In this document: positions 1-56,372 of the stretch, piece after piece
Layout of the letters: each line of letters opens with the position of its first letter
Numbering within the stretch: the stretch's first letter is position 1
Source of the DNA: a virus
Lineage: Duplodnaviria > Caudoviricetes
Length of the DNA: 56,372 nucleotides
Virus record (IMG/VR): IMGVR_UViG_3300032893_000057
Coordinates: 1 to 56,372 of that record
Strand: one strand, 5' to 3'
Position numbers and translations under genes: made by a program
Notes under the pieces: model-generated
Databases searched by the model: none
Seen by the model: only the letters and a program-made list of their open reading frames with translations
Told to the model about the DNA's origin: nothing

Positions 1-22
1 CAACGACTGAGGAGCGCAGACC

Positions 23-295
23 ATGGCGACCATCACCACCGGCAAGCCCGCCTCCGGCCACGTCCGGGCGAAGTTCTACGTGTACGCCGTCGAACTCACC
101 GGCTACTCGACCACCGTCAAGATGCGCCCGGTGACCCGCGGCGAGGACAACAAGGCGTGGGCCGCGGCCACGCCCTACGGCGAACTCAGCATGGGCATCG
201 CCAACGACCTGGCGGCCGAGCAGTTCTCACCCGGCCAGGAGTGGTACCTCGACTTCACGCCCGCCCCGCAGGGCCAGGAGGGCATGGGCGGGTAG
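23..295 (+). CDS. Phage hypothetical protein
   Basis: SD GAGGAG upstream; strong GC3 codon bias. Confidence 0.85.
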   Translation: MATITTGKPASGHVRAKFYVYAVELTGYSTTVKMRPVTRGEDNKAWAAATPYGELSMGIANDLAAEQFSPGQEWYLDFTPAPQGQEGMGG

Positions 296-331
296 GTTCC
301 CCGCCTGCCTGGACTGGGTACACCCTGGCCC

Positions 332-508
332 ATGGCAGCCATCCTCTTCCTGCTGACGCTGATCATCGCCGCCATCCACTGGGGCGGCGGCGACGTCTTC
401 GGCGCCCACTACCTCGACGCTGTCTTCACCTTCCTGGCAGCGGGCCTGTTCTGCCTGGCGATGGGATGGGGAGCGATCCCCATCGCCATCGGCCCCAGGC
501 GGCCCTAG
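332..508 (+). CDS. Small membrane protein (58 aa, two hydrophobic segments)
   Basis: MAAILFLLTLIIAAIHWGGG...FLAAGLFCLAMGWG; read manually, below the ORF-track cutoff. Confidence 0.7.
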   Translation: MAAILFLLTLIIAAIHWGGGDVFGAHYLDAVFTFLAAGLFCLAMGWGAIPIAIGPRRP

Positions 509-735
509 CCGCCCAGCGGGCGGTAGAACGGGTGGCGCCGCTCGTCCCGCCCGTCGTAGGACCGGACGGCGGCGATGCCGCCCTGCTCGTAGACCCCGAC
601 CGCCTTCCGGGCGGCGTCTGAGGGGCGCCAGCCGGGCGACGTGTTCATGATGTAGTTGCCCAGGAGGGCGACCTCGTTGCGGTGCTCGACGTCGGTGACG
701 CCAGCCTCGATGACTTCGGTGAAGGGTGTGGTCAT
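505..735 (-). CDS. Hypothetical protein, sigma28-type promoter
   Basis: ATG 9 nt after GCCGAT of the promoter at 745-771. Confidence 0.75.
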   Translation of the reverse strand: MTTPFTEVIEAGVTDVEHRNEVALLGNYIMNTSPGWRPSDAARKAVGVYEQGGIAAVRSYDGRDERRHPFYRPLGG

Positions 736-1091
736 GTCCCTTCCATCGGCACGGCGGCCTCGGGACTTGAGCACTTCGGTCGACGAACCCCGCGGGGCAG
801 CTTCGCCTGCTGGGCCTGGTACTCCCGCAGGTCCTCGGCCCTTGCCCGGTCATGGCGCAGGCGCTCCTCGCGCTGGAGGCGCGCCACGAAGTCGAACTCG
901 GCCTCCAGGGCCGGGATCGCCAGGTCGAGCGCTCGGATCTCCTGGGCGTCGAAGGAGCCGTCGGCGTCCCAGCCCGGGTTGACGGCCTGACGATCGGCGA
1001 CCCGCTGGAGGAGCCAGTCCCGGCGCTTGCCCAGGGTCTCGATCGCGGCGCGGACCGCCTTCGTCCTCGGGAGGCCGTTCTCGGTGGTCAC
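732..1091 (-). CDS. Hypothetical protein
   Basis: GC3 bias; 4-nt overlaps with both neighbours. Confidence 0.7.
   Translation of the reverse strand: MTTENGLPRTKAVRAAIETLGKRRDWLLQRVADRQAVNPGWDADGSFDAQEIRALDLAIPALEAEFDFVARLQREERLRHDRARAEDLREYQAQQAKLPRGVRRPKCSSPEAAVPMEGT
745..771 (-). promoter_or_regulatory. sigma28/FliA-type promoter
   Basis: CTCAAG-N15-GCCGAT-N9-ATG. Confidence 0.8.
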
Positions 1092-1396
1092 CCGCGGCGT
1101 CGGTTCCGGGGACGGGGCACGTAGCGGTACGGCTGAGGATTAGCGACCCGCCACTGGTCGTAGCGCAGCGGCTTCTCCTCGCCAGCGATCGCCGAGCCCG
1201 GGTCCTGGGGCGAGATGAACCCGACGATCCGGGCGGGCTCCCAGCCGGTCAGGCCACGCCGCCGGACTTCGACCACCTGGTCGACGGCGAGCCCGGCTTC
1301 CCGGATCTGGGCCGCATGCCACGCCAGGCGTGCCGCGGCGAGGCGCTCGTTGACGGCGCGGATCTCGGCCTCCCACTCAGCGGCGGTCTCAGGCAT
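1088..1396 (-). CDS. Hypothetical protein
   Basis: Coupled operon gene. Confidence 0.7.
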   Translation of the reverse strand: MPETAAEWEAEIRAVNERLAAARLAWHAAQIREAGLAVDQVVEVRRRGLTGWEPARIVGFISPQDPGSAIAGEEKPLRYDQWRVANPQPYRYVPRPRNRRRG

Positions 1397-1721
1397 CGCC
1401 CAGCACCTCGTCGAGGACGTGCCCGCCGTCGATGCCGAGCAGCAGGGCGAGTGCGGTCGACCAGCCGGAGAGGAACGCGTCCTTCCACTGGGCGACCTCG
1501 ACCGTCGACATGCCGGAGTTGCGCAGGAACTCGGGCCAGGGCCAGCCGGGCAGGTGCAGCGAGTGGTGCTCGGGCAGCAGTTGGCGGGTGGGGTCCTTCG
1601 CCAGGTCCTTGAGGGCCGCCAGGACGGCCTCAGCGGCCGTCCAGCGGTCGTCGGGCAGGCCGCAGTCGGACAGGGCGCGTCGGACGGCTGCGGGGGCGTC
1701 GTTGGACGTGAGACGGGTCAT
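1389..1721 (-). CDS. Hypothetical protein
   Basis: SD GGAGG before ATG 1721; ATGA overlap. Confidence 0.7.
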   Translation of the reverse strand: MTRLTSNDAPAAVRRALSDCGLPDDRWTAAEAVLAALKDLAKDPTRQLLPEHHSLHLPGWPWPEFLRNSGMSTVEVAQWKDAFLSGWSTALALLLGIDGGHVLDEVLGDA

Positions 1722-1870
1722 GCGGTGGCCTCCTCCTCTGGGAGTTCGTAGAGGCGGGCCTCGCACCAGTGGCAGGTCGCCACCGGGCCGCTATGGAGGA
1801 AGCGCTCGGACGGCAGGTCGCCGACGAGCACCTCCAGCGTGTCGTGTCCGCACTCAGGGCAGGTATCCAT
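1718..1870 (-). CDS. Small zinc-ribbon protein (50 aa)
   Basis: MDTCPECG...CHWCE; starts 9 nt after a sigma28-type -10. Confidence 0.7.
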   Translation of the reverse strand: MDTCPECGHDTLEVLVGDLPSERFLHSGPVATCHWCEARLYELPEEEATA

Positions 1871-1879
1871 GCCCCTTGT

Positions 1880-1905
1880 ATCGGCGGGCCGCTCCGAGAC
1901 TTGAG
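1880..1905 (-). promoter_or_regulatory. sigma28/FliA-type promoter
   Basis: CTCAAG-N14-GCCGAT-N9-ATG. Confidence 0.8.
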
Positions 1906-1921
1906 CCCCACGACGAAGAAT

Positions 1922-1933
1922 CTACCGCGGTAG
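1922..1933. promoter_or_regulatory. Operator palindrome CTACCGCGGTAG
   Basis: One of ten CTACC-NN-GGTAG copies. Confidence 0.75.
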
Positions 1934-2497
1934 CGCCGCCTTCGCCTTCCGGCGGTCCCGGTCGATCCTCGCCTGGGCCGCATTGGCTGCCCGACAGGCG
2001 GGGCACCGGCAGCCGCGGTCCCGGTAGCCGTAGATCGTCCCATGCCGAGGGTCCGCCGAGTCCTCGGGCCTGAGCGGGCGCCGTCGCCGCTCATGGACGC
2101 CGTCGAAGCGCATGTGGCACGGGCGGCAAAGGGCTCGGTAGTCGTACGGGTCGGCGTAGCGCCCTGTGAGGTTGGCCCAGTCGATGCGACGGGTGCTGCT
2201 CCCGCACTCCTCACAGACCGTCGGTCGCCCGCGAGCATCCGCGACGCGGCGGTGGAAGGAGGCGTAACCCACCTCGTCGCCTCGCCACGCGTGGTGCCTC
2301 GACCCCCGTGGGTCTCCCTGGCGGCGGTGGACAACCACGCCGAGGCGCTTCAGGTCTCGGCTGACGGTGGTCTGACTGACCCCGACGCTCGCCGCGATCT
2401 CGTACTGCGATCGCCCAGCCTCGTAAAGCTGGGCGATCGTCAGACCCCGCATCGTTGGGCGGTCCCCCATTGTCCCCATCCTGCGTGTGCCGCCCAC
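1922..2497 (-). CDS. HTH + HNH-like endonuclease with C-terminal Cys/His knuckle (start uncertain)
   Basis: HTH (SQYEIAASVGVSQTTVSRDL); CEECG...WAN...LCRPCH; HGT...GCRCPAC. Confidence 0.75.
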   Translation of the reverse strand: MGGTRRMGTMGDRPTMRGLTIAQLYEAGRSQYEIAASVGVSQTTVSRDLKRLGVVVHRRQGDPRGSRHHAWRGDEVGYASFHRRVADARGRPTVCEECGSSTRRIDWANLTGRYADPYDYRALCRPCHMRFDGVHERRRRPLRPEDSADPRHGTIYGYRDRGCRCPACRAANAAQARIDRDRRKAKAALPR

Positions 2498-2907
2498 GCC
2501 TCTGCAACCTGGTCCTGGACGGCGGGGGGGGCGAGGTCAGCCCGACCCCCGAGCGTGAACTCGGGCCAGTCGGCGTATCGAGCGGCGGCGATCCAGGTGC
2601 TCGGGAGCCACTGCGCCGCGCCGAAGTACCCGTTGCCGGTGTTTTCTGAGTACGTGTCGCCGCTCTCGGCGTTCAGAATGCAAGGCCAGGGCCATGGCGG
2701 TGGCAGGTGCGGCACGTGGAAGGCGAGCCAGACCTTGAACCCGGGGTGGAGGCCGTCGAGGCAGTCGACGCGCTGCTGGCCCGTTGGCAGGCCGAGGCAC
2801 CAGCGGTCCGACAGGGTCGGGCCGGAAGAGGAGAAGTCGGCGCGCGCGCCGAGGACGACGGTGAGGATGGCGGCCACAACAAGGGCCGTGCTGCGGAAGG
2901 CTCGCAC
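2440..2907 (-). CDS. rpf: Secreted resuscitation-promoting factor (Rpf / transglycosylase-like) protein
   Basis: Signal peptide; Rpf motifs ILNAESG...NTGNGYFGAAQW...TW...ADLA...Q..VA...GWGQW; SD AAAGGAGG. Confidence 0.85.
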   Translation of the reverse strand: MRAFRSTALVVAAILTVVLGARADFSSSGPTLSDRWCLGLPTGQQRVDCLDGLHPGFKVWLAFHVPHLPPPWPWPCILNAESGDTYSENTGNGYFGAAQWLPSTWIAAARYADWPEFTLGGRADLAPPAVQDQVAEAWAAHAGWGQWGTAQRCGV

Positions 2908-3097
2908 TGGAGTCCCTCCTTTCCGCCGAGGCTCTCCAGCGAGGCCCCTGGCGTTGGGGAATGGTCTTCGACAGGCGAGCGACGACGCTGGCTGCGACGA
3001 CGCTCAGGCTTGACCCAACGGCTCCCCTCCCTCTCGGCGAATCCGGGGGACCGTAGCAGGCCGGGGGTAGCTGTCAGCGGGTACGTGTACCCTCACC

Positions 3098-3111
3098 TCT
3101 ACCGCGGTAGA
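3098..3111. promoter_or_regulatory. Operator palindrome TCTACCGCGGTAGA between the divergent rpf and gam-like genes
   Basis: Perfect 14-bp palindrome, flanked by CCTCA...TGAGG. Confidence 0.8.
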
Positions 3112-3126
3112 CCTGAGGAGGGCGAC

Positions 3127-3744
3127 ATGCGCTCACACGACCTGGACGACGACCTCGCCGAGTTCGACCCCGACAACCCCGACCACTACTTCGACGACCC
3201 GGACTTCGACGCGCCGGTCACCGACCCCGACCACGAGGCCGCGGTCTTCACGCTGCTGCGGCGCCGGGCCGGTCACCTCAAGCGCATCGCCGAGGCCGAC
3301 GCCACCGTCGAGCGCGAGCGGCGGCGCTGGGAGGCGTGGCACGCGGACCGCACCGCCGGGATGCGCCGTGAGATCGAGCGCATCGAGGCCGCGGTCGAGG
3401 CCTGGATCCGCTTCGACGGCCGCAAGACCTTCCCGACGCCCTACGGCGTGACGCCGAAGCTGCGCCAGGCCCAGCCGCGCCTGGAGGTCATCGACGAGAA
3501 GGCGCTCGTCGCCTGGGCCCAGGAGAACCACTACGACGGGCTGCTCAAGGTCGAGCCCCGGATTGCCGAGGTACGCAAGATGCAACCCGGTCCCACCATC
3601 GACGACTACGTCTCCATCGAGGCCCCGGACGAGAAGGTCACCGCCGTGCTCCTCCTCGACGACGGCAACCCGGTGCCTGGCGTGGCGCTCGTGACCCCCG
3701 TCGACAAGCGCTTTTCCATGGGGAAGGCGAAGGAGAAGGACTGA
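3127..3744 (+). CDS. Host-nuclease inhibitor Gam-like (Mu Gam/Gp157-like) protein
   Basis: Coiled coil followed by KTFPTPYG..KLR.....EVIDEKALVAWA; directly upstream of ERF. Confidence 0.7.
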   Translation: MRSHDLDDDLAEFDPDNPDHYFDDPDFDAPVTDPDHEAAVFTLLRRRAGHLKRIAEADATVERERRRWEAWHADRTAGMRREIERIEAAVEAWIRFDGRKTFPTPYGVTPKLRQAQPRLEVIDEKALVAWAQENHYDGLLKVEPRIAEVRKMQPGPTIDDYVSIEAPDEKVTAVLLLDDGNPVPGVALVTPVDKRFSMGKAKEKD

Positions 3745-3746
3745 CC

Positions 3747-4940
3747 ATGACCGACGATCTCTCTGCTGCCGACCACGACGACGTGATCGCCGACATCGCC
3801 CAGGCGCTCGTGGACAAGGGCGACTTCGCTGGGCTGAGCGACGCCCAGCAGAAGAACTACCTGGCCCGGGCGGCGCGCATCGCGCCTCGGGTCGAGGCCG
3901 TCTTCGCCCGCCGGGCGACGTCGAGCCCCCCCGCCGACCCGCCGACCACGGTCATCCAGGCCATCCACGCCGTCATGCGGGACCTGCCCGGCATCGGCAA
4001 GGACGAGAAGTCCGAGCAGGGCTACCAGTACCGAGGGATCGAGCAGATCACCCGGCACGTCCAGGCCCTCTTCGGCAAGTACGGGGTCACGATGATCCCT
4101 GAGGTCCAGGAGCGCCGGGTCAAGGAGTTCTCGATCAACAGTCGGCCCTGGACCGAGGACGAACTGCACGTGGTCTACCGGGCCTACGGGCCCGCCCACG
4201 GCACCGTCCGGTCCCGCCGGGTGCTCTCCGACGACGGCAGCACCGTCCTGGAGGTCGACGAGGTCGTCCAGGACATGGTCACGATCGGCCCGCTGATCGG
4301 CCTCGGCCGGGACAACTCGGACAAGGGCGCCAACAAGTCGATGACCCAGTGCCTCAAGTACGCCCTCATCCAGACGCTCTGCATCGGCGACGGCAAGGAC
4401 GACGCCGACAGGGACGAGGCCCGGGTGGCCGACCCGCCGCCCCCGCCGGGCTGGGCTGAGCGCGAGCGGCTGCGCACGAGCATCCAGAGCGGCGGGCGCC
4501 CGCTGCGCGACGACTTCCGCGACTGGGTGGCCGAGCAGGGCTTCCCGGCCAAGGTCCACGAGTTCAACGACACCCAACTCGACGCCGCCGAGGGGTGGCT
4601 GATGGCGCGGCGCGCCGCGGAGGCCGAGCGCAAGGAGGCCCTGGTGCGCCTGGCGAAGGCCGGGGTGACGCCGGAACTGCTCACGAAGCCGAGCGGCACG
4701 TTCACCGACGAGGAAGCCGACCTCATCAACGACCTGCTGCACGGCCCAGACGCCGACCACCTGCGCTGGTGGATCGACAGCCTGGAACCCCCGGCGCAGC
4801 GCGTGACCGGCTCGGCCCCCGAGCCCGTCGCGACCGAGCCTGCCATCAGCGAGGCCGGAGAGGCCTCTCAGGAGCCGCTCCTGGGCTCCGAGCCGTCGGA
4901 CGCGTCGACCGACTACCCCGACGGGGAGGAGCCCTTCTGA
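3747..4940 (+). CDS. ERF-family single-strand annealing recombinase
   Basis: IGKD...GYQYRGIE; G.G.D..DK..NKSMT...KYAL. Confidence 0.85.
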   Translation: MTDDLSAADHDDVIADIAQALVDKGDFAGLSDAQQKNYLARAARIAPRVEAVFARRATSSPPADPPTTVIQAIHAVMRDLPGIGKDEKSEQGYQYRGIEQITRHVQALFGKYGVTMIPEVQERRVKEFSINSRPWTEDELHVVYRAYGPAHGTVRSRRVLSDDGSTVLEVDEVVQDMVTIGPLIGLGRDNSDKGANKSMTQCLKYALIQTLCIGDGKDDADRDEARVADPPPPPGWAERERLRTSIQSGGRPLRDDFRDWVAEQGFPAKVHEFNDTQLDAAEGWLMARRAAEAERKEALVRLAKAGVTPELLTKPSGTFTDEEADLINDLLHGPDADHLRWWIDSLEPPAQRVTGSAPEPVATEPAISEAGEASQEPLLGSEPSDASTDYPDGEEPF

Positions 4941-5085
4941 GTGTCATGGACACTGTCCGCTGGGGGCGCTACCGTCGGCGGGCTTACAAGCGTGGTATCC
5001 CAGCCGATGGCTCGGGGCCGGTCCCACACCAGCCCCGCAGCCGCCATCGCACCCTAACCAGAGGAGGGGCTATGGACCAAACTAC

Positions 5086-5856
5086 ATGGGCGTCATTTAC
5101 GGGTCCAGGCGGCCCCCGCTCCCGCTCGTGACCGAGACCCCCCGCACCCAGTTCATCCAGATCCCACTGTGGGTGATCCGGCACGACCGGGTCGCCAAGG
5201 TCGAGGGCGGCACGATCCTGCGGGTGTACGCCTCGCTCCTCGCCGACTCCAGCTACAAGTCCCGGATCACCCGCCTGCCCATCGCCGGGATTCAGGAGGA
5301 GACAGGTCTCGGCCGGTCCGTCGTGTACCGAGCCCTGAGCGTGCTGAGGGAGATCGGAGCGATCATCGAACGCCCGAACGGGACGCTCTGGCTGCCGCTT
5401 GACGACGTTCTGTCCGATTCCACCACCGTGGAATCAGGGGCTCCACCGTCCACGCCTGCGGACGGAACGTCCACCACCGTGGACGCGGCGTCCACCACCG
5501 TGGACTCCTCCCTTTCTTACATAGGAGGACTCATAGAGTCAGAGATTTCTTCGCCGCCTGCGGCGTCGAAGCGAGGCGCCCGGCTCCCTGAGCCATTCGT
5601 CCTCACGGCCGAGATGAAGATCTGGGCGCGCGAGACCGTGCCCGAGGTCGACATCCGGGACCAGACGCAGCGCTTCGTCGACTACTGGCGCGCCCAGCCC
5701 GGCCAGCGCGGGGTGAAGCTCGACTGGCTGGCGACCTGGCGCAACTGGATGCGGAGCGCCCGCGACCGTATGCGCCCGCCACCGTCCGGGACCGGCCGAG
5801 CCCGCCAGGACGATGCCTTCACCCGCATCGCGAACGAGATCCGAGGAGGCGCCTGA
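5086..5856 (+). CDS. Phage replication initiator (N-terminal HTH, C-terminal DnaT-like domain); start may be GTG 5128
   Basis: HTH IQEETGLGRSVVYRAL; RGARLPE.F...F.DYW...KLDWLATWRNW; internal iterons. Confidence 0.8.
   Translation: MGVIYGSRRPPLPLVTETPRTQFIQIPLWVIRHDRVAKVEGGTILRVYASLLADSSYKSRITRLPIAGIQEETGLGRSVVYRALSVLREIGAIIERPNGTLWLPLDDVLSDSTTVESGAPPSTPADGTSTTVDAASTTVDSSLSYIGGLIESEISSPPAASKRGARLPEPFVLTAEMKIWARETVPEVDIRDQTQRFVDYWRAQPGQRGVKLDWLATWRNWMRSARDRMRPPPSGTGRARQDDAFTRIANEIRGGA
5419..5552. repeat. Putative replication origin: iterons TCCACCACCGTGGA at 5419, 5470 and 5491 (variant at 5449) plus an AT-rich tract
   Basis: Three exact 14-bp repeats; 21-bp spacing for 5449/5470/5491; inside the initiator gene and followed by AT-rich 5511-5552, as in lambda O-type origins. 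Confidence 0.75.
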
Positions 5857-6401
5857 TGGACGTCCCCGAGATGAAGCTCCTCTGGCTCTACATGCACGAG
5901 GTCTGGCCGGTCACCTATTCGCTGCCGACGGCTGACCAGGACCGTCTTCGCACCCAGGTGTGGACCGACATCCTCGGCGACCTGCCCGCTCAGGGAGTGC
6001 GCGCGGCGATCATGGCGCACGCTGAGGACCAGTTCCCTCCGGCGCCGGGCAAACTCGCTGCGACTGCCCGCCGTCTCCTCGACGACGCCTCCGGCCACCA
6101 CCAGCCCGACCTCGACGAGGCCTGGGCCGAGGTCCAGACGATGGTGCGCCTCCACGGGCTCCAGGTCACCGGCCCGATCGCCTGGTCGCACCCGTCGGTC
6201 GAGGCGGCCGTGGCGGCGCTGACGTGGCGGCGGCTCTGCCTCGACGAGAACCAGACCGCGTTGTTCGCCCACTTCGCTCAAGTCTTCCGGCCCGCTGCCG
6301 ATAGGACGGAGCGAGCATCGGCCATTCCGGTCGCGGCCCGCGACATCGTGACTGGACTGGCGGGCTCGCTCGCCACGAGGAGCAGGGAGTTGGAAGCATG
6401 A
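5856..6401 (+). CDS. Replicative helicase loader/inhibitor (G39P-like)
   Basis: VW.DILGDL....VRAAI......FPP; DEAWAEV...AV..L.WR.LC; directly after the initiator. Confidence 0.7.
   Translation: MDVPEMKLLWLYMHEVWPVTYSLPTADQDRLRTQVWTDILGDLPAQGVRAAIMAHAEDQFPPAPGKLAATARRLLDDASGHHQPDLDEAWAEVQTMVRLHGLQVTGPIAWSHPSVEAAVAALTWRRLCLDENQTALFAHFAQVFRPAADRTERASAIPVAARDIVTGLAGSLATRSRELEA
6277..6302 (+). promoter_or_regulatory. Intragenic sigma28-type promoter upstream of whiB
   Basis: CTCAAG-N14-GCCGAT. Confidence 0.6.
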
Positions 6402-6667
6402 ACGGCCTGGAACGCATGCTGGACCTGAAGCGCAGGGGCGCGTGCCACGACGTCCCGACCGAGGTGTTCTTCCCCGGCGACGACCACGGCAGCATCGGCC
6501 CCGCCTTGCAGATCTGCGCAGAGTGCGGGATCCGAGAGGAGTGCCTGGAGTACGCCATCGAGTTCGGCGAACACGGGGTGTGGGGCGGCACCAGCGAGCG
6601 CGAGCGGCGGCGGATGTCGCGTCGTCGCCGCGATGCCGCCTACAAGGCGAAGAAGGGCGCGGCGTGA
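6398..6667 (+). CDS. whiB: WhiB-family transcriptional regulator
   Basis: Four Cys (C...CAEC.....C), GVWGG turn and basic tail. Confidence 0.92.
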   Translation: MNGLERMLDLKRRGACHDVPTEVFFPGDDHGSIGPALQICAECGIREECLEYAIEFGEHGVWGGTSERERRRMSRRRRDAAYKAKKGAA

Positions 6668-7023
6668 CCGAGGGCCGCCCGAGGCTCACCCGGGTCGACA
6701 GCGAGTACTCGCTGCTCGTGGCCCTGTACGTGGCCCTGTACGCCCCGTTCATCGGCGTCAGCGCGCGCTGGCCCGGCGTCATGCACGCCATCTCGATGGA
6801 GGAGGTCATCGACTCGTGGCCGGGGCTGCGGCCCGGCAAGCGCCAGCGCGCGGTCACGGCCGCGTGTGGCACCCGTTGGCTCCAGTTGCTCGGCGACGGC
6901 CAGGGCTCGCCGATCGCCTGGCCGCCCCGTGCAGACAGCCTGCCGCCCGGCTGGAGCCGCTGCGTCGCCTGCCACAAGGCGACCGGGCGCAAGCGCCCTC
7001 GCTCGGCGTGGGCGGCCTCGTGA
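6664..7023 (+). CDS. Hypothetical protein
   Basis: GTGA overlap; GC3 bias. Confidence 0.7.
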   Translation: MTEGRPRLTRVDSEYSLLVALYVALYAPFIGVSARWPGVMHAISMEEVIDSWPGLRPGKRQRAVTAACGTRWLQLLGDGQGSPIAWPPRADSLPPGWSRCVACHKATGRKRPRSAWAAS

Positions 7024-7298
7024 CCTGGTCCCCTGACGGCAAGCGCTGGCTGATCGACGACCGTCCCTGGCTCGACGAGTTCCGCTGGACCGAGGCGCTG
7101 AACAGGGCCCGCTCGATCCGGCTCCGCCAGGACCGCAAGCAACCCGGCGACGCCGCCGTGTGCCCGCAGGCCGACTGCGACGACAGCGGCCTGCTGACCT
7201 CGACTGACGCCGAGGGCCTGCACTACGCCATCCCCTGCCCCACCTGCCGCCCAGCGGCCTACCGCCATGCCGTTGCCGACCCCGAGAGAGGTGCCTGA
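7020..7298 (+). CDS. Hypothetical protein with Cys pairs
   Basis: GTGA overlap; C.DSG...PCPTC. Confidence 0.7.
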   Translation: MTWSPDGKRWLIDDRPWLDEFRWTEALNRARSIRLRQDRKQPGDAAVCPQADCDDSGLLTSTDAEGLHYAIPCPTCRPAAYRHAVADPERGA

Positions 7299-7525
7299 TG
7301 CCCTGCAAGTCCTGCGACGCCCCGATCATGTGGGTCACGACCGAGAGCGGCAAGAAGATGCCGCTCGACCGGGTGCCGGTCCCCGACGGCAACGTCGTGC
7401 TGCGCGGCGTCGACGAGCCGGTGGCGGTCTACGTCACCGACAAGCGCCCGGCCATCGAGGGCGAGAGGCGCTACACGTCGCACTTCGCCACCTGCCCCAA
7501 CGCCGCGAGCCACCGCAAGTCATGA
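7298..7525 (+). CDS. Small phage zinc-binding protein
   Basis: CKSC.API.W..T..GK.MPLD...HFATCP. Confidence 0.8.
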   Translation: MPCKSCDAPIMWVTTESGKKMPLDRVPVPDGNVVLRGVDEPVAVYVTDKRPAIEGERRYTSHFATCPNAASHRKS

Positions 7526-7746
7526 CTGAGAAGGTGCCCTACTCGTTCCGCGACGGCGTGTGGCCGGGCACCGAGACCCGCCATACCGGCGATCGCGGCC
7601 CGTGCACGAAGTGCGGTGAGCCGACCGCCCGCAAGGACGACCACGGCCGCTGGCACCACGGCTGGTGCGAGGGCGGCCTGGCGCCTGCCAGGTACGCCGG
7701 TCTGCTGAGCCGCCGTCGCGCTACCACGGTAGAGTCGGGGCGATGA
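7522..7746 (+). CDS. Hypothetical protein
   Basis: ATGA overlaps at both ends. Confidence 0.6.
   Translation: MTEKVPYSFRDGVWPGTETRHTGDRGPCTKCGEPTARKDDHGRWHHGWCEGGLAPARYAGLLSRRRATTVESGR
7721..7735 (+). promoter_or_regulatory. Operator CTACCACGGTAG overlapping -10 TAGAGT
   Basis: TAGAGT-N7-ATG(7743). Confidence 0.7.
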
Positions 7747-8135
7747 TCGAGCGCATCGCCGACGAGGTGTACGCCACCGGCCGACGGCTGCCCCACGGCA
7801 AGGTCAACCTCGACCCGGCCGACCCCGACTACTGGGCGACCAACCTGGTGATGGAGAACGGCGCGATGCTGCGGCTGGCCCACGAGGACGGCAAGGACTC
7901 GGTCTGGCTGGAGGTGCCCGACCCCGACCCCGACCACCTGGACTTCAGCGCCACGATCGAGACCCGCCGCGGCGAGCAGGTTGTCGTGCCGCTCGTCGGC
8001 CTCTGGGCCGAGGTGACCAAGTCCTGGTACTGCGAGGTCGCGAGCGGCGACGAGGTGTGGCACTACCTGGGCTGGATCGGCCGCATGCCGCTCGTCCACC
8101 CGACGGCCCAGATGACGGGGAGGCGGGCGTGGTGA
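7743..8135 (+). CDS. Hypothetical protein
   Basis: GC3 bias. Confidence 0.75.
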   Translation: MIERIADEVYATGRRLPHGKVNLDPADPDYWATNLVMENGAMLRLAHEDGKDSVWLEVPDPDPDHLDFSATIETRRGEQVVVPLVGLWAEVTKSWYCEVASGDEVWHYLGWIGRMPLVHPTAQMTGRRAW

Positions 8136-8590
8136 TCCCCCTCGGAGAGAAGCCGACGACGCCCTGCCGGGTGTACCGAGGGTGCCTGGATGGCCACGGC
8201 TACGGCAGCCTCCGGCTGAAGGGAGGCCGAGGCTGGAACCGGCGGAAGCTCCATCGCTGGGTGGTGGAGCAGTACCTCGGTCGTTCCTTGGCGCCGACAG
8301 AGGTGGTGCGCCACACGTGTGACACCCGCGCCTGTTTCCGGTTCGATCATCTCGTGTTGGGGACCAAGCGGGAGAACGACGCTGATATGTGGGCCAAGGG
8401 CCGAGGTGTCCCGCCGCCTCACAGACTCGGGTCCGCATCGGCGAACGCGAAGCTCACCGAGGACCAAGTGGCTGCGATCAAGCGGCGTCACGAGGCGAGC
8501 CATGCCGCGCTCGGCCGAGAGTATGGGGTCACCCTCCAGGCGATCCGAGACATCCGACGAGGCCGCACATGGCGCCAGGTCGAGCCATGA
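8132..8590 (+). CDS. HNH homing endonuclease
   Basis: GYG...HRW...VRHTCD...C....HL.LGT..EN..D...KGR; C-terminal HTH. Confidence 0.9.
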   Translation: MIPLGEKPTTPCRVYRGCLDGHGYGSLRLKGGRGWNRRKLHRWVVEQYLGRSLAPTEVVRHTCDTRACFRFDHLVLGTKRENDADMWAKGRGVPPPHRLGSASANAKLTEDQVAAIKRRHEASHAALGREYGVTLQAIRDIRRGRTWRQVEP

Positions 8591-9321
8591 CGCTGCCCAA
8601 CCCAGACCACCCTGCCCCCTTCTCGGCTGTGATCCTGGAGGTGCTACAAACCATCGTGGACCGAGAGCGGCGGCGCCTCGGTCGCGATCCCCACGTCTGC
8701 GACCCCTTCGCCGGGATCGGGCGCGTGCACCAACTGCGGCGGTGTGTGACTGTGGGTGTCGAGATCGAGCCCGAATGGGTGGCGTGCCATCACCAGACCG
8801 TCCAGGGTGACGCTACTGCTCTACCGCCTGAGTGGGCGGACCGCTTCGACGTTGTCGCCACGTCGCCCGTGTACCCAAACCGCATGACGGATCACCACGA
8901 CGCGCGCGACCCGCACAAGACCTGCGACGGCCAAGGTTGCCCCTCGTGCAAGCAGACGGGCCGGTCACCCCGGAAGGGCTACAAGTTCAGCCTTGGGCGC
9001 GACCCGAGCCCCGGCTCGGCCGCCGTGATGTCCTGGGGGCCGGAGTACCGCAACCTGCACCGCGCGGCCGCTGCGGAGATGCTGCGGGTGCTCACCCCGG
9101 GCGGCCTGGCGGCGATCGACATGAGTGACTCCTTTCGGACACGTGCTGGCCGAGGGCAGGAGCGGATCCCGGCCGTCGAGTGGTGGCGCCAAACACTGGA
9201 GGACGTCGGGTTTCGAGCGGTGGCGGTGTCCGATCCCATCGCTACCCCCAGAATGCGCCGGGGCGCCAACTACGAGGCGCGCGTCGAGGGCGAGCAGGTC
9301 ATCACCGGGAGGAAGCGATGA
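8587..9321 (+). CDS. DNA amino-methyltransferase (m4C/m6A-type)
   Basis: Motif I DPFAGIG; motif IV TSPVY; RVLTPGG. Confidence 0.75.
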   Translation: MTLPNPDHPAPFSAVILEVLQTIVDRERRRLGRDPHVCDPFAGIGRVHQLRRCVTVGVEIEPEWVACHHQTVQGDATALPPEWADRFDVVATSPVYPNRMTDHHDARDPHKTCDGQGCPSCKQTGRSPRKGYKFSLGRDPSPGSAAVMSWGPEYRNLHRAAAAEMLRVLTPGGLAAIDMSDSFRTRAGRGQERIPAVEWWRQTLEDVGFRAVAVSDPIATPRMRRGANYEARVEGEQVITGRKR

Positions 9322-9530
9322 GCGACGCCGTGATGGCTGAGCAAGCGCCGGGACTGTGCCCGTTGTGTGGGAAGGAGACCCCGCACACCAGCAGCCAGTT
9401 CACCTCCCGGCTGTGGGAGATCGAGGGCCAGGTGCAGGCGCTCAAGGGCCAGGCGCAACGGCTGGCATCGGACCTCAGCCGCGTGGCGCTCGACATCAGC
9501 GGCCTGGTGCCCGAGGGGGGAGGCAAGTGA
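9318..9530 (+). CDS. Hypothetical protein
   Basis: SD; ATGA overlap. Confidence 0.6.
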   Translation: MSDAVMAEQAPGLCPLCGKETPHTSSQFTSRLWEIEGQVQALKGQAQRLASDLSRVALDISGLVPEGGGK

Positions 9531-9778
9531 TGCCGATCTTCCACCTGGTCGACGGCGAGATGGTGCTCAAGGTCTGCCCGGCGTGCGGCGAGCCCGCGCC
9601 CGAGCACGTCGAGGGCTGCAAGAAGGCGAAGCCCTGGTCGGTCGTGCCCGAGACGCCGCCGGAGGTCTGCGACTCGTGCGGCGAGGAGATCGAGGAGGGG
9701 TTTGCCGTTTACTGCCAGGACGACATCGACGGCGTGACGATCCGCACCGTCTACTGCGAAGGGTGCTGGTCGCCGTGA
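9530..9778 (+). CDS. Hypothetical zinc-ribbon protein
   Basis: CxxC pairs; SD GGAGG. Confidence 0.65.
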   Translation: MPIFHLVDGEMVLKVCPACGEPAPEHVEGCKKAKPWSVVPETPPEVCDSCGEEIEEGFAVYCQDDIDGVTIRTVYCEGCWSP

Positions 9779-9966
9779 TCTGGGAGGTAAGTGATGACCC
9801 GCCCGTCAAAGAGTGCTTGTACTGGTACTGGTGCTGTGAACACAACTGCGGGCACCTCACCGCAGACCCAGCCATGTCATGGCGGCTCGGATGCCGTCTC
9901 GAAGGCCCGTATGCCACGCTCGCCGACGCCGAACGAGGGGGAGGAGAAGGGAACGGTGAGCGATAG
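9775..9966 (+). CDS. Hypothetical protein
   Basis: GTGA overlap; fills the gap between neighbours. Confidence 0.45.
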   Translation: MIWEVSDDPPVKECLYWYWCCEHNCGHLTADPAMSWRLGCRLEGPYATLADAERGGGEGNGER

Positions 9967-10499
9967 TGACGTTTGACGGCCTGCAACCGCCGTACGCGAC
10001 GATCGTTGTCGATCCGCCGTGGCACTACGCCAAGACGAACGCCGACAAGGACGGCGAGGGCTACCGCGGCCGTGCTGGGCTCGGCTACTCGTCCATGACC
10101 CTGGACGAGATCAAGGGGCTTCCCGTCGGCGACCTGACGAACGACGGCCGCTGCTTCCTGTGGGTCACGAACCGCTACCTCCGTCACGGCTGGGACGTGC
10201 TGGAGGCATGGGGGTTCGGCTGTCAGGACCGGGTGCTTGTGTGGTGCAAGCCGCCTCGTTGCACCACGCCGGTCACCACCGAGTTCGTGCTGATCGGCCG
10301 CAAAGGGAACCCGCCGAAGATGCCCTGGCATGGCACAACGTGGTTCCAGTGGAGCCACCAGGCCGGGCACAGCGTCAAGCCGTCAGCGTTCGGCGACCTT
10401 GTTGAGTCGTGGTGCCCCGGCCCCTACGTCGAACTGTTCGCCCGCTCGCCGCGACTTGGCTGGGACGCGTGGGGCAATGGCTACGAGGCGGCATCGTGA
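9966..10499 (+). CDS. MT-A70-family adenine methyltransferase
   Basis: DPPW; LWVTN; AWGF; HS.KP; ELFAR..GWD.WGN. Confidence 0.92.
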   Translation: MTFDGLQPPYATIVVDPPWHYAKTNADKDGEGYRGRAGLGYSSMTLDEIKGLPVGDLTNDGRCFLWVTNRYLRHGWDVLEAWGFGCQDRVLVWCKPPRCTTPVTTEFVLIGRKGNPPKMPWHGTTWFQWSHQAGHSVKPSAFGDLVESWCPGPYVELFARSPRLGWDAWGNGYEAAS

Positions 10500-10668
10500 A
10501 GGGGAGAACATGACCGAGGCCGATGATGCCTGACTCGTTGTGGGGCCGTCACCCGGTCAGCGGACTGAACGTCGGCACCGGCAGGTACGAGCCGACCGAG
10601 GCGTCACCTTCGGACACCAACCAAACCAACGCCCCGGCCGAGCCCGCCGATGACCCTATCGGGGCGGG

Positions 10669-11004
10669 ATGAGGCGCTCGCCACTGAAGCGAGGGAAGCC
10701 CCTCAAGCGCGGCGCTCCGCTCCGGGCGAAGCACCGGATCAAGCCGGTCAGCGACAAGCGCCGGGTCGAGCGCGAGGACTACCGCGACGCCGTGATGGAG
10801 ATGCACGCCCGCTCGGGGTGGCGCTGCGCGGCCGAGGCCCTCGTGCCCGAGGTGCGCTGCGGCGGCCCTCTCGACCCCCATCACGTCAAGCTGCGCGGCC
10901 CGCACTACGCCGACGCGGAGAGCCTGGCGCAGGTGTGCCGACGGCACCACGACTGGATCACGACCTGGACGCGTGAGGCCCGCAAGCGAGGGCTGCTCGC
11001 GTGA
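10669..11004 (+). CDS. HNH-like nuclease with basic PLKR repeats
   Basis: PLKR repeats; DPHH...VCRRHH.WI. Confidence 0.7.
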   Translation: MRRSPLKRGKPLKRGAPLRAKHRIKPVSDKRRVEREDYRDAVMEMHARSGWRCAAEALVPEVRCGGPLDPHHVKLRGPHYADAESLAQVCRRHHDWITTWTREARKRGLLA

Positions 11005-11390
11005 GCCTCTACGGCAAGCGCCAGTACTGGCGGTACGCCCGCCGGGCGTCGCGTGGCGACGTCTGCCGAACGGCGCTGCACTCCGACCTGTTCGAGCGCG
11101 ACAACCCGGACCTGGTGCTGGCCGAGATCCGACGCGGCTGCATCCAGCCGATCGGGAGCCGCTCGCAGCCGCGGGTGACCAAGCGCCAGGAGCGCGTCGT
11201 CGTGGAGCAGCCCAGGCGGTCCCGGCCGCTGCCGAAGGCCCTCCGCCCCGTCAGCGACGAGGACATGGCCCGGCTCCCGGCCTACGTGCGCGCCGAGATC
11301 GAGCGGCTGCGCGCGCTGGTCGACCCGGCCCGGGCCGAGGTGGTCGTGCTCCCAGAGCCCGCTGCGGCGGCCGAGGAGGGCGTGGCGTGA
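11001..11390 (+). CDS. Hypothetical protein
   Basis: GTGA overlaps. Confidence 0.7.
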   Translation: MSLYGKRQYWRYARRASRGDVCRTALHSDLFERDNPDLVLAEIRRGCIQPIGSRSQPRVTKRQERVVVEQPRRSRPLPKALRPVSDEDMARLPAYVRAEIERLRALVDPARAEVVVLPEPAAAAEEGVA

Positions 11391-11839
11391 ACCAGCCGCT
11401 CCCGGGCATGCGCAGGCCCCAGATGCCCGCCAAGGCGTCGGAGAAGGACTACCAGGACGTCGTCGTGGGCATGGCGGTGAAGATCCTCCACTGGGAGTCG
11501 CACCACGTCTACCCCCTCACCGACAGCCGGGGCAACTGGCGCACCCCGACCTCGGGCACCATGGCGAAGGGCTTCCCCGACTGGATCTTCATCCGGGAGG
11601 ACTGGCAGGTGGCCGTCGAGTTCAAGGGCTTCTCGGCCGACGGCAAGCCGACCCCGACCCAGCCCGGCCAGGAGCGCTGCCTCGACCTGCTGGCGCGCGG
11701 CCCCCAGCACCGCGCCTGGATGCTGCGCCCCACCGACGACTGGGACCTGACCGTGTCGTGGTTCCGCCACCCATGGACGGCGCCCCGCACCTACGGCTAC
11801 GAGTCCGCGCTCGGGCGCAACCTGGACGTCCGACTTTGA
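11387..11839 (+). CDS. VRR-NUC-like PD-(D/E)xK nuclease
   Basis: SEKDYQ...GFPD...VEFK...Q..L. Confidence 0.75.
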   Translation: MNQPLPGMRRPQMPAKASEKDYQDVVVGMAVKILHWESHHVYPLTDSRGNWRTPTSGTMAKGFPDWIFIREDWQVAVEFKGFSADGKPTPTQPGQERCLDLLARGPQHRAWMLRPTDDWDLTVSWFRHPWTAPRTYGYESALGRNLDVRL

Positions 11840-11842
11840 GAC

Positions 11843-11857
11843 CTACCGTGGTAGGGT
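11843..11857 (+). promoter_or_regulatory. Operator CTACCGTGGTAG overlapping -10 TAGGGT
   Basis: Intergenic palindrome. Confidence 0.7.
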
Positions 11858-11888
11858 CACGAGAACCGCACCCTTCGAGGAGGACCCC

Positions 11889-12371
11889 ATGGCGAGAGGC
11901 CGCAACACCGAGGACGACGAGCCCCGCCAGGTCATGAGCGACGACCTGCTCGCTGCCCTGCTCGACAACAAGCTGACGCCGTTCGAGGGCCGGGACGTCA
12001 TCAAGTCGACGATCGTGATCAAGAAGGCGGGCGACGGGCTGTCCCAGCCGCTCCAGTTCCGCCCGGTCGAGTTGATCGAGGGCCAGGAGGTCTTCGTCCT
12101 GCTCCGCACCGTGGTGGACAACGTCAGCTTCCCCCGGATCAAGGACACCGAGGCGTCGGCCCGCAAGCACGACCTGGTCACCCTCCAGGCATGCACCCCG
12201 GACCGGGAGTGGGCCGAGGAGCAGTTCCGGCTGGCCGACGCCGAGGTCCAGAGCCTTCGGGAGGAGGCCGTCGGTCTCCAGGCCCAGCGCGAGCGCGAGG
12301 AACGCATCGCCCGCGGCGAGTTGAACCTCGACGACGCCATGGAGGATGCCGACGGCGCTGGCGATGCCTGA
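11889..12371 (+). CDS. Phage hypothetical protein
   Basis: SD GAGGAGG; GC3 bias. Confidence 0.8.
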   Translation: MARGRNTEDDEPRQVMSDDLLAALLDNKLTPFEGRDVIKSTIVIKKAGDGLSQPLQFRPVELIEGQEVFVLLRTVVDNVSFPRIKDTEASARKHDLVTLQACTPDREWAEEQFRLADAEVQSLREEAVGLQAQREREERIARGELNLDDAMEDADGAGDA

Positions 12372-12612
12372 GTTCTCCGCTGAGGTGCTTGCCCTCAAGC
12401 GGGAGCTACAGGCCGTCCAGGGGCGCCTGGACCAGGTGAAGCGCCAGGACAAGGCGCTGCGCGCCCGGCGCCGTGACATCGAGAAGATCCTCCTGGAGGT
12501 GCACGAGATCGACCGGGCCGAGGTCGGCCGGTGGGTGGGTGTGACGTCGATGGCGATCGAGTTCGACGTCTACGGGCGCAAGGGCCGGTCACCGAGGGCT
12601 GCCGCGGGCTGA
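12364..12612 (+). CDS. Small coiled-coil/HTH-like protein
   Basis: RAEVGRWVGVTSMAI resembles an HTH. Confidence 0.6.
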   Translation: MPEFSAEVLALKRELQAVQGRLDQVKRQDKALRARRRDIEKILLEVHEIDRAEVGRWVGVTSMAIEFDVYGRKGRSPRAAAG

Positions 12613-12630
12613 AGAATCTCCTCGGGAGGG

Positions 12631-12657
12631 CTAAAGGCCCGGGCCTGGGCTGCCGAT
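12631..12657 (+). promoter_or_regulatory. sigma28/FliA-type promoter
   Basis: CTAAAG-N15-GCCGAT-N9-ATG. Confidence 0.8.
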
Positions 12658-12666
12658 GGATAGGGC

Positions 12667-13029
12667 ATGTCCAGCCCCATCACAGATCCCGAGGCCTATC
12701 TGGCCGAGTACCAGGCGAAGTACCAGGCGGCGCTGGCCGCGGTCCCCACGATGCGGACGACCCAGGTCGTCGACACGGGGGACGGCCCGCTCGTCGTCAA
12801 CCACGTCGAGTACGGCGTGGTGCCCGTCGAGGAGGTCCTCGCGGGGACGGCGGCCGCTGAGACGGTCACGCTGACCGAGGACGGCCGTTCGGCCAACCGC
12901 GTGGCGTGGCACGAGGGCCCGGCGGCCGACGCCGACTGGGTCCGCTACGAGCGCTGGCAGGTGGGCGCCGGTCGTGTCGCCCATGGGTTCGTGCATCGAG
13001 GCTCTCGGAAGCTGCTCCAGGTCGGATGA
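12667..13029 (+). CDS. Hypothetical protein, sigma28-type promoter
   Basis: GC3 bias; promoter spacing. Confidence 0.8.
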   Translation: MSSPITDPEAYLAEYQAKYQAALAAVPTMRTTQVVDTGDGPLVVNHVEYGVVPVEEVLAGTAAAETVTLTEDGRSANRVAWHEGPAADADWVRYERWQVGAGRVAHGFVHRGSRKLLQVG

Positions 13030-13517
13030 CCTACGAGTTCCGCGTGGGCCAGCATCGGGCGGTCGTCGATGACGTAGATGTCCCGCTGGTGCTGGCCCAC
13101 ACATGGCACGCCAACCCTGGCGCACACACGATCTACGTCCGGACCCAGGTCGCCGGACGCAAGGTCTATCTGCACGCTCTGATCCTTCCGAGCGCCGTCC
13201 AAGTCGATCACGTGGACCGCAACGGCCTCAACAACCGTCGGTCGAACCTGCGCCCGGCGGCTCAACGTCTCAACGCCGCGAACCAGCCCGGGAGGCTGGT
13301 GCAAGGCGGGCGGCAGACGACGTCGCGGTTCAAGGGAGTCTCTTGGGACCGGGTCGCTGGGCGCTGGCGCGCGCAAGTCACCGTGGACGGGCGCATGCGG
13401 TACCTGGGCCGGTTCGCTGACGAGGTGGCCGCGGCCCAGGCTTACGACGCCGCGGCCCTCGGTATCTGGGGCGAGTTTGCAGCGCTCAACTTCTTGCCCG
13501 GACCTTCCGATACATGA
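13026..13517 (+). CDS. HNH endonuclease with AP2 domain
   Basis: VDHVDRNGLNNRRSNLR; SRFKGVSW...WRAQ...YLG.F..E..AA.AYD.AA. Confidence 0.92.
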   Translation: MTYEFRVGQHRAVVDDVDVPLVLAHTWHANPGAHTIYVRTQVAGRKVYLHALILPSAVQVDHVDRNGLNNRRSNLRPAAQRLNAANQPGRLVQGGRQTTSRFKGVSWDRVAGRWRAQVTVDGRMRYLGRFADEVAAAQAYDAAALGIWGEFAALNFLPGPSDT

Positions 13518-13547
13518 CTGTCATACCCCCCCTGTACCGTCATCAAC

Positions 13548-13564
13548 GTCTACCACGGTAGACT
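13548..13564 (+). promoter_or_regulatory. Operator GTCTACCACGGTAGAC overlapping -10 TAGACT
   Basis: Intergenic palindrome. Confidence 0.75.
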
Positions 13565-13590
13565 CAACCCACCCGAAAGGACCGCTACCC

Positions 13591-14823
13591 ATGACCATCA
13601 CCGACACCGTCAACGACATCCCCGTCTCCATGCGCAACGCAGGGCTCGGGGACATCGCCGGGCTCCTCAAGGTCCAGCACAACCTGAAGAAGGACCTCGT
13701 CGTCCCGGCCTCCCGTCTGCGGGTCAGCAACGGCCTCGTCTTCGCCGACCCCGAGAACCCCGACGCCGCCCCGATCGGCCCCTTCCGGCCGACCGAGATC
13801 TTCGACGGCTGCGTCGCCGACAAGCTGAACATCCCCGTGAAGTACCTGCGCAAGATGCGCGACGAGCGGGTCGACCTCTACGACGCCAACGTCAACGGCT
13901 GGCTGCACGGCCGCGAGGCCCGCTGGGGCGAGAACGGCACGCCCGCCGACCCCCGGAACTTCTTCGTCCGGCTCTTCACGAACCCCGAGCCGCTGGGCAT
14001 GGGCGTGGCCCGCTCCCTGCACTCGGACAAGTACAAGCCGATGGACAACCTCGACACCCTGCTCGCCCTCCTGGACGGGTGCAAGGGCCTCGACATCGAG
14101 GTCCTGAACGCCGACCTGACCGAGCGCCAGATGGTGGTCCGGCTGGTCTCGCCGTCCATCACGGCTTTCGCCCCCGAACTGCTCGCCAACTACCGCAGCC
14201 CGGTGAACCGTGAGCAGCCCGGCTGGTCGATCGAGTCGGCCCGGCGCGCTGCGGCCGCCGAGGGCCTGGGCTACCCGCCCGGTCAGGAGCCCATCCTCTT
14301 CGCTGGGCTCGTGGCGACCAACTCCGAGACCGGCATGGGCAAGTGGCGGATCGGCCCCGAGGTCCGGGTGAAGATCTGCGGCAACGGGCTCGTGCTGACC
14401 GAGCACTTCATCGAGTCGACCCACCTGGGCGGCCGGATGGAGGAGGGCGTCATCGAGTGGTCCGGTGAGACCAAGCAGAAGCAGGTCGAACTGATCCGCT
14501 CCCAGACGGCCGACGCGGTCCGCCAGTACCTCAACCCCGAGTTCCTCCGCTCGGCCGTCGCCAAGCTGACCGAGACGGCCGGGGTCGAGATCGCCGAGCC
14601 CCAGAAGACCATCGTCGAGGTCTCCAAGCAGCTTCGGTTCTCCGACGAGGAGGCCGAGGGGATCCTGGCCCACTTCATCAAGGGCGGCCAGGTGACCACC
14701 GGAGGCGTCATGCAGGCCGTGTCCAGCTACGCCCAGGAGGTCGCCAACCCCGACGCCGCCTGGGACCTGGAGCGCCAGGCCGTCGACGCCATGCGCGTCG
14801 CCGCCAAGCTGGTGAAGGCCTAG
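13591..14823 (+). CDS. DUF932-like phage protein
   Basis: KL.IP..Y..K; RSL.SD.Y...DN; NSETG.G...ICGNG...THLG. Confidence 0.75.
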   Translation: MTITDTVNDIPVSMRNAGLGDIAGLLKVQHNLKKDLVVPASRLRVSNGLVFADPENPDAAPIGPFRPTEIFDGCVADKLNIPVKYLRKMRDERVDLYDANVNGWLHGREARWGENGTPADPRNFFVRLFTNPEPLGMGVARSLHSDKYKPMDNLDTLLALLDGCKGLDIEVLNADLTERQMVVRLVSPSITAFAPELLANYRSPVNREQPGWSIESARRAAAAEGLGYPPGQEPILFAGLVATNSETGMGKWRIGPEVRVKICGNGLVLTEHFIESTHLGGRMEEGVIEWSGETKQKQVELIRSQTADAVRQYLNPEFLRSAVAKLTETAGVEIAEPQKTIVEVSKQLRFSDEEAEGILAHFIKGGQVTTGGVMQAVSSYAQEVANPDAAWDLERQAVDAMRVAAKLVKA

Positions 14824-14826
14824 ATC

Positions 14827-14878
14827 GCCGCCCCGGGGAGGCAGGGGGCCCCGCTCGCTCCTGGCCTCCCCGGGCGGC
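14827..14878 (+). terminator. GC-rich stem-loop after the DUF932-like gene
   Basis: GCCGCCCCGGGGAGGC...GCCTCCCCGGGCGGC; no U-tract. Confidence 0.55.
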
Positions 14879-14901
14879 ACTCTCAGGGATGGTGACCCGA
14901 G

Positions 14902-15504
14902 ATGCCCCGAGGAACCCGAGCAGTCCCGGCTGATGAGTCGGAGCTATCCGAGAACCTGCACCACCGCCACGACACGAACACCCACACGTTCGTCAGCCCG
15001 CTCGTGGACGTCCTGGACGTCACGTGCTGGTGCGAGAGGGCCATCGTGCGGGTGGCCCAGTACACGGTCCGCTGGGAGGGCCTGACGGTCTCCTGCGGGC
15101 GCTTCGACTGCGAGCCCCCCGAGGGCGTCGAGGCCGTCACCGTCGGTCCGGTCGTGGCGAAGGAGATGAGCGACGTCGGCAGCAAGGTCCGCTCCGGCGG
15201 CTACCTGTCGACGCTGATCACCGAGCGCTACGAGCGGTCCGAGTGGGCGCAGCGCAAGGCCGAGCGCGGCGGCTACGTCCAGCGGGTGCTGCCACGGCCC
15301 CCCGGGTCTCCCCGCCGCCGCGGCCCGAGCCCCGTGGTCGCCGAGCGCCGGGACCGGGTGGCGGTGCTCTGGCGCGCCGGGTGGCGGGCGAAGGACATCG
15401 CCGAGAAGCTGGGCATGTCGGTCAGCCTCGTCCAGAGCGACGTGCTGCTCCTCCAGGGCGGCGGCCAACTTTCCCGGCGGTACCGGCTCAAGTCCTCGGG
15501 CTGA
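14902..15504 (+). CDS. Protein with C-terminal HTH
   Basis: RR..V..L...G...KDIAEKLGMSVSLVQSD. Confidence 0.7.
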   Translation: MPRGTRAVPADESELSENLHHRHDTNTHTFVSPLVDVLDVTCWCERAIVRVAQYTVRWEGLTVSCGRFDCEPPEGVEAVTVGPVVAKEMSDVGSKVRSGGYLSTLITERYERSEWAQRKAERGGYVQRVLPRPPGSPRRRGPSPVVAERRDRVAVLWRAGWRAKDIAEKLGMSVSLVQSDVLLLQGGGQLSRRYRLKSSG

Positions 15505-15513
15505 CCTGCCGAT
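15487..15513 (+). promoter_or_regulatory. sigma28/FliA-type promoter
   Basis: CTCAAG-N15-GCCGAT-N9-ATG. Confidence 0.8.
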
Positions 15514-15522
15514 GGAAGAGGC

Positions 15523-15942
15523 ATGACCACTTCCCCCGAACTCAAGCGCCACCTCGACCGCCACGCGACCCGCCCTCAGAAGGGCTGCCGCTTCTGTGAG
15601 GCCGTCCGGGCCTTCGACGACAGCGGCAAGCTGATCGTCCGAGAGCCGGTCCCGGCCCCCACCCTCGTCGCCACGAAGGCGACCGTCCTCGGCCCCGCCC
15701 CCTTCGGCGGGACCATCACGACCACCCTCGACGACGTGATGCTCGACCGGGCGCTCGCCGCGGGCGGCACGATCGTCGATGTCTGGAACGTCTTCCGGTC
15801 CTACGACGGCACGCTCCGCACCGAGAACCTGGACGGCTCCCCCCGGCGCAGCCAGGCCCTTCCCAGGCCGATCCCCCGCTCGCAGGGCGGCCTTCGCGTG
15901 GTCGGGATCACGTTCACGCCAGAAACCCCGGCCGAGGCCTAA
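15523..15942 (+). CDS. Hypothetical protein, sigma28-type promoter
   Basis: Promoter spacing; GC3 bias. Confidence 0.75.
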   Translation: MTTSPELKRHLDRHATRPQKGCRFCEAVRAFDDSGKLIVREPVPAPTLVATKATVLGPAPFGGTITTTLDDVMLDRALAAGGTIVDVWNVFRSYDGTLRTENLDGSPRRSQALPRPIPRSQGGLRVVGITFTPETPAEA

Positions 15943-15965
15943 AGCCCGGCGCCGAGCCTGCCGAA
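15939..15965 (+). promoter_or_regulatory. sigma28/FliA-type promoter
   Basis: CTAAAG-N15-GCCGAA-N9-ATG. Confidence 0.75.
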
Positions 15966-15974
15966 GCAAGAGAC

Positions 15975-16079
15975 ATGACCACCACCGCAGCCCTCATCGA
16001 ACTGGCCGAGATCGCCGACCCCGAGCGGGCGGCGGCGCTGGCCCTGCTGGCCGAACTCGCCCAGGGCGAGGCGGCCTGA
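15975..16079 (+). CDS. 34-aa microprotein
   Basis: MTTTAALIELAEIADPERAAALALLAELAQGEAA; has its own promoter; followed by a hairpin. Confidence 0.6.
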   Translation: MTTTAALIELAEIADPERAAALALLAELAQGEAA

Positions 16080-16087
16080 TCCACCGG

Positions 16088-16139
16088 GGAGCCGCCCACA
16101 CGAGGGCCGACGCAGCCAAGGTCGGCCAGGGCGGCTCCC
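16088..16139 (+). terminator. Stem-loop
   Basis: GGGAGCCGCCC...GGCCGAC/GTCGGCC...GGGCGGCTCCC. Confidence 0.45.
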
Positions 16140-16182
16140 GCCAGTCCCACACCCAACCCACCCCCCCCGAAAGGACCCCACC

Positions 16183-16503
16183 ATGTTCCGCCACCACCGC
16201 ACCGAGTTCGGCGACATCGACCCGGACACCCTCCCCCCCGTGACCGAGGCCGAGAAGGCCGAGCGCGGGTTCGACTTCCTCGTCCGGGTCGGCATCACCC
16301 CGGTCGCCCCGGTCTCGCCTGAGGCGATCGTGGCCGAGATCGTCGACGAGGCCCCGTGTGGCCGCCACTCCAACGGCGAGGTCGTCGGCGACGAACCGAC
16401 GAAGCGGCCGCCCCGGTTCCGCGCCGCTCCCGTCCTGGAGGACGGCACCCCCACCACGGCCGAGGACCTGCGGCCGCTCGTGTTCACGATGGGCCGCGCC
16501 TGA
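16183..16503 (+). CDS. Hypothetical protein
   Basis: SD GAAAGGA. Confidence 0.75.
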   Translation: MFRHHRTEFGDIDPDTLPPVTEAEKAERGFDFLVRVGITPVAPVSPEAIVAEIVDEAPCGRHSNGEVVGDEPTKRPPRFRAAPVLEDGTPTTAEDLRPLVFTMGRA

Positions 16504-16721
16504 TGGCGCTCCCGACGGCGCCTGACCCGAAGGCCCAGCGCCGCGACCGCCTCTTCGCCCAGGCGATGGAGCACACGATGGGCGACCTGGAGATCATGGG
16601 CCTGCTCTTCGTGCCGCCCTGGGTGGGCGACGCCATCATCGACGAGGCCCGGCGTCGCGCCGACCTCTGGGTCGTGTGCGAGGAGATCGTCGACCAGGCT
16701 GCTCGCAGCCTCGGCGCGTAG
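16503..16721 (+). CDS. Hypothetical protein
   Basis: TGATG overlap. Confidence 0.7.
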   Translation: MALPTAPDPKAQRRDRLFAQAMEHTMGDLEIMGLLFVPPWVGDAIIDEARRRADLWVVCEEIVDQAARSLGA

Positions 16722-16832
16722 CGGACGTTTAGTCACCGAGGTGCCTGGGTAACGGCGGTAGAGTCGGGACATCCCCGATGTTCGACCACGCCCCTCAAGC
16801 ACAGTGGGGGTGGGGCTGGGCCTCTTTGAGGG

Positions 16833-17294
16833 GTGCCCCTGATGATCGACCGCAAGTTCCGCTCCCCCGAGGCAGTGCGTCTGGCGAGGATCACCTACCG
16901 CCAGTTGGACTACTGGGCGCGCATCGGGCTCGTCCGCCCGACGGAAGGCCACGGCGACGGCTGCGGCTCGATCCGGCTCTACAGCTACCGGGACGTCTTC
17001 GACCTCTTCCTGGTCGCGCGCTTCGCCCATGCCGGGATGAGCCTCCAGCGCTGCCGCGCCATGATCGACGTGCTGCACCAGGCCGAGATGGAGGAGGGCG
17101 AGGACCCCTACACGGGCACGCTGGTGATCGAGGAGGGCTGCCCGCCCCGCCTGGTCTCCCCGAGGGCGATGACCCGGGCACTGCGGGAGAGCGGCGCGGC
17201 CTTCGTCGTGCTCCTGCCTCGGCTGGAGGAGATCTTCGACGAGCGGGTCATGGAAGTGGCCCCAGGCTGGCTGGAGAGTGAACGCTCGGCCTAA
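16833..17294 (+). CDS. MerR-family HTH regulator
   Basis: ITYRQLDYWAR.GLV.P....G.GS.RLYSY.D...GMSLQ. Confidence 0.88.
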   Translation: MPLMIDRKFRSPEAVRLARITYRQLDYWARIGLVRPTEGHGDGCGSIRLYSYRDVFDLFLVARFAHAGMSLQRCRAMIDVLHQAEMEEGEDPYTGTLVIEEGCPPRLVSPRAMTRALRESGAAFVVLLPRLEEIFDERVMEVAPGWLESERSA

Positions 17295-17299
17295 GCCGG

Positions 17300-17917
17300 T
17301 TGCGCACGATGTCGCCGACCCGTACGGTTTTGGGTGATGCCGCCGCCCTGAGGGGAGTCACCGTGCCCACCGCCGTACCGATCGACCAGCTTGCCCTCGG
17401 GTGCTCGCTGAGCCGGTGGGCTGGTGAGCCGGACCGCTGCCGCTGGTGCAACGAGCCCCTGGTGGGCGCCCAGGTCTCCTGGTGCTCCTCGACGTGCCGC
17501 ACCCGCTTCACGGTCAACCACGTCTGGCGCCACGCCCGGGGTGCGGCGCTGATGCGGGGCGGGTGGTCCTGCGACCTCTGCTGGCGCGGCCAGGCCGCTG
17601 ACGCCCTGCTCCACGTGCTGCTGCCGACCATGAGCCGCTCCGACTGGCGTCACTGGCCCGCCACCGACCCCGCCCTGGCCGCCGCCTGGTGGGAGTTCAC
17701 CACCCCGCGCCTGGAGGTGGACCACATCGAGCCGATCTGGGGCGACCGCGGCCCCGGCTGCCAGCACCACGCCACCGGGCTGCGCGTCCTCTGCGCCGAG
17801 TGCCACAAGGCCGAGACGGCCCGCTGGAGGGCCGTGCGTCGCGCGATGAAGGATGCCTTCGACCTCGACATCGCGACGCCCGTAGCGGCCCCAGGGGAGG
17901 CTGTCCCGGCTGCCTGA
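17300..17917 (+). CDS. HNH endonuclease (start uncertain)
   Basis: CRWC...WCSSTC; LEVDHIEP...LRVLCAECHKAET. Confidence 0.8.
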   Translation: MRTMSPTRTVLGDAAALRGVTVPTAVPIDQLALGCSLSRWAGEPDRCRWCNEPLVGAQVSWCSSTCRTRFTVNHVWRHARGAALMRGGWSCDLCWRGQAADALLHVLLPTMSRSDWRHWPATDPALAAAWWEFTTPRLEVDHIEPIWGDRGPGCQHHATGLRVLCAECHKAETARWRAVRRAMKDAFDLDIATPVAAPGEAVPAA

Positions 17918-17939
17918 GCCATCCGTCACGCCCCCGGCT

Positions 17940-17954
17940 CTACCATGGTAGGGT
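17940..17954 (+). promoter_or_regulatory. Operator CTACCATGGTAG overlapping -10 TAGGGT
   Basis: Intergenic perfect palindrome. Confidence 0.7.
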
Positions 17955-17978
17955 CAGGGGGCGGACGGGAGGAGCAGC

Positions 17979-18200
17979 ATGGATGGCAGCGGGAGCAAGG
18001 CAGTCGTCGTTGGCCTGACGTTGACGGTGCTCGTGCTGGTGGCCGCCCACGTGCGGGGCGCGCTCTGGCACCGCCTGCTGCTGATGGCGGTCTTTACGGC
18101 CGCCGCCTACGTGGCGCTGATGACGCTGCGCGCCGTCGTCCGGGACTGGTGGTTCTGGCGCCAGACCGCCCGCTCCTACCGCCCCCGGCGCAAGCGATAG
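17979..18200 (+). CDS. Small membrane protein
   Basis: Two hydrophobic helices; basic tail; SD. Confidence 0.7.
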   Translation: MDGSGSKAVVVGLTLTVLVLVAAHVRGALWHRLLLMAVFTAAAYVALMTLRAVVRDWWFWRQTARSYRPRRKR

Positions 18201-18212
18201 GGAGGCCGCACG

Positions 18213-18500
18213 ATGGAGGACGGGCACGAGCCCGAGGCCGAGCAGCAGATGCCCGGCCCGCAGCAGATGGTCCAGGTGCCCCAGTGGGTGACGGTCGGGA
18301 TCCCCCCCTTCTGGGACCCCCACCTGCCAGCGAACTACGCCTTCATGAAGGTCCCCGGCGTCGAGCAGGGCGGCAAGCCGTACTACGCGCTGCGGCTCAT
18401 CTTCAGCGGCCAGATGATCGTCATCCCGTTCAACCACGAGGCGGCGGTCAACCTGGCGAGGGACATCCAGCAGGTGACTTCGGGGCTGATCCTGCCGTGA
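18213..18500 (+). CDS. Hypothetical protein
   Basis: SD GGAGG. Confidence 0.75.
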   Translation: MEDGHEPEAEQQMPGPQQMVQVPQWVTVGIPPFWDPHLPANYAFMKVPGVEQGGKPYYALRLIFSGQMIVIPFNHEAAVNLARDIQQVTSGLILP

Positions 18501-18601
18501 GGTGGTGGGACTACGCCCTGCCCTGGCTCGGCTGCCTGGCGCTGGTGCTGGCCGGGTGGCTGCTCGTGGCGGCCGTCGCCTGGGCCGCCGTCGTCCTAAC
18601 G

Positions 18602-18627
18602 CTCAAGTTCGGCTGAGGCCTGCCGAT
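18602..18627 (+). promoter_or_regulatory. sigma28/FliA-type promoter (leadered transcript)
   Basis: CTCAAG-N14-GCCGAT upstream of the surface-protein gene. Confidence 0.65.
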
Positions 18628-18678
18628 ACGTCTTCCCGCAACCACCCCATCCACCCACATAAGGAGCTACCCACAACC

Positions 18679-19608
18679 ATGCACCACCGCACTGCTCGCC
18701 TGATGGCGGCGCTCACCCTCGTCATCGGAGGGCTCGCGCTGGGATCGGTCGCGCTCATCGCGACCGCTGTCCCCGCGTCTGCCCACACCGGGGCGATCTC
18801 CATCACGTGCGACACGATCACCGTGTCGTTCGACCACTTCCCATCCGGCCACAACACCGCCACCGTCGTGATCAACGGCGGCGACCACACGGCGTCGTGG
18901 TTCGGTTCCTCGGGGACCTACTCCACCGCCCGACCGCACACCGCCGTCACCGTGTCCGCCTCATGGACCGCCGATGGTGGCGGGTCCGCGGGCCCAGTCT
19001 CGAACTCGGGGAGCGACTGCCCGTGGCACCAGACGACGACCACCGTGCACCCGACCACCACGACTGAGAAGCCGGGGTGCGAACCGGACGACCACGACGG
19101 AGACAAGCCGGACGACTGGTGCCCGACCACGACGACGAAGCCGCCGACGACCACCGTGCCGCCGACGACAGAGCCGCCCACCACGGCACCGCCGACGACA
19201 GAGCCGCCGTGCCCGACGACGACCACCGCCGAACAGGTCTACGGCCTGAAGTTCGCGGCGGTCGAATGCCCGCCGCCGACGACGGTCCTGCCGCCGCCCA
19301 TCCTGACGTGCGCGAACGTCCCGGCGTTGTGCCCGACGACCGTGCCGCCCACGACGGAGCCTCCGACCACGGTCGCCCCGAGCACCACGGTCGCCCCGAC
19401 GTCGACCACGACGCCGCCCGTGTCGCTCATCCCGCCCGTGTCGGAGGTCAACCCGACACCCACCACGACGGCCCCCCCGGCTACGGAACTCGCCCACACG
19501 GGCGCGCCGCTCGGGCTGCCGCTCGCGGTGGCGGGCCTGCTCATCAGCGTCGGCACCGCCCTCGTGCGGCCCCGCTGGCTCGTCGCCCTCGTGCGGGCGC
19601 TCCGGTAA
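18679..19608 (+). CDS. Secreted Pro/Thr-rich cell-wall protein with LAXTG sortase signal
   Basis: Signal peptide ending ASA; beta-rich domain; PTT repeats; LAHTG + hydrophobic helix + basic tail. Confidence 0.8.
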   Translation: MHHRTARLMAALTLVIGGLALGSVALIATAVPASAHTGAISITCDTITVSFDHFPSGHNTATVVINGGDHTASWFGSSGTYSTARPHTAVTVSASWTADGGGSAGPVSNSGSDCPWHQTTTTVHPTTTTEKPGCEPDDHDGDKPDDWCPTTTTKPPTTTVPPTTEPPTTAPPTTEPPCPTTTTAEQVYGLKFAAVECPPPTTVLPPPILTCANVPALCPTTVPPTTEPPTTVAPSTTVAPTSTTTPPVSLIPPVSEVNPTPTTTAPPATELAHTGAPLGLPLAVAGLLISVGTALVRPRWLVALVRALR

Positions 19609-19847
19609 TGCGATGCGGACCGCGCACCGTCTCGACCTCGTCGACCGGGGCGCGGTCCACGTCCATCGCTGGACCCCCCACCTGCTCGTGCGGGTGGGTG
19701 GGGGTCCACCGGAAGACCAAGCGCAAGGCGGCCTGGGAGTGGCGCCAGGACCACGTCCGGCGGGCCATGCGTGATGTACGCCCTCGGCGGGCACCACGTG
19801 CCCGGCCGCTGACCCCAATCGACAAGCTGCCGGAGGAGTTGCGATGA
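19608..19847 (+). CDS. Hypothetical basic protein
   Basis: TAATG overlap; CSCGW...W..H. Confidence 0.6.
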   Translation: MRCGPRTVSTSSTGARSTSIAGPPTCSCGWVGVHRKTKRKAAWEWRQDHVRRAMRDVRPRRAPRARPLTPIDKLPEELR

Positions 19848-20677
19848 CTGACATCACGCCCATGTCGGAGGAGGGGGCGCTGCGCGCCGCCCGCGAGCTA
19901 TCCGACGAGGAGATCGACGACCTGGTGCGAGCGCACCTGACCGACGCCATCATGGTCGGTGCCGCCCTCACCGAGCGCAAGGAGCGCGGGACCTGGAAGG
20001 CGTCCCACACCACCTGGGAGACGTTCTGCCAGGAGACCTACGGCATCACCCGGGTGACGGCCTGGCGCAAGATCCAGCAGCACCGCGCCAACCGGGAACT
20101 GCCCCAGGGCACCCAGCCGTCCAGCCAGCGCAAGGTCCTCGACGCTCGCTCGACCGAGAAGAAGGCGGCCGAGACCCCGGCCCCGCCGCCCCCTGCACCC
20201 GAAGAGCCTCCCGTCGCGCCGCCGCCTGCGAGCGTGCCGGTGCACGACCCTCTCGCGAGCCTCCAGGATGACCTCGACGAGATCGCCGCCGAGGACGAGC
20301 AGGCCGACGTGATGGCCGCTCTCCGGGAGGAGAACGCGTTGCTCCGAGACAAGGTCAAGGAACTCCAGGGACGGGTCCAGAGCCTCCTCAGGGACCTCAA
20401 CGCCCGCCCGGCGCCTGACACCACCGCCCAGCCCATCAGGACCTCTGAGGCCGCCAGGCTGGCCGATGCGGTGCTCTTCATGCCGGTGCTGCTCGACCTC
20501 GACCCGGACTCGGTCGCCTTCACCATCGAAGACACCGAACTGCGCTGGTCGACGGCCAAGCGGCTGCGGCGCTGGGTCGATCGCTTCGAGATGGCGGCCA
20601 AGGGCTTCACCGCCCCGCCCGAGCGCTCCGAGACGGTGACGCCCAGGTTCAAGGAGCGCGACAAGCCCAAGGGGTGA
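19844..20677 (+). CDS. Phage protein with N-terminal helical domain and coiled coil
   Basis: G.AL.E......W...H.TWE.FC.E.YGI. Confidence 0.75.
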   Translation: MTDITPMSEEGALRAARELSDEEIDDLVRAHLTDAIMVGAALTERKERGTWKASHTTWETFCQETYGITRVTAWRKIQQHRANRELPQGTQPSSQRKVLDARSTEKKAAETPAPPPPAPEEPPVAPPPASVPVHDPLASLQDDLDEIAAEDEQADVMAALREENALLRDKVKELQGRVQSLLRDLNARPAPDTTAQPIRTSEAARLADAVLFMPVLLDLDPDSVAFTIEDTELRWSTAKRLRRWVDRFEMAAKGFTAPPERSETVTPRFKERDKPKG

Positions 20678-20796
20678 TTCGTCCCGACATGGTCCGATCA
20701 TCACAGTGCGAGGCGCTCTGACCGCTTAGCGCTTGTGATACCGAGGTAGACCCACTACGCTCAGCGGCGACAACCGCCGACCGTGAGGAGAGGGTC

Positions 20797-22176
20797 ATGT
20801 CGGAGAGGCGTCATAGTCGCCGAGCGCGGCGCCGTCTGAGGCGTCGGATCAGGGTCATCTGCGGCGTGCTGGCGATCACCGGCACGGTCGTCTTCGGCAT
20901 GGCCTCGACCGCTTCGGCGACGCCCGAGGCCTGCGCCTCGCGCACGGCTGCTCCGGGCGACACGATCAGCCAGTTCGTCTACGACTGGGGCCTCTCCTGG
21001 CGCAACCCCCTCGACGTGTGGCGCGTCGCCCAGGCCAACCCGGCGATCACGAACCCCAACTCGCTCGCCGTCGGCGAGGTCGTCACCGACTGCCCCGCCA
21101 CCGCCACGGCCAACCTGGCCGTCCCCGTCGTCACCCACGGGCTCCAGCCCGGCGAGTCGCTGCGCTCCCTGGAGTCGGGCGCGACCGGCGACTGGCACTG
21201 GCCGATCCCGGAATGGGTCCTCGCCCAGGCGAACCCTTCGCTACCGTCCCCAGATGCCGGGACAGTGGGCGAAGTCGTGCGCCTCCTGCCCGGCGCGTCA
21301 CCGGCCTTGGCCCAGGCCCAGACGCCGCCGCCCGCCCCGGCCGTTGTGAGTCCCCCTCCAGCGGCCGGGGCACCCTCGATCGTGCGTGCCGTCCCACTGG
21401 CGCCCGCACCCGCCCCGGTGATCGTGCTGCCGCCGACGACCTCGGCGCCCCACGTGACCGTGGACAACGGCCCGGCCATCGTCACCTCGTCGCCGACGAC
21501 CGCGCCGAGCACCACCGAACCCCCTGCTCAGCCCGCGCCGACGGTTCCCCTTTTGCCCCCGGCCACGCTGCCGCCGGACCCCCCGAAGATCGTGGAGCCG
21601 TCTACCGACTCAACCAGTCCGTCGGATCCCGGCCCATCCGACAAGCAGAGCGCCCCGCCGACTACCGCCGATAATATTTCCCCCCCGGTCACGCCCCCCA
21701 CAACGGCCGCGCCCACGCCGCCGCCCGTGGCCGCCATCGGCGCCTTGATCCACCCGCACTACGCCGGGCCGGTCGACCCCGCCGACCCGAACGTGGTGGC
21801 CCACGTGTTCGCCGAGTTCGCCAAGGACGACCCTGGCGTGACGCCCCGCGGCGATGCCTGGATCGTCGGCGGGTGGGTCCAGGAGTCGGGGCTCAACCCG
21901 AACGCCGTCGGCGACGGCGGCGAGGCCCACGGCATCGGCCAGTGGCACGAACCGCGGACCTGCGGCGAGTCCACCGACCTGGACGCGCAGATCGCGTGCG
22001 GTGCCAACGAGATCATCCACAACTACCCGACGGTCCAGGCCGTGATCACCGATCCGAACGCCACCGACGGCGCCCTCGACCACGCCGAGAAGGTGTACGA
22101 GGGCTACGGCAAGGCCGGGCCGCGCGGTCGCTACGAGCGAGGCATCGCTGGTCAGGTGGCTGGGGGGAAGTCGTGA
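20797..22176 (+). CDS. Secreted peptidoglycan hydrolase: LysM-like repeats + Pro-rich linker + phage tail-type lysozyme
   Basis: Signal peptide; GDTIS...ANPAITNPNSL.VG; IVGGW.QESGLNPNAVGDGG.A.GIGQW. Confidence 0.8.
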   Translation: MSERRHSRRARRRLRRRIRVICGVLAITGTVVFGMASTASATPEACASRTAAPGDTISQFVYDWGLSWRNPLDVWRVAQANPAITNPNSLAVGEVVTDCPATATANLAVPVVTHGLQPGESLRSLESGATGDWHWPIPEWVLAQANPSLPSPDAGTVGEVVRLLPGASPALAQAQTPPPAPAVVSPPPAAGAPSIVRAVPLAPAPAPVIVLPPTTSAPHVTVDNGPAIVTSSPTTAPSTTEPPAQPAPTVPLLPPATLPPDPPKIVEPSTDSTSPSDPGPSDKQSAPPTTADNISPPVTPPTTAAPTPPPVAAIGALIHPHYAGPVDPADPNVVAHVFAEFAKDDPGVTPRGDAWIVGGWVQESGLNPNAVGDGGEAHGIGQWHEPRTCGESTDLDAQIACGANEIIHNYPTVQAVITDPNATDGALDHAEKVYEGYGKAGPRGRYERGIAGQVAGGKS

Positions 22177-22357
22177 GGCACTCCCGCCCCGACGACGACT
22201 TCGACGAGGCCCTGGACATCCTGAGCGACACGCGCCCGCCGTTCGCTACCCACCGAGGGCTCCTCGGGCGGCCTCCCCCGTCCGAGGAGCCTGAGGCTCT
22301 GCCCCCCGCGCGCCACCCCGGCGCGCGGCTCCACAGTCGCAAGCGAAGGAGGGACTG

Positions 22358-23143
22358 ATGAGCTACGTCCCGTTCTCAGCCGGGCGCCGCGGTGTCGGCC
22401 TGGGCGTGAAGCTGGCCGCCGTCGTGGCGGTCGCCGGGCTCGGCCTGGTGGGCCTGAACAAGCTGACCGGCTGGTCGCCCGTGCACGTCTCGGCGCCCCA
22501 CCTGCACATCCCGCCGGTCTCCCAGGACGTCACCGGGCCCTCGACCTCGACGATCATCCTCCAGCACATCCAGGCGCTCGGCGAGGTCCACGCTGACAAC
22601 GTCACGTACTCGTGGGGCAAGACCGTGTCGTCGCGCCACACGTTCCTCGGCGTCACCACGGGCACCGCCAAGCACACCGTGACCCTGGAGGCCACGGTGC
22701 CCGTCGCCGTGGACGTCACCCATGCCGCCTTCGCCATCCCCGCTCCGAACGAACTGGTCCTCTCCCTGCCTGCGCCCGTGCCCGGTACGCCCTCGATCGA
22801 CCCGGCCACTCAGCAGCAGGTCGACTCGTGCGCCCGCCACGTACCGATCTCGCCGCTCTTCAGCGTCAACCTGGCCCGCTCGTGCCCGGGCGACACGCTC
22901 GCCTACCAGGCCGAGGCGATCAAGGCCGTCACGGCCGAGGCCGCCCACGACACCGCCATGCTGAACGGCGCTCGCGCCCAGGTTGCGAGCCTGCTGTCGT
23001 GCCTGGTGGCGCCGACCGGCTGGCAGGTCCAGGTGGCCTGGACCGATCAGCCCGCTCCGGCCAGCTTCACTGGGGGCTCCTGCGCGACCCCGATGCCCAA
23101 CCGCCTGCCCGCCCTCCCGACCCCCACAACCGGCGCCCCGTGA
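22358..23143 (+). CDS. Membrane-anchored protein (DUF4230-like)
   Basis: N-terminal TM; IQALGE...V.V.VD...LSLPAP...A...L..AR. Confidence 0.55.
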   Translation: MSYVPFSAGRRGVGLGVKLAAVVAVAGLGLVGLNKLTGWSPVHVSAPHLHIPPVSQDVTGPSTSTIILQHIQALGEVHADNVTYSWGKTVSSRHTFLGVTTGTAKHTVTLEATVPVAVDVTHAAFAIPAPNELVLSLPAPVPGTPSIDPATQQQVDSCARHVPISPLFSVNLARSCPGDTLAYQAEAIKAVTAEAAHDTAMLNGARAQVASLLSCLVAPTGWQVQVAWTDQPAPASFTGGSCATPMPNRLPALPTPTTGAP

Positions 23144-23260
23144 CCCGCGAGATCTACGGCGGCGACGGGTTCTGCGATCACTCGATCGACGAGGAGCGCG
23201 GCGAATGCATCTACTGCGCCGCGGTGGTCGTCGAACCCGAGCTACCGCCGGAGGCGCCGG

Positions 23261-23644
23261 TCATGCCCGCACCCACGCCCCGTTGCTGAGGTCGACGACA
23301 CCGGCCTCGCTGAACCCGCGACGGCGCGCCTCGGCGTGAAGTAGGGCGGCGAAGTCGCTGCGGCGCAGGATCTCGACCTTGTCGCCGCTCGCCGTCAGCC
23401 GCACCAGCACGAACCGGCGCGTCGTGGCCGTGCGGAACGGCACGCCCCTGAAGCTGAGCGACCGGGACTCGGCCGCCTGCGCCGGGTGGCGGGCGAACGT
23501 CGGCGCGTGCTGGGCGCACTCGGCGAACGTCCGACCCCGCCGCGTGAACGTCACGACGGCGGGGCGGCCGCAGAGTTCGCCCGTGACGGCCGAGGGGCCG
23601 ATCGTGCAGAACACGCCGGGGATGATGGGCATCGGCTCTTCCAT
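23261..23644 (-). CDS. Hypothetical protein
   Basis: SD AGGAGGAG. Confidence 0.7.
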   Translation of the reverse strand: MEEPMPIIPGVFCTIGPSAVTGELCGRPAVVTFTRRGRTFAECAQHAPTFARHPAQAAESRSLSFRGVPFRTATTRRFVLVRLTASGDKVEILRRSDFAALLHAEARRRGFSEAGVVDLSNGAWVRA

Positions 23645-23652
23645 GGCTCCTC

Positions 23653-23847
23653 CTATCGGACGAAGACGAGGGACAGGCCGTGGACCTCGAAGAGTTCCGA
23701 GGCGCGCAGCCCGGCCGCCTTGGCCTCGGCGACCGAGGCGAAGTGCGGGTGCGCGGCCACGAACTCAGCCTGGCGCTCGCCGAGGGCGGCGAGGCGCGCC
23801 GTCAGCGTGGCTGCGTCGGTGGCGATGGGGCCGGGGAACGGTGTCAT
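23653..23847 (-). CDS. Hypothetical protein, sigma28-type promoter
   Basis: Promoter spacing. Confidence 0.7.
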   Translation of the reverse strand: MTPFPGPIATDAATLTARLAALGERQAEFVAAHPHFASVAEAKAAGLRASELFEVHGLSLVFVR

Positions 23848-23856
23848 GCCTCCTCT

Positions 23857-23942
23857 ATCGGCAAGCGCCCGTGCTCACTTGAGGGATCTACCGCGGTAGA
23901 TTCTTCCACGTGGCGCTCAAGTCCGTCAGCCCCCTTGCCGAT
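23857..23942. promoter_or_regulatory. Back-to-back sigma28-type promoters with a central 16-bp operator ATCTACCGCGGTAGAT (23886-23901)
   Basis: Minus promoter 23857-23883 and plus promoter 23916-23942, both N15 and both 9 nt from an ATG. Confidence 0.8.
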
Positions 23943-23951
23943 CATCAGGGC

Positions 23952-24167
23952 ATGGCTTCCCACACCGTCGAGTCCACCGCCGCCCTCCTCGTCGAGGCCG
24001 GGCTGCCCCCCGTCTTCACGGGGACGACCCGCTTCGGCGGGGCCCACTACTTCGCGGTCCGCACCCATGCGGCCAAGGCCGCGTTCCTCCTCCGCCGTGA
24101 GAGCCTCACGGCGACCGTCCGCCGCGCGCCCAACGGCCCGGCCGCCTTCGCGGTCGAGGTGCGGTGA
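23952..24167 (+). CDS. Hypothetical protein, sigma28-type promoter
   Basis: Promoter spacing. Confidence 0.7.
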   Translation: MASHTVESTAALLVEAGLPPVFTGTTRFGGAHYFAVRTHAAKAAFLLRRESLTATVRRAPNGPAAFAVEVR

Positions 24168-24364
24168 CCGTCACGTTCGCCGTCACGGTCACGCCCGACC
24201 AGGACGACCGCGACATGAGCGGGGACCTGGCTGGTCCCTTCCGGGAGCGCGTCGTGTACGTCACGGTGCTCGACGACGGCACCGCTGACCTCGCCGCCCA
24301 CGCCATCGTGGCCGCGACCTACCCCGACGGCATGGTGCTCGGCCTCGCCCCGGTGGCGATCTGA
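24164..24364 (+). CDS. Hypothetical protein
   Basis: GTGA overlap. Confidence 0.65.
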   Translation: MTVTFAVTVTPDQDDRDMSGDLAGPFRERVVYVTVLDDGTADLAAHAIVAATYPDGMVLGLAPVAI

Positions 24365-24558
24365 TGACGGTCCGGCCCTGCGCCGAGTTCGTCCCGCCGA
24401 AGCCCGGCATGAAGTACGGCGCCTACTGCGCCCGGTGCTGCTTCAGCCGCGTCGCCCATGAGCGCTGGGACGAGTGGACCGAGGCGGCGCAGATCACCGA
24501 ACGAATCGCTGCCGAGGGCTCAAGTCAGGCCCCGGACGTGCCGAAGGAAGAGGCATGA
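24364..24558 (+). CDS. Hypothetical protein
   Basis: TGATG overlap; C..F...CARC...H. Confidence 0.6.
   Translation: MTVRPCAEFVPPKPGMKYGAYCARCCFSRVAHERWDEWTEAAQITERIAAEGSSQAPDVPKEEA
24519..24545 (+). promoter_or_regulatory. sigma28/FliA-type promoter
   Basis: CTCAAG-N15-GCCGAA-N9-ATG. Confidence 0.8.
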
Positions 24559-24875
24559 CCAACACCTCCGCCGCCATCAACCGCCTGGCCGACCTCGTCC
24601 TGGCCCAGCAGAAGGCCCGCCTGGCCGACCAGTACCCCAACTCGCCGTGGATGGCCGAGTCCGAGACCGTCCAGGTCGTGCCCGGCCGCAAGTACACGAA
24701 GATCGACGTCGGGCCCGCCCACAACATGAGCGGCCGCTACATGGTCGACAACGTCACGGGCGAGATCTTCGGGATCAAGGGCTACGGCGTCGTCCACAAG
24801 GGCCACCGCTACGGCACGCTCGACACGATCGAGGCGTGGAACTGGGGCGGCTACACCGCCCGGCGGGTGGCGTGA
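24555..24875 (+). CDS. Phage hypothetical protein
   Basis: GRKY.KI...YMVD..TGEIF..KGY....G.L. Confidence 0.8.
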   Translation: MTNTSAAINRLADLVLAQQKARLADQYPNSPWMAESETVQVVPGRKYTKIDVGPAHNMSGRYMVDNVTGEIFGIKGYGVVHKGHRYGTLDTIEAWNWGGYTARRVA

Positions 24876-25120
24876 TGCCCCGCTGCCTCGTGGTCGACCT
24901 GGGTGCTGCCACCGAGATCGGCGTCCGCCTCACTGCCGACGCCCTCGTCGCGGCCGAGACCCCCAACGCCGAGCAGGTCGGGCTGATCGCCGTCGACACC
25001 GACGGCGACTGGATGGGGACCGTCGTGATCCGCACCGACGACCCTGTGGCCGCGGCCGAGCGGGTCGGCGCCATGATGCTGCCCGCCGTCGTCGGCTGGC
25101 ACGTCGAGGAGGAGTTCTGA
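24875..25120 (+). CDS. Hypothetical protein
   Basis: Coupled ORF. Confidence 0.65.
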   Translation: MPRCLVVDLGAATEIGVRLTADALVAAETPNAEQVGLIAVDTDGDWMGTVVIRTDDPVAAAERVGAMMLPAVVGWHVEEEF

Positions 25121-25401
25121 TGGGACTACGTGAGCGCCGCGAGCGCGACACGGCGGCGTGGGTCAGCAAGCGCAACGGCTGCTGGTTCATCCAGGTGACC
25201 GGCGAGCAGGCCATGGATGCGTCGCCGGAGGAACTCTTCGACTGCGCCTCCTCGCTCGCCGCTGCCAAGCGCATCGCGCGCAAGATGGCCGCCGAGTTCG
25301 GCTTCGCCGGGGCTGCGCGCTGGGACGAGGAGCAGCCGGGCCGCCTCTGGGTGCTGGAGATGACCGAGGTCGGCGAGGAGTACGACGGAGAGGACGACTG
25401 A
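25120..25401 (+). CDS. Hypothetical protein
   Basis: Coupled ORF; SD. Confidence 0.7.
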   Translation: MGLRERRERDTAAWVSKRNGCWFIQVTGEQAMDASPEELFDCASSLAAAKRIARKMAAEFGFAGAARWDEEQPGRLWVLEMTEVGEEYDGEDD

Positions 25402-25703
25402 TGCCCTACCGCCCGGGCGACTTCGCCCACACGACCAGCCCGTTCCGCACCCGGGCGCTCCTCGCCGAGACGCTCAACAAGGCTGCGGCGAACGACGCGC
25501 TCATCCTGGAGACCGCCAGCGGGTCCGACAGGTTCCTCTCCTTCCGGGTGGTGCGCCAGCCGAAGCCGGGCCTGGGCCGCAAGGAACTGTTCCGGGTGGT
25601 GACCGGCGAGGGCTTCCCCATCGAGGTCTACGACGGCCCGCCGCGGCGCAACACCCGCCTGCCGCTCCGCAAGGCCCTCAACCGAGCGGAGACGGCCCGG
25701 TGA
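25401..25703 (+). CDS. Hypothetical protein
   Basis: Coupled ORF. Confidence 0.7.
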   Translation: MPYRPGDFAHTTSPFRTRALLAETLNKAAANDALILETASGSDRFLSFRVVRQPKPGLGRKELFRVVTGEGFPIEVYDGPPRRNTRLPLRKALNRAETAR

Positions 25704-25891
25704 GCCCCGACCGCCTGGCGAAGCTGCGGGCGCACGCCGCCGACCCGGCCTGCACCTCGGCCGAGCGCGCCGCCTTCACCCGCAAGATCGAGCAGGCGAC
25801 GCGCGTCAGCCGGGCCTACGGGCTCTGCCACCCGTGCATGAGCTACTCCTGCGACCACGCCATCGACCAACCGAGAGGATGGACCGCATGA
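25700..25891 (+). CDS. Hypothetical protein
   Basis: GTGA overlap. Confidence 0.6.
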   Translation: MSPDRLAKLRAHAADPACTSAERAAFTRKIEQATRVSRAYGLCHPCMSYSCDHAIDQPRGWTA

Positions 25892-26139
25892 GCAGCACCC
25901 CTTCCGACGGCGTCTCCGGTTCGGACTCCCTACGTCGCGCCGACTGGACCACCGCCGAGACGGTCGACGTCACGCTGACGTGGCAGGAGATCGCCGACCT
26001 GCGCCATGCGCTCCAGACCGTGGCAGGCGCGGGTGCGTCCGCCCGTCAGTGGGAGCGGTACGCCGTGCTGGAGGCCCGCCTCAGCGAGGCCCACCAGCGG
26101 CTCCCGAACCCGCTGGACACCCACCTGCCGAAGCCGTGA
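25888..26139 (+). CDS. Hypothetical protein
   Basis: ATGA overlap. Confidence 0.6.
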   Translation: MSSTPSDGVSGSDSLRRADWTTAETVDVTLTWQEIADLRHALQTVAGAGASARQWERYAVLEARLSEAHQRLPNPLDTHLPKP

Positions 26140-26375
26140 GCGACGGCCGCTCACTCCCGCGCTGCCGCGGCCGGGTCGACGTCGGGCTCGGGATGACCGA
26201 CAGGTGCATCCTGCGGTACCGCCACCGCGGCCCCTGCCGTGTGGAGCCCCCCGACCCAATCGACCACGCCGCCGAGATCGGCCGGACGGTCGGCGGCCGC
26301 CAGACCTGCGCCGTCTGCGACCACGTGATCAACGTCTCGGTCACCCACGTCTGGCCGCCCGAGAAGCCCGGCTGA
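26136..26375 (+). CDS. Hypothetical protein
   Basis: GTGA overlap; C.L...H.G.C. Confidence 0.55.
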   Translation: MSDGRSLPRCRGRVDVGLGMTDRCILRYRHRGPCRVEPPDPIDHAAEIGRTVGGRQTCAVCDHVINVSVTHVWPPEKPG

Positions 26376-26404
26376 GGCCCCAGGCGGGCGTAATCTCCCG
26401 GGGC

Positions 26405-26671
26405 GTGCGGCCCCTGGATGAGCGGCTGATGGTCCGCCGGGCGGTCCTCACCGCCCGGCTGCGGCCCTCGTGGCAGGGCGTCGCGATCTTCATCGGCCTG
26501 GCGCTGCTCGCTGGCCTGCTCGGGATCGTGGCCTACAGCCTGGTGGAGGCCGGGGGCGGCGGTGCGGCCGCGGTCGCCACGGTCACCATCCTGATCGGCC
26601 TGGTCTCGACACTGGCCGCGGTCGCCTCGGTGGTGGTCAGCTACCTGGCCTGGCGCCACCCGCACGCCTGA
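26405..26671 (+). CDS. Two-TM membrane protein
   Basis: Two long hydrophobic helices; TAATCT -10 eight nt upstream. Confidence 0.65.
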   Translation: MRPLDERLMVRRAVLTARLRPSWQGVAIFIGLALLAGLLGIVAYSLVEAGGGGAAAVATVTILIGLVSTLAAVASVVVSYLAWRHPHA

Positions 26672-26673
26672 GC

Positions 26674-26695
26674 CGCGTTACGCGCGCGTAACGCG
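26674..26695. repeat. Perfect 22-bp palindrome CGCGTTACGCGCGCGTAACGCG (copy 1)
   Basis: Lies between convergent genes; same core at 32848-32869. Confidence 0.9.
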
Positions 26696-26700
26696 AGCGC

Positions 26701-26943
26701 TCACTCGACGCGCTCGTCCGTTCCGATCGAGTAGGCCCCCAGGTCGCCCCTGAGCGCCTCGGGGAGGCCGCCGGGCACATCCACCGTCAGGACCAGCGTG
26801 CGGCCGTTGTCGGCCAACTCAGCGGCCGTGATGGTGCCTGGCGTGGCACCGACCTTCGTGGTCTGGCCGACCAGCTTGCGCGCGGCCAGCGGCGTGACCA
26901 CCTCGTGGGCCCCGAGGGGCGAGCGGAGCGTGAACTCGGCCAT
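26701..26943 (-). CDS. Hypothetical protein
   Basis: TGATG coupling. Confidence 0.65.
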   Translation of the reverse strand: MAEFTLRSPLGAHEVVTPLAARKLVGQTTKVGATPGTITAAELADNGRTLVLTVDVPGGLPEALRGDLGAYSIGTDERVE

Positions 26944-27200
26944 CAGCGGGCCAGCCAGTTGAGCACGGTGGTGAGAGCGGTGCACGAGACGAGCGTCCAG
27001 AGCGCGATCTGGACATAGCGCTTCTCGTGCACTTCCTCGGTCAGCCAGCGGATTGCCGGGTTCCTCGGCGTGGTCTCGACCCAGCCGTCCTCGGGCGGGG
27101 CCACGTACTGCACCAGGCGCTCGTCGACCGGCTCGCGCAGGCGCAACGTCGACGGCGGTTGCCCCGGCTGGCCGTCCTTCCTGAACGTCCTCGTCGCCAT
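26943..27200 (-). CDS. Hypothetical protein with C-terminal TM
   Basis: SD GGAGGAGG. Confidence 0.7.
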   Translation of the reverse strand: MATRTFRKDGQPGQPPSTLRLREPVDERLVQYVAPPEDGWVETTPRNPAIRWLTEEVHEKRYVQIALWTLVSCTALTTVLNWLAR

Positions 27201-27422
27201 CCCGTCGCCTCCTCCGCCCGATGGGTCTACCGCAGTATACGCAGGCGTGCTGTACAGTCTGCGCCCCATGGCGCCATGCTGGCCGGAGGGCACTGGACCG
27301 ACGATCCCCGCGACCGGGGCGGGGCTCGATAGGTCGCCCGAGGCCTCGGGTGAGAGCCCCCCGGCCAGCCCGCCAGACCCCTCGCACCGTCCTGGCTGCC
27401 GCCGTCCTGGCGGGCGGATAGC

Positions 27423-27896
27423 GTGAACCCCGTGGGGCGTGAACGCCGCTGGAACCGCCAGTCGACCGAGGACATCGAGCGTGACGGCCGTGCGCTGCGC
27501 CTCTACAGCCAGCGCCTCCCCTACCGGGAGATCGCCTCCCAACTCGGCGTGAGCGTCGGCGGCGCCCACAAGATGGTCCACCGGGGCATGCTGCGCTTCC
27601 TCAAGGACAACGGCGCAGAGGAGGTCAAGGCCGACATCCTGGCCCGCACCGACCTGGCGCTCTCGGCGATCATGCCCGCCGTCGAGAAGGGCGACCCGAC
27701 GGCCATCGACCGGATGCTGAAGCTCGACAAGCAGCTTCGGGACCTCTTCGGCCTCGACGCCCCGAAGACCAAGCGCCACGAGTGGATCGACGCCAACTCC
27801 CTGGAGGCCCAGATCGCCGACGCCGCTGCCCGCCTGGGCGTTCCGGTGCCCCCCCGCATCATCGACACGAGCGCCGTCCCGGCGCTGAACCCATGA
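27423..27896 (+). CDS. Putative terminase small subunit (HTH)
   Basis: ALRL......YREIASQLGVS; AIDR.LK......LFGLDAP; upstream of TerL. Confidence 0.65.
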   Translation: MNPVGRERRWNRQSTEDIERDGRALRLYSQRLPYREIASQLGVSVGGAHKMVHRGMLRFLKDNGAEEVKADILARTDLALSAIMPAVEKGDPTAIDRMLKLDKQLRDLFGLDAPKTKRHEWIDANSLEAQIADAAARLGVPVPPRIIDTSAVPALNP

Positions 27897-28216
27897 GCGA
27901 CGCCATGGCGTGGGCCGTCGTCGAGGACCAGAGCCATGATGCGCGCGCCCGTCAGTGGGAGCACTGGTGCCGCTGCCGGGTCTGGTACTTCGCCGGGTAC
28001 TACAAGTACACCTTCCTCTTCACGGCCTCCTCCGGCATCACCGAGCCCGAGAGCTACCGCGGGGAACTGCACGTCGGCGGCACCGCGGACGACATCTACC
28101 GCTTCGACGTCAAGCCCACGATGCGCTTCGACGACATCATCGGGGCGCGCGAGTACCGGCTGGCCGTCAAGCAGGGCGTCAACGACATCTACCTGCTGAC
28201 GCGTCAGGTCGTGTAG
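27893..28216 (+). CDS. Hypothetical protein
   Basis: ATGA overlap. Confidence 0.7.
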   Translation: MSDAMAWAVVEDQSHDARARQWEHWCRCRVWYFAGYYKYTFLFTASSGITEPESYRGELHVGGTADDIYRFDVKPTMRFDDIIGAREYRLAVKQGVNDIYLLTRQVV

Positions 28217-28220
28217 GGCG

Positions 28221-28568
28221 ATGGAGATCGACGAGGAGGCCAGAGCCCTGGCGTGGCGGCGAGCCGCGCTCCAGCAACCCCAGTCGGTCGTGCGCGCCCA
28301 GTACCGGCCCGAGGAGTGGGCGACCCGACCCGACCCCACAGCCATCCTCGACGAGCCCGCGACCGAGGAGATCGACCGGGTGCTGCTCGGCGACCTGCTC
28401 CGCGACGACGCGGCCGACGCCGTGGCCTACACCGTCTATCGCGCGGCCACCCAGACGACGTCGGTCGTTGTGGGCCCGAGGCTGACCGACAGCCGGGACC
28501 TGTACGCCTGGGTCCTCTTCGCCAAGTACCGCCGTCCCCCCCCGTTCTCGACGGTCACTCTCTGCTGA
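28221..28568 (+). CDS. Hypothetical protein
   Basis: GC3 bias. Confidence 0.7.
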   Translation: MEIDEEARALAWRRAALQQPQSVVRAQYRPEEWATRPDPTAILDEPATEEIDRVLLGDLLRDDAADAVAYTVYRAATQTTSVVVGPRLTDSRDLYAWVLFAKYRRPPPFSTVTLC

Positions 28569-28748
28569 GCCGCCTCTTCGCCTGGGTGCTCCCGGACAGG
28601 AGCCTGACGTGGGACCCGTTCCGGCCGCTCTCGGCCGAGTTCTGGCTGACCGGGATGGAGACCGTGCTCACCGGCCTCACCGCCGTCGCGGGCCGCTGGG
28701 CGTTCCCTGGTGAGCCGCTGCCCGACCTGACGACGGTCCGGGACCGCC

Positions 28749-31727
28749 GTGAGCGTCTCTGAGCGTCGCTACCGCATCGACGCCGACCTGAGCGATCGGG
28801 AGCGCCTCGCCGTCCTGCTGGCGTTGCGCGACAAGCGCGACCTGGCTGCGGTCGAGGCCGAGCGCCAGATGCTCGCCGAGCGCCAGGCCGTCGACGCCGT
28901 GTACACCCGCAAGGTCGGGCTGTACCACGACGACCCCGTCGCCTGGGCGCACGACTGCGTCATCTGGCGCCCCGGCGAGGGCCTGACCGCCTACCAGGCC
29001 GAGACCTTCCACGCCATGATCGAGCACGGCCGCGCCGCGGTGCGCGGCCCGCACGGCCTGGGCAAGACCTGCATGGAGTCGCTGGCGGTGCTCTGGTTCG
29101 CCCTCACCCGCGACGCCGCGGGCGAGGACTGGAAGGTGCCGACCACCGCGTCGGTCTGGGAGCAACTGAAGAACTTCCTCTGGCCCGAGATCCACAAGTG
29201 GGCCAAGCGCCTGCGCTGGGACGTGATCGGCCGCGAGCCCTTCGACACCCGCCGGGAACTGCTCCAGTGGAACCTGAAGCTGAACCACGGCGCCGCCTTC
29301 GCCATCAGCCCCGACGACCCCGCCCACCTGGAGGGCGCGCACGCCGAGCAACTGCTCTACGTCTACGACGAGTCCAAGGCCGTGAGCGACGCCACCTTCG
29401 ACGCCTCCGAGGGCGCGTTCTCGACCGCTGGCTCGGGCGGCACGGTCGCCTACGCCCTCGCCGTCTCGACGCCTGGCGAGCCCCAGGGCCGCTTCTACGA
29501 CATCCACGCCCGGCGCCCCGGCTTCACCGACTGGTGGGCGCGCCACGTCACCGTCGAGGAGTGCATGGCCGCTGGCCGGGTCACCGAGGAGTGGGTCTAC
29601 AACCGGGGCCTGATGTGGGGGATCGACTCGGCGGTCTACAAGAACCGCGTGCTGGGCGAGTTCGCCTCCTCCGCCACCGACGGCGTGATCCCGCTCGCCT
29701 GGGTCGAGGCGGCCAACGCCCGCTGGCGGATGCGGTACGAGCCCAACGGCGAGAAGCTGGGCGCCCACCGCGAGCCGCACCAGGGCACGCGCGCCGTGCT
29801 CCAGCCCGGCGAGAAGCTGCACACGATCGGCTGCGACATCGCTGCGGGCGGCGAGGACAAGACCGTGCTGGCGCTCCGCCAGGGCAACGCCATCGTCGAG
29901 CTACGCCGGGACGGCTACACCGACGACACGACGATCACCGCCGACCGGATCGTCGCCATCCAGCGGGCCCACGGCGAGCCCATGGCGATCGTCGACGCCA
30001 TCGGCGTGGGCGCTGGCGTGTTCAACGACATCCGCCGCGAGCACACCCCCTGCGCCCCGTTCATCTCCTCGGGCGCGACCAAGCGCCACGACCTCTCCGG
30101 CGAGTTCGGCTTCGCCAACTGCCTGACCGGCGATGCCCGGGTCTTGCCGATCGGCGAGCTACGCCGGGTCTACCGGGCTCGGCACAATGGCCCCCTCGTC
30201 CGGGTCCAGATGGCCTCGGGAGACGAGTTCACCGCCACCCCGAACCACCGCGTACTGGCGCCGAGTGGATGGGTCGCCGTCCATGCGCTGAGCGTGGGCG
30301 ACGACCTGGTCAGCGCCGAGGGCCGAGATTGGGCTGGCCCGAGTCACCCACACGTAGAGGACGTGCCAGCCTCGATCGGCGAGATGTACCGAGCGGAGCG
30401 CGAGCGAGGCGTCACCGAGCGGGTAGACGCCCGAACGGTGAACTTCCACGGCGACCGTCCCGTGGGTCAGGTCGATGTTGTACGTGTCGTCGGCGACCTG
30501 CTGGCCGTGCACGAACCCGGGCGGGAGCAGGTCGATCAGTGTGCGTTCGTAGGCTCGCTGGTGGGCCAGAGTCCGCTGCCTGGTCAGGGCGGCCTTGGCG
30601 CCCATCGGGTTCTGGACGACGGGTCGCCGGAACGGCACGTAGATGACCCGCGACCAGTCGCCCGCGAGGTGGTGGCGCTTGCCGGTGGCGACGTGCTGGG
30701 TAGCCCACAACCGGTTCGCCGTGCCGATGTCGCGCAGGGCCACCCCGGCCTCGGTCAGTTCGCGCCGCACGACCCACTCCCCGGTGTGAAGGCTCTTGGC
30801 GAGGGCGAGGACGGACTCGCCGCTCTCGTAGCGCCGGACGAGATAGACGCGGTCAAGGGGCCGCCGCCTGAGAGCGGCCGCCTCGGCTCGCGTCCGTCGC
30901 TCGATCCCATGTTCGGCGAGGATGCGTCGCACGACGCACCGGTCGATACCGAGCCCGGCGCAGATCGAGCGTTCCCCTTCGCCGCCGATGTACCGACGGA
31001 CCAGGTCGTCAGCATCGAGATCATCCCGCCGAGCAGGCATGGCACCATCCGCGTCTACACGGTCGAGACCTCGACCGGCGCCTATCGCACTACCAGCGTA
31101 GTCCACAAGAACTGTCGGTCCTGGGCCTGGTGGAACCTGCGCGAGATGCTCGACCCCGCCAACGGCATGGACCTGGCGCTGCCGCCCGACGACCTGCTGA
31201 CCGGCGACCTGCTCGCCCCGAAGTGGCGGGAGGTGTCCGGCGCGCGCATCCAGGTCGAGTCGAAGGACGACATCGGCAAGCGCCTCGGGCGCTCGACCGA
31301 CAACGGCGACGCCGTCGTCTACGCCTACAGCCGCTCGGGCGGCTCGTGGGCTGCGCTGTACGCCGGAGAGCCCGAGCAGACCGAGGAGGACGACGACGTG
31401 CCCCTGCCCACCCAGAAGCCCGCGCGCTCAGGCGGCTGGGGCGACGTCTACGCTCCCAGCGGCGGGGCGGCCCCGGATGCCAATGCGGCCCGGCCGGAGT
31501 CGCCTCGCCCCATCCAGACCAGCGGCTACTTCGCCGGGAGCCCGGTGATCGAGGCCAAGGCCCAGCCGAAGAGCGGCCCCGTCCCGACCGACGTCCTCGT
31601 CGACGAGCGGGCGCTCAACCGGCCCTGCCGCTGCGGCAACCTGCGCCGCGACCACTCCGGCGACCGCCATGACGGCCCCTGCACCGACGTCGAGTGCTCG
31701 TGCGAGCGGTTCGAGCCGCCCCGCTGA
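28749..31727 (+). CDS. terL: Terminase large subunit interrupted by an intein
   Basis: Walker A GPHGLGKT; Walker B YVYDES; coupling STP; nuclease GCDIA.GG.D, DAIGVG, STD.GDA. Confidence 0.92.
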   Translation: MSVSERRYRIDADLSDRERLAVLLALRDKRDLAAVEAERQMLAERQAVDAVYTRKVGLYHDDPVAWAHDCVIWRPGEGLTAYQAETFHAMIEHGRAAVRGPHGLGKTCMESLAVLWFALTRDAAGEDWKVPTTASVWEQLKNFLWPEIHKWAKRLRWDVIGREPFDTRRELLQWNLKLNHGAAFAISPDDPAHLEGAHAEQLLYVYDESKAVSDATFDASEGAFSTAGSGGTVAYALAVSTPGEPQGRFYDIHARRPGFTDWWARHVTVEECMAAGRVTEEWVYNRGLMWGIDSAVYKNRVLGEFASSATDGVIPLAWVEAANARWRMRYEPNGEKLGAHREPHQGTRAVLQPGEKLHTIGCDIAAGGEDKTVLALRQGNAIVELRRDGYTDDTTITADRIVAIQRAHGEPMAIVDAIGVGAGVFNDIRREHTPCAPFISSGATKRHDLSGEFGFANCLTGDARVLPIGELRRVYRARHNGPLVRVQMASGDEFTATPNHRVLAPSGWVAVHALSVGDDLVSAEGRDWAGPSHPHVEDVPASIGEMYRAERERGVTERVDARTVNFHGDRPVGQVDVVRVVGDLLAVHEPGREQVDQCAFVGSLVGQSPLPGQGGLGAHRVLDDGSPERHVDDPRPVAREVVALAGGDVLGSPQPVRRADVAQGHPGLGQFAPHDPLPGVKALGEGEDGLAALVAPDEIDAVKGPPPESGRLGSRPSLDPMFGEDASHDAPVDTEPGADRAFPFAADVPTDQVVSIEIIPPSRHGTIRVYTVETSTGAYRTTSVVHKNCRSWAWWNLREMLDPANGMDLALPPDDLLTGDLLAPKWREVSGARIQVESKDDIGKRLGRSTDNGDAVVYAYSRSGGSWAALYAGEPEQTEEDDDVPLPTQKPARSGGWGDVYAPSGGAAPDANAARPESPRPIQTSGYFAGSPVIEAKAQPKSGPVPTDVLVDERALNRPCRCGNLRRDHSGDRHDGPCTDVECSCERFEPPR
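30120..31112 (+). mobile_element. Intein (331 aa) in the TerL nuclease domain
   Basis: N-terminal CLTGDARV (block A), TATPNHRV (block B), VYTVET..G.Y...VVHKN/C (blocks F/G); splicing restores FAN-CRSWAWWNLRE. Confidence 0.88.
30159..31040 (-). CDS. Antisense HTH-HTH-Vsr/DUF559-like endonuclease nested in the intein
   Basis: Two tandem LVRRY..GE....I/LA..L......VRR.L...G...R repeats; YE..L..LL...Q....YNIDL....VAVEVH...L..RGW.VL.VW. Confidence 0.75.
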   Translation of the reverse strand: MPARRDDLDADDLVRRYIGGEGERSICAGLGIDRCVVRRILAEHGIERRTRAEAAALRRRPLDRVYLVRRYESGESVLALAKSLHTGEWVVRRELTEAGVALRDIGTANRLWATQHVATGKRHHLAGDWSRVIYVPFRRPVVQNPMGAKAALTRQRTLAHQRAYERTLIDLLPPGFVHGQQVADDTYNIDLTHGTVAVEVHRSGVYPLGDASLALRSVHLADRGWHVLYVWVTRASPISALGADQVVAHAQRMDGDPSTRRQYAVVRGGGELVSRGHLDPDEGAIVPSPVDPA

Positions 31728-31745
31728 AGATTCTTCGCTGAGCCG

Positions 31746-31772
31746 CTCAAGTCCCGGGGACGCCTGGCCGAT
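31746..31772 (+). promoter_or_regulatory. sigma28/FliA-type promoter
   Basis: CTCAAG-N15-GCCGAT-N9-ATG; AGATTCTTC upstream. Confidence 0.8.
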
Positions 31773-31781
31773 AGATAGGAC

Positions 31782-32141
31782 ATGGCAACCACTTCCCTCC
31801 CGAAGCTCCCCTACTACAGCGAGGCCACCCTCGACGAGATGACCCTCGCCGACCTGGTCGCCCTGGCGCAGACCCTCCGCCGTGGCCTCTACATCGCCTC
31901 CGAGGTCCGCTCCCCCGCCGCTGCGAAGTACGCAGGCCGCTCGCTCTTCATCCTGGAGCGCCTGGTCGAGCCCCGCATCGACGCCCTGCGCGCCGCCGAC
32001 CCCCGCCCGACCGTTGCCGAGTACGCCGCCTCCGAGCGGGCCCGCATCATCGCCCTCGGCGAGACCGACCTCGGCAACATCGAAGAGTGCGTCATGGCGA
32101 ACACCGAGTACGCCATCGAGGCCGGGCTGGTGAAGCCGTGA
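31782..32141 (+). CDS. Hypothetical protein, sigma28-type promoter
   Basis: Promoter spacing; GC3 bias. Confidence 0.8.
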   Translation: MATTSLPKLPYYSEATLDEMTLADLVALAQTLRRGLYIASEVRSPAAAKYAGRSLFILERLVEPRIDALRAADPRPTVAEYAASERARIIALGETDLGNIEECVMANTEYAIEAGLVKP

Positions 32142-32389
32142 TCGTCCACGTGCCCGCCACCCTCGACGCCGAGGTCCTCGTGGGCCTCGCCGTCACCGCC
32201 GCCGCCCAGGCCGTCATCGACCAGATCACCGCCGGGCCAGACACGACGGTCAACTCCGAGCGGATGCTCGCGCTGGAGTCTCAGCCCGAGTTCCAGGTGG
32301 CCGTCGCCACGCTGGAGTCGGTCCTGCTCTTCGGCGATACCTCCGCCGCCGACGTGCTGACCGCCGAGATCGACAGGCTCCTCCAGTGA
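32138..32389 (+). CDS. Hypothetical protein
   Basis: GTGA overlap. Confidence 0.7.
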   Translation: MIVHVPATLDAEVLVGLAVTAAAQAVIDQITAGPDTTVNSERMLALESQPEFQVAVATLESVLLFGDTSAADVLTAEIDRLLQ

Positions 32390-32676
32390 CCGGCACGGGC
32401 AAGGACCCCGACATGCCCCTCGCCGCGGCGCCCGACGACGCTCCCATCCCGGGCATGCCCACTCCCCGCTTCCGCATCGGCGACCGCGTCACGGGCCGCT
32501 GCGTCACGACCTACCTGGAGTACACCGGCACCATCAGCGAGATCAGCGTCCCCGGCGTCTTCACCTTCCCGGGCGGCGTGCGCTACCGGCTGGTGGACAC
32601 CGGCCAGACCTACTCCTCGGGTGCCCCCGTCGAGCCGATCGTCGATGAGGCGACCTGCCGGGAGGTGGGCCGATGA
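32386..32676 (+). CDS. Small SH3-like beta-barrel protein
   Basis: PRFRIGDRV...GTI....Y.L. Confidence 0.6.
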   Translation: MTGTGKDPDMPLAAAPDDAPIPGMPTPRFRIGDRVTGRCVTTYLEYTGTISEISVPGVFTFPGGVRYRLVDTGQTYSSGAPVEPIVDEATCREVGR

Positions 32677-32709
32677 TCTGACTGACTGGATGTTGTGCCA
32701 CGGTTCCCT

Positions 32710-32721
32710 CTACCGTGGTAG
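32710..32721. promoter_or_regulatory. Operator CTACCGTGGTAG
   Basis: Intergenic palindrome. Confidence 0.7.
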
Positions 32722-32844
32722 CGGACCGCTTCGGGGAAGTAGCGGACCGCCGGAGTCCAAGCAGTGGGCCGAGGGAGCAAAACCGCGGATCACCTCCCAC
32801 TGTGACCGCCCCCGTTCTCGGCGTCTCCTGCCGGGGCGGGGACG

Positions 32845-32872
32845 GCTCGCGTTACGCGCGCGTAACGCGAGC
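32845..32872. repeat. Perfect 28-bp palindrome GCTCGCGTTACGCGCGCGTAACGCGAGC (copy 2)
   Basis: Read directly from the sequence. Confidence 0.9.
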
Positions 32873-32879
32873 GGGAGGA

Positions 32880-32909
32880 CTGACAACCCCGGCCCTACCC
32901 TGGTAGCGT
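32880..32909 (+). promoter_or_regulatory. sigmaA-type promoter overlapped by operator CTACCCTGGTAG
   Basis: CTGACA-N18-TAGCGT-N7-GTG(32917). Confidence 0.65.
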
Positions 32910-32916
32910 CGACCGT

Positions 32917-33516
32917 GTGAGCGGCTGGGACGACGACTACGACCCCGACGCTGCCGACATGCCCGCCGACCCGACGACGCCGATGAGCGAGTCGGCCGTC
33001 GCGATGCGGGAGGTCTACCTGAGCTACGTCGAGGCGGGCTTCACCGCCGACCAGGCGCTCTATCTCACCGGCTGCGTCGCCTCGACCCTGGCGTCGGCCG
33101 AGATGCTCCAGCAGAGCGAGGCGATCAAGCAGGCGATGCTCGCCCGGGTGATGGACCAGGCCGACCAGCTACGGGCCATCCGGGCCATGCGCGAGCCTCG
33201 GCCTCGGGCCACGGGGTCCGGGACGATGACGTCGCTGACGGTGGTGTGCCCGAAGTGCTCCCGCCACTTCACCTGGATGATCGACGACTACACCGTGCCC
33301 TACCGCCGCGACCCCGGCGAGCGCGTCGCCGCGATGCAGAGGATGCTGGGCGAGGAGTGCCCGGTCCACGAGCACCGCACGCCCGCCCACTTCATGGACG
33401 CCATGACGCCCAAGTGCATCGTCTGCGGCCGCACCGACCTGGTCGCGACCAGCTACGGCCTGGAGTGCCCGGAGCACCGCACGCCCAGCGGCCCGCCGCG
33501 GAGCACGCCGTGGTGA
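32917..33516 (+). CDS. Hypothetical protein
   Basis: E.Y.SYV.AGFT.DQAL; CxxC motifs. Confidence 0.75.
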   Translation: MSGWDDDYDPDAADMPADPTTPMSESAVAMREVYLSYVEAGFTADQALYLTGCVASTLASAEMLQQSEAIKQAMLARVMDQADQLRAIRAMREPRPRATGSGTMTSLTVVCPKCSRHFTWMIDDYTVPYRRDPGERVAAMQRMLGEECPVHEHRTPAHFMDAMTPKCIVCGRTDLVATSYGLECPEHRTPSGPPRSTPW

Positions 33517-33830
33517 AGGCGCGGGAGCCGCTGCCGCCGCTCGACCAGGCGGCGAGGCAGCAGGCGGCGACCGACTGGGCAGCGCTCGTGTGCGGCGACT
33601 GCGGCACGATCCACGCTCAGGTCGTCTGCCCCCGGGTGAAGAGCATCGAGGTGGAGTTCCGCCACCCGAACGGCGCCGTCGAGGTGCGCAGGGTCACCTA
33701 CCACGACAACGACGAGTGGGACCTCCCACCGGACGCCAGGACCGCCCGCGACGTGTTCGGGGAGGCTGGTCTCCACCCGGCCCGTAAAGCGCCTGAGCCG
33801 CCCCCTCAGGCCCCGGCGAAGAAGGGCTGA
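33513..33830 (+). CDS. Hypothetical zinc-binding protein
   Basis: CGDCG..H...CPRV. Confidence 0.7.
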   Translation: MKAREPLPPLDQAARQQAATDWAALVCGDCGTIHAQVVCPRVKSIEVEFRHPNGAVEVRRVTYHDNDEWDLPPDARTARDVFGEAGLHPARKAPEPPPQAPAKKG

Positions 33831-34063
33831 TGGTCAACCGCCTACCGTTCCGACCGTTCCCCGTGAAACATACCCAGGCACCCGAGGAGCTACGGGAGAC
33901 TGCCGTGCTCGCCGTCCACGCGGCGGTCGAGCAGTTCCGGCGCGAGGGCGGCTGGCTGACGCCCTACAGCATGATCGACTGCGTCCTCGACTCGGTGCCC
34001 GCTGGCTGGATGAAGCGGGCCGACGGCACCTGGGGCAAGCCGGGCGACGGGACGGCCTGGTGA
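33830..34063 (+). CDS. Hypothetical protein
   Basis: Coupled ORF. Confidence 0.6.
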   Translation: MVNRLPFRPFPVKHTQAPEELRETAVLAVHAAVEQFRREGGWLTPYSMIDCVLDSVPAGWMKRADGTWGKPGDGTAW

Positions 34064-34302
34064 TGGCGGTCCTCTGGATCGGTGGCGTGGTCGCCGTCCT
34101 CCTGCTCGGCCCCGTCTGGTCAAGGCTGCACCCGGGCGCCCGGTACGGCGCCTTCTTCGCTGGGGCCCTCTTCGTCCTCGGCTTCCTGGTGGTCGCCGAC
34201 CTGCCGCGATGGTTGACCGTGCTCGCCGCCGCCTACGTGGGCTCCATGATCTACGACGGGCTCCGGAAGTTCGCTCGGTACCGGGCGGAGGGGAAGGTCT
34301 GA
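34060..34302 (+). CDS. Membrane protein
   Basis: Three hydrophobic segments. Confidence 0.7.
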   Translation: MMAVLWIGGVVAVLLLGPVWSRLHPGARYGAFFAGALFVLGFLVVADLPRWLTVLAAAYVGSMIYDGLRKFARYRAEGKV

Positions 34303-34784
34303 TGGGCAGGGCCGAGAAGCGGGCCAGCTTCCGCCAGGCGCGCGCCAACCTGCCCGAGGACTTCCGCCGCAACCTGAAGAAGTCGGCCGGGCGCCGCCGC
34401 GGCTACATCGACCGGGTGCTGCACCCCGAGGACGCGCCCGCGCAGGCGCCGCAGCCCCAGGTCGCTCCGCCGCCAAGCGCGCTCAGCGAGACGGCCTCGA
34501 TGACCGCCGAGGAGATGGACGCCAAGGAGGCCGAGATCCTCCGCTCGATCCCGACCGAGATCCGCGACGACCCCGAGACGCTGAAGATGATCACCCGGCT
34601 GCGCGCCTCGTGGGTGACGCCGGTCCCGGCCGAGATCGCCGAGAAGTGGTGGCGGGAGTGGCGGGAGTTCCTCGACAGCCGCCCCGAGGCCCGCAAGATC
34701 GCCGCCATGCGCGCCGGGCTGTACGTGCCCGGCGCCTCCGATGATGGCGCCCTGTCCAGCCTGATCCTCCCGGAGGGAACGTGA
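34302..34784 (+). CDS. Hypothetical protein
   Basis: TGATG coupling. Confidence 0.7.
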   Translation: MGRAEKRASFRQARANLPEDFRRNLKKSAGRRRGYIDRVLHPEDAPAQAPQPQVAPPPSALSETASMTAEEMDAKEAEILRSIPTEIRDDPETLKMITRLRASWVTPVPAEIAEKWWREWREFLDSRPEARKIAAMRAGLYVPGASDDGALSSLILPEGT

Positions 34785-35005
34785 GCGAGGCCCTGACCAG
34801 TAGCACCGTCGCACCGCCGCCGGTCGCCGACAACGACCGGATACAGATCGCCGTGCGCGTCAACGGCGAGGACTTCTGGACCTCGCAGTGGATGAGCCGG
34901 GAGGAGTTCCTCGCCTGGATGAGGCCACCGGACCACGGCATGGTCGTCAAGGTAGGCGACGCCATCCTGGCGCTACTCCTGGGCAAGCCTGCCCCGACGT
35001 CATGA
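34781..35005 (+). CDS. Hypothetical protein
   Basis: GTGA overlap. Confidence 0.6.
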   Translation: MSEALTSSTVAPPPVADNDRIQIAVRVNGEDFWTSQWMSREEFLAWMRPPDHGMVVKVGDAILALLLGKPAPTS

Positions 35006-35418
35006 GCGGTCCCACCCGGGTGCGGGTCCAGTCGACCGACATGCTGGGCAAGACGACCATCGTCACCGACCTCGACACCGGCCAGCAGGTCCGCAACTGG
35101 GTCGCGGCCGACATCCATGTGGCGGCCGACGAGGTCATCACCGCCCGCGTCGACATGGTCATCGAGGAGGTCGACGTCGAGGCCGAGGTCGTGCCCCGTG
35201 ACGCCGCCACGATCGCCGACTACGTGATCGCCCGCCTGGACGTCCAGCCCGGCGAGGTGATCTTCGTGATCCCGGACCCGAACGTCATCGCCGACGAGAA
35301 GGGCGTGCGCTACCTCCAGGAGGGCCTGGAGCGGATCTTCGAGAGGATGGACACGCGCTTCGACGTGCTCGTGCTGCCGCCCGGCACGCGCCTCGCGTCA
35401 GCGGTCCCGCCCACCTGA
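35002..35418 (+). CDS. Hypothetical protein
   Basis: ATGA overlap; GC3 bias. Confidence 0.75.
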   Translation: MSGPTRVRVQSTDMLGKTTIVTDLDTGQQVRNWVAADIHVAADEVITARVDMVIEEVDVEAEVVPRDAATIADYVIARLDVQPGEVIFVIPDPNVIADEKGVRYLQEGLERIFERMDTRFDVLVLPPGTRLASAVPPT

Positions 35419-35437
35419 TCGGACTACGCTCCGCCGG

Positions 35438-35662
35438 ATGGCGGGTTGCATGGCAGCAGGTGCGATCGGCAAGCACCAGTGGAAGGAGTGCGCCTCGGCG
35501 CAGGAGCCGGGCACGAAGCTGGTGGTGCGGTACGTGATCTGCAACGACTACGCCGTGCGGATCGAGCTATGCCCGATGCACCGGGCGCTCTGGGACGCCG
35601 ACTACGAGCGCCTCGCGGTGTGGGCTGGTGCGCCAGTGGCGGACTCCGCCGTGACACGCTAA
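35438..35662 (+). CDS. Small Cys-containing protein
   Basis: TACGCT-N7-ATG; LCP.H. Confidence 0.6.
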   Translation: MAGCMAAGAIGKHQWKECASAQEPGTKLVVRYVICNDYAVRIELCPMHRALWDADYERLAVWAGAPVADSAVTR

Positions 35663-35669
35663 GAGCCTC

Positions 35670-38600
35670 ATGGCTGACCCCGCCATCTCGGCCCAGGCCG
35701 CCCTCGCCCGCGCCGGGTACTCGGGGGGCGCCGGAGGCGTGCGCTCGGTCGCGGATGCCATCGGCCCGGGCGCTGCGGCGTGGACGCCCGGCGGCTGGGG
35801 CGCGGTGTACTCGGCCGGGGCATCGCTACCGCGGTCGACCCAGACCTTCCAGGACGGCCAGTTCGGCCCGCTGGCCCCGCTCCAGCCCTACCCGATCGAC
35901 CTGGGCGAGCCGCCCTCAGACCGGCCCGCTCCGCGGCGCTGGCAGTACCCGGTGGGCTGGAACATCCTCACGGGCCAGCCCGGCACCGAGGGCGTCATGC
36001 TCGCCAACTTCCAGGTCTGCGAGGACTACGCCGAGCAGCCCACCGTCCCGCGCCACCTGATCGAGCACGTCAAGTGGAAGGTGCTCGCCCTGATCGGCGA
36101 CGACCTGGCCGAGAACATCGTGCCCACCCCCTCGGCCGAGAAGGCCATGCAGGGCAACCCGGCCAAGCGCAAGGACTTCGAGAGCCGCAAGGCCGAGATC
36201 CTCGACTGGTTCAAGAACCCCGACCCCGACGGCCACACCTCGGGCTTCGTGGACTGGCTGTCGCTCATCCTGGAGGACAACCTGGTCCTCGACGCCGTGG
36301 CGCTGCACGTCCAGCCCACGCTGAAGAAGGGCGCCGGGCCGGTCGACTCCAACCTCGGGGGCCTGGAGTACCTGTCGGGCGACACGATCAAGCCGCTGCT
36401 GACGCTGCACGGCGGCAGGCCGCGCCCGCCCCAGGTCGCCTACCAGTCGGTCATGTGGGGCGTGCCCCGCGTCGACCTCATGAGCCTGCTGGCCGACTTC
36501 TCCAACCCGTCGAACACCCTCGCCGACCTCCAGGCGCTCAACCCGATCCTGGAGGACCTGCTCGACGACCAGGACCAGTTCTCCGCCGACCAGTTGCTCT
36601 ACGTCGTCCAGAACCGGCGGCCGCGCACGCCCTACGGCTACGGCCCGATCGCTCAGTCCCTCCTCGCCGCCTCGATCCTCTTCGCCCGCCAGACCTGGCA
36701 GTTCGAGTGGTTCCAGTCGGGCTCGCTGCCCTCGGTGTTCCTCGACCCCGGCGAGTCGGTCGCCACGGCCGAGGAGGCGCGCCAGCTTCAGGAGGCCATC
36801 AACATGCTGGGCGGCGACCTGGGCGGGCGCCACCAGGTCATCGTCATCCCGCCCGGGGCGAAGAGCTACCCGCAGAAGGACGTCGACCTCACCTCCCAGA
36901 TCGACGAGTGGCTCGTGGCGCTGCTCTGCATGCCCTTCGGCCTGTCGATCTCCGACCTCGGCCTGACCCCGAAGATCGCCGCGCTGATGAGCCCGCAGGC
37001 GAGCAAGGGCGCGGCCCAGGTCGCCTCGGACCGCTCGACCGAGGCCGCCGTCATCCCCCGGGCGAAGACGCTCAAGGAGCAACTCTTCGACGTCATCCTC
37101 CAGCGCTACCTGGGCCAGACCGACATGTCCTGGTCCTGGGGCATCGAAGAGGGCGGCGAGAGCCTCAAGGACAAGATCGACCAGCAGGTCGAACTGGTCG
37201 GCAAGTCGATCATCACCATCGACGAGGCCCGGGTGGAGTTGGGTAAGGAGCCCCTCGGGCTGCCCGAGACCACCGTGCCCGTCAGCTTCACGCCGACCGG
37301 CGTCGTGCCCTTCGGCTCCCCGGCCCAGGAGGCGCTCGCCGCTGGCGAGCCCACCCAGGCCGACCAGGCCGCCATGGAGGCGAAGAAGCCGCCGCCCCTG
37401 CCGCCTGCGCTCGGCGGCCCTCCGGCTGGTGCGAGCGGCGACGGCGGCCCGCCGAAGCCGCCGGGCAAGACCCCGCCGACCAAGCCGGGCGCCAACGGCA
37501 ACGGGGCGAAGAAGCCGCCCGCTGCGGCGAACGGCTCGTCCGGTGGGCGCACGGCTGCGCCCCCGGCCAGCGACAGCCACGCCGCGGCCCGCGTCACCGA
37601 GGCCTCGTCCAAGCCGGGTGGCACGGGCGGGCGCCAGTCCCCCTCGACCGGCGGCACCACCACGCGCAAGCCCGCCAACGGCAACGGCAAGGCGGCGGCC
37701 ACGCCGGTCGCCAAGGTCGTGGCCGAGTGCGAGATCCTGCGGCGCCACCTCAAGCGCGGCGGCGCCCTGGAGGAGTTCGAGCCCCGAGCGCTGCCCGAGG
37801 GCGTGCTGCGCGTCGCCAAGGGCCACACGAGCGCCGACGGCATCGTCTGGGCGGTGACCAAGGCGGCCAAGCGCCGCGCCCGGCGCGACGTCGCCCTCGA
37901 CCCGATCCGCCAGAAGACCACGGCCACGGTCGGCGCCCTGGCGAACCAGGTCGCAGCGGGCACCCTCGGGGCCGACGCCTTCACCTCCAGCGCACGCGAC
38001 GTCATGGCGGACGGCTACAGCGACGCCTACGGCGCCGGGAGCGCGCATGCGGCCGAGGACCTCAAGGGCGACGCCGAGGACGACTGGGACGACGAGAGCG
38101 CCACCAGGGCCGACGCCCAGCGGCCCTACCTGGCCGACTTCGCCGCCGCCATCCTGGCGGGCCTGGCAGGCACCGAGATCGCGGACCGGGCCGGGCTGTA
38201 CGGCGACACGATGACCGGCGCCTACGAGGAGGGCTACGGCACCACCGCCAGCGACACGCTCGACAACCCGCTGATCACCTGGCACCTGGGCGACGCTGAC
38301 CACTGCGCCCTCTGCGAGGAGCGCGACGGCGAGCAGTACACCCCCGACGAGCTACCGGGCTGGCCCGGCGACGGCGACTTCGGCGACGTGTGCGAGGGCG
38401 GCCCGCGCTGCGCCTGCTGGCTGGAGTACGGCGAGGGCGAGGCGGCGACCGATACCCCGAGCGGGGCGCGCGCCACCGACCTGGGCCCGGCCACGGCCGA
38501 GGAGGCCGACGCCCAGATGGCGGGCTTCGACGACGGGACCATGGCTGCCGAGGCGGACCAGCCGAAGATCCGCCGGGACACGACGAAGGCGGTCGCTGCC

Positions 38601-40064
38601 GAGGCCACGAAGGCGATCCACAAGGCGGGCAACCCCGACGCCCTGCGCGACTGGTACAACGACGGCGCGGGCGGCCAGATCGACTGGGGCTCCGAGGGCG
38701 ACTTCGATGCCTGCGTCGACGTCGCCAGCCAGTACATGGACGACGACCAGGCGCGCGGCTTCTGCAACCTGCGCCACCAGGACGCCGTCGGCGGGCCGCC
38801 GGGCACCGAGAAGGCCGTGGGCGACCAGGGCCAGGCGGGCGTGCTCCAGTCGCCGCCGGGCTTCGACAAGGACTTCGGGCTGGCGGGCCCGTCCGGCGTC
38901 AGCTTCACCCCCTTCGACCTGGCTGGCCCCGGCGGGCAGACGGCGCCGAACAACGTGGGCGAGCGCCGCCGCTTCCGCCCGGCCAAGCGCACCACCGACT
39001 TCGCCGAGGTCGTCGCCACCTTCGCCACCCCGCTCACCGCGGCCGAGGCATTCGGCAAGGGCCTCTGGGACCCCGAGACGCACGAGGTCAAGGGCCGCAA
39101 CATCGTCAAGCGCTCGGGCGGCTGGCACTCGGGCGACGGGCTGAGTCCCGACGCCTCCGAGGACGACCTCACCGAGCACATCCTGAGCGACCACTCGCCG
39201 CGGGTGCGCGTCGCCGACCTCCCCGGCGGCCGGGACGCCCTCGACCACTTCCATGCCGGGCTGCACGTGGACCATGGCGAGATCGGGGCGCACCGGGTGC
39301 CCACGTGGGCCGACAAGGCGACGAACGGCACCGAGGCATGGGACAACGCCCAGAGCCATCCCGACGTCACCGGGAGCGGCGTAGACGCCCCGCTGCTGAG
39401 CCACCCGGCGAGCATGCAGGGCGCCGACATCGTCGCCGCGGGCCTGGCCGTGCGCGCCGAGGACACCGGGCGGGTGCTGATGCTCCAGCGCGCCCTGTCC
39501 GACGGCGCTGACCCGGCCTCGGGCAAGACCGACCCGGCGGCCGGGAAGTGGGAGTTCCCCGGCGGCAAGCTGGAGCCGCGTGAGACGCCCTGGGAGGCAG
39601 CGGTCAGGGAGTGGCAGGAGGAGACGGGCCTCACCCTGCCGATCGGCCGGGTGGTGAACAACTGGCGCAGCCCGAACGGCGTCTACGAGGGCTTCGTCTA
39701 CTCGGTCGGCGCCGAGGAGACGCTGCCGATCAACGACCCGGCGCACGCGGCGGTGATCAACCCCGACGACCCCGACGGCGACATCACCGAGACGCTCGCC
39801 TGGTGGAACCCCGACGACATCCCGAACAACCCGGGCGTCCGCTCCGAGGTCCTGGAGGGCACCGACTGGCGCGCGCTGCGCACCCCGACGATGCTCACCG
39901 CCAAGGTCGGCAAGGAGGAGGTCCACTACCGCCCGGCGACCGACGTGGCGATGCGTTGCGGCACCTGTTCGATGTTCTTGCCAGAGGGCGCCTGCACGCT
40001 CGTGGCGGGCACGATCGACGCCGCAGCGGTGTGCGACCAGTGGGACCCTCAGCAGCCGTCCTAG
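35670..40064 (+). CDS. Portal protein fused to MuF-like, NUDIX and HiPIP-like domains
   Basis: Portal (DNLVLDA...L.GDTIKPL...R..TPYGYGPI...ITIDEARVELG..P); MuF HC.LC...CACW; NUDIX box PGGKLE..E....AAVREWQEETG; C..C.MF....C.LV.G.I....C..W. Confidence 0.85.
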   Translation: MADPAISAQAALARAGYSGGAGGVRSVADAIGPGAAAWTPGGWGAVYSAGASLPRSTQTFQDGQFGPLAPLQPYPIDLGEPPSDRPAPRRWQYPVGWNILTGQPGTEGVMLANFQVCEDYAEQPTVPRHLIEHVKWKVLALIGDDLAENIVPTPSAEKAMQGNPAKRKDFESRKAEILDWFKNPDPDGHTSGFVDWLSLILEDNLVLDAVALHVQPTLKKGAGPVDSNLGGLEYLSGDTIKPLLTLHGGRPRPPQVAYQSVMWGVPRVDLMSLLADFSNPSNTLADLQALNPILEDLLDDQDQFSADQLLYVVQNRRPRTPYGYGPIAQSLLAASILFARQTWQFEWFQSGSLPSVFLDPGESVATAEEARQLQEAINMLGGDLGGRHQVIVIPPGAKSYPQKDVDLTSQIDEWLVALLCMPFGLSISDLGLTPKIAALMSPQASKGAAQVASDRSTEAAVIPRAKTLKEQLFDVILQRYLGQTDMSWSWGIEEGGESLKDKIDQQVELVGKSIITIDEARVELGKEPLGLPETTVPVSFTPTGVVPFGSPAQEALAAGEPTQADQAAMEAKKPPPLPPALGGPPAGASGDGGPPKPPGKTPPTKPGANGNGAKKPPAAANGSSGGRTAAPPASDSHAAARVTEASSKPGGTGGRQSPSTGGTTTRKPANGNGKAAATPVAKVVAECEILRRHLKRGGALEEFEPRALPEGVLRVAKGHTSADGIVWAVTKAAKRRARRDVALDPIRQKTTATVGALANQVAAGTLGADAFTSSARDVMADGYSDAYGAGSAHAAEDLKGDAEDDWDDESATRADAQRPYLADFAAAILAGLAGTEIADRAGLYGDTMTGAYEEGYGTTASDTLDNPLITWHLGDADHCALCEERDGEQYTPDELPGWPGDGDFGDVCEGGPRCACWLEYGEGEAATDTPSGARATDLGPATAEEADAQMAGFDDGTMAAEADQPKIRRDTTKAVAAEATKAIHKAGNPDALRDWYNDGAGGQIDWGSEGDFDACVDVASQYMDDDQARGFCNLRHQDAVGGPPGTEKAVGDQGQAGVLQSPPGFDKDFGLAGPSGVSFTPFDLAGPGGQTAPNNVGERRRFRPAKRTTDFAEVVATFATPLTAAEAFGKGLWDPETHEVKGRNIVKRSGGWHSGDGLSPDASEDDLTEHILSDHSPRVRVADLPGGRDALDHFHAGLHVDHGEIGAHRVPTWADKATNGTEAWDNAQSHPDVTGSGVDAPLLSHPASMQGADIVAAGLAVRAEDTGRVLMLQRALSDGADPASGKTDPAAGKWEFPGGKLEPRETPWEAAVREWQEETGLTLPIGRVVNNWRSPNGVYEGFVYSVGAEETLPINDPAHAAVINPDDPDGDITETLAWWNPDDIPNNPGVRSEVLEGTDWRALRTPTMLTAKVGKEEVHYRPATDVAMRCGTCSMFLPEGACTLVAGTIDAAAVCDQWDPQQPS

Positions 40065-42592
40065 CCCGAGCGGAGGCGATCAAGGACCGGATCGCGTACG
40101 CCCGCGGCCTGAAGTACAGCCCAGACCAGCCCCGTGACGAGCGCGGGCGCTTCGGCTCCGGCGGCGATGGCGGGGCTGCCAAGCCGGTCATCGACCGTGT
40201 GCCGGGCCCCGACGAGGCCCTGGCGCGTATGCACGAGGTCAACGACCTCAACGCCCGGCTGGTCGCCGAGGGCAAGGACACCGAACATCTCTACGCCGCT
40301 GACGGCTCGCCGCCTCCGCCGGGGCTCTACACGGCCGAGCGCGCCGCCCAGCACGCGCAGATCATCGCCGACCTCATGGCGCGCAACGCCGACGTCCCGG
40401 CCGAGGGGAAGGCGATCGTGCTCGGCGGGCTCCCCGGTGCCGGGAAGACCTACGCGATCGACCACCTGCCCGAGGACGCCAAGGCAGTGATCGGCGACAT
40501 CGACCGATCGCAGTACATCACCATCAACCCCGACGACATGAAGGCCGAGCTACAGGCCCGCGGGATGGTCCCGGACTACCCCGGCCTGAAGGGCATGGAG
40601 GCGAGCCCGCAGATCCACGAAGAGTCGAGCTACTTGGCGGCCCAACTCATGGCCGCGGCCCTGGAGAACCACCAGAACGTGATCCTCGACGGCACCCTCG
40701 GCACGACCGGCGGCACGCTGCGGAAGATGGGCGCGCTGGAGGCGGCGGGCTACCAGCCGCCGATCGGCCTCTACGTCCACGTCGACGACTCGGCCGCGTC
40801 GCAGGGCGCCATCGACCGCTTCGCCCGTGGCATGGCGTCGCCGGACGGGCCGCGCGCTGTCGCCCCTGACTTCCTCCAGCAGGTCGAGTCCGGCGCCCAC
40901 TTCCCGAACCGGGAGAACTTCGACTCGATCACACCCCGGATGGGCTCCTACGTGGTGCTCGACTCGTCGGACAAGGCGGCGGGCCCGAAGCTCGTCGCTT
41001 CCGGCGGCTCGGGCGCCAGTGTGAAGTCGTTCCTGGCCGCCATCCGGAAGGCCCTCAAGTTCAGCGAGGACCAGCCGCGGGACGAGCGTGGGCGCTTCGG
41101 CTCTGGCGGTGGGAGCCCCTCGACGACCGCTGAGCGCCTGGCGCACGGCGAGGCGGTCAGCATGAAGCCCTCGGCCGTCGGGCCGCTCCTCGACCACGCC
41201 GCGACCGCGTCGGAGCCCGTCAACCTCAGCAACGTGCGCGTCGAGGGCCGGTCGAACCTCTTCGGCTCCGAGCACGGCGTCGCGCGCGACCAGATGCCGG
41301 TGATCCCCTCGACGGACCCCGCGGTGATCGGCCGGTTCGCCGACCAGCTTCGCCAAGCGGGGATCCCGTCGCGCTACGAGCAGGTCGACCCCCGCACGCT
41401 GTCGGCCACGCAGGGCGAGATGGACGCGCGCAAGGTCGGCCAGATGCTCGACACGGTCCGCAACGCCGGGGGCGTCGAGAACCACACCCTCGTCGTGTCC
41501 CGCAACGGCGACGTCCTCGACGGCCACCACCGCTGGGCAGCGAACGCCGCCTACGCCATGGACAACCCGGGCCACACGATCCCGGTGCTGCGCGCCGACA
41601 CCGACATCCACACCCTGATCGACGAGGGCCACAAGTTCGACGCCAACGAGGGCATCGAGACCCGCCAGTTCGGCAAGGTGATGCACGGCGCCATCCTCAA
41701 GGCGCTGATCGGCCGGGCCGACGCGCAGAAGGTCGACTTCTTCACCGACGAGGACGGGACCGTCCGCCCGATCCGGGGCTCTGACGGCTACTCAGACGAC
41801 GGTGGCGGCGGCGGGGGCGGTGGAGGAGGGTCGCGGTCCCCGGAGCCGACGCCACCGCCGGAGCACGGGGTGGAGTCCTGGGAGGAGAGCGGCCGGGGCG
41901 GCGGCGAGCACGGCATGTACTCGGTCGAGACCCCCGACGTCGGGACCGGGTTCATCGGCCTGAAGGTCGACGCGTCCGCCGAGCGCGTGAACGACGACGC
42001 CAACAACAAGGCACTGGCTGAGCGCGCCCTCAAGCAGATCGCCGCACTGGCCGACCGCTACCCGCAGGTGGCGGAGGAGGCCGCGGCGCACGGCGGCCTC
42101 GGCATCCGCGTCCTGAGCAGTACCCGGGCGGGCCTGGAGTTGGGCACGACCATCGACTCACGCACCGCGGCGTTCACGCTCAGCGACAGCCGGACCGGCG
42201 GCATGTTCTCGGGCGACATCCACGTCATCGCCAGCGGCAGCACATGGCAGCCGGGCACTCAGCAGCCCAGCCTGGAGGACATCAACAACGGCACGGCCGG
42301 GGTGTTCGGCACCTCGACGGAGGGCGCCCTCACCCATGAGTTCGGGCACCTGGTCGACTACTCGACGAGCACGCCCAGCGCCACGCGGGCGGCGTTCAGC
42401 GAGATCGTCGGCAACCAGGGCGCCCCCCGCGACGCCTCCGGGCGTCAGCCCATGGACTACATGAGCACCTACGGCAGGACCAACGCAAAGGAGGCGTTCG
42501 CCGAGGCGTTCGCTGCCTACCACATGACCGGCGGCCAGACGACCAACCCGGTCGTGCAGGCCTACGCCACCCGCTTCGGCTGGAAGGCCTAG
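40040..42592 (+). CDS. Polyvalent protein: Zeta-toxin-like P-loop kinase + ParB-like + zincin metallopeptidase (start approximate)
   Basis: GGLPGAGKT...INPDDMK...HEES...NVILDGT; ATQ...VLDGHHRWAA; THEFGH...STYG..N..E.FAEAF. Confidence 0.82.
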   Translation: MGPSAAVLARAEAIKDRIAYARGLKYSPDQPRDERGRFGSGGDGGAAKPVIDRVPGPDEALARMHEVNDLNARLVAEGKDTEHLYAADGSPPPPGLYTAERAAQHAQIIADLMARNADVPAEGKAIVLGGLPGAGKTYAIDHLPEDAKAVIGDIDRSQYITINPDDMKAELQARGMVPDYPGLKGMEASPQIHEESSYLAAQLMAAALENHQNVILDGTLGTTGGTLRKMGALEAAGYQPPIGLYVHVDDSAASQGAIDRFARGMASPDGPRAVAPDFLQQVESGAHFPNRENFDSITPRMGSYVVLDSSDKAAGPKLVASGGSGASVKSFLAAIRKALKFSEDQPRDERGRFGSGGGSPSTTAERLAHGEAVSMKPSAVGPLLDHAATASEPVNLSNVRVEGRSNLFGSEHGVARDQMPVIPSTDPAVIGRFADQLRQAGIPSRYEQVDPRTLSATQGEMDARKVGQMLDTVRNAGGVENHTLVVSRNGDVLDGHHRWAANAAYAMDNPGHTIPVLRADTDIHTLIDEGHKFDANEGIETRQFGKVMHGAILKALIGRADAQKVDFFTDEDGTVRPIRGSDGYSDDGGGGGGGGGGSRSPEPTPPPEHGVESWEESGRGGGEHGMYSVETPDVGTGFIGLKVDASAERVNDDANNKALAERALKQIAALADRYPQVAEEAAAHGGLGIRVLSSTRAGLELGTTIDSRTAAFTLSDSRTGGMFSGDIHVIASGSTWQPGTQQPSLEDINNGTAGVFGTSTEGALTHEFGHLVDYSTSTPSATRAAFSEIVGNQGAPRDASGRQPMDYMSTYGRTNAKEAFAEAFAAYHMTGGQTTNPVVQAYATRFGWKA

Positions 42593-42759
42593 TCCTTCGG
42601 CGGAGGCGGCCAGTGCCGGGCGAGCGCCTGGCGGGCAAGCTCCAGGTCGTGCAGGTCCGGCTCGACGTCGTCGGGCGGCAGCTTCGGCGGGTGCTCCGGG
42701 TCGAAGGTGTCCTGGATGATCACCGGCTTGCCCCGCTTGCCCTTCTTCGGCTTCGTCAT
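42589..42759 (-). CDS. Small hypothetical protein
   Basis: ATGA coupling. Confidence 0.55.
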   Translation of the reverse strand: MTKPKKGKRGKPVIIQDTFDPEHPPKLPPDDVEPDLHDLELARQALARHWPPPPKD

Positions 42760-43079
42760 GCCAGCGCCGCCTGCGCCATCCCGACGGCGTGCGCCTGCTC
42801 GGAGGTGATCCACCCGCGGTTCACCGCCGCGATCACCTCGTCGTAGGTCCCGTCGACCGGGAACGTCGAGGACCGGTCGTCGATGTCGTTCCACCAGCGG
42901 ACGAAGTCGGCGCCCGAGTCCGTCGGCGGCAGGACCGTCGGTTTGGTCGCCATCGGCGACGCGCCCAGCGCCGCCAGCGCCTCGTCCCAGGTGATCTTGC
43001 CGTCGTGGTAGTCGGCCAGCGTGCGGGTGATCCGGGTCCCGGCCACCCTACGGAGCCTTGCTCTCAGCCACGCTCTCAT
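42756..43079 (-). CDS. Hypothetical protein
   Basis: SD GAGGT. Confidence 0.65.
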   Translation of the reverse strand: MRAWLRARLRRVAGTRITRTLADYHDGKITWDEALAALGASPMATKPTVLPPTDSGADFVRWWNDIDDRSSTFPVDGTYDEVIAAVNRGWITSEQAHAVGMAQAALA

Positions 43080-43096
43080 CGTACCTACCTCTCCTC

Positions 43097-43357
43097 TCAG
43101 AACCTCCGGTGGCTCAGCACTCGGAAGTTGGCGCCCTCGTAGCCCGGCGGCATCATCCGGGCGTGGCGGGGGCAGAACGGCATCTCGTCGACGTGCGGCG
43201 GCTTGCCCGCCAGCTTGTCCTCCTCGTAGTACCAGGACTCCTGGCGGATCATCACGGTCGCCCGGGTCGTGTGCTCGCGGTCCATGCGGCACAGACGGCC
43301 CTCACGCCGCAGCGCCTCCAGCTTCTCCCACTTCTCATGGCTGATCGAGTAGCCCAT
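43097..43357 (-). CDS. Hypothetical protein
   Basis: SD GGAGG. Confidence 0.7.
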   Translation of the reverse strand: MGYSISHEKWEKLEALRREGRLCRMDREHTTRATVMIRQESWYYEEDKLAGKPPHVDEMPFCPRHARMMPPGYEGANFRVLSHRRF

Positions 43358-43358
43358 C

Positions 43359-43688
43359 TCATGCCTCCCTCTCTGTCAGGCAGGCGTAGCGCCTGCACTC
43401 GCCCTCGTAGGCGAACCCGCAGCGCTCGCACTTCGGCGCTGCCGCGCACGCTGCGGAGGCCAAGTCCCTCTCCGCCCACGCCGCAGCGTCCCGGCTGGGG
43501 TAGGCGCGGTCGCCGGGGCGCTCGTCGCACACGACCCGCCACTTGCCGTCCGGGTAGTTCCGGCTCACGCAGCCGACCGCACCCGACGGGTAGCGGACGT
43601 TGTCGACGTACCAGCCGCCGTGACGCCAGCGGGAGTAGCTCGGTGACCAACTCATCTCCGCACCTCCTGGCTCGGGAACCTCACTCAC
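43359..43688 (-). CDS. Hypothetical protein, sigma28-type promoter
   Basis: GTG 9 nt after -10; alternative in-frame ATG with SD. Confidence 0.75.
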   Translation of the reverse strand: MSEVPEPGGAEMSWSPSYSRWRHGGWYVDNVRYPSGAVGCVSRNYPDGKWRVVCDERPGDRAYPSRDAAAWAERDLASAACAAAPKCERCGFAYEGECRRYACLTEREA

Positions 43689-43697
43689 GTCTTCTAT

Positions 43698-43724
43698 ATC
43701 GGCCGGTTCAGGCCGTGACTTGAG
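43698..43724 (-). promoter_or_regulatory. sigma28/FliA-type promoter
   Basis: CTCAAG-N15-GCCGAT-N9-GTG. Confidence 0.8.
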
Positions 43725-44424
43725 CACTCCCGGCGGCTTTCTTGGCGCAGCGGGAGCAGGTCAACTCGTCTCCCTCCCGAGCCCGGAACATGCCCCGGAT
43801 GAAGCCCCGGGCGCCGCAGACCAGCCGCAGCCGCCCGTCCACCTCGACGGCGTCGTGCACGATCCGCTGGCCGTTGGAGTAGTTCACCAGCCGGACCGTC
43901 TCGGCGCTCGCCACGGCCGCCTCACGGGCCACCTTCGCAGCAGCCTTCCGGGCTTTATCCTCGGCCCGCCAGGCCGCCGACTCGGCGGTCTCAAAGGTCA
44001 CCTGGCCGTAGTAGCGGACGTCGAAGTAGTCGGTCATCGTGTCTGACCCGTCGTGGTTGTACGCCCCGTGGATCCGCTCCAGCACGATCTGCGCTCGGCG
44101 CGCCGCGGGGTTTAGGACCTTGTGGGCGCTGGCGTGCGGGGAGTCGTTGCGGGCCGAGCACCAGTACGAGGTGCAGGAGCCGTCGCAGTCGACCCAGGCG
44201 CCGGACCAGCCGCGCACCGTGATGTTGATCGACTGCCCGCCCGAGTAGTGCTCGGAGGTGACGCTGTAGGTGGGGCCGTCGGGCAACGTGCCCTTGGCGA
44301 CCGCTCGCTTGATGTCGGCGCGCATCGCCTTGGCGATCTCGGTCGCGCCGCCCGTCACCTGGTGGTACCGCTCGCCGTACGTCCTGGTGGTCATCTCACT
44401 CGCTCCTCTCGGTGGCGTCTCCAC
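43708..44424 (-). CDS. LPD29-like protein (large-polyvalent-protein-associated domain)
   Basis: EIAK..R.DIK...YSV....YSGG.SI...YN.D.SD.MTDYFDV.YY. Confidence 0.6.
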   Translation of the reverse strand: METPPRGASEMTTRTYGERYHQVTGGATEIAKAMRADIKRAVAKGTLPDGPTYSVTSEHYSGGQSINITVRGWSGAWVDCDGSCTSYWCSARNDSPHASAHKVLNPAARRAQIVLERIHGAYNHDGSDTMTDYFDVRYYGQVTFETAESAAWRAEDKARKAAAKVAREAAVASAETVRLVNYSNGQRIVHDAVEVDGRLRLVCGARGFIRGMFRAREGDELTCSRCAKKAAGSAQVTA

Positions 44425-44433
44425 ACCTGATCT

Positions 44434-44460
44434 ATCGGCACGATCAGCCCTGGACTTGAG
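44434..44460 (-). promoter_or_regulatory. sigma28/FliA-type promoter
   Basis: CTCAAG-N15-GCCGAT-N9-GTG. Confidence 0.8.
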
Positions 44461-45175
44461 CCTTCACCTCGTCGGGGATCGCCTCGGTGCGGCCAACCCA
44501 CGAACCCTTCGCCCACCGGAACCCGGCGGCCTTGAGGGCGTCCAGGACGTCGCGTGCGGGCTTCTCGGCGAACGTCACGGTGCAGTAGCCGCTCGGGGCG
44601 TACCGGACGGCCACGCCGGACTCGCTGGCCTCCGCCTGCTCCCTGCGGGCCTGCTGGCGCTTGACCGCCACCAGCCGGTCACGGTCCCGCTTGATCGAGC
44701 CCGCCAGGTTGCTGATCTGGTAGCTGGGGTGGGGGACGGCCTGCGAGCGCTCGTAGGGGCTCATCGCCTTGAGCGCCGCTCGGTGTTCCCGGCGGAAGGC
44801 TGCGTTCGCCTCGACCATCTCGGCCCGCTCGGCCTCGCGTGCTGCGATGCGGGCCTCCAGGCGCTCGATGGCCTCGGGGTCGTCGTCGTAGATCGACTCG
44901 TCAAGCTGCGAGCGGATCGTCGACGCCCGGCTCGCCATCGACTCGGCCTTCGTAGCGTCCTCAAAGGCCCGCTCGTAGGTCCGGCCGATGCGGTCCCGGT
45001 AGCGCCGGTCGCCGCGCTCGGAGTGGTGGCCGACCAGGATCGGCTGACCGAAGGGGATGATCGAGCCCATCTGGCGGGCCTGCGCCAGCCCGGACTCCGC
45101 TCGGGCCTCACGCTTCTCGGCCCACTCGTCGAGCCGCTCGGCCCGTGCCTCGCGGCGCTCGCGGTACGTGCTCAT
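44444..45175 (-). CDS. DUF3560-domain protein
   Basis: YRERREARAER...IPFGQPILVGHHSE..DRR...I..DDP.AI..L...F..KP......LK..GFRW. Confidence 0.85.
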   Translation of the reverse strand: MSTYRERREARAERLDEWAEKREARAESGLAQARQMGSIIPFGQPILVGHHSERGDRRYRDRIGRTYERAFEDATKAESMASRASTIRSQLDESIYDDDPEAIERLEARIAAREAERAEMVEANAAFRREHRAALKAMSPYERSQAVPHPSYQISNLAGSIKRDRDRLVAVKRQQARREQAEASESGVAVRYAPSGYCTVTFAEKPARDVLDALKAAGFRWAKGSWVGRTEAIPDEVKAQVQG

Positions 45176-45438
45176 GACGCCACCTGCCGCCATGAATGCT
45201 CGCCGTAGTAGTCGCTCGGATCGACCCGGGGCTCACGCCCGCCGTTCCAGTTCCGGGCGTGGCGGTCGCAGCAGCCCATTTGGGGGAAGACCGAGCGGTA
45301 GGGCATCCGCCACGTGGCGACCTCACCGCACGCCTCCATCGGGCCGCTCCCGTCGGGCCTGCTGCCGTCGGGGCCGCCGCCGCACATCCTGACGAAGTCG
45401 CTCATCGGGCCACCTCTCTCGCTCGGGGAACCGCTCAC
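45172..45438 (-). CDS. Hypothetical protein, sigma28-type promoter
   Basis: Promoter spacing. Confidence 0.65.
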   Translation of the reverse strand: MSGSPSERGGPMSDFVRMCGGGPDGSRPDGSGPMEACGEVATWRMPYRSVFPQMGCCDRHARNWNGGREPRVDPSDYYGEHSWRQVAS

Positions 45439-45447
45439 GTCTCTTAT

Positions 45448-45474
45448 ATCGGCAGGATGGGGCGCCGACTTGAG
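45448..45474 (-). promoter_or_regulatory. sigma28/FliA-type promoter
   Basis: CTCAAG-N15-GCCGAT-N9-GTG. Confidence 0.8.
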
Positions 45475-45648
45475 GGGTTCAGGCACCTTCGTTGCCCGCC
45501 AGCGCCTCGGACAGGGAGCGGGTGAGCATCTGCTCAGCCGTCTCGGTGTCGCCGCGGGCGGTGAAGTAGGCGTGCATCTCCTGGGCGCTCTCGTCCAGGT
45601 AGGCGGCGTAGCTAGGGCCGCCGTAGCCGCTCGCTGCGGCAGGCCTGC

Positions 45649-46002
45649 TCAGGCATCGAGGGCCTCCAGGCCAGCGGCCCGGCGCGCCCGGCGTGCCTGG
45701 AACATCTCGTCCATCAGGGCCTCGGCCGTCTCGGGGCGGACCGGGCCGACCTGGCGGCCAGCGTCCACGGCGTCGAAGAGGCGGCGCAGGCGGCGGGCCG
45801 TGTCGGGGAACAGGGCGACCGCCGTCGCCGTCCCTTCGGCGTCCTCCATCGAGCGGAACTGGAACGCCTGGCCCTCCTCCTCACGGTCCCACAGGAAGCG
45901 GTGGCCGCGGTGACCGGCGTAGTCGCCGGTCTCGACGCACCACATACAGGCGTCGTACCCGGCCTCACGGTCCCTCTTCGTCGCTCGTCCCGGTCCAGCC
46001 AT
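45649..46002 (-). CDS. Hypothetical protein
   Basis: SD GGAGGT; TGATG coupling. Confidence 0.7.
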   Translation of the reverse strand: MAGPGRATKRDREAGYDACMWCVETGDYAGHRGHRFLWDREEEGQAFQFRSMEDAEGTATAVALFPDTARRLRRLFDAVDAGRQVGPVRPETAEALMDEMFQARRARRAAGLEALDA

Positions 46003-46382
46003 CAGAAGTCACCTCCATGGTTCGCCCCGCCGCAGGAGCACTCACAACGGGGACCTTTCGCCGACGTGCAGCGAGCGTCGCAGCGCACGTCCTCGCGGAG
46101 CACGCCCTCGACCGCCCGCAGGCGGACGGGGCGACGATGCTCGACGCAGCAGGGCGCCGCATCCCAGCGGTACAGGTCGGACAGCGACATCGGCCGGACG
46201 TCCACCCACCCGTGCGCCGTTCCGCAGCCGGGGACCAGGAACCGGGGGCAGTAGCACTCGTACGACCCGTAGCGGTTCCGCTGGGTCGTGAGGACCTGCG
46301 TCGCCAGCAGGCGGACCGTGGTCCGGCAGCCCTTGACAGGGCAGCGCCCGAGGAAGGGGACGGGGGGCGGAGAACCAGTCAC
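46002..46382 (-). CDS. Cys-rich phage protein, sigma28-type promoter
   Basis: CDARC..AKG..CECSCGG.NHG. Confidence 0.8.
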   Translation of the reverse strand: MTGSPPPVPFLGRCPVKGCRTTVRLLATQVLTTQRNRYGSYECYCPRFLVPGCGTAHGWVDVRPMSLSDLYRWDAAPCCVEHRRPVRLRAVEGVLREDVRCDARCTSAKGPRCECSCGGANHGGDF

Positions 46383-46391
46383 GTACCTACT

Positions 46392-46447
46392 ATCGGCAGA
46401 TCTCCCGGCCGACTTGAGCGCCCATAGCCTGAATCTACCGCGGTAGA
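46392..46447 (-). promoter_or_regulatory. sigma28-type promoter (46392-46418) and operator TCTACCGCGGTAGA (46434-46447) at a divergent junction
   Basis: CTCAAG-N15-GCCGAT-N9-GTG; perfect palindrome. Confidence 0.8.
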
Positions 46448-46482
46448 GCGGCTATCGTCCCACGGCGGACAAGGAGGCGGCG

Positions 46483-46947
46483 GTGGGCAAGCGGAAGGGC
46501 CTGCGGACGAAGATCAAGAAGGTGCTCGGCCCCCACAAGGGCCCGCTGGAGAAGAAGGTCCACAAGTACCTCCGCAAGCACTACCCGGAGGACACGACCG
46601 GCTGGGTCTGCAACTCGGCCTGGGAGAAGAACGTGGTCCCGCTCGACCGCATCGCCTACGGCCGCCGCCCCGGCGGGCGCGACCCCGACAAGGTCGCCTC
46701 GATGGCGAAGCGGCTCTCGGCCGGGTGGAAGCCGAAGCGGGTGGTGCTGGTTGACCCGGGCGGCTCGCAGAAGATGACCGTCGCCGACGGCTACCACCGC
46801 TGCCTGGCTGCTGAGCACGACGGCCGCGACGACGTGCGCGCCTGGGTCGGCACGCCCCGCGTCGGCGCGGGCAACTGGCGCTCCGACGTGCGCGCGATGC
46901 AGGCGAAGGTGACGAACCTCTCCGGTCTGGAAGACCAAGGCGGCTGA
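46483..46947 (+). CDS. ParB/Srx-like domain protein
   Basis: VPL..I...D..KV......L..G....VVLV....VADGYHR..A. Confidence 0.75.
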   Translation: MGKRKGLRTKIKKVLGPHKGPLEKKVHKYLRKHYPEDTTGWVCNSAWEKNVVPLDRIAYGRRPGGRDPDKVASMAKRLSAGWKPKRVVLVDPGGSQKMTVADGYHRCLAAEHDGRDDVRAWVGTPRVGAGNWRSDVRAMQAKVTNLSGLEDQGG

Positions 46948-47000
46948 TGCCGTCCGATGGGTCCGGGGCTGGCGATGTCCTGACAGCTACGCTCGGCCCC

Positions 47001-47234
47001 ATGGCGACCACCGTCACCCTCACCATCGCAGACGCCGACGCCCCGCGGATCGTGTCTGCGCTCCAGGCACCGAACAAGTACGCACCCGGCGTCGACGCCC
47101 TGTTCTTCCCGCCGACCGGGGCGACCAATGCCGACATCATCAAGGGCTACCTGGTGAACATCTGCCAGCAGGCCACGCTCGCCCACGAGGGCGTCCAGGT
47201 CCCGTCCTCGGTGGGCCTCCCGGCCATCACCTGA
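47001..47234 (+). CDS. Small putative virion protein
   Basis: TACGCT-N7-ATG; T.TLTI.D...PRI..A. Confidence 0.7.
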   Translation: MATTVTLTIADADAPRIVSALQAPNKYAPGVDALFFPPTGATNADIIKGYLVNICQQATLAHEGVQVPSSVGLPAIT

Positions 47235-47294
47235 CCGGCAGAGCCGCGTCGTAGACTCCCGCCCCAACATCCCGACTCTCCGGAGGTCGCCTCT

Positions 47295-48491
47295 CTGATC
47301 CAGGTCGAACTTGGCAACGCCCACCCGCAGGACATCCTCACGACGGCCGGGGTGGAGTCCCGAGTAGACCTCCCCGGCCCCAACGTGACCTACCACCGGG
47401 TGCACGACGGGACCACCTCAGCCGGTCTCGCCGTCTATTCGATGCCCGACGAGGCGGGCGACGACAGCCTCTTCCCCGAGGCGCTCGCCGCTGCGCTCAA
47501 CGGCCAGAACGGCCCGACCCGCAAGCTGCTGATCGACGCGTGGCTCTCCGACCCCTCGGGCGTCAAGGGCCTGCCCAACCACGAGGCCTTCGTGGCGGTG
47601 GCGCACCCGATCCACGGCTCGTGGGCCCGCACGGCCGCTCCCGGCTCGACCCCCGAGTGGGTCTGGTCGGACCATGCCGGGCTCCAGAAGATGCTCGCCG
47701 AGCACTTCGGCTGCGCTGAGGGCCGCCCCGCGGACGTCGAGGACACCCACTACACCCAGCACGGCGCGCTCATGTACCCGCCGGGTGCCGCACCTGACCC
47801 GCTCGCCGACATCGTGATGCTCCACACGAACGCCGGTCGTGACATCCAGGCCGTCCAGATGGCTGGCTTCGGCTACCTGGGCACGACGGGCACGGCCACG
47901 GCCACGGGCGCCTCGTCGCTCACTGGCTCATCGGAGACGGGCGTCTCGCACTCGTCGAACGACTGCGCCTACCAGTGGATCTTCGCCGGTCCGAACTCCT
48001 CGGGCACCGGCTCCACGGTGTACGGCCTGATCCTGTCGAACACCTCGGGCACGACCCCGGTGTACACGATCGACCAGTGGTACAACCCGGCCTCCCCGGG
48101 CGGCGCGGCGGGCACCACGCCCAACGCCACGGCGCACTACCTGGTCTCCTCGGGCGGCCCCCCGGCGATGTTCGTCGGCCTGTCCACCTCCACGGCCACC
48201 CCGGCGGCGGGCGACACCACGCTCGCTTCCGAGATCACGACCGTTGGCGGCGGCCTGATCCGCAAGATCACCACGAACTCGCACTCGGCGGGCGCGGCGA
48301 CCTGGGTGGCGACCACCGTGTTCACGGCCAACGGCTCGGACTCCCTGCCGGTGACCATCGCCAAGGCTGGCTACAGCCAGAGCCTCCTGTCCGGTGCGAA
48401 CAACTCGTACCAGACCCTCGTCAGCCCCACCGCGACGCTGTCTTCCTCCGGCGACCAGTTGACCACATCCTGGACCTTCACCATGACATAG
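47295..48491 (+). CDS. Putative virion/tail protein; probable CTG start
   Basis: GGAGG-N8-CTG; Thr/Gly/Ser-rich C-terminal half with VGLST....AAGDTTLASE tail-fibre-type motif. Confidence 0.7.
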   Translation: MIQVELGNAHPQDILTTAGVESRVDLPGPNVTYHRVHDGTTSAGLAVYSMPDEAGDDSLFPEALAAALNGQNGPTRKLLIDAWLSDPSGVKGLPNHEAFVAVAHPIHGSWARTAAPGSTPEWVWSDHAGLQKMLAEHFGCAEGRPADVEDTHYTQHGALMYPPGAAPDPLADIVMLHTNAGRDIQAVQMAGFGYLGTTGTATATGASSLTGSSETGVSHSSNDCAYQWIFAGPNSSGTGSTVYGLILSNTSGTTPVYTIDQWYNPASPGGAAGTTPNATAHYLVSSGGPPAMFVGLSTSTATPAAGDTTLASEITTVGGGLIRKITTNSHSAGAATWVATTVFTANGSDSLPVTIAKAGYSQSLLSGANNSYQTLVSPTATLSSSGDQLTTSWTFTMT

Positions 48492-48533
48492 CCCTGAAAC
48501 ACTCTGTCACAGTGACGTGATAGAGTGGAGGGC

Positions 48534-49286
48534 ATGGACGGAGTCGAGAAAGCATGTCCGGGACCGCTCTGCAAGGGGCGGTCCCGGCCCGTTGGGGAGT
48601 TCCTCCACAAGCCAAGCCGAGCGCGCGGTGTCTCGTCGTGGTGTCGGGACTGCCACAACTACGACGTGACGAGCCGGAAGGAGCGGCAAAGAGCCGAGGC
48701 CATCGCCGTGCTCGGTGGCCGGTGCGTTCGGTGCGTCATGATGGGCTGTATGGGCGCGTGCTGCGCGGACATTCGTGCCCTCCAGATCGACCACGTTGAC
48801 GGGAAGGGAGGCCTCCGGCGTAAGGGTGGTGAGCAGGGCACGGCGCTCTATCGGGCGGTGAAAGCCAACCCAGCCGAGTTCCAGCTTCTCTGCGCCTCAT
48901 GCAACGTGATCAAGCGGGCAGAGCAGGAGGAATACAGAGCGAAGGGCTCCTACTCACGGGTGGTGCCGACCGAACTGCGACCGACCGACCGAACTGCGGC
49001 CGACGCCCAGCGAGCAGCGACCATGGAGGAACGGTGGGCAGCCAAGTCAGCGGCCGAGGTGGCCGACATTGTCGCCAAGCGTTCCGAAACGCGCCGGGTG
49101 GCACGGGAGAGGAAGCTGCGAGAGGAGGCCGGGCTACCCCCCCATCCGTCGTGGGCTACCCATGGACTCCTCAGGTGCGGCGACTGTGGAAGGCATGTAC
49201 CCCCACTGTTCTCCAGAGGCCTCTGCCACGCGTGCTACCAGCGGGCCTGGTCGGAGGAGCGGCGAAAGATCGAGGGAATGCCGTAG
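48534..49286 (+). CDS. HNH-type endonuclease (inserted, atypical codon usage)
   Basis: WCRDC; LGGRCV.C...LQIDH..G.G...QLLCASCN; TAGAGT-N7-ATG. Confidence 0.8.
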   Translation: MDGVEKACPGPLCKGRSRPVGEFLHKPSRARGVSSWCRDCHNYDVTSRKERQRAEAIAVLGGRCVRCVMMGCMGACCADIRALQIDHVDGKGGLRRKGGEQGTALYRAVKANPAEFQLLCASCNVIKRAEQEEYRAKGSYSRVVPTELRPTDRTAADAQRAATMEERWAAKSAAEVADIVAKRSETRRVARERKLREEAGLPPHPSWATHGLLRCGDCGRHVPPLFSRGLCHACYQRAWSEERRKIEGMP

Positions 49287-49296
49287 CCTCCGCCAT

Positions 49297-49800
49297 GTGA
49301 TCGTTGTGCCGTTCGTCCCCGGCCTGCTCCGCTCCGAGACCGCAGAGTGGGCCGGGGAACGACCGACCGTCCTGGTCCCGCTCGATCCCGCCGACGACCA
49401 GGCGTACTGGCAGGCCCTCTGCCGCTGGTGGGAGATCCACGACCACCTGGTGATCGTCGAGCAGGACGTGCTCCCGGCCGAGGGTGTGGTCGGCGAGATG
49501 CTGCGCTGCCCCGAGCCCTGGTGCGTCAGCCCGATCCCCATCTACGACCCGGGGCCGGAGGGCTTCTCGACCATGGTCGACAGCCTGGGCTGCGCCAAGT
49601 TCAGCCGCTCCCTGCTCGCCCAGTGCCCCGGTGCCGCCTTCGACGCCTACTTCCCCCAGGGCGGCGACAACGCCCCGCCGGGCACCTGGAAGGCGCTCGA
49701 CGCCCGCCTCGGGACCGTGCTGCGCAAGAAGGGCTGGGTGCACCACCGTCATCGCCCGTCGCGCCACCTCCACGGTGAGCCCGTCCTCGAAGGGGGGTGA
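49297..49800 (+). CDS. Glycosyltransferase-like (GT-A fold) protein
   Basis: LVIVEQDV.P...CP.PWC...LGCAKF...W..LD. Confidence 0.55.
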   Translation: MIVVPFVPGLLRSETAEWAGERPTVLVPLDPADDQAYWQALCRWWEIHDHLVIVEQDVLPAEGVVGEMLRCPEPWCVSPIPIYDPGPEGFSTMVDSLGCAKFSRSLLAQCPGAAFDAYFPQGGDNAPPGTWKALDARLGTVLRKKGWVHHRHRPSRHLHGEPVLEGG

Positions 49801-49891
49801 TGATCGTGCCTGAAGTCCCGAACCCAACGTGGGGAGTTGCTTCAGCGTGCAGAGGGTGGTGGGTGGGTCAACGGCGGTAGAGTCCGCCCCC

Positions 49892-50524
49892 GTGACCGAC
49901 CCCCGCGTGGCCTGGTGCCTGCCCTGGCACGGCGCCCTCGATCCCTATGCCATCGGCGGCCAGATGATGGCGCTGTCGGCGGCCCAGCGCGCGGGCATCG
50001 TGTGCGGGCCGCAGATCACCTTCTCCGCCCTCGTCGACCACGCCCGCACCGACCTGGTCGAGATGGCGCGCAGCGCTGGGGCGACCCACCTGCTCTGGCT
50101 CGACTCCGACATCCGCCCCCCGATCGACGTGTGCGAGCGCCTGCTGCGCCACCAGCTTCCGGTCGTCGGCGGCCTGTACTGCTACAAGACGCCGCCCTAC
50201 AACCCGGTCGTGTTCGGCCTGGAGCCCTTCCGCCACGTGGCGCCCAACATGGGCGAGGTGCTCACCCGGGTCGACGGCCTGGGCCACGGCTGCCTGCTGG
50301 TCGACATCCGGGTCTACGACCTCTTCCCGGCGCAGGACGCCTACCGCACCGAGTGGCCCGAGGGCGAGGACGTCCGCTTCTGCCGCCTGCTCGGCCTGCG
50401 CGGCCAGCCGATCTACCTCGACACGACGGTGCGCTGCGAGCACGCCTTCGCCCCCCGCGGCGTCAGCCTGGACGACTGGGACGGGCACTCGACCGAGCGC
50501 GGCGCCATGACCTACATCCGCTGA
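49892..50524 (+). CDS. Glycosyltransferase family 2-like protein
   Basis: AR..LV......HLLWLDSD...VVGGLY...G.GCLL...GEDV.FC...D..V.C.H. Confidence 0.8.
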   Translation: MTDPRVAWCLPWHGALDPYAIGGQMMALSAAQRAGIVCGPQITFSALVDHARTDLVEMARSAGATHLLWLDSDIRPPIDVCERLLRHQLPVVGGLYCYKTPPYNPVVFGLEPFRHVAPNMGEVLTRVDGLGHGCLLVDIRVYDLFPAQDAYRTEWPEGEDVRFCRLLGLRGQPIYLDTTVRCEHAFAPRGVSLDDWDGHSTERGAMTYIR

Positions 50525-51030
50525 TGCACGGCTCGGTACGGGAGTTCGTCCGGCGCGCCGTGCGCGCGTACGGCCTCGGCGGGAGCGTCCTGGAGGTCGG
50601 CAGCTACCAGGAGAACGACATCGTGCGCGACCTGCTGGTGAACGCCACGAGCTACCTGGGCGTGGACCTGCGCGAGGGGCCCGGCGTCGACCTGGTGATC
50701 GAGCCCGGCCGGGCCTTCTACGACCAGCACGAGGCCACCTTCGACACGGTCGTGTGCTGCGAGGTCCTGGAGCACGACCGGCGCCCGTGGGTGACCCTCG
50801 ACGGCATGGCGACGGCGCTCAAGCCGGGCGGCATCCTGCTCGTCACCTGCCGGGGCTTCGGCGAGCACGGCGCCTACGGCCTGCACCGCTGCCCCACCGA
50901 CTACTGGCGGATGCACGTCGACGCCATGGTCGGGCTCTACGAGGACATCGGCGTCGAGCGGATCTACATCGGCCCGGACCTTGAGGAGCGCACCACGCCA
51001 GGGGTATTCGCACTAGGTCGTAAGCACTAG
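50524..51030 (+). CDS. Class I SAM-dependent methyltransferase
   Basis: VLEVGS...Y.GVD...GPGVD...FD.V.C.EVLEH...LKPGG...H..P.DYWR. Confidence 0.85.
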   Translation: MHGSVREFVRRAVRAYGLGGSVLEVGSYQENDIVRDLLVNATSYLGVDLREGPGVDLVIEPGRAFYDQHEATFDTVVCCEVLEHDRRPWVTLDGMATALKPGGILLVTCRGFGEHGAYGLHRCPTDYWRMHVDAMVGLYEDIGVERIYIGPDLEERTTPGVFALGRKH

Positions 51031-51067
51031 GCATAGCCTGCGCGCAACCAAGGCGGGAGGAGCCACG

Positions 51068-52879
51068 GTGCGCAAGATCACTCGACGGCAGGCGATCATC
51101 AGCCTCGCCGGGACGGCGACGTTGGCGGGGGCGGCAGCAGCGGAGGCCTTCGGGCCGAGCGCTGAGCGGCTCACCACGGGGATGATGTTCATGGCGTCGT
51201 CGACGATCACGTCGGTGCCGTCGTCCTCGGGCGCGGGCAACTGGTCGAACCCGGCCACCTGGAACCTGGGGCGCGTCCCCACGGCCTCGGACGTGGTGGA
51301 GATCGCTGCCTCGACCACGGTCACCCTCGACGTCGACGCCTCGGTGGCCGGGCTCACCGTCGACGCGAGCGGCACGTTCCTGTTCGACCCCCACGCGTCG
51401 CGCTCGTTCATCTCGACCGGCAACGTGGTCGTCAGCGGCGTGCTCCAGATGCAGCCGATGTCGCCCGCCATCGTCCACCAGATGACGTTCTCGGGCATCG
51501 ACGAGACCCGCTTCGTCGGTGGGGGGATGATGCCGCTCGACTCCGACGTCGGCCTCTGGGTGATCGGCGCGGGCAAGCTGGTCGCCAACGGCGCGGCGAA
51601 GCGGGCCTGGTGCCACCTCACCGCCCCGGCCACGCCGGGTGCGTCCTCCATCACCGTCGAGGACGCGACGGGCTGGCAGGTCGGCGACGTCCTCGCCATC
51701 GCGCCGACCATCACCGCCACGAACGCCGACACGAACCCGTCGAACGGCAACTGGCCGATGCACACGAACACGGCCTACGACTTCGCCCTGGTCAAGGCCG
51801 TCTCGGGCACCACCGTGACGCTCGACCGCACGCTGACGTGGGCGCACCCGGCGATCACCCTCGTCGACGGCTCGGTCCACTACGCCGAGGTCCTCAACCT
51901 CACCCGCAACGTCCGCATCGCGGGCACCCCCTCGGGCTACACCCACACCTTCTTCCACTCCACCGTCGCCCAGGCCATCAACTACGTGGCGCTCCAGTTC
52001 GTCGGTCCTCGGGGCCTGGCCCCGTCGGTGCGCCAGGACACCAGCGGGCGCACGGGCTACGGCGCCTACCCGAACGAGGCTGGGGGCGCCGTCCTCGGGC
52101 GCTACGGCATCCACTACCACATGATGGAGAACGCCACCAATGGTGAGGTGTCGACAGGCGTGCTCGTGCAGAACTGCGGCAGCCACGGCATCGTGAGCCA
52201 CGACTCCTACGGCGTGACCTGGCGGGACACCATCGTCGACTTCTGCGCCGACTCCGCCTACTGGTGGGACAACCCCCAGCAGGGGCCGCCCGCGCCGACG
52301 AACCCGTTCTCGAACAACGTCACCTACGACCGCTGCCTGGCGTCGCGCGTCACGGCTGGGCACGAGAACGGCGCCTTCGACGCCTCCTGCGGCTCGGGGA
52401 ACGCGATGGTCAACGGCTGCACCGCCGTCGGCGGGCTGGGCAACGGGATGATCTGGCAGTCGTCCTCGGGGGTCTGGAGCGTGCAGGGCTTCGTCTCCCA
52501 CAACAACTCCGGCGACGGCCTGTTCTCCTGGACCCAGCACATCGCGCAGGAGGTCGACGGCGCCTACCTGTTCAACAACGGCGGCTTCGGGATCGACCAC
52601 GGCGCCTACGACAACGCCTTCCACTATGTGAACTGCGTGGTCGCCAAGAACGTCAGGGGCCCGGTGACGCTGCTCGCGGTCTCCGCCGGACCGCCCGACG
52701 GGGACATCACCCTCCAGGGCTGCAAGCTGGACGCGAGCGGCGAGGCCGCCTACTGCGTCACCTTCGCCGGGGCCGAGGTCGCCCCCGGCGGGCCGACCTA
52801 CATCACGGGCTGCTCGATGACGGGCTACACGGTGGCGCCGCTCGGGCCGACGAACGGCGTGCCGGTCCAGGTCTCCTAG
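51068..52879 (+). CDS. G8-domain-like / right-handed beta-helix protein with Tat-like signal
   Basis: TRRQAI leader; G.WS.P.TW..G.VP; AEV.NLTRNV.I.G; LGRY.IHYH; SHGI..H. Confidence 0.75.
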   Translation: MRKITRRQAIISLAGTATLAGAAAAEAFGPSAERLTTGMMFMASSTITSVPSSSGAGNWSNPATWNLGRVPTASDVVEIAASTTVTLDVDASVAGLTVDASGTFLFDPHASRSFISTGNVVVSGVLQMQPMSPAIVHQMTFSGIDETRFVGGGMMPLDSDVGLWVIGAGKLVANGAAKRAWCHLTAPATPGASSITVEDATGWQVGDVLAIAPTITATNADTNPSNGNWPMHTNTAYDFALVKAVSGTTVTLDRTLTWAHPAITLVDGSVHYAEVLNLTRNVRIAGTPSGYTHTFFHSTVAQAINYVALQFVGPRGLAPSVRQDTSGRTGYGAYPNEAGGAVLGRYGIHYHMMENATNGEVSTGVLVQNCGSHGIVSHDSYGVTWRDTIVDFCADSAYWWDNPQQGPPAPTNPFSNNVTYDRCLASRVTAGHENGAFDASCGSGNAMVNGCTAVGGLGNGMIWQSSSGVWSVQGFVSHNNSGDGLFSWTQHIAQEVDGAYLFNNGGFGIDHGAYDNAFHYVNCVVAKNVRGPVTLLAVSAGPPDGDITLQGCKLDASGEAAYCVTFAGAEVAPGGPTYITGCSMTGYTVAPLGPTNGVPVQVS

Positions 52880-52919
52880 CCGGGGCTACGCTGAGCCGCC
52901 GGTAGGCGAAAGGGCCTCT

Positions 52920-53426
52920 CTGGCGTTCACGATCCCCAACGACGTCATCGGCGGGACGACCGAGCAGCACGCCCAGGCCGCCCCCGACACGATCGACTTC
53001 CTGATGCTCCAGGAGGGCTACACCGGCCAGGGCGTCGTCACCGGCTGCGCCGCCACCGCGGACGGCACCGACCTCGTCATCAGCGTGGCCGCGGGCACGA
53101 TCGCGGTGGCAGGCATCGGTATCGGGGGCACGACTTCCGGCCAGATCGACACGGGCTCGGGGACGACGACGCTGTCGGCGGCCGACGCCACGAACCCCCG
53201 CTTCGACATCGTCTACATCACCACGGGCGGGTCCATCAGCCACGCCACGGGCACGGCCTCGTCCAACCCGATCTTCCCCTCGCTCTCGGCGGGCCAGATC
53301 GCCCTGGCGGCGGTCTATGTCGGGCCGACGGTCACGGCCATCCAGTCGGCCGACGTGATCGACAAGCGGGTCTTCGTGCCGTCCCCGGTGGCGCCGCTCT
53401 ACCAGATGGCCGTGAACTTCCGGTGA
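52920..53426 (+). CDS. Putative minor tail protein; probable CTG start
   Basis: (M)AFTIPN...GV.TGC...V.AG...AD.TNPR.D.V...G.A...P..P...LA.V.V...I.D.R. Confidence 0.7.
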   Translation: MAFTIPNDVIGGTTEQHAQAAPDTIDFLMLQEGYTGQGVVTGCAATADGTDLVISVAAGTIAVAGIGIGGTTSGQIDTGSGTTTLSAADATNPRFDIVYITTGGSISHATGTASSNPIFPSLSAGQIALAAVYVGPTVTAIQSADVIDKRVFVPSPVAPLYQMAVNFR

Positions 53427-53860
53427 TCGTCCTCTACGTCGCGGCCCCGGGCCAAGCCAACGCGGCGGCCCGCGAGGCCGCTCTCGCCGCGGTCGCGCCG
53501 ACGCCCGGCGAGGCCCTCCCCCGGGTCCAGGACATGCGCCTGCCGGTGCTCGTGCTCTACAGCCCGGTGCTCAACCAGTTCTCCAGCTACTACGACGACG
53601 GCACCCTCACCCAGGCGACCTACCTGGCCGACCCGATGTACGCCGAGGAGGTGACGGCCAGCAACGAGGCCACCATCCAGGCGAATGCCGAGACGGCCCT
53701 CACGACCAACGCCACCTTCCTCGGCCAGGGCGCGCCGACCTACCCGCTCACGATCGCCGAGCAGCAGGCGCTCGTGGCCCAGGTCGCCGCGCTGACCCAC
53801 CAGGTGAACGGCCTGATCCGCCTCGCGCTGGCGCAGTTCGACTCGACCGCAGGGACCTAA
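53423..53860 (+). CDS. Hypothetical virion-associated protein
   Basis: GTGA overlap; Q..ALT.Q..GLIRL....D. Confidence 0.75.
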   Translation: MIVLYVAAPGQANAAAREAALAAVAPTPGEALPRVQDMRLPVLVLYSPVLNQFSSYYDDGTLTQATYLADPMYAEEVTASNEATIQANAETALTTNATFLGQGAPTYPLTIAEQQALVAQVAALTHQVNGLIRLALAQFDSTAGT

Positions 53861-53872
53861 GGAGCAGCCTCT

Positions 53873-54274
53873 CTGGGTACAGCGCCCGTCTTCGCAGCCA
53901 CCCCGATCGTCGGTACCGGCGTCGTCCCGGCCTCCGCCGACACCTCGCTGACCGCGCCGACGAACCAGACCACGCTGTCGTGGTCGACGGCCATCGGCTC
54001 CTCGGGCGCCAAGATCGAGGAGATCGACGTGATCGGCCTGGGCACCACGGCGGCGGGCCTGGTCAACCTGTTCCTCTACGACGGCTCGGCCTACCACCTC
54101 TTCGACCAGGTCACCGTGACCGTGGTCGCCACCTCGACGACCGTGGCCTCGTTCTTCCAGCGCCGCTACTACCAGCAGTTGATCATCCCGAGCGGCTGGA
54201 GCCTGCGCATCACGAACACCGTGGCGGGCAACGTCAGCCTGGTCGGAGTGGTCGCCACCGGGGCCAACTTCTGA
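53873..54274 (+). CDS. Putative virion protein; probable CTG start
   Basis: AAGGAG-N8-CTG; (M)GTAPVFAATP...G.KI..I......AG.V.LF. Confidence 0.7.
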   Translation: MGTAPVFAATPIVGTGVVPASADTSLTAPTNQTTLSWSTAIGSSGAKIEEIDVIGLGTTAAGLVNLFLYDGSAYHLFDQVTVTVVATSTTVASFFQRRYYQQLIIPSGWSLRITNTVAGNVSLVGVVATGANF

Positions 54275-54278
54275 GGCC

Positions 54279-55235
54279 ATGAACAACGGCGTCCTCCAGG
54301 GCTTCGCCATGCCCCTCGGGCGCCAGGCCGTCGACGTCCAGATCTTCACCGTCAACGCCCACGGCAACACCACGGGCGGGCTCTGGCGCAAGCCACCGGG
54401 CTGCCGCCAGGTGTGGGTGCTCATGCTCGGCGGCGGTGGCGGCGGCGGCAGCGGGCCGGTGGTGGCGTCGAGCACTTCGGCCGGTGGCGGGGGCGGCGGC
54501 CGCTGCGGCGGGGCGACAGGGTCCATCTTCTCCGCCTACGACCTGCCCGACGAACTGCCGGTCCAGGTTGGGGGCGCGGGGCTCGGCGGTCTCGCGGTCG
54601 GGACCGGCGCGAGCAACGGCAACGCCGGGGGCGCCGGGGGCGACTCGATCTTCGGCGCGTCGCCGAACAGCACGTTGTGGTGGCTGATGCGCGGCGCAGG
54701 CGGCGGCGGGGGCGGGGCAGGGCAGACGAACAACACCGGAACGGCCGGGTCGGCACCGGCCAACGCGTTCAACCCTGGCGGCAACGCGGGAGCGGGCACG
54801 AACGGTTCCGCGGGCGCCAACGGCAGCGTCAACACCGGGGGCATCGGCCCGGGGGTCTTCGCCATCCTCTTCGGCTCCGGGGCCGGTGGCGGCGGGATCA
54901 CGTCGGGGAACTCCCCCCAGGCGGGTGGTGCGACCACCGTGCAGACCTTCTGCGTCATCTTCGGGGCCACCATCGCGGGGGGGAGCGCCGGGGGCGGGGC
55001 GGGGCTGAACGGCTACGGCTACGACGAGTCCTTCGGGCTACCTCGGATGGCGCTCGGCTCGCTCTGGTCGACCGGCGGGACGGGTGGTGGCGCGAACACG
55101 TCAGGCCCTGGTGGCAACGGCGGCAACGGCGGGACGGGCTCCGGGGGCGGGGGGGGCGGCAGTACGCAGACCGGGCAGTTGTCCGGGGCCGGGGGCGATG
55201 GGGGCGATGGCGTGGTCATCGTGATCGGCCTGTGA
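54279..55235 (+). CDS. Glycine-rich virion protein, paralog 1
   Basis: W.KP.G...V.V...GGGGGGGSG...V.VG..G.GG...GG.GGDG.V.V. Confidence 0.85.
   Translation: MNNGVLQGFAMPLGRQAVDVQIFTVNAHGNTTGGLWRKPPGCRQVWVLMLGGGGGGGSGPVVASSTSAGGGGGGRCGGATGSIFSAYDLPDELPVQVGGAGLGGLAVGTGASNGNAGGAGGDSIFGASPNSTLWWLMRGAGGGGGGAGQTNNTGTAGSAPANAFNPGGNAGAGTNGSAGANGSVNTGGIGPGVFAILFGSGAGGGGITSGNSPQAGGATTVQTFCVIFGATIAGGSAGGGAGLNGYGYDESFGLPRMALGSLWSTGGTGGGANTSGPGGNGGNGGTGSGGGGGGSTQTGQLSGAGGDGGDGVVIVIGL
54332..54401 (+). repeat. 70-bp exact direct repeat, second copy at 56253-56322
   Basis: CGACGTCCAGATCTTCACC...AAGCCACCGGGC is identical in paralogs 1 and 3. Confidence 0.9.
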
Positions 55236-56206
55236 ACAACGGCGTACGCCGGGGCTTCCCGTTCAACCCGGGCGCCGCGCCCCTGCATGACGTGCAGGTG
55301 TTCCTCGTCACCGGCCACGGCAACACCACCCAGTACCTCTGGCGCAAGCCGCCCGGGGCCAGGATCGTGTTCGTGCTCGTCGCAGCCGGGGGCGGGGGCG
55401 GCGGGTCGGGAGGCATCAATGCCGTCAACAATGCCGTCAGCGGCGGAGCGGGTGGCGGTGACCCGGCCAAGAGCGCGGCGACCTTCGGGGCTGACGACCT
55501 GCCTGACGAGATGTTCGTCCAGGTCGGCGGGGCGGGGCTCGGCGGCCTTGCCGTATCGGGCACGACGATCGCTGGCAACTCCGGGGGCGCCGGGGGCGAC
55601 TCCTACTTCGGGACCTCCCCGAACGGCACCAGTCTGTGGCTGGTGCGCGCCAATGGGGGCATGGGTGGTCAGGGCGGGCAACTGGGGGCATCGTCCACCG
55701 GGGGCGCCGGGGGTTTAGGGTACATGCAGGGCAACGCGGGCGGCAACGGGTCGAACAGTGCCTCCCCAGGTAGCGACGGGGTCCAGAGCGGCTGGCAGTC
55801 CACGGCGCCAGCAGTGCTGACCTACGGTGCGAGCGGGTCGGGGGCGGCCGGGGGCGGGTGCAGCGCAGGCAACAGCGCCCAGGCGGGCGGTGCGGGCGCG
55901 AGCGTCGGGGCCTGCTGTATCGGCGGTGGGTCGTTCGAGGCGCTCGGGGGCGCGGCTGGGGGCAACCCTGGGGCCAACGGTCTGGGCTACGACTGGGTCT
56001 CGGGGCCACTGCGCTCATCGTTCTCGCTCTGGACAACGGGTGGCGGGGGTGGGGGCGCCGTGAACACGAGCGGTACGGGAGGAGCGGGCGGGCAGGGCGG
56101 GTTGTCCTCCGGCGGCGGGGGCGGTGGGTCGGGGCAGAACGGGGCGACGGCCTCGGGCGCGGGCGGCGACGGGGGCGACGGCCTGGTCATGGTGCTCGCG
56201 ATATGA
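55232..56206 (+). CDS. Glycine-rich virion protein, paralog 2
   Basis: Same architecture; GTGA overlap. Confidence 0.85.
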   Translation: MNNGVRRGFPFNPGAAPLHDVQVFLVTGHGNTTQYLWRKPPGARIVFVLVAAGGGGGGSGGINAVNNAVSGGAGGGDPAKSAATFGADDLPDEMFVQVGGAGLGGLAVSGTTIAGNSGGAGGDSYFGTSPNGTSLWLVRANGGMGGQGGQLGASSTGGAGGLGYMQGNAGGNGSNSASPGSDGVQSGWQSTAPAVLTYGASGSGAAGGGCSAGNSAQAGGAGASVGACCIGGGSFEALGGAAGGNPGANGLGYDWVSGPLRSSFSLWTTGGGGGGAVNTSGTGGAGGQGGLSSGGGGGGSGQNGATASGAGGDGGDGLVMVLAI

Positions 56207-56372
56207 ACCGCGGTTGGGCGGAGGGTTTCCGCATCCCCAACCTCGCCGCGTCCGACGTCCAGATCTTCACCGTCAACGCCCACGGCAACACCACGGGCGG
56301 GCTCTGGCGCAAGCCACCGGGCGCGGCGCTGGTCATCGTGATGGCCCTCGGCGGCGGCGGCGGGGGGTCGGG
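56203..56372 (+). CDS. Glycine-rich virion protein, paralog 3 (truncated by the window edge)
   Basis: MNRGW...DVQIFTVNAHGNTTGGLWRKPPG. Confidence 0.8.
   Translation, partial: MNRGWAEGFRIPNLAASDVQIFTVNAHGNTTGGLWRKPPGAALVIVMALGGGGGGS

What the first reader, a model, noticed from the sequence alone, without database searches (positions are those of the whole stretch)
30120..31112. TerL intein whose putative homing endonuclease is encoded on the opposite strand
Seen: TerL contains a 331-aa intein (CLTGD..., TPNH, ...VHKN/C). Its central region reads as featureless sequence, with no LAGLIDADG or HNH motif. The minus strand in codon register (ATG 31040 to stop 30159, 293 aa) encodes two tandem HTH repeats (LVRRY..GE...VRR.L...G) followed by a Vsr/DUF559-like PD-(D/E)xK nuclease (YNIDL...VAVEVH...L..RGW.VL.VW). 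The antisense gene overlaps both splicing regions: DQVVSIEI is the reverse complement of DLDADDLV, and TPNHRVL is the reverse complement of QYAVVRG. Both ends are therefore potentially dual-coding. Established: inteins normally carry the endonuclease in-frame on the same strand. Inference: in high-GC DNA the codons TTA, CTA and TCA are rare, so a reverse-oriented endonuclease gene leaves the sense frame open. The intein would splice out that junk translation, while the nuclease is expressed separately from an antisense transcript. This would be a mobile-element architecture that uncouples homing from late TerL expression and is invisible to standard annotation.
Basis: partly seen in the sequence, partly recalled or inferred. 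Interest (0 to 1): 0.92.

Follow-up and report, generated by a model that had tools for sequence, protein, structure and literature searches.

The report
Terminase intein with antisense nuclease gene
A self-splicing protein insert (intein) in a phage DNA-packaging gene carries its likely mobility nuclease as a separate gene on the opposite DNA strand, codon against codon; the layout is real and widespread but was already described in a 2025 preprint.

Summary
The TerL gene (28749-31727, +) contains a 331-codon intein (30120-31112). It sits exactly where 41 of 41 intein-less TerL relatives have no insert.

The minus strand, in exact codon register, encodes a 293-aa protein (ATG 31040, stop 30159). 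It has two HTH units and a Vsr/DUF559-like nuclease. Its model is confident (pLDDT 89.6). The sense middle (intein residues 130-289) has no predicted structure.

The nuclease belongs to a large family: 1585 cluster representatives at E<=0.001. In 167 distinct loci examined, every copy lies antisense, in register, inside an open intein-bearing gene, at 40-72% GC.

Selection acts on the nuclease frame in the middle, on both frames over the nuclease core, and on the intein frame around block B. In most relatives the nuclease start codon, a Shine-Dalgarno-like site and a -10-like hexamer are written inside intein blocks F and G. The window's copy has only weak versions.

Expression, splicing and homing are inferred, not shown.

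Anti-sense Vsr-like endonucleases in actinophage inteins are reported in bioRxiv 10.1101/2025.01.02.630785, and this scan has found the family before on other DNA. This is a new member of a known kind.

The parts
28749..31727 (+). Large terminase (TerL) precursor ORF, 992 aa, including the intein
   Evidence: ORF. PHROG phrog_2 'terminase large subunit' E 9.1e-21 over residues 49-463. blastn matches to genes annotated as terminase in Streptomyces phages on both sides of the intein, none inside it.
30120..31112 (+). Intein, 331 codons: Cys1 (CLTGD), block B TPNH, C-terminal ...VVHKN, followed by the +1 Cys of the C-extein
   Evidence: Sequence. 41 of 41 intein-less TerL relatives have 0 nt inserted at this junction, and L021 and L063 carry 1164 and 999 nt at the same site. 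The AF2 model matches intein splicing domains, e.g. Mtu RecA mini-intein, probability 1.00.
30120..30494 (+). N-terminal Hint lobe (intein residues 1 to about 125), including block B T40-P-N-H43 at 30237-30248
   Evidence: pLDDT per 10-residue block: 93 92 94 95 95 97 79 53 86 89 82 76. T40, H43, G24, G50, F109 and G111 are invariant in 42 sense inteins.
30507..30986 (+). Sense-frame middle of the intein (residues 130-289): no predicted structure, not conserved in this frame
   Evidence: pLDDT 35-49 even with a 42-sequence alignment. Across family pairs, sense-frame identity is 0.15-0.17 against 0.28-0.29 in the nuclease frame.
30987..31112 (+). C-terminal Hint lobe (residues 290-331, blocks F and G), ending ...VVHKN
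   Evidence: pLDDT 95 80 93 91 80. It aligns with the GHVYNLxT...HN blocks of relatives.
30159..31040 (-). Antisense nuclease gene: ATG 31040-31038, 293 codons, stop 30161-30159. It is in codon register with TerL and covers intein codons 14-307
   Evidence: ORF. 11 of the 150 listed phmmer hits align their residue 1 to query residue 23, which is this ATG. AF2 mean pLDDT 89.6. All columns conserved at 90% or more in the family are present in this copy.
30750..31013 (-). Two helix-turn-helix units (nuclease residues about 10-43 and 64-97)
   Evidence: Pfam HTH_58, 38.6 bits, two stretches. The family profile matches the tandem-HTH structure 2lvs, E 5e-10, positions 10-100. Helices 10-18, 23-30, 34-43 and 64-72, 77-83, 88-97 in the model.
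30279..30608 (-). Vsr/DUF559-like nuclease core (residues about 145-254). The conserved motif Y187-N-x-D190 ... V-A-V-E199-V-H201 lies at 30438-30482
   Evidence: The profile matches 3hrl 'Endonuclease-Like Protein', E 4.4e-6, positions 154-250. Pfam MTES_1575 REase matches 41 of 64 and DUF559 11 of 64 aligned relatives. BFVD matches include 'DNA mismatch endonuclease' and 'DUF559 domain-containing protein'. Y187 and E199 are invariant.
30177..30260 (-). C-terminal beta-strands of the nuclease (residues 261-288, motif RQYAVVRGGGE), encoded opposite intein block B
   Evidence: Strands 261-267, 272-279 and 284-288 at pLDDT 80-97. In this region the sense frame is the more conserved one, 0.489 against 0.319.
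31038..31040 (-). Nuclease start codon ATG, the reverse complement of the His codon CAT in intein block F (..SRHG..)
   Evidence: In 96 relatives with all landmarks found, the inferred start is the reverse complement of a block F His codon: 74 ATG, 19 GTG, 3 TTG. The 3 TTG are fall-backs of the heuristic.
31045..31050 (-). Weak Shine-Dalgarno-like GGATGG, 4 nt upstream of the ATG (a candidate only)
   Evidence: Upstream string. Relatives mostly carry GGAG or GAGG here (62 of 85, against 9.1% of random 18-mers). The window does not.
31095..31100 (-). TACGCT (TANNNT), a weak -10-like candidate inside block G codons (Ser-Val, with the rare Val codon GTA)
   Evidence: Sequence. The tool scan found no sigma-70-type site in 29800-31800. 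In relatives, a hexamer matching TATAAT at 5 of 6 or better lies at -60..-41 in 29 of 50 high-GC loci, against 0.4% of random 20-mers.

Best explanation
This is a mobile intein of the 'anti-sense Vsr-like homing endonuclease' kind, sitting in the large terminase gene of an uncultured high-GC phage. TerL is translated straight through the insert. The N-terminal (about 125 aa) and C-terminal (about 42 aa) Hint lobes fold. The roughly 160 residues between them are a structureless linker with no function of their own. Protein splicing then joins ...GFAN to CRSWAWW... On the other strand, on the same codon triplets, lies a 293-aa protein with two HTH DNA-binding units, a helical linker and a Vsr/DUF559-like PD-(D/E)xK nuclease. 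Because the two frames are in register, the only synonymous restriction on the nuclease is to avoid the codons TTA, CTA and TCA. The most likely role of this protein is to recognise and cut intein-less TerL alleles (...FxN|xRSxxWW...) during co-infection, so that repair copies the intein and nuclease into them (homing). Shown here: the anatomy, the fold predictions, the homology, the nesting in all relatives, and the strand-specific pattern of selection. Inferred: splicing, antisense transcription and translation, cleavage specificity and homing.
For: Anatomy and boundaries: (41 of 41 intein-less relatives have 0 nt at the junction). Hint fold of the sense product with an unstructured middle. 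Nuclease identity. Control for mirror conservation: the sense protein matches phage records only over residues 1-110 or less in the 40 rows listed, and 0 of 86 records cover 80%. The antisense protein covers up to 85% at E 4e-25. Nesting: 9 of 9 GenBank phage loci have the match opposite the annotated host gene. 121 of 121 distinct members from phage records and viral contigs have the register-0 opposite frame open, against 0 of 121 for each of the other two opposite frames. 45 of 46 members in cellular genomes do as well, and the 46th was resolved as nested on inspection. Selection: nuclease-frame identity exceeds sense identity in 6395 of 6433 pairs. Near-identical pairs differ at nuclease codon positions 1/2/3 in 4/5/38 sites. 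There is a regional gradient. In the window's own population, a variant contig carries 7 changes. Five are synonymous for the nuclease and non-synonymous in the sense frame; one of 7 is synonymous in the sense frame. Expression signals in relatives: start codon equals the block F His codon. Leu codon CTC occurs in 66 of 85, and GGAG or GAGG in 62 of 85, against 9.1% at random. A -10-like hexamer sits at a fixed distance. Prior description of the same architecture in actinophages.
Against: No expression data exist: no RNA run holds the stretch, and the laid contigs show no intein-less form. This window's copy lacks the family's strong signals. It has GGATGG instead of GGAGG, TACGCT instead of TAYAAT, and no sigma-70-type site by the tool. 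The penultimate intein residue is Lys, not His. Pfam does not call a nuclease family on the window's own protein; it calls one only on 41 of 64 relatives and through the family profile. Foldseek of the whole two-domain nuclease model against the PDB gave nothing at E<=0.001. Intein identity (0.55-0.61 in the N-lobe) and extein identity (0.43-0.51) among the three TerL-hosted copies are comparable, so recent horizontal transfer is not shown. At 70% GC the open sense frame in this one window needs no selection (P about 0.38).
Confidence: 0.8

Rival explanations
1. The antisense gene in this particular window is a decaying relic. The intein still splices and is inherited vertically, but the nuclease is no longer expressed or active.
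For: The initiation and promoter-like signals are weak compared with the family consensus. Only 3 of 44 related TerL genes carry the intein, and their intein and extein divergences are similar. No intein-less allele was seen in the same samples (contigs only).
Against: The ORF is intact over 293 codons. It keeps every column conserved at 90% or more in the family and models at pLDDT 89.6. A population variant has 5 of 7 changes synonymous for the nuclease. High-GC actinobacterial promoters and leaderless or weak-SD starts would not be seen by the E. coli-type scans used here; this last point rests on my own knowledge.
Confidence: 0.12
2. The antisense protein is real and expressed, but it is not a homing endonuclease. 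It could be an HTH regulator, or a nuclease used for competition or exclusion between phages, that merely shelters inside the intein.
For: Cleavage specificity is untested. The HTH units resemble regulator, resolvase and transposase HTH domains. Every member examined is nested, so there are no free-standing relatives to inform function.
Against: The protein occupies exactly the endonuclease slot of an intein. It is found with the same intein family in several unrelated host genes and insertion sites: TerL FAN|C, MuF-type NC|RC and others. Carriers are sporadic among TerL relatives. Vsr-like nucleases are predicted homing endonucleases in split-intein loci and group I introns (abstract of PMC2677866).
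Confidence: 0.06
3. The antisense ORF is a chance open frame of high-GC DNA, and its apparent homologies are the mirror image of conservation in the sense (intein) frame.
For: Long spurious ORFs are common here. Register-0 antisense frames share second codon positions, so some mirrored identity is expected: sense 0.205 against nuclease 0.295 in distant pairs. The motif FHGD (sense) mirrors VAVE (nuclease).
Against: The Pfam HTH_58 match is above its curated cut-off. The family profile matches solved HTH and DUF559-like structures. The fold is confident. Substitutions pile up on the nuclease wobble position in the middle region. The sense protein finds no relatives beyond its first 110 residues. 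The same arrangement holds at 40-50% GC, where about 6 stop-generating codons per gene would be expected and none is seen.
Confidence: 0.01

Closest known systems
Inteins with an anti-sense VSR-like homing endonuclease in actinobacteriophages (Gosselin, Arsenault, Gogarten, bioRxiv 10.1101/2025.01.02.630785, version of 2025-10-20). I read the abstract, sections 8, 15 and 28, and term searches; the supplements were closed.
   Same: A full, unsplit intein with the host frame open. A Vsr-like nuclease ORF on the opposite strand in the endonuclease slot. An unstructured sense middle. Hosts include minor capsid and terminase large subunit genes. The window's nuclease is homologous to ORFs antisense to the Gordonia phage MuF genes of that data set's phage group (E 4e-25).
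   Different: The preprint covers only PhagesDB actinophages. In the text I could search, it does not mention codon register, promoter, ribosome-binding site or dual coding. [quoted passage not shown] Here the nuclease covers intein codons 14-307 of 331, including blocks B and F. From the main text I could not tell whether its Vsr-like cases include TerL hosts; the supplemental tables may say.
Inteins with an antisense LAGLIDADG endonuclease (Synechocystis DnaX, Chloroflexus SpoVR-like; Gorbalenya 1998 and Gogarten 2002, as cited in the preprint; I did not read these papers)
   Same: The endonuclease is encoded on the strand opposite an intact intein.
   Different: The nuclease family differs (LAGLIDADG against HTH plus Vsr/DUF559-like). 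The cited cases are cellular hosts.
'Fractured genes': split inteins with a free-standing Vsr-like endonuclease gene between the halves (Dassa et al. 2009, PMC2677866; abstract and outline read)
   Same: A Vsr-related putative homing nuclease associated with inteins, mainly in phages. The nuclease is a separate gene, not a domain of the intein.
   Different: There the host gene and intein are broken into two ORFs. Here the sense frame is continuous: 0 stops in 167 loci, counting L186 after inspection. The nuclease is antisense and codon-registered.
Canonical bifunctional inteins with an in-frame LAGLIDADG or HNH domain (for example the archaeal VMA inteins of PMC8966425, passages read)
   Same: A Hint splicing domain interrupted at the same topological point by the mobility nuclease coding region. 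Presumed homing into empty alleles.
   Different: In those, the nuclease is part of the intein polypeptide and is made only when the host gene is translated. Here it is a separate protein from the other strand.
DUF559 / Vsr very-short-patch-repair type endonuclease fold (PDB 3hrl, 1cw0)
   Same: The family profile matches 3hrl at E 4.4e-6 over the core. DUF559 or MTES_1575 Pfam matches occur in relatives.
   Different: The match to Vsr itself (1cw0) is only E 0.5. This family adds two N-terminal HTH units and C-terminal beta-strands that are co-encoded with intein block B.

Membership tests
Intein (Hint domain, class 1 type) | N-terminal nucleophile (Cys/Ser) at residue 1 | tested here: met
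   Cys at 30120-30122 (CLTGD). C1 is conserved at 90% or more in 42 aligned inteins.
Intein (Hint domain, class 1 type) | Block B TxxH | tested here: met
   T40-P-N-H43 at 30237-30248. T40 and H43 are invariant in 42 sequences.
Intein (Hint domain, class 1 type) | C-terminal Asn followed by Cys/Ser/Thr at +1 | tested here: met
   ...VVHKN|C. N331 is invariant.
Intein (Hint domain, class 1 type) | Penultimate His (usual but not universal; that it is dispensable in some inteins is my recollection) | tested here: not met
   The residue is Lys in the window. Relatives show H, S, R, K, G, Q or A at this place.
Intein (Hint domain, class 1 type) | Hint fold | tested here: met
   In the AF2 model, residues 1 to about 125 and 290-331 are confident. 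The top Foldseek matches are intein splicing domains: Mtu RecA, probability 1.00, E 3.8e-3.
Intein (Hint domain, class 1 type) | Precise in-frame insertion relative to intein-less homologues | tested here: met
   41 of 41 TerL relatives have 0 nt inserted at the junction. Two others carry 999 and 1164 nt there.
Intein (Hint domain, class 1 type) | Protein splicing activity | not testable with these tools
   This needs expression of the precursor.
Anti-sense Vsr-like HEN inteins (Gosselin et al. 2025 preprint) | Unsplit intein with the host frame open across the insert | tested here: met
   0 stops in the window. 121 of 121 and 45 of 46 relatives are open, and the exception was resolved on inspection.
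Anti-sense Vsr-like HEN inteins (Gosselin et al. 2025 preprint) | Nuclease ORF on the antisense strand within the intein | tested here: met
   31040-30159 (-) lies inside 30120-31112.
Anti-sense Vsr-like HEN inteins (Gosselin et al. 2025 preprint) | Homology to the actinophage examples | tested here: met
   tblastn to the antisense strand of the MuF genes of Gordonia phages Vivi2, Fosterous, Affeca, Angelicage, Sedona and Keitabear, E 4e-25 to 6e-13. Whether these very phages are the preprint's Vsr-like cases is in its supplements, which I could not open.
Vsr / DUF559-like PD-(D/E)xK nuclease | Sequence or profile similarity to the family core | tested here: met
   Family profile against 3hrl, E 4.4e-6. 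MTES_1575 matches 41 of 64 and DUF559 11 of 64 relatives. The window's own protein alone gives no Pfam nuclease hit at E<=1.
Vsr / DUF559-like PD-(D/E)xK nuclease | Conserved acidic active-site residues on an alpha/beta core | tested here: inconclusive
   D190 and E199 (invariant E, Y187) lie on predicted strands 187-193 and 196-202. Their catalytic role is assumed, not shown.
EDxHD homing endonucleases (I-Bth0305I, PDB 3R3P) | Detectable similarity to 3R3P and the EDxHD motif (the motif is recalled from the family name) | tested here: not met
   3R3P is not among the 47 PDB sequences matched at E<=1 by the family profile. No literal E-D-x-H-D string occurs in the window's protein. The preprint reports an HHpred match (E 4.6e-5) for its Vsr-like HEN, so a more sensitive method might still link them.
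Fractured gene with split intein (Dassa et al. 2009) | Host gene and intein split into two ORFs by the nuclease gene | tested here: not met
   The sense frame is continuous through the intein.
Pfam HTH_58 (PF19575) | Score above the gathering cut-off | tested here: met
   38.6 bits against 23.8, two stretches.
Terminase large subunit | Similarity to TerL families | tested here: met
   phrog_2, E 9.1e-21. DNA similarity to annotated terminase genes. No Pfam or NCBIfam terminase model matched.

The most novel reading that the evidence does not exclude
The whole nuclease family (1585 cluster representatives at E<=0.001) is an obligately nested, two-strand element rather than an occasional accident of a free-standing endonuclease landing in an intein. 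Its catalytic core is co-encoded, codon against codon, with the folded N-terminal Hint lobe. Its -10 element, Shine-Dalgarno site and start codon are written in the codons of intein blocks G and F (I-I/V-x-H-N, N-L-Q and His). So the intein and the nuclease have co-evolved as one unit, with a self-contained antisense expression cassette that frees homing from the timing of late structural-gene expression.
Probability: 0.45. Interest if true: 0.7.

Novelty: new member of a known kind. Interest (0 to 1): 0.55.

Why it matters
For this window, the result corrects the annotation. One stretch of about 880 bp encodes two proteins, and the terminase is an intein-bearing precursor.

For the field, the wider survey suggests three things. 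First, the arrangement reported for a few dozen actinophage inteins is widespread, occurring in phages and prophages of many phyla at 40-72% GC. Second, it is strictly codon-registered. Third, it overlaps functional parts of both proteins.

This gives a natural system for studying long antisense dual coding of two folded domains. It also bears on how homing endonucleases join inteins. Practically, gene callers and phage annotation rules that allow one frame per locus will keep missing these genes: 9 of 9 GenBank records examined had missed them.

The -10, SD and ATG signals embedded in splicing blocks are directly testable in cultured phages such as Gordonia Vivi2, Aaphi23 and E. coli Kagunavirus.

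Tried and rejected
Chance ORF or mirror conservation: rejected (see the third rival).

Split ('fractured') intein: rejected, because the sense frame is continuous.

In-frame endonuclease: rejected. Pfam gives only a weak Intein_splicing match on the sense insert, and AF2 gives pLDDT 35-49 for residues 130-289 even with an alignment.

GTG 31106 as the start (315 aa): less likely than ATG 31040. Homologues begin at the position of the ATG, and the family start maps to the block F His codon.

Foldseek of the whole nuclease model against the PDB gave no match at E<=0.001. This was probably because the model has several domains and only whole models can be searched. The sequence profile and BFVD were used instead.

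NCBIfam gave only a sub-threshold HTH_Cbp1 hit for the nuclease and nothing for the exteins.

A single-protein scan of viral contigs found no relative. The first homologue search returned only 3 called proteins.

The sigma-70 and terminator scan of 29800-31800 found nothing.

Expression: no RNA holder was listed for the stretch. The laid DNA contigs of three runs showed no joint, so no intein-less form was seen. Contigs cannot show absence.

Horizontal transfer among the three TerL-hosted copies could not be decided from identities, and no tree test was run.

The loop-less palindromes that another note places at 26674-26695 and 32845-32872 were not recovered by the repeat finder at minimum length 16. 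That setting is too long for such short arms, so this is not a test.

Rows dropped before counts:
- One search removed identical hit regions: 130 ORF hits reduced to 121 distinct, after setting aside one weak second window hit (E 4.8e-7).
- One search dropped 25 of 121 where a contig end or my motif heuristics left block A, B or G, or a start, unassigned.
- One search used the 85 of 121 with a canonical block F string. The window's own TerL type is not among them.
- Searches used the 76 with that string, the start 19 codons before the penultimate residue, and at least 100 nt upstream.
- One search kept the 46 distinct hits with the nuclease domain out of 49 loci with a hit. 35 of 84 pattern loci were chance pattern matches with no family hit.

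The supplements of the preprint were closed. Its Supplemental Table 1 and figures may list TerL-hosted Vsr-like cases and ORF coordinates that bear on the novelty claims.

Full report
WHAT IS THERE. The window is a 56,372-base IMG/VR virus record, estimated 64% complete. The + strand ORF 28749..31727 (992 aa) is a large terminase. It matches PHROG phrog_2 at E 9.1e-21 over residues 49-463. Its DNA resembles annotated terminase genes of Streptomyces and Actinoplanes phages on both sides of the region in question, but not inside it (14 records, none covering 80% of the query).

Between ...GEFGFAN and CRSWAWWNLRE... lies a 331-codon insert (30120-31112). It begins CLTGD, has TPNH at residues 40-43, and ends VVHKN.

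I fetched 41 TerL relatives from viral contigs (39-64% identical in the N-extein). All 41 have 0 nt at this junction. Their +1 residue is S, L, I, T or V where the alignment shows it, never Cys. Two further contigs (L021, L063) carry 1164 and 999 nt at the same site, followed by Cys.

THE ANTISENSE GENE. The minus strand is open from 31106 to 30159. The ATG at 31040 gives 293 aa on the same codon triplets as TerL.

- Pfam calls HTH_58 above its cut-off (38.6 against 23.8 bits, two stretches).
- phmmer against 1.84 billion cluster representatives finds 1585 proteins at E<=0.001, 653 at 1e-10 or better, and 16 at 1e-30 or better. 11 of the 150 listed rows align their first residue to the ATG-encoded Met.
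- A 64-sequence alignment (A1) has invariant Y187 and E199. N188, D190, R216, G224 and W225 are nearly invariant. All are present in the window.
- The profile of A1 matches a solved tandem-HTH protein (2lvs, E 5e-10, positions 10-100) and a DUF559-type 'Endonuclease-Like Protein' (3hrl, E 4.4e-6, positions 154-250). Vsr itself (1cw0) scores only E 0.5.
- Of the 64 members, 46 match HTH_58, 41 match the REase family MTES_1575, and 11 match DUF559.
- AlphaFold2 with A1 gives mean pLDDT 89.6. The model has two three-helix units, a helical linker with one disordered loop (123-139), an alpha/beta core, and three C-terminal strands.
- Foldseek against viral predicted structures finds proteins named endonuclease, DNA mismatch endonuclease and DUF559 (best E 2.5e-13). 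Against the PDB, the whole multi-domain model gives nothing at E<=0.001.

THE SENSE PRODUCT. With a 42-sequence alignment of sense inteins (A2), AlphaFold2 folds residues 1 to about 125 and 290-331 confidently. It leaves 130-289 at pLDDT 35-49. The best PDB matches are intein splicing domains, for example Mtu RecA mini-intein at probability 1.00.

IS THE ANTISENSE SIMILARITY ONLY A MIRROR OF SENSE CONSERVATION? No, for four reasons.

- tblastn with the antisense protein finds 28 phage records, up to 85% coverage at E 4e-25. tblastn with the sense intein finds 86 records. None covers 80%, and the 40 listed rows match only residues 1-110 or less.
- In all 9 GenBank loci I opened, the match lies on the strand opposite the annotated host gene, and no antisense gene is annotated. 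The loci were Gordonia phages Vivi2, Malisha and Sedona, Mycobacterium phage Sejanus, Haemophilus phage Aaphi23, Idiomarinaceae phage 1N2-2, Cronobacter phage ES2, Escherichia phage vB-Eco-KMB36 and virus Rctr197k. The host genes are MuF-like minor capsid, minor head, capsid maturation protease, or hypothetical.
- Across 121 distinct family members aligned by codon, nuclease-frame identity exceeds sense-frame identity in 6395 of 6433 pairs. The 6 near-identical pairs differ at nuclease codon positions 1/2/3 in 4/5/38 sites.
- In the window's own population, one variant contig (126 nt, depth 4.7, from a run that may be the source sample) carries 7 changes. Five are synonymous for the nuclease and non-synonymous in the sense frame. 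Only one is synonymous in the sense frame.

NESTING IS UNIVERSAL IN WHAT I SAMPLED. All of them carry a family hit. Together with the GenBank loci and the window, this gives 121 distinct members.

- In 121 of 121, the opposite-strand frame in codon register is open through the whole hit and far beyond it (sense ORFs of 193-2008 aa).
- The other two opposite frames are open in 0 of 121, with medians of 7 and 10 stops.
- GC content ranges from 0.40 to 0.72.

In cellular genomes the same pattern found 84 loci. 49 have a family hit; the other 35 are chance pattern matches. Of 46 distinct hits, 45 are nested by the automatic count. The apparent exception (L186) came from a spurious weak domain that stretched the hit past the host gene's stop codon. 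The nuclease proper is nested there too.

If the nuclease genes used TTA, CTA and TCA as their host exteins do, about 385 such codons would be expected in 114 loci, or about 6 per gene below 50% GC. None is seen. For the window itself the expectation is only 0.97, giving P(0) of about 0.38.

HOW THE TWO GENES SHARE THE DNA. In the window the nuclease covers intein codons 14-307 of 331. Nuclease residue r lies opposite intein residue 308 - r.

- The HTH units and linker (residues 15-176) lie opposite the structureless sense middle.
- The catalytic core and C-terminal strands (about 183-293) lie opposite the folded N-terminal Hint lobe.
- The first 15 codons lie opposite block F.

Selection follows this map (all pairs):

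| Region | Nuclease-frame identity | Sense-frame identity | Note |
|---|---|---|---|
| HTH and linker | 0.28-0.29 | 0.15-0.17 | most change at the nuclease wobble position |
| Nuclease core | 0.315 | 0.297 | equal change at codon positions 1 and 3, least at position 2 |
| C-terminal strands | 0.319 | 0.489 | most change at the sense wobble position; the intein (block B) dominates |

The conserved sense string FHGD is the mirror of the nuclease VAVE. The nuclease C-terminal motif YxV[IV]RG mirrors TPNHP[VI]L.

EXPRESSION SIGNALS INSIDE THE SPLICING BLOCKS (family level).

- Start codon. In 96 members where all landmarks could be placed, the nuclease start is the reverse complement of the block F His codon: 74 ATG and 19 GTG, plus 3 TTG that are fall-backs of the heuristic. 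In 68 of the 96 it lies exactly 19 codons before the penultimate intein residue.
- Shine-Dalgarno site. In the 85 with the canonical block F string, the Leu of ..VYNLQT.. is CTC in 66. CTC is 33% of Leu codons in the same ORFs. This gives GGAG or GAGG 8-12 nt upstream of the ATG in 62 of 85, against 9.1% of random 18-mers.
- The -10 element. In the 76 with standard spacing, a hexamer matching TATAAT at 5 of 6 or better (with A2 and T6) lies at -60..-41. It is found in 29 of 50 loci at GC >= 0.55, against 0.4% of random 20-mers and almost none in any other bin from -200 to +200. It is found in 11 of 26 loci at lower GC, against 4%.
- Codon basis. The hexamer is made from the codons for the two hydrophobic residues before xHN. 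The second of these is an NTA codon in 21 of 50 high-GC loci, against a 4.7% share among I/V/L codons of the exteins.

These are consensus matches, not evidence of transcription.

The window's copy has only GGATGG (31050-31045) and TACGCT (31100-31095). The latter is built on a rare GTA Val codon. The tool scan finds no sigma-70-type site.

Dassa et al. 2009 (PMC2677866; abstract read) described Vsr-related putative homing endonucleases as free-standing genes between split-intein halves.

My literature searches were: 'intein' with 'opposite strand'; with 'antisense'; with 'complementary strand' and 'overlapping'; with 'mycobacteriophage' and 'terminase'; and with 'anti-sense'. They turned up no other description. 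The main text of the preprint has no occurrence of promoter, ribosom-, register or dual.

This scan has also reported the same family on other DNA several times. Examples are e1-176563 (exact codon register, own promoter), e1-3422237 and e1-1359511 (MuF NCRC site).

VERDICT. The thing is real and elegant, but it is a new member (TerL-hosted, uncultured high-GC phage) of a kind already in print as a preprint.
- the breadth of the family;
- the strict codon register;
- the extent of overlap with functional intein parts;
- the regional selection gradient;
- the embedded start, SD and -10 signals.

Expression, splicing, cleavage and homing remain inferred.

Noticed in passing
window about 1925-2536 (-): A second minus-strand ORF gives a weak match (E 4.8e-7) to the HTH part only (profile positions 63-101) of the family profile. 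It is probably an unrelated HTH protein.
   Followed up: no
L014 (IMG/VR contig), one sense ORF of 1335 aa: Two separate inteins of this family, each with its own antisense nuclease gene, sit in the same host gene. The hits lie at sense residues 83-292 and 376-602, ending ...HNS and ...HNC.
   Followed up: partly
L021:2092-3255 (-): This TerL-hosted relative has a larger insert (388 codons). Its nuclease has an extra, third HTH repeat. It has no His/ATG at the usual block F position (Gln instead), so its start codon is unclear.
   Followed up: partly
window 30858-30983: A variant contig in run X1 (depth 4.7) differs at 7 places. Five of the changes are synonymous on the minus strand and non-synonymous on the plus strand. 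Run X3, from another study, holds identical short contigs across both intein junctions.
   Followed up: yes
window 30120-30490 (+), PHROG phrog_15127: The N-terminal Hint lobe matches a PHROG family labelled 'head protein' (E 6.6e-16). That family profile evidently contains the intein of MuF-type head genes, so its label can mislead annotation.
   Followed up: no
L186 (Streptomyces synnematoformans contig): This was the only automatic exception to nesting. It was an artefact of a spurious weak domain hit in a long GC-rich open frame. The real nuclease is nested in a gene ending ...IIVSNCACQAWP.
   Followed up: yes
window 26674-26695 and 32845-32872: Another first-stage note reports two copies of a loop-less palindrome bracketing the terminase region. 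My inverted-repeat search at minimum length 16 did not list them. That setting is unsuited to short arms, so they remain unchecked.
   Followed up: partly
phage records (63 Salmonella phage records, Jerseyvirus-like): Their head-morphogenesis genes match the window's intein N-lobe (residues 1-90, about 37% identity). They did not appear in the antisense-protein search. These inteins may carry a different endonuclease or none.
   Followed up: no
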